Below are positions 1-44,874 of a stretch of 44,874 bases of DNA, piece by piece. Source of the DNA: a virus (lineage: Duplodnaviria > Caudoviricetes); IMG/VR virus record IMGVR_UViG_3300020043_002687, positions 1 through 44,874 of that record, one strand, 5' to 3'. Position numbers and translations under genes: made by a program. How positions within the stretch are numbered: the stretch's first letter is position 1; every line of letters starts with the position of its first letter. The notes under the pieces are model-generated. The model was not told the origin of the DNA, did not search any database, and worked only from the letters and a program-made list of their open reading frames with translations.

Positions 1-121
1 ACTAGCTTTATCAACGTGTACGCTACAGAGGTGTACCAACAGTTTATCACAGCTAACCCACCTGTTCCGGGTGCTATCCCTGAGAAGACTGACCTTGATA
101 ACCAAATCCATCAGGTATCGA
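1..121. repeat. Terminal overlap identical to 44754..44874 (circular assembly overlap)
   Basis: actagctttatcaacg...catcaggtatcga occurs at both ends and an ORF reads through the join. Confidence 0.95.
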
Positions 122-189
122 CCAATGGAACTAGGGTTTACTCTAATCAACAACTCATTTTGGTAAAAAACAATGCCCTACACGTCTAA
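1..189 (+). CDS. 3' part of the 248-aa protein that starts at 44196 and crosses the join
   Basis: Frame 1 is open (TSFINVYATEVYQQ...PEKTDLD...NALHV*) to TAA at 187-189 and is in frame with ATG 44196. Confidence 0.85.
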   Translation, partial: TSFINVYATEVYQQFITANPPVPGAIPEKTDLDNQIHQVSTNGTRVYSNQQLILVKNNALHV

Positions 190-1003
190 TGATGCTTTGC
201 CAAAGGCTGTTCGGAGTAAACTCTCTACTCATCAACAGTCAGTCTTTCGGAATGTCTACAACTCCATGATGGCTCAAGAAGGTATGTCTGAAAGTCGTGC
301 TTTTGCTGGTGCATGGTCCCAAGCTAAACAAGCTGTTGAGAAAGCCTTGCACCAAGGTAAAGAAGTCACTCTGGATAAGCCTTTCCGTCTACCTGAAGGT
401 TCCGGTAAGAAGTTTGGTGTGTACGTTAAGAGTGGTGATGGTGTCAAGAAAGTCACTTTTGGTGATCCAAACATGGAGATACGCCGTGATGATCCTGATG
501 CTCGTAGTAACTTCCGCGCTCGTCACTCTTGTGATACAGCTACAGATAAAACTACACCTCGTTACTGGTCTTGCCGCGCATGGGAATCTGATACCACAGT
601 CACAGAGTTGACTAACAAAATCCAAGTTGAAGGTCAAATCCTGAAACAACTTGATGAAGAGCGTTTAGCTTTTGGTTGGGCCTATGTCTCTACTGTCAAG
701 GGTGAATTTAGCCTAGACCACAGTGGAGAGTTTATCCGCCCAGAACAGCTTGCTAAGGCAGCTACAAATTTTATGCTTTCCATGAGAACCGCCAAGTCAA
801 TGCACACTGGTGAAAGTATCGGGGAAGTTGTTCATTCCATGCCCTTGACAAATGATATTGCAAAGGCGTTGGGTATCCAATCGGACCGCGAAGGTTGGGT
901 AGTGGCTGTAAAGGTTTATAATGACCAAGTATGGCAAGATGTTAAAAGCGGTAAACTGGCTGCGTTCTCTATCGGTGGACGGGCCTTGAAGGAGATGGTG
1001 TAA
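173..1003 (+). CDS. ChaB-like domain, small FRARH/YWSC domain and XkdF-like prohead protease, fused
   Basis: MPY..NDALP..VR..L....Q.VFR..YNS (ChaB-like); FGDP...FRARHSC...RYWSC; EERLAFGWA...DHSGE...MH...W..VKSGKLAAFSIGG (XkdF-like); lies upstream of scaffold and capsid. Confidence 0.75.
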   Translation: MPYTSNDALPKAVRSKLSTHQQSVFRNVYNSMMAQEGMSESRAFAGAWSQAKQAVEKALHQGKEVTLDKPFRLPEGSGKKFGVYVKSGDGVKKVTFGDPNMEIRRDDPDARSNFRARHSCDTATDKTTPRYWSCRAWESDTTVTELTNKIQVEGQILKQLDEERLAFGWAYVSTVKGEFSLDHSGEFIRPEQLAKAATNFMLSMRTAKSMHTGESIGEVVHSMPLTNDIAKALGIQSDREGWVVAVKVYNDQVWQDVKSGKLAAFSIGGRALKEMV

Positions 1004-1800
1004 TGCCCACGGAACTCGTAAACTTGGAACTTGAAGAAGTTTCCTTGGTCGATATGGGCGATGACCCACTGGCTAAGGTAGCCCTCTATAAGCGCAGCCC
1101 AGAAGGGGAACACATGGAAAACGAAACCAAAGAAGGTCTTGATACCACCGAAAAGGGTATGAAGGAAGACAAGAAGCTCGAAATCGAAATCGGTAGTGAA
1201 GACGATGACGAAGAAGAAATGATGGACGAAGAAGGTAAAAAACCAACTCGTAAGTCGTGGAAAGCTGAAGCTCAGTCCCTTGAAGAAGTCAATAAAATGC
1301 TTCTGGAAGAGATTGAAACCTACAAAAACCAAGTTGCTCAACTTGAGGCTAAAGTTGTTGAAAAGGCTAAGCCCCAAGAAGAAATGCTTGAGTTTGGTGG
1401 TGAGATGATTGCCAAATCGGCTATCCCTGCCCCCATCCTTAAAAAACTAGAAGAGATGCAAAATGTCGTAGAGACTGAAGCACTCCGTAAGCGCGCCGAA
1501 GAGGTACTGCCCAACTTTAAGGGCACTGCTGATGAGCGTGGTAAACTGTTGAAGTCTGTAGGTGAAGACGAAAGTCTGCTTGCACTTCTGATGGCTGCTG
1601 ATGCTGCTTTTGCAGGTATCTTCCAAGAAGTTGGTAAGACTGATGCCGTCAATGACTTGAAGACCCCCACTGAAAAGTTGAACGACTTGGTTAAGGGCCA
1701 TCAAGCTGATAAAGGGGAAAAAGACTTCCACAAGGCATATGCCGCCGTTATCAAAACCGCTCAGGGCCGTGCCCTTGTGCTTGAAACCTACAAGAAATAA
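1003..1800 (+). CDS. Capsid scaffolding protein
   Basis: LELEEVSLVD N-terminus, acidic coiled coil, lies between protease and capsid genes. Confidence 0.65.
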   Translation: MPTELVNLELEEVSLVDMGDDPLAKVALYKRSPEGEHMENETKEGLDTTEKGMKEDKKLEIEIGSEDDDEEEMMDEEGKKPTRKSWKAEAQSLEEVNKMLLEEIETYKNQVAQLEAKVVEKAKPQEEMLEFGGEMIAKSAIPAPILKKLEEMQNVVETEALRKRAEEVLPNFKGTADERGKLLKSVGEDESLLALLMAADAAFAGIFQEVGKTDAVNDLKTPTEKLNDLVKGHQADKGEKDFHKAYAAVIKTAQGRALVLETYKK

Positions 1801-1815
1801 TAAGGAGCCTCTATT

Positions 1816-2187
1816 ATGGCATTTACGGAAAAATTGTCTAACCGCACCTACGTTGCAGGGTCGGCTTTCTCGCAGTTCACCTTTGTCACTCTCGCTGCTG
1901 ATGGTCAAGTTGACAACAGCGCTGCTAGCGTCCGCACTGATGGTGTAGCCTTGCAAGCAGCTACTGCCGCTGGTCAAGCTATCACTGTAGCCTATGACGG
2001 TCGTGTGACTGTGCTGGTTGGTGCTGCTGGTGGTATCGCTCGTGGTGATGCTGTTGCAGTTGATGCTGCTGGTAAAGCAAAGCTTGCTGCTTCGACTAAC
2101 ATCATTGTTGGTTATGCTCTGGAAGCTGGTGCTGCTGGTCAGATTATCACTGTTGAACTGTCGCGCGCTGAAGCTGCTAAAGCCTAA
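1816..2187 (+). CDS. Capsid decoration/cement protein
   Basis: Small Ala/Gly-rich protein (I.RGDAV..DAAGKA...VGYALEAGAAGQII) directly before the capsid gene; AAGGAG RBS. Confidence 0.7.
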   Translation: MAFTEKLSNRTYVAGSAFSQFTFVTLAADGQVDNSAASVRTDGVALQAATAAGQAITVAYDGRVTVLVGAAGGIARGDAVAVDAAGKAKLAASTNIIVGYALEAGAAGQIITVELSRAEAAKA

Positions 2188-2227
2188 TTAGCCGCTACTC
2201 TAGTTAAATAAATAAGGAATATTCCAC

Positions 2228-3235
2228 ATGGCTATGTTGACCCCTAGCGCCGTTCATATCGACGCACCGCTTACCAACCTGACGATTGCTTTCCTGCAAG
2301 ACGCTAACGGCTTTATTGCTGACCGCGTGTTCCCGAAAGTCTCGGTTGCTAAGAAAACCGACAAGTACTACATCTACAACCGTGCAGACTTCAACCGTAC
2401 TGGTCAAGTCCAAGTTCGTGCGCCTCGCACTCAGGCTCCCCGCGTTGGTATGACCCTCTCGACCGATACCTACTCGGCTGACGTGTTCTCGCTGGCTACT
2501 GATTTTGACTTTGAGACCTTGGCTAACGAAGATGCAGCTTTGGACATCCGTTCGGCTAGCGCTCAGATGCTGACCAACCTGCTGCTGGTTGACCGTGAAA
2601 TCAAGTGGGCTTCGACCTACTTTGCTGCTTCGGTCTGGGGTACGGACTGGGCTGGTGTGGCGGGCACTCCTTCGACCAACCAAGTGCGTCAGTGGTCGGA
2701 CTACACGAACTCGACCCCGATTGTTGACGTTACCACCATCATGCGCACTGTGCAACTCAAGTCGGGTGGCTTCAAGCCCAACGTGATGGTTGTCGGTAAA
2801 GAAGTCCGTGACGTTCTGGTCAACCACCCGACGATCCTTGCCCGCCTGAATGGTGGTGCTACCGTGACCAATACCGCTCTGGTGACAGATGCCAAACTGG
2901 CTGAAATCTTCGGTGTGGAAGAATTCTTGGTTATGGAAGCCGTGAAGGACACCGCGGCTGAGGGTCTGGCTGAAGCAAACGCCTTCATTGGTGGTAAGTC
3001 TGTAGCCTTCTACTACCGTCCCCGTTCGTCGGGCCTGATGATCCCTTCGGCTGGTTATACCTTCACTTGGGATGATCTGCAAAACGCTTCGGGCCATGGT
3101 ATCACGATCAAATCGTATCGTGGTGATTATCTGGCGATTGATGGTGTTGCTGAAGTGCTGGAAGCCAACTTGGCATATGACCACAAGGTTGTGTCGTCTG
3201 ATCTTGGTGCCTTCATTGCTACCGTTGTAGCCTAA
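2228..3235 (+). CDS. Major capsid protein
   Basis: 335 aa; HIDAPLTNLTIAF...FIADRVFPKV..., W.DY.NS.PI.D; strong codon bias; position in head module. Confidence 0.9.
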   Translation: MAMLTPSAVHIDAPLTNLTIAFLQDANGFIADRVFPKVSVAKKTDKYYIYNRADFNRTGQVQVRAPRTQAPRVGMTLSTDTYSADVFSLATDFDFETLANEDAALDIRSASAQMLTNLLLVDREIKWASTYFAASVWGTDWAGVAGTPSTNQVRQWSDYTNSTPIVDVTTIMRTVQLKSGGFKPNVMVVGKEVRDVLVNHPTILARLNGGATVTNTALVTDAKLAEIFGVEEFLVMEAVKDTAAEGLAEANAFIGGKSVAFYYRPRSSGLMIPSAGYTFTWDDLQNASGHGITIKSYRGDYLAIDGVAEVLEANLAYDHKVVSSDLGAFIATVVA

Positions 3236-3244
3236 CTTGAATAA

Positions 3245-3285
3245 GGAGTGGGTGAATCCCGACTTTGCTCACTCCTACCTTAACT
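3245..3285 (+). promoter_or_regulatory. Hairpin after the capsid gene (loop TCCCGAC)
   Basis: GGAGTGGGTGAA pairs with TTTGCTCACTCC (includes G-U pairs); no long U-tract. Confidence 0.5.
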
Positions 3286-3298
3286 AAGAGAGATTGAT

Positions 3299-3598
3299 AT
3301 GTCTGAGATTGAAATTGAGAATGAAATCCAAGCTAAGGGCCTTAACGCCCCACGTTTGAAACCTGAGAACCTTGACCAAGCTATTGTCTCCGAGCAATAT
3401 TATGTGTTCCCTAAAACAACATTGACAATTTGTGCATTGACGCTAAAGAATGGTTTTATCGTCACAGGTGAAAGTGCTTCTGTAAGTTCTGAGAATTTTG
3501 ACAAGGAAATTGGGCGTAAGATTGCTCGTGAAAACGCGCGCAACAAGATTTGGTCCCTAGAAGGTTACGTCCTTCGCAATAAGTTGGCGGGGCTTTAA
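3299..3598 (+). CDS. N4 Gp49/Sf6 gp66-family protein (possible Acb4-like nucleotide sponge)
   Basis: APR.....I....Y......LTIC.L.LKNGF.VTGESA.VS.ENFD.EIG.KIA..NA..KIW.LEGY family signature. Confidence 0.8.
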   Translation: MSEIEIENEIQAKGLNAPRLKPENLDQAIVSEQYYVFPKTTLTICALTLKNGFIVTGESASVSSENFDKEIGRKIARENARNKIWSLEGYVLRNKLAGL

Positions 3599-3600
3599 TA

Positions 3601-4014
3601 ATGGCACTAAACCAACCGTTTCTTCCCTTCTTCAATCCTGCCCGCCCTGTGTTTGTCAAACAAGATGGCATTCAGATGGCGGGTAAGATTTGGAAGAAGG
3701 GCGAAAGATTTAACTGGGAGTTCTTTGGAACCCCCTATGATGTAATCCAACAGTTGTTCTTTAATGATATGCTTCATCACAATGAAGAACTTGAAGAAGT
3801 TGCAACTACAAAGATTTCCATTGGTGATGGTCTTGAGGAATACTCTATTGACCAACTACACCTTCTCGTAGATAACCTCAATGGGAAAGTAAAAGCCAAG
3901 ACAAAGAACAGTGCAGACTTTATGCAAAAGAAGTGTTCTGTTAGCAAGATCAAAGATAAACAGATTGGTCTTATTCGTCGGTGGCGTATGTCTTACGGCG
4001 AACTTGAAAATTAA
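3601..4014 (+). CDS. Hypothetical protein in the head module
   Basis: 137-aa ORF closely packed in the operon. Confidence 0.7.
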   Translation: MALNQPFLPFFNPARPVFVKQDGIQMAGKIWKKGERFNWEFFGTPYDVIQQLFFNDMLHHNEELEEVATTKISIGDGLEEYSIDQLHLLVDNLNGKVKAKTKNSADFMQKKCSVSKIKDKQIGLIRRWRMSYGELEN

Positions 4015-4030
4015 CTAATGAGGCGAACAT

Positions 4031-4504
4031 ATGTCTTGGTCGTACAGCCCATCTGATCTAAATACTACTACGGCTTCTGGGAGACTGAACACTGTTCGCC
4101 TTCTTATTGGTGACACAGATAGCACTGATGAATTGTCCCAAAATGAAGAAATAACCTTTGCCTTGTCTCAGACAGGGGATAACGTCTACTACGCTGCTGT
4201 GTGGATTTGTAGGACCATTGCTGCTAAGTTCAGTCGTATGGTCACTACGGCCCTTGATGGTGCTTTGAGGGCTAACTACAGCGATAAGTCAAAACAGTAC
4301 AACCAACTTGCTGTACAGATTGAAGCACAAGGTAAGAAGACTTCTGGTAAGGCACTAGGTATCTCTGCTGGTGGTATCTTTGTAGCTGCGATGGGTGTAG
4401 CCAACTCTGATCCTGATCGTGTGAAGCCTGCTTTCAGTGTCAATCAGTTTGACAATACAGAGGCAGGTGGGCAATACCTTCCTGAAGAACCAGATGGCGT
4501 TTGA
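4031..4504 (+). CDS. Head-tail adaptor
   Basis: SWSY...VRLLIGDTD..D...EEI.F.L motif; position. Confidence 0.75.
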   Translation: MSWSYSPSDLNTTTASGRLNTVRLLIGDTDSTDELSQNEEITFALSQTGDNVYYAAVWICRTIAAKFSRMVTTALDGALRANYSDKSKQYNQLAVQIEAQGKKTSGKALGISAGGIFVAAMGVANSDPDRVKPAFSVNQFDNTEAGGQYLPEEPDGV

Positions 4505-4856
4505 TCCGTATACTCTAAGACAACTCATCAAAGAGCATGGGATGGCCCTCACGCTTCGAAAGAGGGCCGCTGGTGCGTATAACGATGCTACGGGTACTGT
4601 GACTACCACAAACACAGACTACTCTGTACGAGGCTATTTCTATGACTACACGCCAGATATGGTTGATGGCAACTCTATCCTCCGTGGTGATCGCAGGGTT
4701 GTCCTAGATAGCAAACTGATCAGTGGTACAGCTACACCAGAACCTGATGCTACAGACCAGATCATTGGCCTTGGCGACACAGTGAACATTGTTAGGGTTA
4801 TGGAGATTAAGTCTGGTAGCGCTACGATGTGCTATCAGTTGCAAGTGAGGGAATGA
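4494..4856 (+). CDS. Head-closure protein
   Basis: LIKEHG..LTLRK..AGAYN.ATG...DG.SI.RGDR; ATG 4494 is the more likely start than 4437. Confidence 0.7.
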   Translation: MAFDPYTLRQLIKEHGMALTLRKRAAGAYNDATGTVTTTNTDYSVRGYFYDYTPDMVDGNSILRGDRRVVLDSKLISGTATPEPDATDQIIGLGDTVNIVRVMEIKSGSATMCYQLQVRE

Positions 4857-4857
4857 T

Positions 4858-5295
4858 ATGGTTCAACGCTCCTTTACGAGTATGCTTAAGAAGCTAGAGG
4901 AAGACATGAACGAAGTTAAACATGAGTTCCTTCGTAATGTTGCTGTAGACCTTGTCAACTCCTCCCCTGTAGACACCGGAACCTATGTAAGGAACCATTC
5001 CATTACTGTATCCTCTGGCTCTGGTGGTAGACAGAACTCACACGGTAAGCCACCTGATGCTGGTACAGCTAAGGGTGATGCACTAGACAAATTGTTTACT
5101 CAAATCGACAGTCTACCTGAAGATACAGCATTGGCTTATATTGCCAACAGAAGCCCTTACGCTAATAAAGTTGAGTACCTTGGTTGGGTTGGGGAAAGTA
5201 GCCAAACATCCCCTTATTTTGTCTTTACAGCTGTAAAAAATAGAGCAAAAATACACCTACAAGATGCTATTAACACTGTGAGGGCCAGACAATGA
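4858..5295 (+). CDS. HK97 gp10-like neck/tail completion protein
   Basis: SPVDTG.Y...H and N.SPYA.KVEY.G motifs. Confidence 0.7.
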   Translation: MVQRSFTSMLKKLEEDMNEVKHEFLRNVAVDLVNSSPVDTGTYVRNHSITVSSGSGGRQNSHGKPPDAGTAKGDALDKLFTQIDSLPEDTALAYIANRSPYANKVEYLGWVGESSQTSPYFVFTAVKNRAKIHLQDAINTVRARQ

Positions 5296-5696
5296 CAATC
5301 ATTAACGATATTCGTGCCTGCCTTGATACACACCTATCTGGTACTGTAGGTATCCCTTCTATTGCACGTCAGAACGTACCTTTTGAACCTACAACTGGCA
5401 CTCCTTTTGTAAAGGCTGATCTAGTACCCACATCTCGCAGACCTGCTGTACGTGGCCTTAATCCACAACAAAGATATGACGGTCTCTATAGCCTCTTGAT
5501 CTGTACACCAGAAGGTTTGGGTCCGGGTGCTGGATATGACATTGCGGACTTGTTGCTAGACCGTTTTAATGCAACTACAGACATTTCCAATGCTGGTTTG
5601 ATTATTTCTGTAGACTACTCTGAGGTCAGGACGAGTTTCCTTGACTCCCCCTTCTACTGCACTCCAGTCACTGTTGGCTGGTACGTTTACAAATGA
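5292..5696 (+). CDS. Tail terminator protein
   Basis: IA.QNV.FEP..G.P...; G.G....AD.L..RF; lies just before the tail tube. Confidence 0.7.
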   Translation: MTIINDIRACLDTHLSGTVGIPSIARQNVPFEPTTGTPFVKADLVPTSRRPAVRGLNPQQRYDGLYSLLICTPEGLGPGAGYDIADLLLDRFNATTDISNAGLIISVDYSEVRTSFLDSPFYCTPVTVGWYVYK

Positions 5697-5711
5697 TAAA
5701 GGAAACTAACT

Positions 5712-6635
5712 ATGGCTTTTTCCCAAGGTAGCCGCGCTGGCCTCTCTTATGTCCCGGAAGTAACGTTTGGCACTACCCCTGTCACTCCCTCGTTGATCCA
5801 ACTCCCGTACACCACTCAATCTCTGGGCCTTACCAAAGAACGTGTTAGCGGCAATGATCTTCAACCTGATCGTATGCTTCGTGTAGACCGTCATGGCAAC
5901 CGTTCTGTAGCTGGTGATATTGTCACTGACCTTCGCAAGGGTGACTATGACGCATTCCTTGAGAGTGCTTTCTTCAATACCTTCTCGACTAACGTCCTGA
6001 AGATTGGCACCACCCCAAAATTCTTCTCTATCGAAGATGCAGCTACAGATATTGCTCAGTTCCGTCTGTTCACTGGTATGTCTGTGTCTTCCTTGGCAGT
6101 CTCGATCAAACCAAACCAAATGGTCACTGGTACGTTCAGCATGGTTGGTAAGGATATGACCATCTCTGGTACGTCTGTTGATGCTGTTAAGACTGCACCT
6201 TCAGTAAACCAACCGTTTGACTCCTACTCTGGCGCTTTGAGCATTGGCACTGCTGGTGGTTCTTTGAGTTCTGTAGCTATCGTCACTGGCATTGATTTCA
6301 CAATCAACAACGCCTTGGCTCCTACCTTTGTAGTTGGCTCTGCAAGCACCCCACAGCTTGAATATGGTATGGCAACGGTTGAAGGGACTATCACGGCATA
6401 CTTCGAAGATGCAAGCCTGATCAACCGCTTTATTGATGAAACGGCTACGGGATTGCAAGTTATCGTAGATGACCCTACGGGCCTCTCGGATTATACTTGG
6501 CTGTTCCCTCGTGTCAAGATCAATGGTGCTGATGTTCCTGTTGATAGCCCTACCTCTCGTATCATCACTATGCCTTTTGTTGCACTTTATGACACGACTG
6601 AGGCTACGAATATCAAGCTGACTCGTTCAGTTTAA
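5712..6635 (+). CDS. Major tail tube protein
   Basis: Y.PEVTFGTTP..P...R.G...V.GDI...G..TVEGTITAYFED; 307 aa. Confidence 0.85.
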   Translation: MAFSQGSRAGLSYVPEVTFGTTPVTPSLIQLPYTTQSLGLTKERVSGNDLQPDRMLRVDRHGNRSVAGDIVTDLRKGDYDAFLESAFFNTFSTNVLKIGTTPKFFSIEDAATDIAQFRLFTGMSVSSLAVSIKPNQMVTGTFSMVGKDMTISGTSVDAVKTAPSVNQPFDSYSGALSIGTAGGSLSSVAIVTGIDFTINNALAPTFVVGSASTPQLEYGMATVEGTITAYFEDASLINRFIDETATGLQVIVDDPTGLSDYTWLFPRVKINGADVPVDSPTSRIITMPFVALYDTTEATNIKLTRSV

Positions 6636-6806
6636 CCTATCCCGAAAGGGTAAACTAATCCTCGCTTAGTTGTGAGGCTAGGGTGGTCGGTCTGTCGGGG
6701 GCTGACCACCTGAACTAAACCAACCCCGATGTAACTACAACTGATCATATATGAAGCATAAAGGCATCTTATGATCCAAATATGACAATTAAAAGGACCA
6801 CCCGAC

Positions 6807-7208
6807 ATGGCCGATCTTTTCAGCATGATCCCGACCGATGACACTATTACTGTTGAGCTTAAGCACCCAGTGACAGAAGATGCCCTCGTTAAAGACGATG
6901 GTAAACCTATGACCATCACTGTGTATGCACCTCATGCTAGTATCTACAAATCGCAGATGCACGAACAGACTAACAAGCGTATCCAGAAAGCAGCTAAGGG
7001 TAAGAAAGTTACTTTTACTGCTGAAGAACTGGAGAATGCTATGCTTGAACTTCTGGCGAAGACTACGAAAGACTGGTCTATCCAGCTCAATGGTAAGTCC
7101 CCGAAGTACTCTGTAGCTGAGGCAATGGACCTCTATGCGAAACTTCCTTGGCTTAAACAGCAAGTTCTTGAAGCCCAAGAGGATTACTCTGCTTTTTTGA
7201 AAGTCTAA
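6807..7208 (+). CDS. Tail assembly chaperone (gpG-like)
   Basis: Between tail tube and tape measure; LKHPVT...L...DG.P.TI; ends in a slippery site. Confidence 0.8.
   Translation: MADLFSMIPTDDTITVELKHPVTEDALVKDDGKPMTITVYAPHASIYKSQMHEQTNKRIQKAAKGKKVTFTAEELENAMLELLAKTTKDWSIQLNGKSPKYSVAEAMDLYAKLPWLKQQVLEAQEDYSAFLKV
7193..7199 (+). other. Programmed -1 frameshift site T TTT TTG
   Basis: The -1 frame reads FFESLILDLEEYAEWDFKLSIPDKNGV without a stop into the 7271..7552 ORF. Confidence 0.75.
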
Positions 7209-7270
7209 TCCTTGATCTTGAGGAGTATGCAGAGTGGGATTTCAAACTCTCTATTCCTGACAAGAATGGT

Positions 7271-7552
7271 GTGACTGAGAGAGAACATTTACAAGAAGTG
7301 GAAAAGCAGTCTGGACGAACGCCATTAGCTCTACAGGGACCAGAGTTTCCTGAGTTGTTGGAGTACGTCTGGACTGCTTTTTTATTGCTCAATAACACCA
7401 GAGGTCAAGGGTTCTCAGGCCCTATGCCAATTAGTTACCAAGAGATTGATGCTTGGCAACGTATGACACAAAATACACTATTGCCTTGGGAGATTGAGGC
7501 AGTTAAAAAACTAGATGCAGTTTACTTGAGGGTTGTGAATAAAAATGGCTGA
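7271..7552 (+). CDS. Tail assembly chaperone C-terminal part (gpT-like, expressed by frameshift)
   Basis: YVW.AF..L...RG.GFSGP.PISYQEI.AW....PWEI..I..LD motif. Confidence 0.8.
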   Translation: MTEREHLQEVEKQSGRTPLALQGPEFPELLEYVWTAFLLLNNTRGQGFSGPMPISYQEIDAWQRMTQNTLLPWEIEAVKKLDAVYLRVVNKNG

Positions 7553-9893
7553 CATAAACATCACCACAGACTTTTCAGAGGTCAACAACCTTAACAATGC
7601 CCTCAAGTCAACCGGGGACCTTTTTACTAAGACTGTAGACTCTCTTGTCAGGGAAGAAGCTCGTGCTAAGAGAGTTACTAAAAGGCTTGCAGACACTACT
7701 CAAGCAAACCTAGACCTTATCACTAAAGCAGATGCTCTTGTAGCTGCAAAGGTGCAACAGGAATCCCTTAAGCGTGAAAAGACACGTACCAGAGAAGCTG
7801 AACGTGCTGAGAAAGAAGCGGCTAGGCTTGTTGCAGCCGCTGATAGGATTGCTAAGGCAGAAGTCAGGGCTGCGGAAATAACTCAGGCTGCTGCACAAAA
7901 GAAAGCACTCATGTCTGCCTCTGGAAGAGCGGAAACAGGGTTTGCTCTTGGTGCGCAAAAAGCGAATGAGCTTGCACAGCAAGAAAAGGAAACTGAACGT
8001 CTGCGGCTAAGTTATGATAGGCTTTATGCAGCTTCTAGCCTCTATGAAAAACAACTCAGGGAACTGACACAAGCAGAGTCTTTAGGTGTCATATCCAAAC
8101 AGAGGTTTAATAAAGAACTAGATCAGTTGGATATGGAGCTAAAGCAGTTTCAGAATTCCTCAGAAGGGGCTATCCTAGCGAACAATAGGTTTAGCCAACA
8201 CATCAACGAGTCCTCACGTGGCCTCAATAAGTTTGGGATGTATGCCCAACAAGTTGGTTATCAAGTCGGTGACTTCTTTGTTCAAATTCAATCAGGAACA
8301 AATGTTCTTGTGGCTTTTGGACAACAAGCAACACAACTTGCAGGACTCTTCCCCGGCGTTATCGGTGCAGCCCTTGGTATTGGTATCTCTCTTGCCACAG
8401 CCCTTGGTGCAGCTTTCATGCGGTCTACTACGGAAGTAGAGAGTTCAGCAAGTCGTCAGACTTTGGCTTTGAAGAACCTGAGCGAAGCAATTGACCAAAC
8501 TAAACAGAGTCTTGATGAATATAGGTTTGGTGGTTCAGCTACAGCTTTCGCAGAGAATGAGATTAAAAACCTAGAGTCCCAAATCTCTGGGGTTGATAAC
8601 CTAATACAATCACTCACAGCTAATATCGAAAGCGCTAAAAACAGTTCAGATATTGATGCAGCTCTAATTGCAAGAGACCTCGCAGAGGCAGAGATTCAAG
8701 CACAACAAGCAGTTAAAAAAGAACTTAGTGATAAGCTTGTTGTTCTAAAAGCTCTTGAAGAAGCCCAGCGTATGTTGAATGGTGGGCTGTCTGTTGCCGC
8801 AGGCATTCAAAAAGGTCTAGTCTATGAAAAACAGCTGGAACTAAGGGCGACAAAAGAGCAAAACAATTACCTTAGTGTAATGCAACAGAATTACGCTAAG
8901 TCTCGTGTTGAAGGTGAAGCTCTTGCAGAAGCTGCTAGTAGGGCTGGTGTAGCTGCGTCTAACCTATCACATATTAGTTTTTCTAATATCTCTGGTGCAG
9001 CTACAGAAGCTTTGCGTCTTGCTGGTAACCTAGGCATTGCTTTAGATACAGCATCTCGTCTGTCTTCTTTGGGGCCACAAGGTATTGGTGGCAATGACCC
9101 AAGCGGAAAGACTTATGGTGGTCGTGGCGCTGGTCCCACACAGGGAGAGATAGTAGAAACTCGGCTAGCTGGAAGCCTTGGGTATTTTGGTATGCCGAAG
9201 GGTGGCTCTGGTGGAGGTTCTGGTGGAGGCGGCGGTGGTTCTGGCGGGGGAGACTCTGGCTTAGAAGCCTTGCTGACTAGCCTACAGACGGAACGGGAAG
9301 TTATTGATGAATGGTACGCTGAAAGCCAAGCCATTTTGCAAACAGCTTCTGATACAGAGTTGCAGATCATTGGTGGTAGTCATGAAGCGAAACTTCGGCT
9401 AGAGCAAGAATATCAAGATAAACTCAAAGGCATCCGTGATGCAGGTAGCTCTGGGGCTTTGGGAGATGCTGAAATCTTCTTTGGGGGTATGGCAGATATT
9501 GCAAAAGCTGGCGGGGATAAAACTGTTAAAGCAATGCGTATCTTTAGTGCTGCCCAAGCCTTGATCAACTCCTATGTAGCCTTTACTGAAGTCCTGAAAG
9601 ACCCCTCCTTTATTGGGCGTCCTTGGGCTAGGTTTGGGGCTGCTGCTAGTGCCTTGTCTAGTGGTCTTGCTGCTGTGTCTGCAATTAAAGGTGGTTCTGG
9701 TGGTGGCGGTGGTATTTCCCGTGGGTCTGCTGCTGTAGCTTCCCCTAGCGCCTCTAGCCCTGCACCACAGACTGTCTTCATTGATAGTCTTGATCCTGAT
9801 GGTCTATACAGCGGACAGGCTCTTATCAACCTGTTTGATGCTTTCTATGATGAGAATGACAAGCGCGGTAAGGTGTTTGTCGTAGCGAGGTAA
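7545..9893 (+). CDS. Tape measure protein
   Basis: 782 aa, helical; QQVGYQVGDFFVQIQSGT..LVAFGQQA.QL motif; Gly-rich linkers. Confidence 0.9.
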   Translation: MADINITTDFSEVNNLNNALKSTGDLFTKTVDSLVREEARAKRVTKRLADTTQANLDLITKADALVAAKVQQESLKREKTRTREAERAEKEAARLVAAADRIAKAEVRAAEITQAAAQKKALMSASGRAETGFALGAQKANELAQQEKETERLRLSYDRLYAASSLYEKQLRELTQAESLGVISKQRFNKELDQLDMELKQFQNSSEGAILANNRFSQHINESSRGLNKFGMYAQQVGYQVGDFFVQIQSGTNVLVAFGQQATQLAGLFPGVIGAALGIGISLATALGAAFMRSTTEVESSASRQTLALKNLSEAIDQTKQSLDEYRFGGSATAFAENEIKNLESQISGVDNLIQSLTANIESAKNSSDIDAALIARDLAEAEIQAQQAVKKELSDKLVVLKALEEAQRMLNGGLSVAAGIQKGLVYEKQLELRATKEQNNYLSVMQQNYAKSRVEGEALAEAASRAGVAASNLSHISFSNISGAATEALRLAGNLGIALDTASRLSSLGPQGIGGNDPSGKTYGGRGAGPTQGEIVETRLAGSLGYFGMPKGGSGGGSGGGGGGSGGGDSGLEALLTSLQTEREVIDEWYAESQAILQTASDTELQIIGGSHEAKLRLEQEYQDKLKGIRDAGSSGALGDAEIFFGGMADIAKAGGDKTVKAMRIFSAAQALINSYVAFTEVLKDPSFIGRPWARFGAAASALSSGLAAVSAIKGGSGGGGGISRGSAAVASPSASSPAPQTVFIDSLDPDGLYSGQALINLFDAFYDENDKRGKVFVVAR

Positions 9894-9894
9894 A

Positions 9895-10689
9895 ATGACT
9901 ATTGTTATCACAAACACCCCGACTAGCAATGATAGTCTGCCCACTGTCTTGTTTGACAATCTGTTCCTCGATGGAACCTTAAGTGCGTCTACAGAGGCAG
10001 TGGGCTACCCTAAAGAGAGTGCAGTTTCTGAGAACACTAACAAATCTTGGAAACCAACTGCCCTTCCTGCTAACCTCAAAGTGGACCTTGGTGTGGCAAC
10101 TGCTGTAGATTCTTTTGCAGTGGTTGCCCACAACTGCGGTACAAACGGTAATACTGTAGCTCTACAGTCTTCTACAGATAACACCACTTGGACCACTCGT
10201 TGTACTGTCGTACCTACAGATGATACAACTATTCTGGGTATGTTCACTTCTATCTCAGCTAGGTATTGGCGTATCCTTATCAGCAATGGGACTGTGCCTA
10301 ATATTGGTGTAGCTATCTTAGCCCAAAGATTTAACTTCCCGGCTGGGGTAAAAGCACCCTACACGCCTGTCTGGTTGTCCCAACAATACGAACTGCTAAC
10401 GGCTACAACTCTGGGTGGGCAATTCCTTGGAAATAAGGTGCTTCGTCAAGGTGGACGTACAGCTATCAACTTGGTTTCTTTTGACCGTGATTTTGCTGAA
10501 ACTGACCTGACTGACTTCCGTCTTCACTACAATGCAGGTAAGGCTTTTGTATGGGCCGCTGGACCTGCTATCTTCTCAAAGGATGTAGGTTATGTTTGGA
10601 GGACAGATAGTTCTCTGATGACCCCGACATTTGATGAGAACGGTAGTTGGATGAGTGTCACTATGGAGGTAGACGCTTATGGCGAATAG
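9895..10689 (+). CDS. Distal tail protein with a discoidin/carbohydrate-binding-like region
   Basis: Follows tape measure; L.VDLG.A..VD...LQSSTDN..WT...ARYWRI. Confidence 0.6.
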   Translation: MTIVITNTPTSNDSLPTVLFDNLFLDGTLSASTEAVGYPKESAVSENTNKSWKPTALPANLKVDLGVATAVDSFAVVAHNCGTNGNTVALQSSTDNTTWTTRCTVVPTDDTTILGMFTSISARYWRILISNGTVPNIGVAILAQRFNFPAGVKAPYTPVWLSQQYELLTATTLGGQFLGNKVLRQGGRTAINLVSFDRDFAETDLTDFRLHYNAGKAFVWAAGPAIFSKDVGYVWRTDSSLMTPTFDENGSWMSVTMEVDAYGE

Positions 10690-12451
10690 AGAACCAATCC
10701 AGTATGTTGAGATTGATGTAGACTATTGTACTCAAACCTATGGTTCAAGCCCTTGTCTTGCTGCCCTAGGGACTACCGGGACTAAGAAGTGCTTTAACAC
10801 CTATTCAACTTGCCAGTTCAAAAGTGCTTATGTCAAGAGTGTCAAAACTCTGACCTTCATAAACAATCGGGCTAACCTGCCTAAAGACATGTTGGCTTAT
10901 CCTGTCCTAGAAGAGCGTGGCATATCTGCATTCTCTAGCACTGTGAATATCGCTGGTAGTGATCCTCGTATGTCTGCTTTTGGACGTAGGGCCACTGTAG
11001 CTGTTAAACTAGCTGACTTTGTAGATGATGATCTGGGTTTTGATAAGTATCAAACACAGCGTGTTAGTGGTGCAGCTCAACTCTCTGCTATAGGCTACAA
11101 CCCTGTTGAGTTTGGTACTTTCTTTACCAGACTTAAAGCCCGTTGGCCCTACTATGCTGGTCGTCCCCTTCGTGTGGTTGATGGGTTTATTGATGGGGGT
11201 GTCCTGACAATTGACCAAACCAGACACTTCATCATCACTAACATTGTGGGTCCAGATAGCAGTGGCAAAGTCACTATTGAGGGTAAGGATATTCTAGCCC
11301 TTGCTGACGACAAGAAGGCCCTAGCACCTAAGCCCTCTCGTGGCAAGCTTGATCGTGACATTGACCTTGTAGGCACAACCTTTGCCCTTACTCCTGCTGG
11401 TATTGGGTCTGAATACCCCACTTCTGGTATGGCTAGTATTGGCTCTGAAGTTGTTCCGTATACACGAGTATCAGACACTATTACCCTAACTGGTAGGGGT
11501 GTCAAGGGGACTATTGCAGCTACACACTCTTTGGGGGATTCATTCCAAGAGGCAATTAACCTAGAGGGTGCTAGAATTGATGATACAATCTACAGCCTCC
11601 TTGTAGACTATGCTAAGGTCAACTCTAGCTTCTGCCCTCTGGTAGCTGAATGGGAACCAGAGATTACTAAGTGGATGAGCAGTGTTGTCTTGGACACTGT
11701 GATCACCAAACCTACTGGTGTAGCCCAATTACTTGGTGAATTGGCTGACTTGGGTATCTCTATCTGGTGGGATGATGTTGATCAGAAGGTAAAGGTTCTG
11801 GCTAACCACCCAGTCGGTGATGCTGTTATTACCGATATTAGTGACCGAAATAACATCAAGAAGATTGAGCAAGAGGATCAAGACGAAGATCGTATCACTC
11901 AAGTTCACTTCTATACAAAGCAGAGTGATCCTATGAAGGATTACAAGGATAAGTCCAACTACAACCAAATTCAGGTTATTGTAGATACGGATGCAGAAGG
12001 GACTAATGCCTACAACGATACTAAGGTTCGTGAGGTCTTCTGTAGGTGGCTAAACAATGGTGCTGATGCTGTGGTCAGGGTTCAGGCTCTACGGCTACTG
12101 CAACGCTTCAATACACCACCTGTACACTATACAATCACCCTTGATAGTCAAGATAGGGCCTTGGGTCTTACTGATGTGTTGAGGCTAGATAGTCGTGTAG
12201 CTACAGATGATGCTGGTTTACCTGTCCAAAGACTTCTACAAGTTTATCGTAAAGAAGAAACCCGGTCAGGGCATGAACTAAAAATATCTGCACAAGCCTT
12301 TATCTATGAGGGTCGCTACGGGTACATCATGCCTAATGGTAGCCCTGTCTATGGTTCTGCCACACAAGAACAGAAAGATACGGGGGTCTTCATGGTAGAC
12401 GGCACAACCCTAGTTTTTGCGGATGGAACTGGCCCCTATGTATTTATCTAA
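10679..12451 (+). CDS. Tail hub/tip protein
   Basis: 590 aa; Cys cluster (YC..TYG..PC.A...KCFNT..TC); position. Confidence 0.65.
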   Translation: MANREPIQYVEIDVDYCTQTYGSSPCLAALGTTGTKKCFNTYSTCQFKSAYVKSVKTLTFINNRANLPKDMLAYPVLEERGISAFSSTVNIAGSDPRMSAFGRRATVAVKLADFVDDDLGFDKYQTQRVSGAAQLSAIGYNPVEFGTFFTRLKARWPYYAGRPLRVVDGFIDGGVLTIDQTRHFIITNIVGPDSSGKVTIEGKDILALADDKKALAPKPSRGKLDRDIDLVGTTFALTPAGIGSEYPTSGMASIGSEVVPYTRVSDTITLTGRGVKGTIAATHSLGDSFQEAINLEGARIDDTIYSLLVDYAKVNSSFCPLVAEWEPEITKWMSSVVLDTVITKPTGVAQLLGELADLGISIWWDDVDQKVKVLANHPVGDAVITDISDRNNIKKIEQEDQDEDRITQVHFYTKQSDPMKDYKDKSNYNQIQVIVDTDAEGTNAYNDTKVREVFCRWLNNGADAVVRVQALRLLQRFNTPPVHYTITLDSQDRALGLTDVLRLDSRVATDDAGLPVQRLLQVYRKEETRSGHELKISAQAFIYEGRYGYIMPNGSPVYGSATQEQKDTGVFMVDGTTLVFADGTGPYVFI

Positions 12452-12472
12452 AGAGAGTAAGGAAACCCCGAT

Positions 12473-13075
12473 ATGACCAGTTATATTACTATCACAGATA
12501 CAGAAACTGACCCCTCTGCACCATTGACCTCTGAGCTAGCTAAGAAGTGGCGGGATAACCCTATTGCTATTGCGGAGGGTGTGACGGGTACACCTTACGT
12601 ACAAACCGGATGGCATCCCTACAATGGGGTGACTGTTGGGGATGGGGCAACAGGTACGATCTATGATTTTGCAATTGATGGGTCTGTAGCCTCAATTGAG
12701 ACTCCAAACTTCGTAGATGGTTATGAGTATATGATTACTTGGGATGCCCTTAATCAGGCAGCGAGTAATAGGTCTGTTGAGTGGTATATGGAAACATCCG
12801 CTGCGTGGAGTACACCCTTCTCAATTAGCAGCAATTCTACTGATGCTTTGATCGAAGTTTTTGCCCCTCGGCTAGTTTCAAACACCATGTTTTTTAATAT
12901 GGATTTTGCCGTAGTCCCCGGTACAAATGGCCTTGTAACACAGAGTAGTTTACCCAATAGCCACTCTCTAGCAATGACAACTGCACAAAAGGTACTAAAA
13001 GCAAGGTTTGACGCGGGTGCAAGTACTTTCAACGGAGGGTCTATTCGTATGTTTAGGCGTCGGTGCTATGCCTAA
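12473..13075 (+). CDS. Minor tail/fibre protein
   Basis: I.D.E.DP.APLTSEL....RDNPIAIAEG..G.P N-terminus. Confidence 0.55.
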   Translation: MTSYITITDTETDPSAPLTSELAKKWRDNPIAIAEGVTGTPYVQTGWHPYNGVTVGDGATGTIYDFAIDGSVASIETPNFVDGYEYMITWDALNQAASNRSVEWYMETSAAWSTPFSISSNSTDALIEVFAPRLVSNTMFFNMDFAVVPGTNGLVTQSSLPNSHSLAMTTAQKVLKARFDAGASTFNGGSIRMFRRRCYA

Positions 13076-13343
13076 GCGTGATTTTGTAAATACCTTAAAT
13101 GGAAGACGTGTCATAGAAACCCCTTTAGAATGCAGCCCTGCGCAAATGCGACTAGCCTTGCACCGTGCAGGTTTGCTTGCTACCGTACAAGCCATTGCTG
13201 ATAGTGACCCAGAGGCTTCAATCGTTTGGGAATACGCTACAGTGATTGTTCGAGATAGCCCATTCATTGTAGCCCTTGAAGCTGACTCAGGGTTTACAAG
13301 TGATGAGATTGACTCTCTTTTCCTCAGTGCCATGTCAGTCTAA
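13068..13343 (+). CDS. Tail-fibre-associated small protein
   Basis: S.AQMRLAL...GLL..V...WEYA....RDSP......EID.LF; ATG 13068 preferred. Confidence 0.6.
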   Translation: MPKRDFVNTLNGRRVIETPLECSPAQMRLALHRAGLLATVQAIADSDPEASIVWEYATVIVRDSPFIVALEADSGFTSDEIDSLFLSAMSV

Positions 13344-13376
13344 TAGCTATCTAACTAAAATAAGGATGCCCTAACA

Positions 13377-13850
13377 ATGTCTATCAGGAATAAACTAGTA
13401 GTGGGGGTTACGGCGGCAGTTATAGCTACAACTACGCCATTCATTGCTAAGTGGGAAGGGTTAGAAACTACAGCCTACCGGGATATTGTTGGGGTACCAA
13501 CTGTCTGCTATGGGGAGACTAGGGGTGTTAGGATGGGGGACACCTACACCAAAGAAGAATGTTTGTCTATGCTCAATAGGGCTGTTGGGGAGTATTACAA
13601 GAACCTGCAACCCTATATGCCAAACAAGAACATCCCTGTAGGTGTCCAAGCTTCCCTACTAGAACTAGCCTATAATGTAGGTGTAGAATCTGTAGGCAAC
13701 TCAACCATGATGAAGCTAGCCAATGCCGGGAAGTACAAGGAAGCTTGTCAGCAATTGGATAGGTGGATCAAGGCTGATGGTAAGACTGTTCAAGGGCTAA
13801 AGAACCGTAGAGCTGAGAGTAAGATTGCACTCTGCCTTAAAGGCATCTGA
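13377..13850 (+). CDS. Endolysin (GH24 lysozyme, possible SAR N-terminus)
   Basis: WEG....AYRDIVGVPTVCYGET (E-D-T triad), AYNVG, GL.NRR..; weakly hydrophobic N-terminus. Confidence 0.9.
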   Translation: MSIRNKLVVGVTAAVIATTTPFIAKWEGLETTAYRDIVGVPTVCYGETRGVRMGDTYTKEECLSMLNRAVGEYYKNLQPYMPNKNIPVGVQASLLELAYNVGVESVGNSTMMKLANAGKYKEACQQLDRWIKADGKTVQGLKNRRAESKIALCLKGI

Positions 13851-13852
13851 GA

Positions 13853-14176
13853 ATGCGTATGCTGGCCCTCACACTATCTCTGCTTCTTGCGGGTTGTGGT
13901 GGTAGCCCTCTATCTCTACTGACAGGTGGTGGCCCTCGTATAGCTGCTAACACACAAGCAGGAAAAGAGAACATACAGCAAGTTGTAGCTAACCAAACTA
14001 AGACTGAAGCAGGTAGGGATGTTATTCAGCAATCCTCACCTGTAGTTGCAGAAAACATAAAAGAAGTCACCATTCAACAAACCCCCCTGTGGATGATGTT
14101 GCTTCTTATACTTGGGTGGTTATTGCCATCACCCAATGAAATCTCGAGATTTATAAGAGGGCTATTTAAGAGATGA
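13853..14176 (+). CDS. Putative unimolecular spanin
   Basis: Lipobox LLLAGC plus a C-terminal transmembrane segment (LWMMLLLILGWLL); next to the endolysin. Confidence 0.6.
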   Translation: MRMLALTLSLLLAGCGGSPLSLLTGGGPRIAANTQAGKENIQQVVANQTKTEAGRDVIQQSSPVVAENIKEVTIQQTPLWMMLLLILGWLLPSPNEISRFIRGLFKR

Positions 14177-14409
14177 ATTATTTTGAGTATATTATTGGGA
14201 GTGCAGTTGCTGCTGTATTCTCTGGTATAACTTGGCTAGTACGTAGGGTACTGACAAACGAGAAACAGATTGCCCTCCTCCAGACTGAAATCAGGTCAAG
14301 GGACGAACGGAGAGAAGAAGACCGTAGTATTATGCGGGATATTCAGACTGATCTAAAGGAAGTTAAGCGAGACATCCTAGACATCTACAAACACAACAAC
14401 CTAGAATAA
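14173..14409 (+). CDS. Putative holin/membrane protein
   Basis: One N-terminal transmembrane helix followed by a coiled coil; last gene of the lysis cassette. Confidence 0.5.
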   Translation: MNYFEYIIGSAVAAVFSGITWLVRRVLTNEKQIALLQTEIRSRDERREEDRSIMRDIQTDLKEVKRDILDIYKHNNLE

Positions 14410-14411
14410 AT

Positions 14412-14468
14412 AAAAAAGCCCCCTAGAGTCAGGATCGTTTGTCCTAGCTCTAGGGGGCTTTTTCGTTT
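14412..14468. terminator. Bidirectional intrinsic terminator where the two arms converge
   Basis: aaaaaa GCCCCCTAGAG...CTCTAGGGGGC ttttt. Confidence 0.9.
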
Positions 14469-14558
14469 GTAAAGTAGCTTTTGGGTAGGTTGTAACTTAC
14501 TCGTCAGCCATAGCCCAGATGGCCCAGACTACAAGGAAGAGGATAAACAAAGAGAGGA

Positions 14559-14762
14559 TCATACAGGTGTTCCCCAAGAGACGCACTTGTAGATGGCTTG
14601 CTCAACAGGCAGGTTGTTTTCCTTCTGTTGTGTAGCTACGCGATTAAGGATTGCCAGAGCGTCTTGTTGGCAAGATTCCTCAGTGGTGTAGACAACTGTT
14701 GAAGTAGTAGAGTAGCACTCCCCACTGAGGGGGCTACAAACAAGGAAGATTAGTGTTAGCAT
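14559..14762 (-). CDS. Small secreted/membrane hypothetical protein
   Basis: MLTLIFLVC...C...C...C pattern; start at the internal ATG. Confidence 0.55.
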   Translation of the reverse strand: MLTLIFLVCSPLSGECYSTTSTVVYTTEESCQQDALAILNRVATQQKENNLPVEQAIYKCVSWGTPV

Positions 14763-14986
14763 TCCTCTGGTCCTTTTAGTTCTGAGATCAGTCGGTCCAA
14801 GTACCAACGCGCCTTGTGGAGGTCTTCAAGGGGCTTTGCCTTGTAGCGCCATCTGTGCAAATATTTCTTACAATTCCCTTCTAGGTAGCCTGTGTAGCCT
14901 TCCCACGAGAGGTTATCCTTAAGGTATTCGATACATTCAATACCTCCATTTGAGTAGTGAGCAGGGCTGTTTACCATGTCTGTCAT
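14756..14986 (-). CDS. DUF3310-like protein
   Basis: DMVNSPAHY..GGIECI...GN..KYL.R...K....EDL.KARWYL. Confidence 0.85.
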   Translation of the reverse strand: MTDMVNSPAHYSNGGIECIEYLKDNLSWEGYTGYLEGNCKKYLHRWRYKAKPLEDLHKARWYLDRLISELKGPEEC

Positions 14987-15721
14987 TCAGAGTCCTTCCG
15001 CATCAAACGCAATAATCCATTGTTTGCAAATCTCACTACGAACAATATCATCAATGCCGAAGTCAATAATGGGGATGTTCATATTGTATTTCTTAGCCAT
15101 TTCTACACACTTAGCTAATCCACTTTTAGTTTTTCCCACTAGATCAGTTTGTTTAATATCACCATTGATCACAATACGAGAGTTTTCACCTACACGAGTA
15201 GTGAGAAGCTTAAGCTCCTCAATGGTTAGATTTTGAGCTTCGTCTACAATAATGAAAGCGTCAGACAACGTCTTGCCACGTGCTGTAGCAATTGGCTGAG
15301 CTAGAATGTTCCCATTACGCAGCCCTGATGCAACTACTCCGTGCCCCAGTTGAGCAATTAGCACATCTAACACAGGTGCAGCCCATGGGGCATTCTTCTC
15401 AGCCAAATCTCCGGGCAATGCTCCGGGGTCTTTGCCTACAGCTACAGCAGGACGCAGGATAACAATTCGTTTTACCTTACGTTGGGTGTACATATTAGCC
15501 GCTTCAGTGGCAGCGAGATAGGTTTTGCCAGTGCCTGCGTAGCCAATCACAATGACTTGGTTATGTGTACGCATGTAGCTTATCATGTCCGCTTGGTTGT
15601 CGTTCTTTGGTCTAATCGTAATGATGCGTGCCTCAGCCTCCACTTCCGCCCTACTGAAGTTAGAGCGTTCGGGACGTGCTGGTCTTTCCGTATGAGTAGG
15701 TTTATGCTTATGTCGTGCCAT
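14987..15721 (-). CDS. phoH: PhoH-like ATPase
   Basis: G.AGTGKT, RPAV, G.LPGDL.EK, RG.T, DEAQN, TRVGE, GD..QTD. Confidence 0.9.
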   Translation of the reverse strand: MARHKHKPTHTERPARPERSNFSRAEVEAEARIITIRPKNDNQADMISYMRTHNQVIVIGYAGTGKTYLAATEAANMYTQRKVKRIVILRPAVAVGKDPGALPGDLAEKNAPWAAPVLDVLIAQLGHGVVASGLRNGNILAQPIATARGKTLSDAFIIVDEAQNLTIEELKLLTTRVGENSRIVINGDIKQTDLVGKTKSGLAKCVEMAKKYNMNIPIIDFGIDDIVRSEICKQWIIAFDAEGL

Positions 15722-15735
15722 TTAGGGTACTCACT

Positions 15736-15951
15736 CTAATTGAAGATTTTCATCATGTCTTCGTAGCCACCGATGTAGTGGTTGTTATACCAAATTTGAG
15801 GAACAGTCTTTAGTCCTGCCTTACCCATGAGTTTACCAATCATAGGGTGTTCAGTATAGAGGAAAGCCTCGTAAGGCTCTCCCCTGTTGTCAAGTGCTTC
15901 CATGGCTTTGTCACACCAAGAGCAATCGTCACGGCTTAAGATGTAGAACAT
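15736..15951 (-). CDS. Glutaredoxin
   Basis: CSWC active site, TVPQIW, IGGY; next to nrdJ. Confidence 0.9.
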   Translation of the reverse strand: MFYILSRDDCSWCDKAMEALDNRGEPYEAFLYTEHPMIGKLMGKAGLKTVPQIWYNNHYIGGYEDMMKIFN

Positions 15952-16078
15952 TATTTTTCAGATTCCAACTTATCAAGCCTTTTGTCTGTATGAAGAAGCC
16001 AAAAGAAAAGACACACCCACACGAGTAAATCTACAACAGTAGAGTACATTTCAAACATCTTATTCCTTTCAAGGTTAG

Positions 16079-16107
16079 TGAGCCTTTTGTGTCCTTGCTC
16101 AGGGACA
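16079..16107 (-). other. Candidate H-type RNA pseudoknot downstream of nrdJ
   Basis: UGUCC-C-UGAGC-AA-GGACA-CAAAAG-GCUCA: two 5-bp stems. Confidence 0.55.
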
Positions 16108-16163
16108 GATGGCCTAGGTGTATAAAGGTGACGAGACCAGTACAGGGACTCTAGGGCATAAGG

Positions 16164-17140
16164 TTAGACCAAATCCACAATCTCGCAGCTTCCACCAGAG
16201 CAAGCAAAAGTGCTTGTACCTTTAGAAGTGTCTTCTGTCTCATACTCACTTAGCTTAGACCAATCAATACGAGCGGGCATAATGGCCAGAGCATCCAGAT
16301 ACTCCCGTTCGCTACATTCTTGGTAGGGTGCTTGCTGATAGCTGTGATCAGAGTGTGGCAAGAAGGACACACCAGATACTTCATCAAAGTACTTAAAGAC
16401 CCAAGCACCAACTTCCATCCATTCACTATCACGTACCGTAATTGTCACAGAAGGCTTATGCTCACACCAGTGACGCTGATAAGTCAACCACAATTCCAAC
16501 TGTTCGATAGCAGTCATATCGTTACGAGTTACTGCACCTACAGGAGACTTCATAGGGAAGCTAAAGACAGTGGTAGCATCAGGCTTCATCACATCAGGTT
16601 CACTCGGGATGCCTTGATCCTTCATAAACTGTGTCAAGGGGTCTTTGTTATCTCCACGTACAGTGCGAATATAATAGGCTGAGTGGCGAGCATGAATACC
16701 ACTAGCGCTGTCCACAAGTTGCGAGACTGTTCCGCTCGGTTTGACACATGTGATAGCAGCACTTGTAGGGATACCAAGATGTTCAGCCCACTCAGTGTTA
16801 GTAGCAATAGCGACATTCTTTAGATGCTCCAAGACTTGAGAGAGAGTCATACTTTCGTCATTAGTATAGTGGAAAGAAACACCTGCATCTTTGTCAATCT
16901 TTCCGTTCAGCAAAGGGCTATCCATAATGCCCGTCAACGAGACACCCAAAAGACGTTCTGCCTCCGTGTTATCTTTCCAGACCTTACGCAGGTAAGGGAA
17001 GTGGGTATAGGTAGACTGGATAGTGCCAAGGATTGTAGCTAGTTTTACTTTCCTTTCAAGTGTTTCGAGGGTGTCTGTTGCACGAACAACGACCTCCGTC
17101 AAATTGCAGAATTGATACGGTCGAAGAATAATTTCACTGC
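16164..17140 (-). CDS. nrdJ: Class II (AdoCbl) ribonucleotide reductase, exon 2
   Basis: Resumes as (T)GC AGT GAA ATT = CSEIILRPYQFCNLTEVVVR; contains TCVKPSGTVSQL and the C-terminal ACSGGSCEI. Confidence 0.92.
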
Positions 17141-17313
17141 CTCACACCACGGGGTTACATTAGCATACCCGCTTGTGCGCTGGACTATCGCATACACCTT
17201 TCGGTGTCCTCTCCGCTTAGTCTCTCACGCTGCCATTACGCTTGCGCCCTGTCGTCTTGCTACAGACTTCCAAGTCAATCAGGAGGGGTTTTAAATCCGC
17301 ACATTTATCGCTT
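17141..17313 (-). ncRNA. Group I self-splicing intron, 173 nt, no ORF
   Basis: 5' exon ends in U with P1 AAUCCGU/GCGGAUU (U-G at the splice site); P3, P5, P7 (GACUA/UAGUC), P8 with GAAA loop; terminal G; removal restores TNPCSE in frame. Confidence 0.9.
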
Positions 17314-18286
17314 ACGGATTGGTACCAAACTCAAAGTTCTGATCACGTCGTCCATTCTTTGCAGCTTGTTTCTTACTCGCAGGTCGGGAGAAGATACCAC
17401 GTTCACCAGACTTACTCTCTACAAGAGACAGCCATTCACGCATGAACGTCTCCATATCTGGCTTCTCTGTGTAGGCTACAGAGTTATTAGCCAAAGCCCG
17501 TTGTTTCTGTCCTTCCCACCAGTTACCAGATTTAGCATGACGCATACGATCATCCGACAAGTTAGACAGAGAAATCATAGCAGATCGGCGGACACCGCCA
17601 ACGACTACAACCTCACCGATCTTACACATAAGATCGTGACACTCAATAGAGTTTAGCTTACGGCCCTTTGCGTTTACAAAGGTATTCACAGTGAAGTTGA
17701 ACAACTCTACGAGAGGGGCAGGACCAGAAGCGCGACCACCAAAGGTTTTAAGTTTTGCACCAGACGGACGAACTTTAGACACATCCCATTGTGGGACCTC
17801 CCCAGCATAGAGGAGACTGATAACTTGACGAAGCGACTTTGCCCAACCTTCTTTACTGTCTTTAACTACAACTACAGTATCACTCTTGAACATTTGTTCA
17901 GGTACTTCTGGCAGTTTACTGATATACTGACGCTCAACAGAGAAACCAACACCAGTACCACAGAGTAGGATAAACATAGCTTCATCGAAAGACTTAGGGT
18001 CGTCTACAGGAAGATAACTACAGTTGTAGCCAGCGGTATTATCACGTTCAAAAGCAGGGCCAGCCGTCATGAGTGCCCGCATACTTGGGCAGATTTCATT
18101 TGACAAGATGGCTTGCTCAATCTCAGTTGTAAGGGAATTATCGTGCACCTTAGATGCGACAACATTCTTGATATACCGTGCAACAGTCTCAGCCCAATTC
18201 TCGCGACGGTTCTCAGCATCAATCCAACGAGCATAGCGAGAAGTTGCGATGAAAGACTGATAGTCTGTAGGCAAGTAGTTATTCAT
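17314..18286 (-). CDS. nrdJ: Class II ribonucleotide reductase, exon 1
   Basis: YQSFIATSRYARW, PSMRALMTAG, YNCSY, GTGVGFS, GGVRRSA, ends FGTNP; spliced product is 649 aa. Confidence 0.92.
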
Positions 18287-18438
18287 ATTGTTCTTTCTTT
18301 ATCCGATTAGAAATTGGTGTGGTTGATCTCGAAAGTGCCAATGCCATAGGGCATCAGTTAGTGCTGTCTCACCAGAGATCATAACTGGCTTCTCTTTATC
18401 TTCGATCTTTTCTAGTTTGTAGATTAGTTCTTGTACCG

Positions 18439-18882
18439 TCACTTGACTAAATCCCCTAGGGTAACTTTAGGGTACTCTGAGTTACGAATAATCTTTCCGT
18501 CTGCACGACGTTTGATCGTACCATCAGGTTGAAGCATACGCCCCATATTATTCCCATGTACACGACGCAGGGCTTCCTCTACATTCCACCCACGAGCATT
18601 AGCATACCCATAGATCACATACAAGAGGTCTGCTAGCTCTTTAAGCTCTAGGTGTGGTTGGTAAGCATCGTCATACAAATCACTGTGGTTAAGATAGAGC
18701 ATGTTTTCATAATACCACTCCCCAAACTCTTCTTCGATAAGGTCCACATATAGACGAGCATTTGGCTGTTGTCCACTTACCGTAGCATACTCTTTTACCA
18801 TCTCTGTAGGTGTCTGATGTACCATTTGTTCCTCATTCTCCCAATATCCGAAAGCTTGCGTCAATCCATCAGTTGTAGTCAT
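18439..18882 (-). CDS. MazG-like/PRA-PH NTP pyrophosphohydrolase
   Basis: LIEEEF.E...LKELADLLYVIYG.A...GW....A..RVH..NM. Confidence 0.8.
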   Translation of the reverse strand: MTTTDGLTQAFGYWENEEQMVHQTPTEMVKEYATVSGQQPNARLYVDLIEEEFGEWYYENMLYLNHSDLYDDAYQPHLELKELADLLYVIYGYANARGWNVEEALRRVHGNNMGRMLQPDGTIKRRADGKIIRNSEYPKVTLGDLVK

Positions 18883-19410
18883 TTAGTACCTTCCCCTAAA
18901 TACTGTTTCTTGGTGTGTCGCCCACTGAGGCCAGAAATACCAACAGAAGTCATCTGTACTACTAAACTTGCTGTCTTTGAACCATTTAAGTCTGCCGATA
19001 GACACAACCTTAGAACACTTACGCATAGCATCACCAAAATACACATTGTGCATGTGTCCTGCTGGCAAAAGTAGCCAAGTGGGCTTCAATGTAATAAAGT
19101 GATCTAGCATAGGCATAAGGACACTTCTGGTGAACGGTGGGTTGGTCACAATCAGATCAATACCTTGTAGATCACTCTTTGTCAAGGACATTGCATCCAT
19201 AACCTTAGAACTTTCTACTGTCTCCCGAAGATCACTACGCCACTTGCATGTAGCTACATCCATCAACAGGTCTTCCAAGTCTCCGTTACCGTAGCAAGGC
19301 TCTGCGTAAGTGTTGCCACGGATGTACCTAACCAAAGGCTCAACTGCCCTTGGGTCTGTCGTGGGATAGTAGTCCTTATCAACCTTTGGGAAGTCTGATC
19401 GTTTACTCAT
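18883..19410 (-). CDS. Orphan amino-methyltransferase (N6-adenine type)
   Basis: DYYPT, EPC.G.G.L (SAM binding), IVTNPPF (catalytic motif IV). Confidence 0.75.
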   Translation of the reverse strand: MSKRSDFPKVDKDYYPTTDPRAVEPLVRYIRGNTYAEPCYGNGDLEDLLMDVATCKWRSDLRETVESSKVMDAMSLTKSDLQGIDLIVTNPPFTRSVLMPMLDHFITLKPTWLLLPAGHMHNVYFGDAMRKCSKVVSIGRLKWFKDSKFSSTDDFCWYFWPQWATHQETVFRGRY

Positions 19411-20192
19411 TTTGATTTACCGTATTGACGTTCTAGCGTCTCCATACTGATCCACTGAGGTTCATAGACACCGTTCTCGATTTCACGCTTAACTACGACA
19501 CCCTTCCACCATTCATTATTTGCTTGACCCGCCCAACTTTCCTCAGCACCCTTAAAGCAACCAGCTACAAGACCAATGATAGGTCGTGGGTGGGCACCAT
19601 CCTTAAAGTATAAACTACGCTTATGACTGTGACCACAAGTAGAGCTATGGTTACGATTAGCAATAAGGCTGTAGGCATGATGCATACCAGAAGTGGCTGT
19701 ACCATAGTTACCAGAGCTAAAGTAATGGGCATAAGATACGCCATCATAATCAGCAATAGCTGGAGCTGAGTTATGGTATTCGTGATACTCATCAAACCAA
19801 TGGTCAGTTTGTAGGTGACTAAAGGAGATGCCATACTTCTGGCCCTCTAGCCGTGGGTCATGAGAGATAGCACGCTTGATACGGTTCTCATGGTTCCCTT
19901 CAAAACCTACATAGGTTGGACGTTTACGCTTATGGTGGCGGAACTTCCAACGCATACGTTCCATAGCATCGTTGTAGTGTTCAATGTCTGCTGCGTAAGA
20001 CTGAGACACAATGGCTTGTGGGCTACGTGTATCATAAGTATTCAAGGACCGCATATCTGCGCCATCACCCAAGTCAAACACATAGTCTGGCTTAAGGTCA
20101 TAGAGAAACTCTCCTAACCAATTAAACCTTTCGTTGCTGACGGAAGGATCAGTATGGGCGCAAGAGAACACAACTGCTGTTTTGCTTGCCAT
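19407..20192 (-). CDS. Calcineurin-like metallophosphoesterase
   Basis: LGDGAD, GNHE, H, GHSH motifs. Confidence 0.85.
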   Translation of the reverse strand: MASKTAVVFSCAHTDPSVSNERFNWLGEFLYDLKPDYVFDLGDGADMRSLNTYDTRSPQAIVSQSYAADIEHYNDAMERMRWKFRHHKRKRPTYVGFEGNHENRIKRAISHDPRLEGQKYGISFSHLQTDHWFDEYHEYHNSAPAIADYDGVSYAHYFSSGNYGTATSGMHHAYSLIANRNHSSTCGHSHKRSLYFKDGAHPRPIIGLVAGCFKGAEESWAGQANNEWWKGVVVKREIENGVYEPQWISMETLERQYGKSK

Positions 20193-20578
20193 TAGATGTA
20201 CAATACCTTTGGTTCTACACTATTATAGAAGTGATTGACAATCGCGTAAGCTTCGTTGAAGTCACCAAACCACAATGGAATGTCTACAACACTGGAATCA
20301 TCGTTCATACGACACTTAACTTCCAAGAGCCATTCAAGATCATCAGGTAGCCCCTCATCATCTGGAATACTATCTCGATGGATAGGGCCTTCATTCACAT
20401 GGAAGATGGTGATCTTTGTCATGCCCAGATCGAACATACGATCTTCAACCTTACGGTTAATCTCTCCTTCCTGAAAGAGTAGGTAAGGTTCAGAAACCTT
20501 CTGAAAAGCCCAATCAGAAAGCTTATCAAACAAGGCCCCAAAACTAAAGAAAATATAGTCTTTCATTCTTTGATCCAT
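20192..20578 (-). CDS. Hypothetical protein
   Basis: ORF closely packed in the operon. Confidence 0.6.
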   Translation of the reverse strand: MDQRMKDYIFFSFGALFDKLSDWAFQKVSEPYLLFQEGEINRKVEDRMFDLGMTKITIFHVNEGPIHRDSIPDDEGLPDDLEWLLEVKCRMNDDSSVVDIPLWFGDFNEAYAIVNHFYNSVEPKVLYI

Positions 20579-20967
20579 TCTGTAGGAATTACTTTGTCAG
20601 ACCACTTAAAGCCGTATTGATCACACCAATTGCAGTACATGGTTTTAGAGCCTTTATAAAGCTTGGCCCTAGCATTAGAGAAGACGAATCTAATGTCCAA
20701 CTCTGGGTGTTGCTTTTGGATCAATAGGTGTTTCTTTCTATCCTCTGTCTTAAACAAACCCTTGGTCTCAATGATGATGCCATTAGGAAGCTGGAAGTCA
20801 ACAGTATACTTACGAGTCTCTGCAAGTTCGTATGGAACCTTTAGCTTCTCGTACTCATAGGTTACTCCAGCTTCCTCTAGCTGTTTGGCAATCTTTTCTT
20901 CCAGACCAGATCGGTAGCCATTCTTGATAGCTCTTGCCCTTACGCTATTTACTTTGGCGGCTCCCAC
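20563..20967 (-). CDS. T7 endonuclease I-like Holliday junction resolvase
   Basis: YRSGLE...YE...YT.DF.LPNGIIIETKG.F...DRKKHLLI..QHPELDIRFVF. Confidence 0.92.
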   Translation of the reverse strand: MGAAKVNSVRARAIKNGYRSGLEEKIAKQLEEAGVTYEYEKLKVPYELAETRKYTVDFQLPNGIIIETKGLFKTEDRKKHLLIQKQHPELDIRFVFSNARAKLYKGSKTMYCNWCDQYGFKWSDKVIPTEWIKE

Positions 20968-21662
20968 ATCTGGCCCTCCTCTCTACGCAACCACAACAAC
21001 CTAGCATTCTCTAGCACACGAGCCTCATTGCCATCATAAGCCTTGACTACAGCTTGATATAGGTCTTTCTCATTAGTCAAACCCTCTAGGATTTTATCTG
21101 CTTTCACAGGACCAACTCGAAAGATACCTTTAATGTTGTCGGCTGCATCTCCTGTCAAGATTTGCTTATAGAAAAACTTAGTGCCAGCATCAGGTTCTAC
21201 GAAAGTCCACTTACCTGTTACAAAGTTGAAGTGCCAACAAGGTATTTGTAGCATATCTTTGTCTATAGATGCGACTACTGTTGTCTCAGGGTCATTCTTT
21301 GTAGCCTCAATAGCAATAGCATCATCTGCTTCTTGACCATTGATAACTACACCTTGATAATTGTCTACCAAGTAGCGCCTAGCATCAGAGAGTAGAACAG
21401 GTTTTGGTACTGACTTACGATTGCCTTTGTACTCAGCAGTTACAGCAATGTCATTACGAAAGTTGTTTCTACCTGTCAGATAGGTTGTGTAGTCACTTCC
21501 ATTAGAGAACACAAGAGTTTCCCCAATGATGTAGTCCATAAGGTCGTCAACTTTAGCTTCTACTTCCCAAGAGTAACCCAGATCACCTACAGAGAAAGCT
21601 GCCCTGTAGGCTACAATGTCCCCATCTACGAGCAAGGTGTTTACCACCTCTGGCTTATCCAT
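20949..21662 (-). CDS. 5'-3' exonuclease (T7 gp6/RNase H-like)
   Basis: DGDI.AY, NFR, YKGNR, EADD, DKD, GD..DNI.G...VGP.KA. Confidence 0.9.
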   Translation of the reverse strand: MDKPEVVNTLLVDGDIVAYRAAFSVGDLGYSWEVEAKVDDLMDYIIGETLVFSNGSDYTTYLTGRNNFRNDIAVTAEYKGNRKSVPKPVLLSDARRYLVDNYQGVVINGQEADDAIAIEATKNDPETTVVASIDKDMLQIPCWHFNFVTGKWTFVEPDAGTKFFYKQILTGDAADNIKGIFRVGPVKADKILEGLTNEKDLYQAVVKAYDGNEARVLENARLLWLRREEGQMWEPPK

Positions 21663-22389
21663 GAACTAGGGCCTTCCAACTTACAGGGTACAAGGATTCC
21701 ATCACTTTGTCGATTTGTTGTGCTACAAGTCGCGTTTCGTACTGAGTATCGTCTTTAAGTCGAAGAACGCACATATCAGCGAAAGCGTCCAGTGATCCGC
21801 TCCAGAACCACTCTGTCATTGTAGATTGAGGTAGTACCATTCGGGCTTGCTCTGGTGCCACGTTATAGCTAAGCATCGCTTGGTATAGACTTAATACCTG
21901 TTCATTATGTTCATACTCACGTTCACGATAACCTGTGCCTTTGCCGTGATTAAACAACTCATTCTCACCATCACTTCCTTGCTTTTTGTTGGCCGACTTA
22001 TTACGCCACACATCAGGTGTATAAAACTCAGGTGTGTCATCTACATAACGACGACTGATTTCATTCCAACGCAGGAACTTATGCTTGACAAGCTGTCGGG
22101 CTACAAAGATAGGGGCTTTAACATGGAAGGAAGCAAAACAATGGCCGAAAGGGGAGTAGTGTTTGTGTTCTGCAAGATATTTGATAAGCTTAGCGTCTTT
22201 GTCTGAAAGAGAAAGGGAATCTCCAAAACCGCAATCTGAGCAATATTTATCATAATGATAATTGACATTTAAGTTTGTACCTTTACAACCAGAACAAACC
22301 CAACCACTCTTCTTCCCAAAAGAAACCCGCGCTGCATTAACAACGCTAAGGTCATCTCCCATGTTATCAATCAGGGTAGCTTCAATCAC
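21655..22389 (-). CDS. thyX: Flavin-dependent thymidylate synthase with a Cys4 insertion
   Basis: VNAARVSF, H.SPF.H, APIFVARQLVKH, NEISRRY, APEQARMVLPQS. Confidence 0.92.
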   Translation of the reverse strand: MIEATLIDNMGDDLSVVNAARVSFGKKSGWVCSGCKGTNLNVNYHYDKYCSDCGFGDSLSLSDKDAKLIKYLAEHKHYSPFGHCFASFHVKAPIFVARQLVKHKFLRWNEISRRYVDDTPEFYTPDVWRNKSANKKQGSDGENELFNHGKGTGYREREYEHNEQVLSLYQAMLSYNVAPEQARMVLPQSTMTEWFWSGSLDAFADMCVLRLKDDTQYETRLVAQQIDKVMESLYPVSWKALVHG

Positions 22390-22583
22390 CGGAGAGTCCC
22401 CACTTCTTCCCCATCTTCCTTAACAAAGATGACTTGCTTGACGTAAGTATAGCCTACAGAACGAGCAAACTGCAAGATGAGTTCTGCAAAATCCCCAAGA
22501 TACTCTACGTCATTCTGGCAGATGTTCGCTTCATTGTAGACACCATCGTCTACTTCTTGATTGGCATATAGTTCAACTCGCAT
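22386..22583 (-). CDS. Hypothetical protein
   Basis: Coupled ORF in the operon. Confidence 0.6.
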   Translation of the reverse strand: MRVELYANQEVDDGVYNEANICQNDVEYLGDFAELILQFARSVGYTYVKQVIFVKEDGEEVGTLR

Positions 22584-22838
22584 TTATTTCACCTTACTTG
22601 TGGTTTGGGTTGTGTTAGGGTATCCAAGGCTCCAGATCATACTGATAGCCCCTACGAGCAACATAAGTTGCCAAAAAGCAACAGTCTCAAACTTAATGTA
22701 TTGCATAAAAGCTTGTGTAGTCTCTGGGAAAGCGAACCCAACTGCCGACCCAAAGAAAGCAGCCAACAGAGGAACAACCACAGCCCGTAGGATAAGAACT
22801 ACAACTATTGAGAACGCTAGTGTGAGACTAGTAAACAT
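22584..22838 (-). CDS. Small membrane protein
   Basis: Two hydrophobic segments; GGAG RBS. Confidence 0.65.
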   Translation of the reverse strand: MFTSLTLAFSIVVVLILRAVVVPLLAAFFGSAVGFAFPETTQAFMQYIKFETVAFWQLMLLVGAISMIWSLGYPNTTQTTSKVK

Positions 22839-22865
22839 TATTTACTCCACAGTGAATATAGACCC

Positions 22866-22908
22866 TTTTGCACCCCTAAGGCTTAATACCTAGGTCTTAG
22901 GGGTGCAA
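22866..22908 (-). terminator. Hairpin/terminator after the SSB gene
   Basis: TTGCACCCCTAAG...CTTAGGGGTGCAA, a 13-bp inverted repeat. Confidence 0.7.
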
Positions 22909-22922
22909 TAGCAAGTTAACCT

Positions 22923-23480
22923 TTAGGTGTCCCAAACATCGGCAAACTCAGACTTCTCTTGCGTTTGAGCCTGTTCATACGCAACGAGCTTAGTGATAGC
23001 TAGCGCCTCAAGGCGAAGGCCAGCACCGTCGGAATAAAGGTCAAAGCGAACAATGGCCTCAGAACCATTACCTACCAGACCCCCCTCTTCAACAGTCCAG
23101 ATTTTCTTGTTTGGTGGGTCACGGAAGTCAAGGACTTTAGGAAGGCCACCGTAGTTAATCTCAGTGGTACCGCCCTTCTTGTTCTCAAATACCTTAATAT
23201 TATCTTTGTAGTTGCGGTTCAGTTTGATGTATTCACCAATACCAAACTCTTGATTGCCTTTCTTGATGCGATCATGGCCCATCGGCTTAAGATCAAGTCC
23301 AGCAGCAATCAGTTTCTCTTTGTCTGCTTCTGAGGTAAAGTAGGCGTTCAAGGTAGTCTGTCCACCCTTCTTAGCTACAGTACCTTGGGCAGACTTAACG
23401 GGTGCCTCTGGATCACCTTTGTCGTAGTTCTCTTCGAACACACGGGTATATTCCAGAACCATTTTCATATCGAACTTCAT
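22923..23480 (-). CDS. Probable single-stranded DNA-binding protein
   Basis: VGNGS.A.V motif, acidic/aromatic tail (EFADVWDT), own promoter; ATG 23480 has an AGAGGA RBS, while the listed TTG 23567 is a -35 box. Confidence 0.65.
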   Translation of the reverse strand: MKFDMKMVLEYTRVFEENYDKGDPEAPVKSAQGTVAKKGGQTTLNAYFTSEADKEKLIAAGLDLKPMGHDRIKKGNQEFGIGEYIKLNRNYKDNIKVFENKKGGTTEINYGGLPKVLDFRDPPNKKIWTVEEGGLVGNGSEAIVRFDLYSDGAGLRLEALAITKLVAYEQAQTQEKSEFADVWDT

Positions 23481-23536
23481 CGGGTTTCTTTCCTCTGGGG
23501 GGTATTTATGAGTTAGGGAACTAACTGCCCTACTAT

Positions 23537-23567
23537 AGTATAGGTCTGCTTTTTCGTCTTTTGTCAA
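23537..23567 (-). promoter_or_regulatory. Conserved phage promoter, copy 1
   Basis: TTGACA-AAAGACGA-AAAAGCAGACC-TATACT. Confidence 0.8.
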
Positions 23568-23614
23568 CCGATTCTAAGGAGTTACGCAGAGAGAACTAAC
23601 ATGTGACTATTTTG

Positions 23615-23905
23615 TCACACTTTGTCTGTCTTATAGACGGGTCGATACTCTACCTTTGTAATCTCAACGGGTTGTACAAGAGTAAGCGTGAGGTCGGGGT
23701 CTACCTCTTGAGACTCTGTAGAGCCACACCCCCATTGGGCCTTCCAAAAATCCCCTGTTGCCTTGTGTTGAAGGATTTGCATATAGTGCGTAGTCCAACG
23801 ACTTTGGCGCTCTATAGTAGCTAATGTGATTTCAAGAAAGTCTTCTCCTTCAAAAACATATTCCATGGGGTAGTCATATTGGTTTAGGTCAAAGCGAGTA
23901 AGCAT
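23615..23905 (-). CDS. Hypothetical protein
   Basis: SRW......GSTE.QE motif; ATG with an AGGAG RBS. Confidence 0.65.
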   Translation of the reverse strand: MLTRFDLNQYDYPMEYVFEGEDFLEITLATIERQSRWTTHYMQILQHKATGDFWKAQWGCGSTESQEVDPDLTLTLVQPVEITKVEYRPVYKTDKV

Positions 23906-23922
23906 TTGTTTCTCCTCTTGTG

Positions 23923-25830
23923 TTAGTGTACGTCTGCATAGTTGTCGCCAGCCTTCCAATCAGAAGATACCCTGACATTCAACTGCAACTTGTTGTTCAA
24001 TGCCTCTTCTACACGCTGGAACAAGGGTCCGAAGCGATCTGTATCCCCTTTCTTTGTGTAGAACAAACCTTCATCGTGATATTGCATAACCATAGGCACG
24101 CCTTCCTTACGAACAAAGGCCAACCAATTGTCAAACACATAAACACCTGTACTTTGATTGAGAGTGCTAAAAACATCTTTGATAGCACGAAGGTTATGCC
24201 AGAACCCAGAGACAGGATTTTGTAGCCACAGAGAACCGTCCTTAAGAACTTTCGTGGTTTGCTTCTTTGCTATCTCCCTAACCGACCAGTTACGCTCCCA
24301 ATAAGCCTCCAAGAGTTTGGTAGCCTCCTTGACACTACAAGAGATAGCTCTTGCAAGCTTAGGCGGGCCGATTCCGTAGACTGCGCTATAGTTGGCTGCT
24401 TTATAGGGTTTGCGAATACTCTTTAGCTCGGGTTTCTTTCCTGCGTTGTAGGCATCAATGTCTTCTTGGCTGCACACACCAGCAAACTTGGCAAGGTCAA
24501 GGTGTTCATCAAACCCCTCTTGTGACATCTCATCTACATAATCAGGGTCAAGGGGTTTCATGTAATGGCGTTTAGTTGTTGACTCTAAGCTTACCATGTC
24601 TGCACCTACAAGAACATGTTCATCAGACGGTGCTAATAGGCAAGCACGAACCTCATGTCCATATGGCTTATCTACACCCGGCAGGTTGGCTAAGGGCTTC
24701 CTATGTTTGAAACGGAAAGTATTTGTAAGCCCATCAATACGTGACCTGATCCACCATACACCATTGTTGTCTTGTTCAGCAGAGCTAAGGTACGCCTTAA
24801 AGATACTGATCCTGTGGGTTAGAACAGTCAGTCCATCAAGGTAGTCAATAGCTGGGTCTTTCTCACGTAGCGACAAAACAGATTCACAGAGTTCCCCATC
24901 CTTCCTTACTTGCTCAATCCTACGCTCATTACCGTGTTCGTCTTTATCGTATTTGAACGTAAGAGGTTCCCAACCAAGACCATAGAGCCAATCTTTGATC
25001 TGTGGGGTAGAATCTGGATTACCTTGCTCGTAACTATCAACCACTCGTAGAGGCCCTACAGTAGCCTCTGGGAGGCCGTATTCCTTTAGGGTAGAGAACC
25101 ACCGCTTACCATGCTCAGATAACGTCCCATCGGCCTTGTATGGCTTCTGTGGTTTGTTTACCAGCTTGGTAATTGCCTTCTTAGGCATAGCCTCTGCAAG
25201 TTCTTTGGTCTTTGTCTGTTTGAGGGCTTCTAGCTTAGTGAGCATCTTTGTAGCTAAAGAGTGATCCAGACGAATGCCTTGTTTCTCAGTATCGTTAGCA
25301 CACTGCATTTTGAAGGCAAGATAACGAATAAGTCGGATAGCCTCATCAGACAGAGAACCATCTGTATTCTGACCATACAGAGCAACTAACTTATTACGCA
25401 GCCGCAGCCACTGACGTGTATTGATTCTTATATCGTCTTCGCACCTATGAGTATACTCTTCACGAGAGAGATTATCCCAATTCAAAATCTCTGGTTTAGT
25501 AAGACCAAAAGATTTACCATACGCTTCCAGACCATACTTAAGACCCTTCTCCCCACGCTCATAGTCCAAGTACCAAGCGAGGATCAAGGTATCTACGAGG
25601 ATAGTGTTCTCTGTAGGACGGATACCATAGACCTTCTCAATAGCATCCAAGTCAAAGCGTAGGATATTGTGCCCAATTATCATCTCTGCGCTATAAACAG
25701 AAGAAATAGCTTCTAGGTTATATCCGCTTGTTGGTTCAGACATAGTGTTGTCTTGCCACGAGATGACATGAACCTTGTCTAGCTTATCAAGGAAGCCATT
25801 TGTCTCAACATCGAACACTACCTCTCTCAT
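23923..25830 (-). CDS. polA: Family A DNA polymerase with 3'-5' exonuclease (Tyr at the 762-equivalent position)
   Basis: FDVETNG, GHNI..FD, motif A GADMVSLE, motif B RKPYKAANYSAVYG, motif C YHDE. Confidence 0.95.
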   Translation of the reverse strand: MREVVFDVETNGFLDKLDKVHVISWQDNTMSEPTSGYNLEAISSVYSAEMIIGHNILRFDLDAIEKVYGIRPTENTILVDTLILAWYLDYERGEKGLKYGLEAYGKSFGLTKPEILNWDNLSREEYTHRCEDDIRINTRQWLRLRNKLVALYGQNTDGSLSDEAIRLIRYLAFKMQCANDTEKQGIRLDHSLATKMLTKLEALKQTKTKELAEAMPKKAITKLVNKPQKPYKADGTLSEHGKRWFSTLKEYGLPEATVGPLRVVDSYEQGNPDSTPQIKDWLYGLGWEPLTFKYDKDEHGNERRIEQVRKDGELCESVLSLREKDPAIDYLDGLTVLTHRISIFKAYLSSAEQDNNGVWWIRSRIDGLTNTFRFKHRKPLANLPGVDKPYGHEVRACLLAPSDEHVLVGADMVSLESTTKRHYMKPLDPDYVDEMSQEGFDEHLDLAKFAGVCSQEDIDAYNAGKKPELKSIRKPYKAANYSAVYGIGPPKLARAISCSVKEATKLLEAYWERNWSVREIAKKQTTKVLKDGSLWLQNPVSGFWHNLRAIKDVFSTLNQSTGVYVFDNWLAFVRKEGVPMVMQYHDEGLFYTKKGDTDRFGPLFQRVEEALNNKLQLNVRVSSDWKAGDNYADVH

Positions 25831-26006
25831 ACTCTCGTCACCTCATTCAACAAATCAGCCAGCTTCTTTGCATCGGCTTCTTCAAGATCAAAAAGGATAG
25901 CGTTGCCAAACAAACCACCCTCCTCATCAATAACACACCACTCCCAAGGTTTTTCATCGAAGGTTCCACCTCTATACTCTGCTGTGAACCTACCAAAATC
26001 TCTCAT
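25827..26006 (-). CDS. 59-aa protein, tandem paralog B (not in the ORF track)
   Basis: MRDFGRFTAEYRGGTFDEKPWEWCVIDEEGGLFGNAILFDLEEADAKKLADLLNEVTRV; ATGA overlap with the polymerase start. Confidence 0.75.
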   Translation of the reverse strand: MRDFGRFTAEYRGGTFDEKPWEWCVIDEEGGLFGNAILFDLEEADAKKLADLLNEVTRV

Positions 26007-26182
26007 AGCTTAGTCTCCTTATTCAACAAAGTAGCCAGTCTCTTTGCCTCGGCTTCTTCAAGATAAAAAAGGATAACGCCGCCAAACAAACCCCCTTCCT
26101 CATCAATCACACACCACTCCCAAGGTTTTTCACCATTATCTCCACCCCGATGTTCAGCATAGAACCTATTTAAGGCAGTCAT
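26003..26182 (-). CDS. 59-aa protein, tandem paralog A (not in the ORF track)
   Basis: MTALNRFYAEHRGGDNGEKPWEWCVIDEEGGLFGGVILFYLEEAEAKRLATLLNKETKL; GGAGG RBS. Confidence 0.75.
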   Translation of the reverse strand: MTALNRFYAEHRGGDNGEKPWEWCVIDEEGGLFGGVILFYLEEAEAKRLATLLNKETKL

Positions 26183-26185
26183 AGA

Positions 26186-26470
26186 TTAGCCTCCTTGTTG
26201 GGTGTGAATACCCGCTATTGTATATTTATAGACGTGATCTGAGCCGTAAGCAGGACACACAACAAGATACTCAGGTGGGAAACCTTTCTTGTCGTAGCTA
26301 CAGATGAAAGGTTGGTCTGCATGTTCTGGATACAAACCAATCAGTTTCTTCTCTAGTTTCTCATATAATTCAAGTTTCTTTTCTAGTTTCTCTACTTGTT
26401 CTTTCCAGTATTGAGCCGCTGACTTCCAATTAAGGTCTTCCATCATTTTAATCTTATCTTTATCTGACAT
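26186..26470 (-). CDS. Hypothetical protein
   Basis: Coupled ORF; VCPAYGSD motif. Confidence 0.65.
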   Translation of the reverse strand: MSDKDKIKMMEDLNWKSAAQYWKEQVEKLEKKLELYEKLEKKLIGLYPEHADQPFICSYDKKGFPPEYLVVCPAYGSDHVYKYTIAGIHTQQGG

Positions 26471-26676
26471 TAATTTAAACCTCTTTGATATACTTCCCCA
26501 TCTTTGAAACCCAAATCATAACCAAAACCTGACCCAGAAATAAACCCTTGTTTCCAACTAGCTTCTAACCAAATGAAAAGGTCTTTAGCTGGAACCTCTG
26601 GAAATGTTTCAAGTAGTCGTTCCCTGCGAGTTGCATATCCTTCAAACTCATCAAACCAGTCATTAAAATCAGTCAT
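26470..26676 (-). CDS. Hypothetical protein
   Basis: Coupled ORF. Confidence 0.6.
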   Translation of the reverse strand: MTDFNDWFDEFEGYATRRERLLETFPEVPAKDLFIWLEASWKQGFISGSGFGYDLGFKDGEVYQRGLN

Positions 26677-26896
26677 AGTCTTTTACCCCATGTCGGTAAA
26701 TATCTTGCTCAATCATCTTTAGCACCTCCTTTAGGTCTTCCAAGGACTCCCCGTTCAAGATAGCTTTATCTGTGAAAGCTGGTGATCCTTCTAGTTTCGG
26801 ATAATACTCATGTACTCCATACCAGACTTCTTCACTGCCGTCAAGGTGATACTCAACGTGCTTCATTACTTGATAGTGCCACTCACTAGAACCCAT
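26669..26896 (-). CDS. Hypothetical protein
   Basis: W.Y.V.....YGVHEYY...GES.EDL pattern. Confidence 0.65.
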   Translation of the reverse strand: MGSSEWHYQVMKHVEYHLDGSEEVWYGVHEYYPKLEGSPAFTDKAILNGESLEDLKEVLKMIEQDIYRHGVKDYD

Positions 26897-26901
26897 AGTT
26901 A

Positions 26902-27117
26902 CTATTCCTCGTTAGGTGGTTGTGGCAGTGGCATCCAGTGGGTTGGTTCTAGTGGAAGTTCTTCATCTTCATCCCAACTATGCAACCAACCCCCGTACAA
27001 AAACACAACTGGCTGGACAGTCCATCTTTTTGCTTTATAAAGCATATTCCACGCAGCTAAGATAGCTGTCCCATCCCTAGGTGCAGTCTCAATCGGTTGC
27101 CATGAACTAGAATCCAA
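26902..27117 (-). CDS. DUF551-like protein
   Basis: WQPIETAPRDGT...PTHWMPLP.PP; start uncertain. Confidence 0.75.
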   Translation of the reverse strand: MDSSSWQPIETAPRDGTAILAAWNMLYKAKRWTVQPVVFLYGGWLHSWDEDEELPLEPTHWMPLPQPPNEE

Positions 27118-28831
27118 AATCTGTATCTCCGCTTGTTTTGCGTAGTTTGACAACAGTATTCGCCGCAGAACTGGGGACATCATCAAACACACTTGATTCA
27201 TTTACACTAGAGCCAAACCGCTCTGATACCATTGTAGTCTCACTATCATACATAAGCATCCCACAAGAACCAGTGAGTGCGAAAGGACGGTTCTTAGAGG
27301 TTGTCAGATAAGTAGTGTTCTGTTCCCGTGGATCATCTGACACCTTGTCACGCTTCATTTCAATGACCATAATAGCCTCTTCTTCGATGGCTGAAGCGTA
27401 CTTGGTCCTCCCATCCTCATTAACGTGAGAGATACACATGATACCCACATTATTACGCTTAGAGAACTCTGTCAGCTTAACACCCAACTCAGTCAAGGCA
27501 GAGGTAGCACTATCTGTACCTCCCAAGTAGGCTAGTCGCTGTAGGTGGTCAACAAAGATGTACTCAGCCCCATAGACGGCTACAGCATACTTACATTGCT
27601 TCAGACAGTCCTCTACGGGGTTCTGTGGGTTAATGTCGAAAGAGATGAACCTACGATCACCTACAACAGCTCGAAGGGCCTCTCTGACCTCTGTTTCCCC
27701 CACACCATTCTTCTCTGCGTCTTCCTTGGTCATTACGTTCTTACCAAGTTCGTAGGTAGCCATGGCGCGACCAGTGGTAGACTTCATCTCCTCCATCATC
27801 AGGACTGCTACAGTCTTTCCGTGAGTGACGACAAGATCATGTTGTAGCATACGAAGCATGCTTGATTTTCCTGTACCGGGTAGAGCTTTAAAGACTGTGA
27901 TACCACCCTTTACAAGGCCACGGTTGATCTCATTAAAGCCTTTGATCGGTGTAGGTGTGTATTCGTATGGTGTTTCACTCTCTAGGGCTTCAAACCAATC
28001 CTCTACAGAGACTACAAAACCAGCTGGGGAGTAAGGTTTAGCTTTCCACCAAGCATCACGATAGTCTTTCTGTTTCCCCTGCAAGAGAAAGTCATTAGCA
28101 TCCTTGATTGACCCATGGTCCATGACAAAGACTTTATTAGGGAACAAGTCAAACAAAGTATCTTTGATATGGTCTGCCTTACCATCGTTATCAAGCGACA
28201 GAATAATCTTCTCAAAACCATCTAGCCACTTAAAGCACTTCTCCCAGATGATCTTCTTTGGTGTAGCTGAGGGTAGAGATACAGACGGAGTTGTGTAGCC
28301 ATTGTGTGACAACATTTGGTATGCTGCCATGGCGTCTTCTTCACCTTCGGTGATAACTACAAACTTGCTACTACCAGAAGGAAAGTAGTTCATACCAAAA
28401 AGTTCATCACTATTGGCACCCTTGGTAGAGAAGCTCTTATCGTCAATGTACCGTGTTTTGACACCACCAGAAGGATACTTGTACTCCACACGGTTAGGGG
28501 TATTGTACTGCTTTACTCCATAGAACTCTCGTACATGGCTCTTGATGCCACGAAAGTCAGAGTAGAAACCATCCTTACTGTTTGTAGCTTTAGTGGTTGC
28601 CTTATCGTCTCCAAACACATCTTCCATCGGATCATCAAGTCCCTTCAATATCCAAGGCTTGGTATTCTTACCCTGCCTAGCCCACAGGCTACCTTTGTAT
28701 TCCCATGTCCCTATACCACAAGACTTACAATGTCCAACTTTATTTTCTTCGTTCCAACTGTAGGCATCACTGCTACCACAGTTATCATCTGGGCAGGGGA
28801 TATGTGAGATTTCTGACATACTATAGTTCAA
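27107..28831 (-). CDS. T7 gp4-like primase-helicase
   Basis: Zn finger (CPDDNCGSSDA...CKSC), TOPRIM (ITEGEEDA, LDND), Walker A GTGKS, DHL, ISH, KNR. Confidence 0.95.
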   Translation of the reverse strand: MNYSMSEISHIPCPDDNCGSSDAYSWNEENKVGHCKSCGIGTWEYKGSLWARQGKNTKPWILKGLDDPMEDVFGDDKATTKATNSKDGFYSDFRGIKSHVREFYGVKQYNTPNRVEYKYPSGGVKTRYIDDKSFSTKGANSDELFGMNYFPSGSSKFVVITEGEEDAMAAYQMLSHNGYTTPSVSLPSATPKKIIWEKCFKWLDGFEKIILSLDNDGKADHIKDTLFDLFPNKVFVMDHGSIKDANDFLLQGKQKDYRDAWWKAKPYSPAGFVVSVEDWFEALESETPYEYTPTPIKGFNEINRGLVKGGITVFKALPGTGKSSMLRMLQHDLVVTHGKTVAVLMMEEMKSTTGRAMATYELGKNVMTKEDAEKNGVGETEVREALRAVVGDRRFISFDINPQNPVEDCLKQCKYAVAVYGAEYIFVDHLQRLAYLGGTDSATSALTELGVKLTEFSKRNNVGIMCISHVNEDGRTKYASAIEEEAIMVIEMKRDKVSDDPREQNTTYLTTSKNRPFALTGSCGMLMYDSETTMVSERFGSSVNESSVFDDVPSSAANTVVKLRKTSGDTDFGF

Positions 28832-29003
28832 TCCTTAAGTTTTTCCCTTTCGGGGTAGCTACGCAATATAGAAGACAAAGACAAGAATCTGATACTATAG
28901 TTCCCTACTATAGTACCTTAACCAAAGGCTTTGTTTTCTTTTCCTTCTCTTTGTCTTCACTATAGGTTCAAAACTATAGTAGAGAAACCAAAGCTCCTAC
29001 TTA

Positions 29004-29034
29004 CTATAAGGTCTGCTTTTCCGCTGTTTGTCAA
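29004..29034 (-). promoter_or_regulatory. Conserved phage promoter, copy 2
   Basis: TTGACA-AACAGCGG-AAAAGCAGACC-TTATAG. Confidence 0.8.
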
Positions 29035-29071
29035 CTACCTCAAAAAGGATACCTTAAGTGTTGCTTAAGTG

Positions 29072-29629
29072 TCACATAAGTATCTCTCGTAGCTTCTCCA
29101 AAGCCCCTTGGTAGACCTTATCTGCCCTCTGTTTGGATACACCCATAGATTTACCCACCTCTTGTAGGGTGTAGCCATGCAGAGCAACTTTACGGAAGAC
29201 CGATGCCTCTTGCTCATCTAGGGCCTTCGTGACAGCCAACCCCAACTCAGCAAGTTCCTCATGTGAACCTTCTAGCACCTCTTTATCCAAGGTGTCCAGA
29301 GTTACGTAGTCACCCATCAGAGCGAAGTACAGGGCCTTCTCCGTGGCAGTAAGGGTATCTAGGTTGTCTAGGGTAGCCCATCGCTTCTTAAGCCCCCTAT
29401 GGTTGTTATCCGAAGGGATTTCGATAGGTCGTTGCTTGAAGTTGGTGTAGTCATACATAGCCTGCCGAATGCTTGTCTCAATTATATCAGGGTGAGTACA
29501 CCCCTTAGCTACGCACTCTAAGTATGCTAGATAGCCCTCTTGGATCAGGTCTTCACGTTGATCTGTTGTAACCCTATAACGTGATGCACGAGCCTTACAC
29601 AAAGCATGGTAGTCTACAGGTGTGTTCAA
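29072..29629 (-). CDS. Sigma-70-family factor
   Basis: Region 2 REDLIQEGYLAYLE; region 4 HTH LDEQE..VF......YTLQEVGKSMGVSKQRA.....ALEKLR. Confidence 0.8.
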   Translation of the reverse strand: MNTPVDYHALCKARASRYRVTTDQREDLIQEGYLAYLECVAKGCTHPDIIETSIRQAMYDYTNFKQRPIEIPSDNNHRGLKKRWATLDNLDTLTATEKALYFALMGDYVTLDTLDKEVLEGSHEELAELGLAVTKALDEQEASVFRKVALHGYTLQEVGKSMGVSKQRADKVYQGALEKLREILM

Positions 29630-29901
29630 CGGTTAAGCTCCCTGTCCCAATAGATGTTGGCTAGCACAAGGTCAACAGTTGCTTGAATTTCTTCTGGTAC
29701 AGCACCTGTCTCGCCAGACTCCATGTCATCATAGGTGTAGCTATAGAACTCTGGTTCATGCAGAATGTCTGCCCAATAACCAGATTCATCTTCCCCGGTC
29801 ACATAGGCCCCATGCTTATAGAGTTTAGCGGTTACAACATTGTATTTACCGCTAATAGGGTCTACAAAATCTACTACGTATTCTAGGTGGTTCTTTGTCA
29901 T
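29626..29901 (-). CDS. Hypothetical acidic protein
   Basis: Coupled ORF. Confidence 0.6.
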   Translation of the reverse strand: MTKNHLEYVVDFVDPISGKYNVVTAKLYKHGAYVTGEDESGYWADILHEPEFYSYTYDDMESGETGAVPEEIQATVDLVLANIYWDRELNR

Positions 29902-30272
29902 TCTTTAGTTTCCTTATAGAAGATATGATTCCCATATACACCAAGTCTATCCATACTGTCAACCCAATAAGGGCTTACATCAAGATTATGATAGTGTGTG
30001 GCACCAGTATCTAGTGTTTCCCCTGCAAGTGCTGCAATCGCTACATCTACAGAGCCTTCCCAAGCACTATCGCTTACGACACTGATTAAGTCAAGCTCAC
30101 TGTTCAACCCTGAGAATTGTTTGTAGTCAAAAGCTACATCACACACAGTATCGGGATACCCTTCTGTAGCTACACGATTAAGGACAACTTCTGCTACCAT
30201 AAGTTGCCCATCGTAAGGCTCTCCCCTTGCCTCTACATAGACTACTAAAGCAAGACAGAATGTTGATAGCAC
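29898..30272 (-). CDS. SleB/Hydrolase_2-like cell wall hydrolase
   Basis: CLAL.VY.EARGE...GQ..VA.VVLNRV...YPDTVC.V...QFS...ATHYH...P.W...GNHIFY. Confidence 0.9.
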   Translation of the reverse strand: MLSTFCLALVVYVEARGEPYDGQLMVAEVVLNRVATEGYPDTVCDVAFDYKQFSGLNSELDLISVVSDSAWEGSVDVAIAALAGETLDTGATHYHNLDVSPYWVDSMDRLGVYGNHIFYKETKE

Positions 30273-30670
30273 TATTCAACAACCTCCTGATATTTTACTG
30301 CAATACGAAGGCAAGTATACATCGCATTTTTTACGGCATCTTCTTCCGCCATATGATATGCATTTCCAGTTTCGTACTCATTAACCCAAATACATTTAGG
30401 CATAGTAGTCAATTGTTTTTCTAGCTCTGCGATCTGTGCAAGAATTTGTTCACGTGTCATTGGTTTGGTTTCCTTTGGTTCATGGTCTTCTACAATAAGG
30501 TATCTAATAATGTCAGAAACCGCTGATCTTTCATCTTCGCTATGTGACCAATTTAGGTCCTTACCAAACCTCGTTAAACTAAAACCATCCCTTAGGATAT
30601 ATCCCACTACAGTATCCTTGGACTTGATTGGGCAGTCTCCACCCCTCCATTTAATCCATTCGTTAGTCAT
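30272..30670 (-). CDS. Hypothetical protein
   Basis: WIKW.GG.CP...DII.Y motif; ATG 30670 with an AAGGAG RBS. Confidence 0.65.
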   Translation of the reverse strand: MTNEWIKWRGGDCPIKSKDTVVGYILRDGFSLTRFGKDLNWSHSEDERSAVSDIIRYLIVEDHEPKETKPMTREQILAQIAELEKQLTTMPKCIWVNEYETGNAYHMAEEDAVKNAMYTCLRIAVKYQEVVE

Positions 30671-30683
30671 TTGTTTTCTCCTT

Positions 30684-31181
30684 TCACGGCTGCACGTCGA
30701 GGGCGGCGAGGATTCGGACCTCGTAGTCGGTTTGGGCTGCGGCTTTGGCGGCTTCGAGGGTCGGGTATCCTTTGCTTTCCCACCACAGGGTTCCACTAGT
30801 GATTGGCAACGTAGGGTGCAGATAAACCATGAAGGACGCAGCCCACGGGTCGCGCTGCACCTGATACCGTTGACTAAACTCAGCGTCAGCAATGGAAACG
30901 TCAGGCCCAGCAAACGCCGGATTTGGGTATGGACGCCACACCAGCGGCTTGACCGTCACCCGCTGACGGCTATCCGCGTTGATGGCAGGATCGGCGGGAT
31001 GGCTAGCGGCAAATGCGGGAAGGATGCGCTGGACGGCTGCAATGGTTTTGTGCGTCATGCCAGATGTGGATAGTAGTAATTCTAGCACATCACCGCGCCG
31101 GATCATGTCGTTGTCGTTGGTCATAGCTAGCTTCTCCCTGACTTGATCTAGAGTTTCTCGTGCAAAACTCTTGCCCATCAC
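30684..31181 (-). CDS. Hypothetical protein
   Basis: D.IRRGD; VKPLVW; TLEAAKAAAQ.DYE.RILAAL. Confidence 0.65.
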   Translation of the reverse strand: MMGKSFARETLDQVREKLAMTNDNDMIRRGDVLELLLSTSGMTHKTIAAVQRILPAFAASHPADPAINADSRQRVTVKPLVWRPYPNPAFAGPDVSIADAEFSQRYQVQRDPWAASFMVYLHPTLPITSGTLWWESKGYPTLEAAKAAAQTDYEVRILAALDVQP

Positions 31182-31612
31182 ACCCCGCCTTTCTCAATCT
31201 CGGCCAGCACGTCGCAGGCAATGTCATACATTGTTCTGGAATCTAGGCTGTCGTCGCTCGGATCATATTCAAGCCTGATTTCCCACAACGCTTCCACCAC
31301 CTTACGAAGTCGTGCTTCGCACTCTGCCAGTTGCGCCTTGGTGTCGTCGTGCAGGTCGGCGTCTGACCAAATAGCGCGGGCATATCGCTTGCCCTTCTCT
31401 GTCAGATCGGCCTTGTATCCGCACCCTTTTGGCGTTGTGATAAGCCCATGTTCGCGCAGGATTGCGACTTGCGTTGCTCCGCCAGTGAACCCTACGGCGT
31501 ATTTCCGCACCCCATCATTCACCACTTGGCGCGGCGCCATGCTGCCAAAATTGGCGTATGCGTGAACGCGGATGATTTCAGCATCGCTGATAATTTCCTC
31601 CGGCGCGGTCAT
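31178..31612 (-). CDS. Hypothetical protein
   Basis: Coupled ORF in a GC-richer block. Confidence 0.65.
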   Translation of the reverse strand: MTAPEEIISDAEIIRVHAYANFGSMAPRQVVNDGVRKYAVGFTGGATQVAILREHGLITTPKGCGYKADLTEKGKRYARAIWSDADLHDDTKAQLAECEARLRKVVEALWEIRLEYDPSDDSLDSRTMYDIACDVLAEIEKGGV

Positions 31613-32220
31613 GTTTTGGCTCCTTTGGTGATGGCTGCGAGGACTTGAAACTCTGCGTCATAAGCAACGCTGTCAGGGTGGTCCTTGAAACCTACGTTGC
31701 GGCAGATAACAGCCGCCTCACGCATCCCCTGCGCCCGTGCCTCTGCCCGGATGGCGTCCAGCGCTGTGGTTTGTTCTTGGGTGGCTAGGGCGCGGATGGC
31801 TCTATCTGCATCTGAATACCAGTCCCAGTCACCTTTAAGATAAGTATCTGCCGCCCGCTCATACGCCGCAGCCGTTTCCGCGCGGGATTGGGTCAGGTCA
31901 CGCGACTGCTGACAAAATTGATTGCCATACTCATCACAGACAATTCCAGTTTTTCCATCAGTGTAAACACATTGCCACGCCGCAAGATTGGCGCATTCCT
32001 CTCGGGATTGCTCAAGGGCTTCTAGCATTTCAACGATGGTTTGATGTTGCTCTGCTGATGTGTTGATCCAGCGGTCAACGAGGTCTTGGGATTGGGTTAG
32101 GGCTTCCTCCAACTCTTCGATGCAGTTGGCGGCTTCATCACCTACACCATAGGTTCCTCTCAATTCGCGCAACCGCGCTTTCAGATCATCGGCATCTGGT
32201 TTCTTGTAGCTGTTTGTCAT
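31609..32220 (-). CDS. Hypothetical coiled-coil protein
   Basis: DL.ARLR...EAA..IEELE; internal repeat LTQS.. Confidence 0.65.
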   Translation of the reverse strand: MTNSYKKPDADDLKARLRELRGTYGVGDEAANCIEELEEALTQSQDLVDRWINTSAEQHQTIVEMLEALEQSREECANLAAWQCVYTDGKTGIVCDEYGNQFCQQSRDLTQSRAETAAAYERAADTYLKGDWDWYSDADRAIRALATQEQTTALDAIRAEARAQGMREAAVICRNVGFKDHPDSVAYDAEFQVLAAITKGAKT

Positions 32221-32387
32221 TCTTCATCTTCCTCCTTCACATACCACATAGCCCCACAAGTAGGGCATTCCCACACCCATACTGCCCCCTCCTCTCTTTC
32301 TCTTGGGCCAGACCAACAAGTAGGACAGAAATCATAGTGGTCATCTGCTGCCCTCATGCTACCATCTAGTTCATGCCAATGAGACAT
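32217..32387 (-). CDS. Small Zn-ribbon protein
   Basis: CPTC...CPTCG; start at MSHWHE. Confidence 0.6.
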   Translation of the reverse strand: MSHWHELDGSMRAADDHYDFCPTCWSGPREREEGAVWVWECPTCGAMWYVKEEDEE

Positions 32388-32412
32388 TTCTTTACTCTCT
32401 TTTGTTGATTGT

Positions 32413-32568
32413 CTAGTACGGGGGTTCTTCACCAAGATAGGAGGGCTTCCAACCTACACTATCGTAGCGCTTGCTTTTATTCATTGTCGTGACTACAAAA
32501 GTCTTATGGGTAAAGACACCAAGTTGGTCTAGTTCTTTCTGTAGCCAAAAGGGCAGTTCGTATTCCAT
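32413..32568 (-). CDS. 51-aa hypothetical protein (not in the ORF track)
   Basis: MEYELPFWLQKEL...WKPSYLGEEPPY*; AAGGA RBS. Confidence 0.55.
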   Translation of the reverse strand: MEYELPFWLQKELDQLGVFTHKTFVVTTMNKSKRYDSVGWKPSYLGEEPPY

Positions 32569-32600
32569 GTGTGTATCCTTATAGGGTTTCTATTAAGTTG

Positions 32601-33134
32601 TCAAGGATTCTCTTGCTTGTAGAGTTTAGCAAAAGTTTTGGCTTTAGTTTCCTCATAAGCCTTCCAGAGAGAGGCTTCAGCTTCCTTATAAGCCTTCAAA
32701 AGAGGTGCTTTAGCTTCCTTATAAGCCTTCCAGAGAGAGGCTTCAGCTTCCTTATAAGCCTTCAAAAGAGGTGCTATAGCTTCTTCATAAGCCTTCAAAA
32801 GAGGTGCTTTAGCTTCCTCATAAGCCTTCCAGATAGGTGCTATAGCTTCTTCATAAGCCTTCAAAAGAGGTGCTATAGCTTCTTCATAAGCCTTCCAGAT
32901 AGATGCTATAGCTTCTTCATAAGCCTTCAAAAGAGGTGCTTTAGCTTCCTCATAAGCCTTACAACCTTCTGGACTTAGCAGACTGTTTGCAGCCCAATCC
33001 CAATCAAACTTATCGGCTACAGAGACTGCAATATCCTCTGATACTTCAGCCCCTTCTGGGAAGATTTCCATAAAGAGCTTTACTTGTGAGGTACAAGCTT
33101 TAGCTTTGACTAAAGTCTCAACAGTAAGTTTCAT
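32601..33134 (-). CDS. 11-aa repeat protein, paralog A (10 units)
   Basis: KAYxEAxAxLx units after a conserved N-domain; AGGAG RBS. Confidence 0.85.
   Translation of the reverse strand: MKLTVETLVKAKACTSQVKLFMEIFPEGAEVSEDIAVSVADKFDWDWAANSLLSPEGCKAYEEAKAPLLKAYEEAIASIWKAYEEAIAPLLKAYEEAIAPIWKAYEEAKAPLLKAYEEAIAPLLKAYKEAEASLWKAYKEAKAPLLKAYKEAEASLWKAYEETKAKTFAKLYKQENP
32632..32961. repeat. 33-bp coding tandem repeat
   Basis: About ten imperfect units of type cataagccttc(c/a)a(g/a)a(g/t)aggtgct(t/a)tagcttc. Confidence 0.9.
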
Positions 33135-33161
33135 GATTCTATCTCCTAGCTTTCTATTAAA

Positions 33162-33434
33162 TTACGCCAACTCTACAACTTTGTACAGATAAAAAGACTT
33201 CCACTTACTCTCTTTAACATCATAGATAGGGACCTGACCTCGCTGCTTCATCTGTTCCCCTTGCATGACACCCCGATCAGAACCAATAATGTGGCTCAAT
33301 GGTGCAAAACAACCATTGATACTCCGCAATGATCCATCTTGCTTGATGAACTTTACTGTAGCAAATTGGCCTTTAACTTTACAACCAGTAATGAAAGCTT
33401 CTACTACAGAGGGAGAGATGAATGCTGTGGACAT
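33162..33434 (-). CDS. SH3-fold/WYL-like small protein
   Basis: F.TV.F.K.DGS.R...YDV....WKSF; start at MSTAF. Confidence 0.65.
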   Translation of the reverse strand: MSTAFISPSVVEAFITGCKVKGQFATVKFIKQDGSLRSINGCFAPLSHIIGSDRGVMQGEQMKQRGQVPIYDVKESKWKSFYLYKVVELA

Positions 33435-33489
33435 TTGGTTTCTTTCTCTATTTGGTGTTGATTCTTTATAGTTGTTGGGGTTGGGTTTG

Positions 33490-33858
33490 TCAAGGATTCT
33501 CTTGCTTGTAGAGTCTAGCAAAAGTTTTGGCTTTAGTTTCCTCATAAGCTTTCAAGAGAGGTGCTCTAGCTTCCTCATAAGCCTCCCAGAAAGGTGCTTC
33601 AGCTTCCATATAAGCCTTCCAGAGAAGCTCTACATATTCCTCATAATCCTTCCAGAGAAATGCTTCAGCTTCCTCATAAGCTTCACAACCTTCTGAACTT
33701 AACAGATTGTCCGCAGCCCATTTCCAATCAAACTTATCGGCTACAGAGACTGCAATATCCTCTGATACTTCAGCCCCTTCTGGGAAGATTTCCATAAAGA
33801 GCTTTACTTGTGAGGTACAAGCTTTAGCTTTGACTAAAGTCTCAACAGTAAGTTTCAT
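33490..33858 (-). CDS. 11-aa repeat protein, paralog B (5 units)
   Basis: First 45 aa identical to paralog A; C-terminus nearly identical. Confidence 0.85.
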   Translation of the reverse strand: MKLTVETLVKAKACTSQVKLFMEIFPEGAEVSEDIAVSVADKFDWKWAADNLLSSEGCEAYEEAEAFLWKDYEEYVELLWKAYMEAEAPFWEAYEEARAPLLKAYEETKAKTFARLYKQENP

Positions 33859-33912
33859 GATTCTATCCTTCTCTTTGGTTAACACAATTACACAACTTAG
33901 ATTAGAAGCAGG

Positions 33913-34101
33913 TTACTTATTCGCTTCTGCTTGTTGGCTAAGAATAGCAAAGATTTTATCAAGGTTCTCCTTGGCCCTCTCATTATAGTAGTTTCTGTTA
34001 TCACTATGGTATGCTACCAGAACCATCTCATAAGCTTGCTGCAAAGGGTAGAGGAGTTTCAGAAGGTCTTCCCGAGAGATGGTCTTTGTTTCGTTGTTCA
34101 T
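33913..34101 (-). CDS. Hypothetical early protein
   Basis: MNNETKTISRED...; downstream of the promoter at 34173. Confidence 0.55.
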   Translation of the reverse strand: MNNETKTISREDLLKLLYPLQQAYEMVLVAYHSDNRNYYNERAKENLDKIFAILSQQAEANK

Positions 34102-34144
34102 CACAGTCTCCGATCTAAAGGTTATCTTGTGTTTCGTTGAGTTA

Positions 34145-34931
34145 CTTATGCTTGATTCGTTTTGTATTGTCAAGGATAAAGTTCATGGCCTTTAGGCAAG
34201 GATAAGGGAAAAACTTCTACAACTCAACGACTCTTTATGTTGTAGCTACAAATAGTTAGACATGATTCACGAGATAACAACAACCCACAAATTCCCTTAG
34301 TGGGGACTTGATGAACAATTCCCTCGGTAACCTCTGTTTCCATCGGTAGGGGTTTGGCGAACAATTTCCATCGTAGGGGTCTGAATAGGGATAAGCAAAT
34401 CTTTGTTTTTGACATTGTTCTTGATTCTTTGAGTCGAATCGTAAACCCCAACCGTCCAGAATAGCACGATTCGCTCGGTCTCGTCAAGTAACGATTTATT
34501 ACTGAAACAATTTTGTGATTTGACGAAGCCCCCGATTCGGCCTTATCCTATAGGTTTTTGCCTGTTGCCTCATCTGTTAGCGCTAACATTCAAGAATCTG
34601 CATGAGTTTCCACTTGCCCAGCCGCTTTAAGCGCGCAAGCGCGGTACTATGGCCTACGGCCATGCGTGGTGATTTTTGCGAGACGAATCGTTTGATCCGG
34701 CCCCGAGGCAGTGCTGCAATGTGATTCGTTTATAGCATATGATTCGACCTGTTGTCAATAGGGGGTTTTGTAAGCTTGTTATCCTTACCACAACATATAA
34801 GGAATCGCGGGTAGGCGTGGTTATAGTAGTGTCTACATAAAGTCAATAGGAATCTACTACTATCACAACAAAGTGAAGTCATTGAAATAATCAAGATACC
34901 TGTTGCGAATCACATTCGATTGCCGCATAAA
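34145..34931. promoter_or_regulatory. Divergent early promoter region with dense GANTC sites
   Basis: Leftward TTGAC-N17 promoters with -35 at 34173, 34487 and 34758, each with CGAATC in the spacer; rightward TTGCGA-N17-CATAAA at 34903; 15 GANTC counted. Confidence 0.75.
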
Positions 34932-34964
34932 CAATACAACGAAACGCAAAACAGGATCGAAACA

Positions 34965-35033
34965 ATGTTAACCGCCCTACTACTTGTCGCAATATTTCAA
35001 GGTTTTGCCGCCTTGATCATTCTTTCCGCCTAA
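34965..35033 (+). CDS. 22-aa hydrophobic peptide
   Basis: MLTALLLVAIFQGFAALIILSA*; AGGA RBS; first ORF after the rightward promoter. Confidence 0.5.
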   Translation: MLTALLLVAIFQGFAALIILSA

Positions 35034-35074
35034 GCGCCTACGCAACAATCAAAACGTAAAACAGGAATAAAATC

Positions 35075-35251
35075 ATGACAGCTTATACCAAATCGTTCGC
35101 ACTGGCCTATGAAACCAAAGCAAACCCCGACGGATTGAATCGCCTTGGCAACTGGACTTTCACGCGGCAACAGGCCGAATCCATGCGCGATAAACTTAAC
35201 GCTTGGAACCCTCTTAAGCCTGTCTTTGTTGTCAATCTGAATGCTGAATAA
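35075..35251 (+). CDS. 58-aa early protein
   Basis: MTAYTKSFALAYETK...VVNLNAE*; AGGA RBS. Confidence 0.6.
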   Translation: MTAYTKSFALAYETKANPDGLNRLGNWTFTRQQAESMRDKLNAWNPLKPVFVVNLNAE

Positions 35252-35262
35252 AGGAACGCCCC

Positions 35263-35817
35263 ATGGAAAAGCACGAAATAGCCACTGCCATTGCTACCCT
35301 TGACCTGACTGTCGAGGCTAAATTTGTCCCCTTCTCGCAATCACGGAACAAAGCCGAGAAATCCCCCTCCCTAAACTGGATTGTGCGGATTGAGCGCAAG
35401 GGCCGTGAAGTGCTGACAACTGACTACATGGCAGGGATGGGGTATTGCCCTTCCTTCAAGCGCGCTGTGCCAAAGGTTTGGGATCGCCCTGACCGCATGT
35501 GGAAACCGGAGGCATGTGCTGCGGAGTGTGAGAACGGGCACGGGCTTGCGCCTTATACCTCTTGGGGCGGGTTTCGTCATGACCGGACCAAGCCTATTGT
35601 TCCCGATGCTGTGGATGTGGTTTATTCGCTTGTGATGGACTCTAGCGTACTTGAAGTGGGCGGGTTTGAGGATTGGGCCAGTGATTTGGGGTATGACCTA
35701 GACTCGCGCGCGGCTGAGTCCACCTATCGCGCCTGTCTGGAGAATGCTTTGAAACTGCGAGGCGCGATAGGTGAATCCGGTATGGAAATGCTGCGCGAAT
35801 TGTTCGAGGATTATTGA
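35263..35817 (+). CDS. Conserved early hypothetical protein
   Basis: DVVYSLVMD......FEDWA.DLGYD.DSR.AE.TY.AC motif. Confidence 0.75.
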   Translation: MEKHEIATAIATLDLTVEAKFVPFSQSRNKAEKSPSLNWIVRIERKGREVLTTDYMAGMGYCPSFKRAVPKVWDRPDRMWKPEACAAECENGHGLAPYTSWGGFRHDRTKPIVPDAVDVVYSLVMDSSVLEVGGFEDWASDLGYDLDSRAAESTYRACLENALKLRGAIGESGMEMLRELFEDY

Positions 35818-35845
35818 CAAGTTACAACGGAATCAACATATATAA
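35814..35845 (+). promoter_or_regulatory. Promoter for the Ocr-like gene, GAATC in spacer
   Basis: TTGACA-AGTTACAACGGAATCAA-CATATA(TAA). Confidence 0.65.
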
Positions 35846-35857
35846 AGGAATAATACA

Positions 35858-36277
35858 ATGTCAAATATATCTTACTCGGGACTTATCAAGCGCGCAAAGT
35901 CCGATGCACAAGAATATATGCCAGACCTTCCCAAGACGGGAACAATCGAATCTTGGCAAGCTTTTCTTGATACTGTGGAAAGTGTCGAATCCGGCGATGT
36001 AGCCCATGAAAGTGCAGATTCTTGGGACTGGGTTATCTATCATGGGAAAGCGCTCGAGTTGTGCGCTATGCTTCCCCGTAGTGTAGTGGATGAAGCCGAG
36101 TCCATGATGCTTGCTTGCGGGGGCGTTGAAGATGCCTTTAAGAATGGTGGACTCGGTGGCATTGCCAGCCTTATTGCTTATTGGGTCGTTCTTCAGGCTG
36201 TATCGGATGAAGTAGAAACCTTGAAAGATGAACTGATTGATCTGGCGCAATCGCAAATTGACAACTTGGAGTCCTAA
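35858..36277 (+). CDS. Ocr (T7 gp0.3)-like DNA-mimic protein
   Basis: MSNISY start, D.AHE.AD..W.IY motif, 25 D/E versus 8 K/R, early position. Confidence 0.55.
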   Translation: MSNISYSGLIKRAKSDAQEYMPDLPKTGTIESWQAFLDTVESVESGDVAHESADSWDWVIYHGKALELCAMLPRSVVDEAESMMLACGGVEDAFKNGGLGGIASLIAYWVVLQAVSDEVETLKDELIDLAQSQIDNLES

Positions 36278-36280
36278 ATC

Positions 36281-36493
36281 ATGGCACTATCCTATAAACT
36301 GACTGGCAATATCCTTGAAGTAAGAGAGGAAATCATAGGTTGGAATGATACTAAGGTGACCTTCTGGTATTATGATGTAGAGCGTTGGTTAGTGTCCAAT
36401 GGGCGGCCCAATGAAGTCCCAACACGCCCTATGGAGCCGAATGCGATTGCATGGGTGCAGAAACACTATCTTCCAAAGGTCAAGGGAGTCTAA
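36281..36493 (+). CDS. Hypothetical early protein
   Basis: GGAG RBS; in the operon. Confidence 0.65.
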   Translation: MALSYKLTGNILEVREEIIGWNDTKVTFWYYDVERWLVSNGRPNEVPTRPMEPNAIAWVQKHYLPKVKGV

Positions 36494-36496
36494 GCT

Positions 36497-36682
36497 ATGA
36501 GAACAGTTTTCGGTGTAGAATATTGCCCTAACAAGGATGAGGGTGAGCAATGGCAAGAGGTAACAGAGGGGGAATTTATTGAGCTGGTTCACCTACACAA
36601 GGATAAGGGAGTTTTCCCATACGTAAAGCTAGGGGAAGGACGTGTTACTTTGGTAGATACGTATGGTATCTACTACGGATGA
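36497..36682 (+). CDS. Hypothetical early protein
   Basis: GGGAG RBS; in the operon. Confidence 0.6.
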   Translation: MRTVFGVEYCPNKDEGEQWQEVTEGEFIELVHLHKDKGVFPYVKLGEGRVTLVDTYGIYYG

Positions 36683-37006
36683 GCAGAGAGGCGATAGGAG
36701 GGCCTTTAGATAGGCTCTCTTATGCTGTAGTCACATACCCTAGGGCAGAACGTTACACTCACGTAAGACCTATCCTATCGCCTCTCTGCATGTGGTATCT
36801 TAACACCATTGAATCAATACCTTGCATAGGGAAATTGGTAAGATCATTTGACCAATACGGGGTGTGAGGGGGAGTTATAGTATAACATTAGTGTGTGCCG
36901 AATCACCGCCGTATAATCCCAAGGGTCCCACGTTAGGTACACCCACGTTCTGACCCTATTGTCAAGAACAATCGCACCCACATCACGACATTGCGTAGTT
37001 ATACGA

Positions 37007-37046
37007 TAGTTTAACACTAAACTAAATATAGTTTAATACTAAACTA
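37007..37046. repeat. Two tandem 18-bp palindromes (operator-like)
   Basis: TAGTTTA-ACAC-TAAACTA and TAGTTTA-ATAC-TAAACTA, 22-bp period. Confidence 0.75.
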
Positions 37047-37116
37047 CTTTCTTTAGGTTGTATGTGGCAGGAATGTCGCATATGGGTAAGTATTTGAAAT
37101 GAATGAGTTAAAACAG

Positions 37117-37147
37117 TTGACAAACACAAAAAAAGCAGACCTATATA
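37117..37147 (+). promoter_or_regulatory. Conserved phage promoter, copy 3 (late operon)
   Basis: TTGACA-AACACAAA-AAAAGCAGACC-TATATA. Confidence 0.8.
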
Positions 37148-37532
37148 TAAGTAGGGGGTAGGGGGTTAACTAAAGTTTCCTACTACAGGATAGAAAGAAG
37201 AAGAAAGAAAAGAAAAAACAAAGTATCTGGTTAACTACTGTAGTTCAGAACTTTAGTATGGGACTATAGTACCAACGCTTACCAGTTCTAAGATTTGTTT
37301 ATTTCTCCTTCTCTTTGTAGTTGCCCAAGCAGCTTGCTGCGATATGACCTACCCACTATCGTTTAAGACCTTTTAGGTAATAACCTTTCAACTAGGTGAA
37401 CAACTCTCAACCTTCTTGTAGCTGCACCTACCGATGTAGGGTTATTTTCTAATTGGTCTCTTTCCCCTTATCTGTAGTTAAGCACGAAGTGCGTTTTCGT
37501 ATAAAACTATAGTACCTCTCCAAGAAGAAAGA

Positions 37533-37922
37533 ATGATCAAGATGGCTTCTCCCCTTCCACATGATATGAAGATTGCTACTAAGATTCGTGCAGGCATCTG
37601 TGCTGGAGTCTCTATGAGGGTTATCTTTGATTCTGTAGTCACAATGAAGAATGCCCCAAAGTCTTACCAAACCTTCTACAAGATTTACCGGGATGATATT
37701 GCAGCCTCTAGGGCATCCATCCAAGAAGAGATTGGCTCTGTAGTTATCAATGCTGCAAAAGGTGGGGACCTCAAGGCTGCGGAACTATTTCTTCGTAGCC
37801 GTGCAGGTTGGAATCCAACTATCCGCGTGGAAGAAGTTGAGCCTGAGGATGTGTCGGAAGACACTGGTGCTATTGATGATCTGTTGGCCCTCTTGGGTAA
37901 GAAGCGCAGTGAAGACGAGTAG
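37533..37922 (+). CDS. terS: Terminase small subunit
   Basis: Helical HTH-like N-part; A..GD.KAAELFLRSRAGW; upstream of terL. Confidence 0.7.
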   Translation: MIKMASPLPHDMKIATKIRAGICAGVSMRVIFDSVVTMKNAPKSYQTFYKIYRDDIAASRASIQEEIGSVVINAAKGGDLKAAELFLRSRAGWNPTIRVEEVEPEDVSEDTGAIDDLLALLGKKRSEDE

Positions 37923-37933
37923 TTTAGAGAAGG

Positions 37934-38572
37934 TTGGCTATGGACGTTAAGCGTTGTCCTAAATGCAAAGAGACAAAAGCTAAAACTGATTTTCGGAAAA
38001 ACCGTAGTTCCTACGATGGTCTTGATAACTATTGCAAGCCTTGTCGGAAGTCCATTACAAACCCAGACTACCACAAAAAGTATCGCCAAGAGAATAAAGA
38101 ACAGTCTGATCTTAAGAAGCGTGAATGGGCTGAACGAAACAAAGAACACGTTCAAGTGCAAAGAAAACAACACTACGAAGAAAAGCGAGAAGACCTTCTC
38201 TCTGAGAAGAAAGACTACTACAAGAAAAATCGTGAGAAGATTCTTGAGTATAAGTCTGCTTATCAGAAAACACACCGACACAAGAAAAATGCGATTGAAG
38301 CCAAACGTCGCACATCGAAGTTACAACGAACACCTTCTTGGTTGACACAAGACCAACTAGACACAATTGAGTATTTCTATTGGCTGTCTCGTGACTTGTA
38401 TCTGTCCACAGGAGAAAAATATAACGTAGATCACATTGTGCCTTTGCAAGGTAAAAATGTCTGCGGACTTCATGTGCCGTGGAACTTGCAAGTCCTTCCT
38501 AGCGACTTGAATATCGCAAAGGGAAATAAATACAATGACTGGCAAGAATGGTCTACCAATCCATGCGGATGA
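37934..38572 (+). CDS. HNH endonuclease between terS and terL
   Basis: CPKC...YCKPC; RTP.WLT; VDHIVPLQGKNVCGLHVPWNLQVL...N..K.N. Confidence 0.9.
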   Translation: MAMDVKRCPKCKETKAKTDFRKNRSSYDGLDNYCKPCRKSITNPDYHKKYRQENKEQSDLKKREWAERNKEHVQVQRKQHYEEKREDLLSEKKDYYKKNREKILEYKSAYQKTHRHKKNAIEAKRRTSKLQRTPSWLTQDQLDTIEYFYWLSRDLYLSTGEKYNVDHIVPLQGKNVCGLHVPWNLQVLPSDLNIAKGNKYNDWQEWSTNPCG

Positions 38573-39923
38573 TCTAAGGACTATGGGAGAGGATGTTATT
38601 AGTGTCCTCTCTCAAATGGATCCAAAGAAAGCGGAAGAACTTCGTTATACGTGGCCTTTTTGGGCTAGGGAAAACCAGATAGCACCATCTGGCGACTGGA
38701 ATGTGTGGTTTATCAACGCTGGTCGGGGTTTTGGAAAGACTAGAGCTGGCGTAGAGTGGGTCCGAGAAAAGGTTAAAGGTGGCGCAAAGCGCATTGCTGT
38801 TATCGCTTCTACGAACAGCGATATCGAAAGGACAATTGTCAAGGGCGAAAGTGGCTTTCTGAATTGTTGTTGGTCGGGTGACAAAACCTATCGTGGAGTT
38901 CACCTAGGACTCCCTGAGTGGTCCCCAACTAAGCGCTCTTTGACTTGGGCCAATGGGGCGCAAGTTCTAGCGTTCTCAGCCGAAGAACCGGAACGTCTGC
39001 GGGGGCCTCAGTTCGAATGCGCTTGGGCCGATGAATTGGCGGCTTGGAACAGAGATAGGGAAACCTACGACATGCTCCAATTCTGTCTTCGTCTCGGAAA
39101 ACACCCTCAAACTTGTATTACGACCACACCAAAACCAACTAAGCTAGTTCGTGACATTCTCAAGCACCACAAAACTGTTGTGACATACGGCTCCACATTT
39201 GATAATGCTGCCAACCTAGCCACAACATACATTGCTGCTGTTAAAGACCAGTATGAGGGTACTCGCCTTGGTAGGCAGGAACTCTATGCTGAGATTATGG
39301 ATGAAGCCTCTGGTGCCTTGTGGACTAGAGAGATGCTTTCCAAGTGTGAGGTAGAGGGCGTTGAGGACCCTGTAGCCTTCGCTAAGACCCTAGCCCGTGT
39401 GGTAATCTCCATTGACCCTGCTGTTACCTCTAATGCTGAGAGTGACATGACGGGTTTGGTCGTAGCTGGCATTGACCTAAATGGCTGTAGCTACATCTTA
39501 GAAGATGCCACAGACCGTTATACCCCAGAAGGTTGGGCCACTAAGGCCATTGACCTGTATCACCTGTACGAAGCTGACAAGATTGTAGCTGAACGTAACC
39601 AAGGTGGGGATATGGTCAAGTACACCCTCCATACTGTTAATGAGACTGTGCCTGTTAAACTTGTCCATGCTTCTCGGGGTAAGTTTGCTAGGGCTGAACC
39701 AGTTTCTGCATTGTATGAGCGTGGCAAGGTTAAACACCTTAAGGGTCTTGACGCTTTGGAAGATCAGCTTGTGCAGTGGGAACCTTTGGGTTCTATTGGT
39801 TCCCCAGACAGACTTGATGCCATGGTGTGGGCCGTAACTGAGCTTGCACTTAAAGGTATTGCTAAACCAGAACTTCGATTGGCCTATTCAGATGCGAAAG
39901 GCTTGTTAACAACAAGAGGGTAG
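38535..39923 (+). CDS. terL: Terminase large subunit
   Basis: AGRGFGKT, LRGPQF..AW.DE, TTTP, IDPA, SPDRLDA. Confidence 0.95.
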   Translation: MTGKNGLPIHADDLRTMGEDVISVLSQMDPKKAEELRYTWPFWARENQIAPSGDWNVWFINAGRGFGKTRAGVEWVREKVKGGAKRIAVIASTNSDIERTIVKGESGFLNCCWSGDKTYRGVHLGLPEWSPTKRSLTWANGAQVLAFSAEEPERLRGPQFECAWADELAAWNRDRETYDMLQFCLRLGKHPQTCITTTPKPTKLVRDILKHHKTVVTYGSTFDNAANLATTYIAAVKDQYEGTRLGRQELYAEIMDEASGALWTREMLSKCEVEGVEDPVAFAKTLARVVISIDPAVTSNAESDMTGLVVAGIDLNGCSYILEDATDRYTPEGWATKAIDLYHLYEADKIVAERNQGGDMVKYTLHTVNETVPVKLVHASRGKFARAEPVSALYERGKVKHLKGLDALEDQLVQWEPLGSIGSPDRLDAMVWAVTELALKGIAKPELRLAYSDAKGLLTTRG

Positions 39924-39926
39924 ACC

Positions 39927-40253
39927 ATGGCAACTATTTATCACAAAAAAGGGGACACCCTTAGCTATTCCTGTTCTTGGAAAGATTCTTCCGGTGTAGC
40001 CATTAACCTGACTGGTTATACTCTTGCTAGCCAAGTACGAGCTACTAGCTTTGTAGACACTTTGGCAGTCACGGTAACGGATGCTGTAAATGGCTTGTTT
40101 AGCTTGTCTGCTACAGCTACGCAGACCGCAACATGGCCTGTCACTGATGGGGCACTTAGTTCACTCTTTTGTGACGTACAATTCACCCTTGGTTCTGTGG
40201 TTGTTTCTACAGACACTTTTCAGATTATTGTTGCTCAGGATATTACCCAATGA
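39927..40253 (+). CDS. BppU-like N-terminal/virion adaptor protein
   Basis: GDT......D..G.AINLTGYT..SQVR...DVQFT. Confidence 0.6.
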   Translation: MATIYHKKGDTLSYSCSWKDSSGVAINLTGYTLASQVRATSFVDTLAVTVTDAVNGLFSLSATATQTATWPVTDGALSSLFCDVQFTLGSVVVSTDTFQIIVAQDITQ

Positions 40254-41965
40254 CAGTAACCATCACTAACCAAGGTAATCCTGTAAACATTGCAGCGGAT
40301 AGCCAGACTATTTCTGTGAATGTGACTAGTTATGACACATCTGCCGCCGCAGCAGAATCTGCCGCAGATGCACTGCTTGACGCAGACAGGGCTGAGGCGG
40401 CTGCGTTGACCATCCCGCTATATCGCCAAGCCTTTACCGACCTTGCCGCAATCACCCCTGCGCAACTGGCAATTGGTTCTGACGTTGAAACCCCAATCGG
40501 GCGCTACCGTCGAGTATCAACTGGCGGTGATCTGGACTATTCCGGTACGGGTGGGGTACGGTTGACAGTTCTTCAAGGTACATCAGGATTTGATGTACGT
40601 GCTTTTGGGGCAACCGGAGACGGCACTACTGATGATACCACAGCAATTCAAGCCTGTCTGAACCGCGCAGTTGCAATTAACGGGAAGGTTATCTTCCCGC
40701 AAGCAAACTATTATGTTACCTCCCCTCTACTTGTTACTGCACCGATTAGCCTTGATGGGCAAATGTCAAACGTCTATCAGGCAACTGTCGATACTGACCT
40801 ATTCATCTTTGACGAGGGCAGTCCGGGTGCTTCAAACTTTCAGAACGGGTGGGATATTCGCAACCTACTTGTTCGCACGGCAGTTGGTAGCGTGGGTGAT
40901 GCTTTTATTTTTCGGAACATTAACGAAAGTACGTTCGAAAATCTGTTTGTTGTTGGTTGCTCCGGGGCCGCATATCGCATCGAGGGATCGCTGCTTTCAA
41001 AATGGACGCATTGCTATGTTGGGAACGGCCTAACAGCGTCTCCGGGTTTTTATCGCGCTGGTGCCAGTGGAAGCGAAAATGGCTTTCAACTTGTCACTCT
41101 GAATGGACTGGCACCGAACACGAATATCTTTGATCGTTGCAGCGCGACAAATTGCAGAACCTATGCGTTCGACATTATTGGGACAGGCAATACGATCCTC
41201 AATTTTGATGCGGAGGGCATTACGCTCCCGGCCATTGCGATGAACGTCAACGGCCTTTCAACCAACATCATCGGTGGCAACTTTGAGGGGACGGGTGGAA
41301 ACGTAGAGGTCGGCGCATCGAATTGTACCATCCAAGGTGCAAATATTTTGGGTGCACTGAATATTAAATCTGGTGTCACTGGGACAAATGTTATTGGCGG
41401 AAATGTCAAACAGTTTGCGTTTTCTGCTGGGTCTTACAATAACTCGGCGGTTGGCACGCGGATTGGCACGGGTGGCTTCCTAGTCGATAACGGGACCAAC
41501 AATCTAAAGTTGAACATCTACAACTCAGTCACTTCGGCAGAAGTTGGGATGTACCAGTCAGGGGCGTTTGCTCCAGACCTTAAATTCGGCGGGGTTTCTG
41601 GTGTCAGCGCCTATTTCCAACAAAAGGGAAGCTGGTGGCGATTTGGGGATTTGGTTCACTTCAATCTTTGGTTGCAAGTCAACACTCTCAGCGCAGCAAC
41701 TGGGGCGGCTACAATAGACCTTGGCAACATCCCGTACACCCCTGCGGGGACAGTCAATATCCCGTGTGCATGGTCTGGGAATGGCGTACCTGTAGGTACC
41801 GGATATGGCAACGTTGCCCCAATCATTGATGCCGGGACCAAAACTATCCTGCTGCAAAAATCGTTGGCTACAACGGGTGTGGTCGCAAACCTGACTAATG
41901 CAGATTTCACATCGGGTGATCAAATTCAAATATCTGGATTTTTCCCGATGACGTTGAACGCATAA
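40250..41965 (+). CDS. Tailspike-like protein with pectate-lyase-type beta-helix
   Basis: DVRAFGATGDGTTDDTTAIQA...FP...Y followed by Asn/Gly-rich beta-helix repeats. Confidence 0.8.
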   Translation: MTVTITNQGNPVNIAADSQTISVNVTSYDTSAAAAESAADALLDADRAEAAALTIPLYRQAFTDLAAITPAQLAIGSDVETPIGRYRRVSTGGDLDYSGTGGVRLTVLQGTSGFDVRAFGATGDGTTDDTTAIQACLNRAVAINGKVIFPQANYYVTSPLLVTAPISLDGQMSNVYQATVDTDLFIFDEGSPGASNFQNGWDIRNLLVRTAVGSVGDAFIFRNINESTFENLFVVGCSGAAYRIEGSLLSKWTHCYVGNGLTASPGFYRAGASGSENGFQLVTLNGLAPNTNIFDRCSATNCRTYAFDIIGTGNTILNFDAEGITLPAIAMNVNGLSTNIIGGNFEGTGGNVEVGASNCTIQGANILGALNIKSGVTGTNVIGGNVKQFAFSAGSYNNSAVGTRIGTGGFLVDNGTNNLKLNIYNSVTSAEVGMYQSGAFAPDLKFGGVSGVSAYFQQKGSWWRFGDLVHFNLWLQVNTLSAATGAATIDLGNIPYTPAGTVNIPCAWSGNGVPVGTGYGNVAPIIDAGTKTILLQKSLATTGVVANLTNADFTSGDQIQISGFFPMTLNA

Positions 41966-42067
41966 CCCTGTTAGGTCTCCTATGTGATGAAATCCACGAC
42001 TCAAACAAATGCCGTCTGTCGAAATAAAACAATAAAAACTTAACTTGCCATAAGAAAGTGAGTAACA

Positions 42068-43459
42068 ATGAGAAATCTTTCTGAGGGAAAGGCTAAGATT
42101 GAGCTTGGTGTATCGGGCCGTAATACCTACACAGGTGACATTCGTGCAGACGAGTTTCTTCAAGAGCTTCGTGGTAAGAGGGCCATCCAGAAGTATCGAG
42201 AGATGAGGGACAATAACGCTATCGTCGGTTCTATCATGTACGCGGTTGAACAAACCCTACGTGACGTTAAGATTACAGTTAAACCTTCCAATGATAGCGC
42301 TGTCGCCAAGCAAGAAGCTGAGTTCCTTCAATCTGTCCTTGATGATATGGATCATTCTCTTGATGACCACATCTCTGAGTCCCTGTCTTACTTGACCTAT
42401 GGCTTCTCTTGGTTTGAGGTTGTCTACAAACGTCGTGAAGGCGACTTCCGTTCCCCAAAGAAAAACTCTAAGCATGAAGATGGTCGTATTGGCATCAAGA
42501 AGATTGCCATTCGCGCCCCTTGGACTGTAGAGAGTTTTGAAGTAGACCAAAAAACTGGTGAAATCCTTGGTATGCACCAAGAGGCTGTGTGGGGTAAGAC
42601 CCCTGCAATGATCCCAGTAGAGAAGTCAGTCTATTACCGCACTACAAGCCTAAACAATGATCCTTCCGGTAGATCGGTGCTTCGCAATGCTTATACTAGC
42701 TACCAATATCTCAACAAAATTCAAAGCTATGAAGCCATTGCTATTGAACGAGAACTACATGGTGTCCCTGTTGGCCGTATGCCTGCGGAGTATATGAGTA
42801 GTGACGCTTCTGATGACCAAGCTAACCTTCGTGGGCAGTTTGAGCGTATCCTTCGTGATCTGAAGAACAATGAGCAAGGTTATGCACTGCTTCCCTCTGA
42901 TCTTTATGTAGACTCAGATGGTAAGCCTACAAGCCAACGTCTCATGGATATTGAACTGATCACTGCAAATGGTTCTCGCTCAATTGATATTGACCCTATT
43001 GTCAAACGCTATCAACACGATATTGCTCGTAGCCTCATGGCTGAGTTTCTCATGCTTGGTTCTAGCTCTGGCTCTTACGCTCTATCTAAAACTAAGACAG
43101 ACCTTTTCCTGAGAAGCCTTGAAAGCTACATCAATACTATTGTAGATGTGCTTAATAAGCAACTTGTAGAGCGTCTGTGGCAACTAAATGGCCTGCCTTG
43201 GGATACGATGCCAAAGCTTGTAGCTGGAGATGTTGCTGCACACGATTTGGCCGCTGTATCGTCTTTGATCCGCAATATGAATAACGCAGATGTTCTTTTG
43301 TACCAGCATCCTGAGACCATTGCTGACATTATGTCCATAGCCGAAATTGAGTTTGATCGGGATAGGTATGAGCAAAACTTGCGTAAAAAAGAGGAATCCG
43401 ACCAAATGGACGTTGGACAACTTGAAGACGGAAGCGGAAAAGTACAAAACCTTAACTGA
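42068..43459 (+). CDS. Portal protein
   Basis: DEFL.ELRG.RAI.KY.EM.DN, YGFSWFEVVYK, P.GRSVLRNAY, AIEREL.GVP, GSYALS. Confidence 0.9.
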   Translation: MRNLSEGKAKIELGVSGRNTYTGDIRADEFLQELRGKRAIQKYREMRDNNAIVGSIMYAVEQTLRDVKITVKPSNDSAVAKQEAEFLQSVLDDMDHSLDDHISESLSYLTYGFSWFEVVYKRREGDFRSPKKNSKHEDGRIGIKKIAIRAPWTVESFEVDQKTGEILGMHQEAVWGKTPAMIPVEKSVYYRTTSLNNDPSGRSVLRNAYTSYQYLNKIQSYEAIAIERELHGVPVGRMPAEYMSSDASDDQANLRGQFERILRDLKNNEQGYALLPSDLYVDSDGKPTSQRLMDIELITANGSRSIDIDPIVKRYQHDIARSLMAEFLMLGSSSGSYALSKTKTDLFLRSLESYINTIVDVLNKQLVERLWQLNGLPWDTMPKLVAGDVAAHDLAAVSSLIRNMNNADVLLYQHPETIADIMSIAEIEFDRDRYEQNLRKKEESDQMDVGQLEDGSGKVQNLN

Positions 43460-44180
43460 GTTCAGGAAAAACTCCGAGTCCGCCTACAAAGCTTTCCTAG
43501 AGATGGGTGAGCCTGAATCTGTAGGGGATCACTTAGAGCGAACCAGAAAAGTTTGGACTGTTGACTCTGCAATTACAGAGGCCAGTGGTTATATTGATCG
43601 CTGGTCTTTTCAAAAAGGTTCAGGTGGTGCTTATCGCTTCTTGTGGAAGAGAAAGTTGCTTGATATTGCATTTGGTGAATCCCTTGAGACCAACTCTTGG
43701 GATGAAGCCTCTGTCAAAGAAGCAGCAAGTAAGTGCAAGCATCGCACAGACTTTAAGATAAAGTACAGTGGTGCCCACAAATGGGCCTATGATAAAGGTA
43801 TCCTTTCTGAATTGTTTGGAGAGACCTATAATACACCAGAGTGTGATAATAATGTTGTTTACATTTGGTCTGTAAAAGGATTGCCAAATGTTTACAAAGT
43901 TGGTAAGACCTCTGATCGTCTTGGCATACGTAGGATTAAGTACTCTTGTCGTAAGGGAGACCTTCAAGCTGAGCAAGTTTGGTTGTCCCATACAAAAAAT
44001 GCTAAAAGCTTAGAAAAGGCTTTGTTGTCTTTTGGTAAACCCCACATCTTCGAGTACAAATTTAGTGGGTCTACAGAGTTTAGGCAAATGACTATCAAAG
44101 AATTAGAGCAATGTTTATCTTTGTGTAGTCAGCAACAACAGATTGATGCCCAAGCCTCAGCTCAGGTGCCAACAAAATAG
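43368..44180 (+). CDS. Putative homing endonuclease: three DNA-binding-like repeats plus a C-terminal GIY-YIG/T5orf172-like domain
   Basis: WT.....EA.KY....F.K....AY repeats; VVYIW......YKVGKT...R...LEK...GSTEF; start overlaps the portal end. Confidence 0.7.
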   Translation: MSKTCVKKRNPTKWTLDNLKTEAEKYKTLTEFRKNSESAYKAFLEMGEPESVGDHLERTRKVWTVDSAITEASGYIDRWSFQKGSGGAYRFLWKRKLLDIAFGESLETNSWDEASVKEAASKCKHRTDFKIKYSGAHKWAYDKGILSELFGETYNTPECDNNVVYIWSVKGLPNVYKVGKTSDRLGIRRIKYSCRKGDLQAEQVWLSHTKNAKSLEKALLSFGKPHIFEYKFSGSTEFRQMTIKELEQCLSLCSQQQQIDAQASAQVPTK

Positions 44181-44195
44181 TATTGGAGTTGACTG

Positions 44196-44874
44196 ATGCC
44201 TTGGGGAAAACTGAACTTTGAGAACAACTACTTTGCTGTAGCCAAAGGTGAGGTATCAGACAACACCACTGTCTTTATTAGTGGGGTCAACCTTTTGAGT
44301 AACCCCCTCACTATGCCAGAGACTATTTGGAATGTTGGTGGTGCCTATCCTTGGGCTGCTTGGAACGGTGGCAGTAAGCGTTTGTACCTTGTAAGTACAA
44401 GTGCTTCAGACACCTACCAAGTCGTTCTGAATGGCCTTGACAATAATTACAACCCAATCACTGAAATTGTCACTTTGAATGGGCTTACCTCTGTAGCTAC
44501 AGTTGCAGCTAACTACTTCCGTTTGAATAGCGCCCTTTATCTTGATGGTGCTAACTCCAATATAGGGGATATTACTATCCGTGTTGGTAGCGCTGTTGGT
44601 CCAATCGTTGGTTTGATTGCAGACACTGAGGGTAGTACCTCAATGGCTATCTATACAGTCCCGGCTGGACACACTGCGTATAGCACCTATGGTGACTTCT
44701 CTTGCAACAAGAATGAATCTGCCCGTCTTGTAGCTAGGTGGAGGTTTATCAATACTAGCTTTATCAACGTGTACGCTACAGAGGTGTACCAACAGTTTAT
44801 CACAGCTAACCCACCTGTTCCGGGTGCTATCCCTGAGAAGACTGACCTTGATAACCAAATCCATCAGGTATCGA
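44196..44874 (+). CDS. 248-aa probable virion protein (continues at 122..189 across the join)
   Basis: GGAG RBS; ETIW..GG.YPW, GLD.NY....E.V.LNG, YTVPAG.TAY, PEKTD; missed by the ORF track because no stop occurs before the window end. Confidence 0.8.
   Translation, partial: MPWGKLNFENNYFAVAKGEVSDNTTVFISGVNLLSNPLTMPETIWNVGGAYPWAAWNGGSKRLYLVSTSASDTYQVVLNGLDNNYNPITEIVTLNGLTSVATVAANYFRLNSALYLDGANSNIGDITIRVGSAVGPIVGLIADTEGSTSMAIYTVPAGHTAYSTYGDFSCNKNESARLVARWRFINTSFINVYATEVYQQFITANPPVPGAIPEKTDLDNQIHQVS
44754..44874. repeat. Terminal overlap identical to 1..121
   Basis: Direct sequence identity. Confidence 0.95.

Follow-up and report, generated by a model that had tools for sequence, protein, structure and literature searches.

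A putative 173-nt group I intron splitting the thiyl-cysteine codon in nrdJ of a phage

The interrupted nrdJ gene

The stretch of DNA analyzed here (the window) is a complete phage record of 44,874 bases with direct terminal repeats. Its minus strand carries nrdJ, whose coding sequence is interrupted by a short insert. Exon 1 (17314-18286, minus strand) comprises 324 codons plus the first base of a cysteine codon and includes the B12 insertion domain PF21995. Exon 2 (16164-17140, minus strand) runs from the remainder of that codon, which specifies the thiyl cysteine, and encodes a glutamate two residues further on, a second active-site cysteine, and the C-terminal CxxxxC; both halves match PHROG 367 (phrog_367). 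Between them lies the insert (17141-17313, minus strand), a putative ORF-less group I intron of 173 nt whose last base is a G at 17141. A first-pass annotation had positioned the insert correctly but had left the minus strand of the gene unstated. Located 3' of nrdJ and outside the intron, a glutaredoxin/thioredoxin-domain gene (15736-15951, minus strand; phrog_22) likely encodes the reductant for NrdJ.

We aligned the intronless relative L363 to Lactobacillus leichmannii RTPR (1L1L), which placed its motif on N406-C408-E410 and C419; the cysteine split in the window corresponds to C408, the established thiyl cysteine. Since this cysteine sits in N-P-C-x-E and the B12 insertion domain is present, the host gene is, as judged by its sequence, a class II monomeric ribonucleotide reductase of the RTPR type. 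When the insert was removed in 13 registers (-6 to +6), one alone yielded N-P-C-S-E and a 649-aa NrdJ, with the same motif as in intronless alleles; four of the other 12 stayed in frame but lacked the cysteine, and eight hit an early stop. The unspliced frame meets TAA at the cysteine codon. The register test thus bears out the earlier proposal that the insert splits the catalytic cysteine codon and that its removal restores the full-length protein, and the stop predicted for unspliced RNA is where it was said to be.

An identical 173-nt insert is present in a separate contig (L003), which matches the window at 96% identity over the final 300 bases of exon 1, and an isolate genome, that of Roseobacter phage CRP-118 (OR420741), has a 172-nt insert with 88.6% identity at the same codon. 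These two copies exclude an assembly artefact, the possibility that the first-pass annotation had set out for checking. The gene region of CRP-118 averages 69.8% identity to the window, in contrast to the 88.6% of the insert, and its nrdJ is annotated as two CDSs; the word "intron" is absent from the main text of the CRP-118 paper (PMC11092137). We did not take this comparison by itself as proof of horizontal transfer, since higher intron identity could reflect structural constraint.

The GenBank record of CRP-118, with its two ribonucleotide reductase CDSs, raises the alternative that the halves function as two separate polypeptides, or that the insert is a dead remnant in a pseudogene. Phage reductases that are fractured yet function with no splicing have been described, as in Aeh1 nrdA (available part of PMC3653736). 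No spliced reads were found in four contig-only RNA runs of low share, a result that by itself counts neither for nor against splicing: each of seven runs held 0.04-0.10 of the sampled words, and the four contig-only runs gave six joints, none of them 17314-17140. However, exon 1 stops before the cysteine and the first start codon of exon 2, at 17102, lies beyond both the thiyl cysteine and the second active-site cysteine, so the separate chains would lack both residues and splicing would be needed for a working enzyme. The exons also look to be under purifying selection, with 26 synonymous and no replacement differences from L473 over 200 codons, and P1 and P10 track exon sequence (see below), both of which argue against a pseudogene. 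We consider either form of this alternative highly improbable. Sigma-70-like sites were at chance level (3 found versus 4.2 expected), and an internal promoter was rejected.

Fold and co-variation of the insert

Read along the minus strand, the insert can be folded as follows. P1 (17294-17320) joins exon bases 17320-17314 to the guide 17300-17294 through seven pairs, with a U-G at the 5' splice site, and P10 consists of three pairs between 17303-17301 and the first three bases of exon 2. P3 (17288-17282 with 17214-17208) encloses P4 (17274-17271 with 17251-17248, four pairs), P5 (17267-17254, a 14-nt hairpin), and P6 (17246-17244 with 17230-17228), which bears P6a. The P7 pseudoknot (17224-17218 with 17187-17182) has one bulged base ahead of a G-C pair and is predicted to form the guanosine-binding site. 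P8 (17194-17207) is a hairpin with a GAAA loop, the loop in which sibling introns hold GIY-YIG or HNH genes, and P9.0 (17179-17175 with 17147-17143, five pairs) together with a single P9 hairpin (17172-17149) constitutes the shortened 3' domain found in the compact clade described below. P2 is absent because 5 nt alone lie between P1 and P3, and the intron also has no P5 extension, P7.1, or P9.1/9.2. Stops occur in all three frames, the longest stop-free frame being 31 codons.

P1 with a U-G at the cut, P5, P6, P7, P8, P9, and the terminal G had all been listed in the first-pass annotation and are all present, and the short P1-P3 gap and short open frames agree with its statement that the insert has neither P2 nor an ORF. 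The P3 it drew exists as a helix but includes one C-A mismatch in seven positions, and its list, correct for the helices it named, had overlooked P4, P9.0, and P10.

The folding energy is unremarkable (z = -1.19), and the energy-minimum fold recovers all helices but the P7 pseudoknot and P10; support for the fold comes from co-variation. Homologues were gathered with core patterns, and two IMG/VR scans returned at least 120 and at least 123 loci. Among the matches listed, 158 distinct anchors gave 136 parsed cores, and 22 anchors were left unparsed. Three P6 pairs are kept in 134-135 of these 136 cores among the matches listed (shuffle means 83-121) and the first and last P7 pairs in all 136 (shuffle means 107 and 116), where kinship among the sequences inflates the shuffle contrasts and the search patterns, which fixed P4 and part of P7, build in invariance at those positions. 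The variable P7 pairs exchange G-C, A-U, and U-A, and compensatory changes are present in P5 and P6. In the same 136 cores among the matches listed, the seven P3 positions pair in 125-136, the P5 hairpin measures 8-27 nt, the gap from P7 to P3' is three bases throughout, and P4, part of the search pattern, has four standard pairs followed by an atypical A-G opposition in every case.

For nine short reductase introns, the full structure including P7 and P10 was evaluated: 96.7% of cells pair, and both sides change at 20 of 51 pairs; slid registers gave 35-46%. The 69 distinct introns at the cysteine codon show seven exon/guide combinations, each with a P1 of at least six pairs, and their P10 pairs total 254, compared with 174 on average and 202 at most after shuffling. 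The guide tracks the exons in both P1 and P10, as selection for accurate splicing predicts. From these sequence comparisons, a group I fold of the insert is well supported, and together the fold co-variation and the exon-tracking guide support the original reading of a group I intron that splits the codon for the thiyl cysteine in a class II reductase.

P7.1/P7.2, between P7 and P3', are a feature of subgroup IA, and P5abc is a feature of IC1. The subgroup IA (IA2) elements P7.1/P7.2 are absent from all 136 parsed cores among the matches listed; P5abc is also absent, P5 being the hairpin noted above. Phage introns have traditionally been assigned to IA2 (PMC11878797, in part). The first-pass annotation had suggested a search with covariance models, which was negative for the general one: when the window was scanned with Rfam RF00028 (Intron_gpI), no match appeared at the gathering score (50 bits) or at E up to 10, and among five relatives scanned L308 alone scored, at 18 bits. 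RF00028 is known to be weak here, since it misses ID, IE, and phage variants (PMC11878797, in part). Because ID and IE align poorly to RF00028 (same source, in part), the insert may belong to ID or IE.

Relatives at the cysteine codon and in other genes

A 3' marker of the compact form retrieved 56 IMG/VR and 47 metagenome loci, from collections that overlap, giving 104 with the window. At the reductase cysteine codon, 97 of the 104 loci were resolved by a parser that itself demanded this context; of the seven that were not, two were apparent chance matches. The 69 distinct introns at this codon comprise 53 ORF-less forms of 166-223 nt, 40 of them no longer than 180 nt and 13 shorter than 173 nt, and 16 long forms of 597-784 nt with a frame of 134-241 codons. 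Each of the 69 meets an in-frame stop within five codons, which in 52 of them is located at the split codon itself. Three loci (L495, L500, and L528) belong to another type of reductase and carry a compact intron at the cysteine of N-A-C-T-E; their guide is altered to match. L495 is the shortest found, at 166 nt, and L440, L445, L465, and L498 also fall at 166-167 nt. Claims of shorter group I introns exist for fungi and organelles. The window intron is not unique, and its clade contains smaller members. The earlier suggestion that it is among the smallest natural group I ribozymes holds against two curated GISSD subtype alignments, since it falls below the lower ends of IA3 (205-374 nt) and IB4 (203-392 nt) (Nawrocki et al., PMC6125680, in part), but is tempered within the clade, where those 13 of 53 ORF-less siblings are shorter. 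Neither the pattern nor model R1, which was built from these sequences, found a second copy in the same phage genome. In the open-licence PMC and bioRxiv literature, subscription papers being outside this scope, we found no description of the compact clade, and the available parts of PMC10580990, PMC8323127, and PMC10254303 contain nothing on this intron family.

The added sequence of the long forms sits in the P8 loop, which varies across the clade. A GIY-YIG endonuclease is encoded in the introns of L035 and L449 and an HNH endonuclease in those of L452, L469, and L027, the last found via the core pattern. Two unrelated endonuclease families in one loop imply at least two gains. Outside P8, the window intron and that of GIY-YIG-bearing L449 are 96% identical over 168 columns, and L441 and L442 retain apparent endonuclease remnants (gene ends) in P8. 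In L439, L449, and other GIY-YIG alleles, the endonuclease starts just past the purine-rich P3' strand and stops at the 3' side of P8; the P3' strand could double as a ribosome-binding site for the endonuclease, hidden once the intron folds.

Of 597 confirmed nrdJ relatives, the best 80 comprised 77 intronless alleles, one with the intron, and two that were cut off. Introns of 221-272 nt also occur at the nrdJ cysteine codon among our loci. A survey of nrdJ alleles, recommended in the first-pass annotation, found both intron-minus and endonuclease-bearing versions at the same codon. A quick exon tree (58 rows, weak support) intersperses compact, endonuclease-bearing, and intronless states, with 15 changes, and the closest exon-1 relative of the window on it, L352 (95%), is intronless. 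A quick intron tree with few well-supported branches separates compact from endonuclease-bearing forms with 2 changes, and we accordingly rejected the idea that every compact copy arose through its own separate loss of an endonuclease; the compact form may be ancestral rather than a product of endonuclease loss. The occurrence of compact, endonuclease-bearing, and intronless alleles at one codon fits a homing element at a conserved codon.

Compared with L035/L439 (one contig), nrdJ of the window is 98-100% identical in exon 2 and the last 56 bases of the intron and ~80% identical in exon 1. This match suggests that nrdJ is a mosaic with a crossover within the intron, and recombination there would fit it. 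Elsewhere in the window, positions 37934-38572 (plus strand) encode a free-standing 212-aa endonuclease of the PHROG endonuclease VII family with an HNH-like C-terminus; its gene, flanked by a putative small terminase gene on one side and terL on the other, overlaps the terL start.

The core patterns also detected a wider family. Of 140 flanking frames, 60 were scanned, a set that omits near-duplicates and most of the known reductase sites. Major capsid genes accounted for 29 of the 60, tape measure genes for 5, reductases for 4 (one class III), endonucleases for 2, and a portal and an RtcB-like ligase gene for 1 each; 18 had no match. Capsid genes are the main hosts of this wider family. Most members in other genes have a longer 3' domain, as far as automatic boundaries, which are unreliable, can be read: in non-reductase hosts 106 of 172 cores were called, many visibly wrong, and lengths were unused as counts. 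In several contigs, a single capsid region holds at least two members of the family. One member, in L002 (MW202674.1, about 16870-17090), interrupts the gene for a P22-like coat protein, which the record annotates as two CDSs, along with a 39-codon hypothetical gene within the intron. In L037, the upstream frame ends in an intein-like V-H-N-C (boundary called automatically), which suggests an intein and an intron adjoining at the reductase cysteine. A 224-nt family intron (L308:976-1199; JAHFHF010000081.1, a Ca. Omnitrophota MAG) lies in the D-loop of an apparent tRNA-Asn(GTT), with a 7-pair P1 containing a U-G and a terminal G, and a similar locus occurs in L261. ARAGORN missed this tRNA, and Rfam gave a partial tRNA match only, besides Intron_gpI at the 18 bits already mentioned. 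The bacterial tRNA group I introns that we know of sit in the anticodon loop.

The distribution of these relatives bears on the proposal, made in the first-pass annotation, that dNTP supply is tied to GTP availability. The insert would then be a domesticated GTP sensor, in which scarce guanosine slows splicing and limits dNTP synthesis; the insert does block an essential cysteine, and the compact clade is almost limited to reductase genes (the 97 of 104 loci, by the reductase-context parser). However, cellular GTP is usually above the need of such ribozymes, the intron has no aptamer-like extra domain and is absent from 77 of the best 80 of 597 nrdJ relatives, its siblings bear homing endonucleases, and capsid and tail genes hold most of the wider family (capsid in 29 of the 60 flanks scanned). 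One domesticated group I intron, controlled by c-di-GMP, is known, and exogenous guanosine is used by all group I introns (PMC3984707, in part); since every one of them needs guanosine, the GTP link is generic. Guide sequence and endonuclease targeting would explain the confinement to one codon, a position that inteins favor as well (PMC2677866, in part). The proposed link is not supported, and we regard a sensor as very unlikely.

Splicing and significance of the compact clade

We consider it highly likely that the insert is a 173-nt, ORF-less group I intron in the thiyl-cysteine codon, probably spliced by guanosine initiation and probably a near-neutral selfish element. In the proposed mechanism, free guanosine bound in P7 would attack at the U-G pair of P1, and the freed exon 1 would attack past the terminal G, with P10 aligning exon 2 and setting the 3' site (PMC3984707, in part). 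Exon joining would rebuild the cysteine codon; without it, neither half could yield an active reductase. Ribosomes would come to a halt at the split codon, where the stop is in frame, leaving the core free to fold; help in folding from stop-stalled ribosomes has been noted for many such introns (PMC3984707, in part). The lineage would spread by homing when the P8 loop holds an endonuclease, from at least two unrelated families, and compact copies would move passively, by recombination or through an endonuclease acting in trans. At an invariant codon, imprecise loss of the intron would be lethal to the gene.

This reading can be refined by, and is compatible with, the idea that the insert is a true group I intron too stripped to splice alone, so that host or phage proteins are needed (RNA chaperones, ribosome stalling). 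Some Bastillevirinae introns are spliced in vivo and not in vitro (PMC11878797, in part), and the absence of P2, P5 extension, P7.1, and P9.1/9.2, the short P4, and a P8 loop so variable across the clade that a fixed tertiary contact is unlikely all point the same way. In contrast, a dedicated helper is made less likely by the recurrence of the same core across numerous unrelated phages, prophage-like loci, and genes, and the energy-minimum fold already has every helix but the P7 pseudoknot and P10. We rate protein dependence as a serious possibility, somewhat short of an even chance, and lean modestly toward splicing without protein.

Group I introns are known in T4 nrdB and nrdD, and the Azoarcus pre-tRNA-Ile intron, of about 205 nt, is a small, ORF-less example with its guanosine site in P7. 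The window intron differs from that of Azoarcus in being 32 nt shorter, lacking P2, residing in an mRNA, and having endonuclease-bearing sisters. Like the introns of Twort nrdE and B. cereus-group nrdE/nrdF, it has a group I core and interrupts a reductase gene close to conserved residues, but the Twort, B. cereus-group, and T4 introns are in class I or III genes, whereas this one is in a class II nrdJ. Reductase introns of phages and Bacillus have full, remnant, or absent endonucleases, including the GIY-YIG enzyme I-BthII (PMC2248736 and PMC3653736, in part); relative to these, the window intron lacks P7.1/P7.2 and P2, and the endonucleases of its clade are in P8. The position directly N-terminal to the thiyl cysteine is the most frequent intein site in class I/II reductases (Dassa et al., PMC2677866, in part). 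Inteins share this target but act by protein splicing, whereas the window insert is an RNA fold with stops in all frames.

Short group I introns, with an average model match of about 206 nt, have been described in core genes, including nrdD, of the Jug gut jumbo phages, with reads supporting splicing for 37 of 76 (PMC12880540, in part). Those introns were found in gut phages with published subtype models, and a motif search of part of the Jug supplement (PMC12880540) gave no family member. The Selles Vidal database was seeded with RF00028 matches and GenBank boundaries (PMC11835236, in part); because of this seeding, the CRP-118 intron, being unannotated, is unlikely to be included.

A homing intron at an invariant codon is a known pattern; new here is a very compact, Rfam-invisible clade of phage group I introns with a cultured representative. 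The traits that we propose for a subgroup are a four-pair P4 and the lack of P2, P7.1, and a P5 extension. A bolder view is that the insert belongs to an uncatalogued subgroup of phage group I introns, that the reductase-specific clade within it (166-180 nt) comprises the smallest natural group I ribozymes with a complete core that self-splice protein-free, and that this clade is a minimal scaffold entered and left time and again, at P8, by unrelated homing endonucleases; we advance this combination tentatively and think it rather unlikely as a whole. An intron of 166-173 nt with about 50 variants would define the minimum of the group I ribozyme, below the ~205 nt of Azoarcus, and might serve as a compact part for RNA circularisation or trans-splicing. 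As the family escapes Rfam, those phage nrdJ and capsid genes that contain it are recorded as broken or split (CRP-118, MW202674), a misannotation that affects RNR-based surveys of marine viruses. With one cultured phage-host pair, CRP-118 and Roseobacter FZCC0023, splicing is directly testable.
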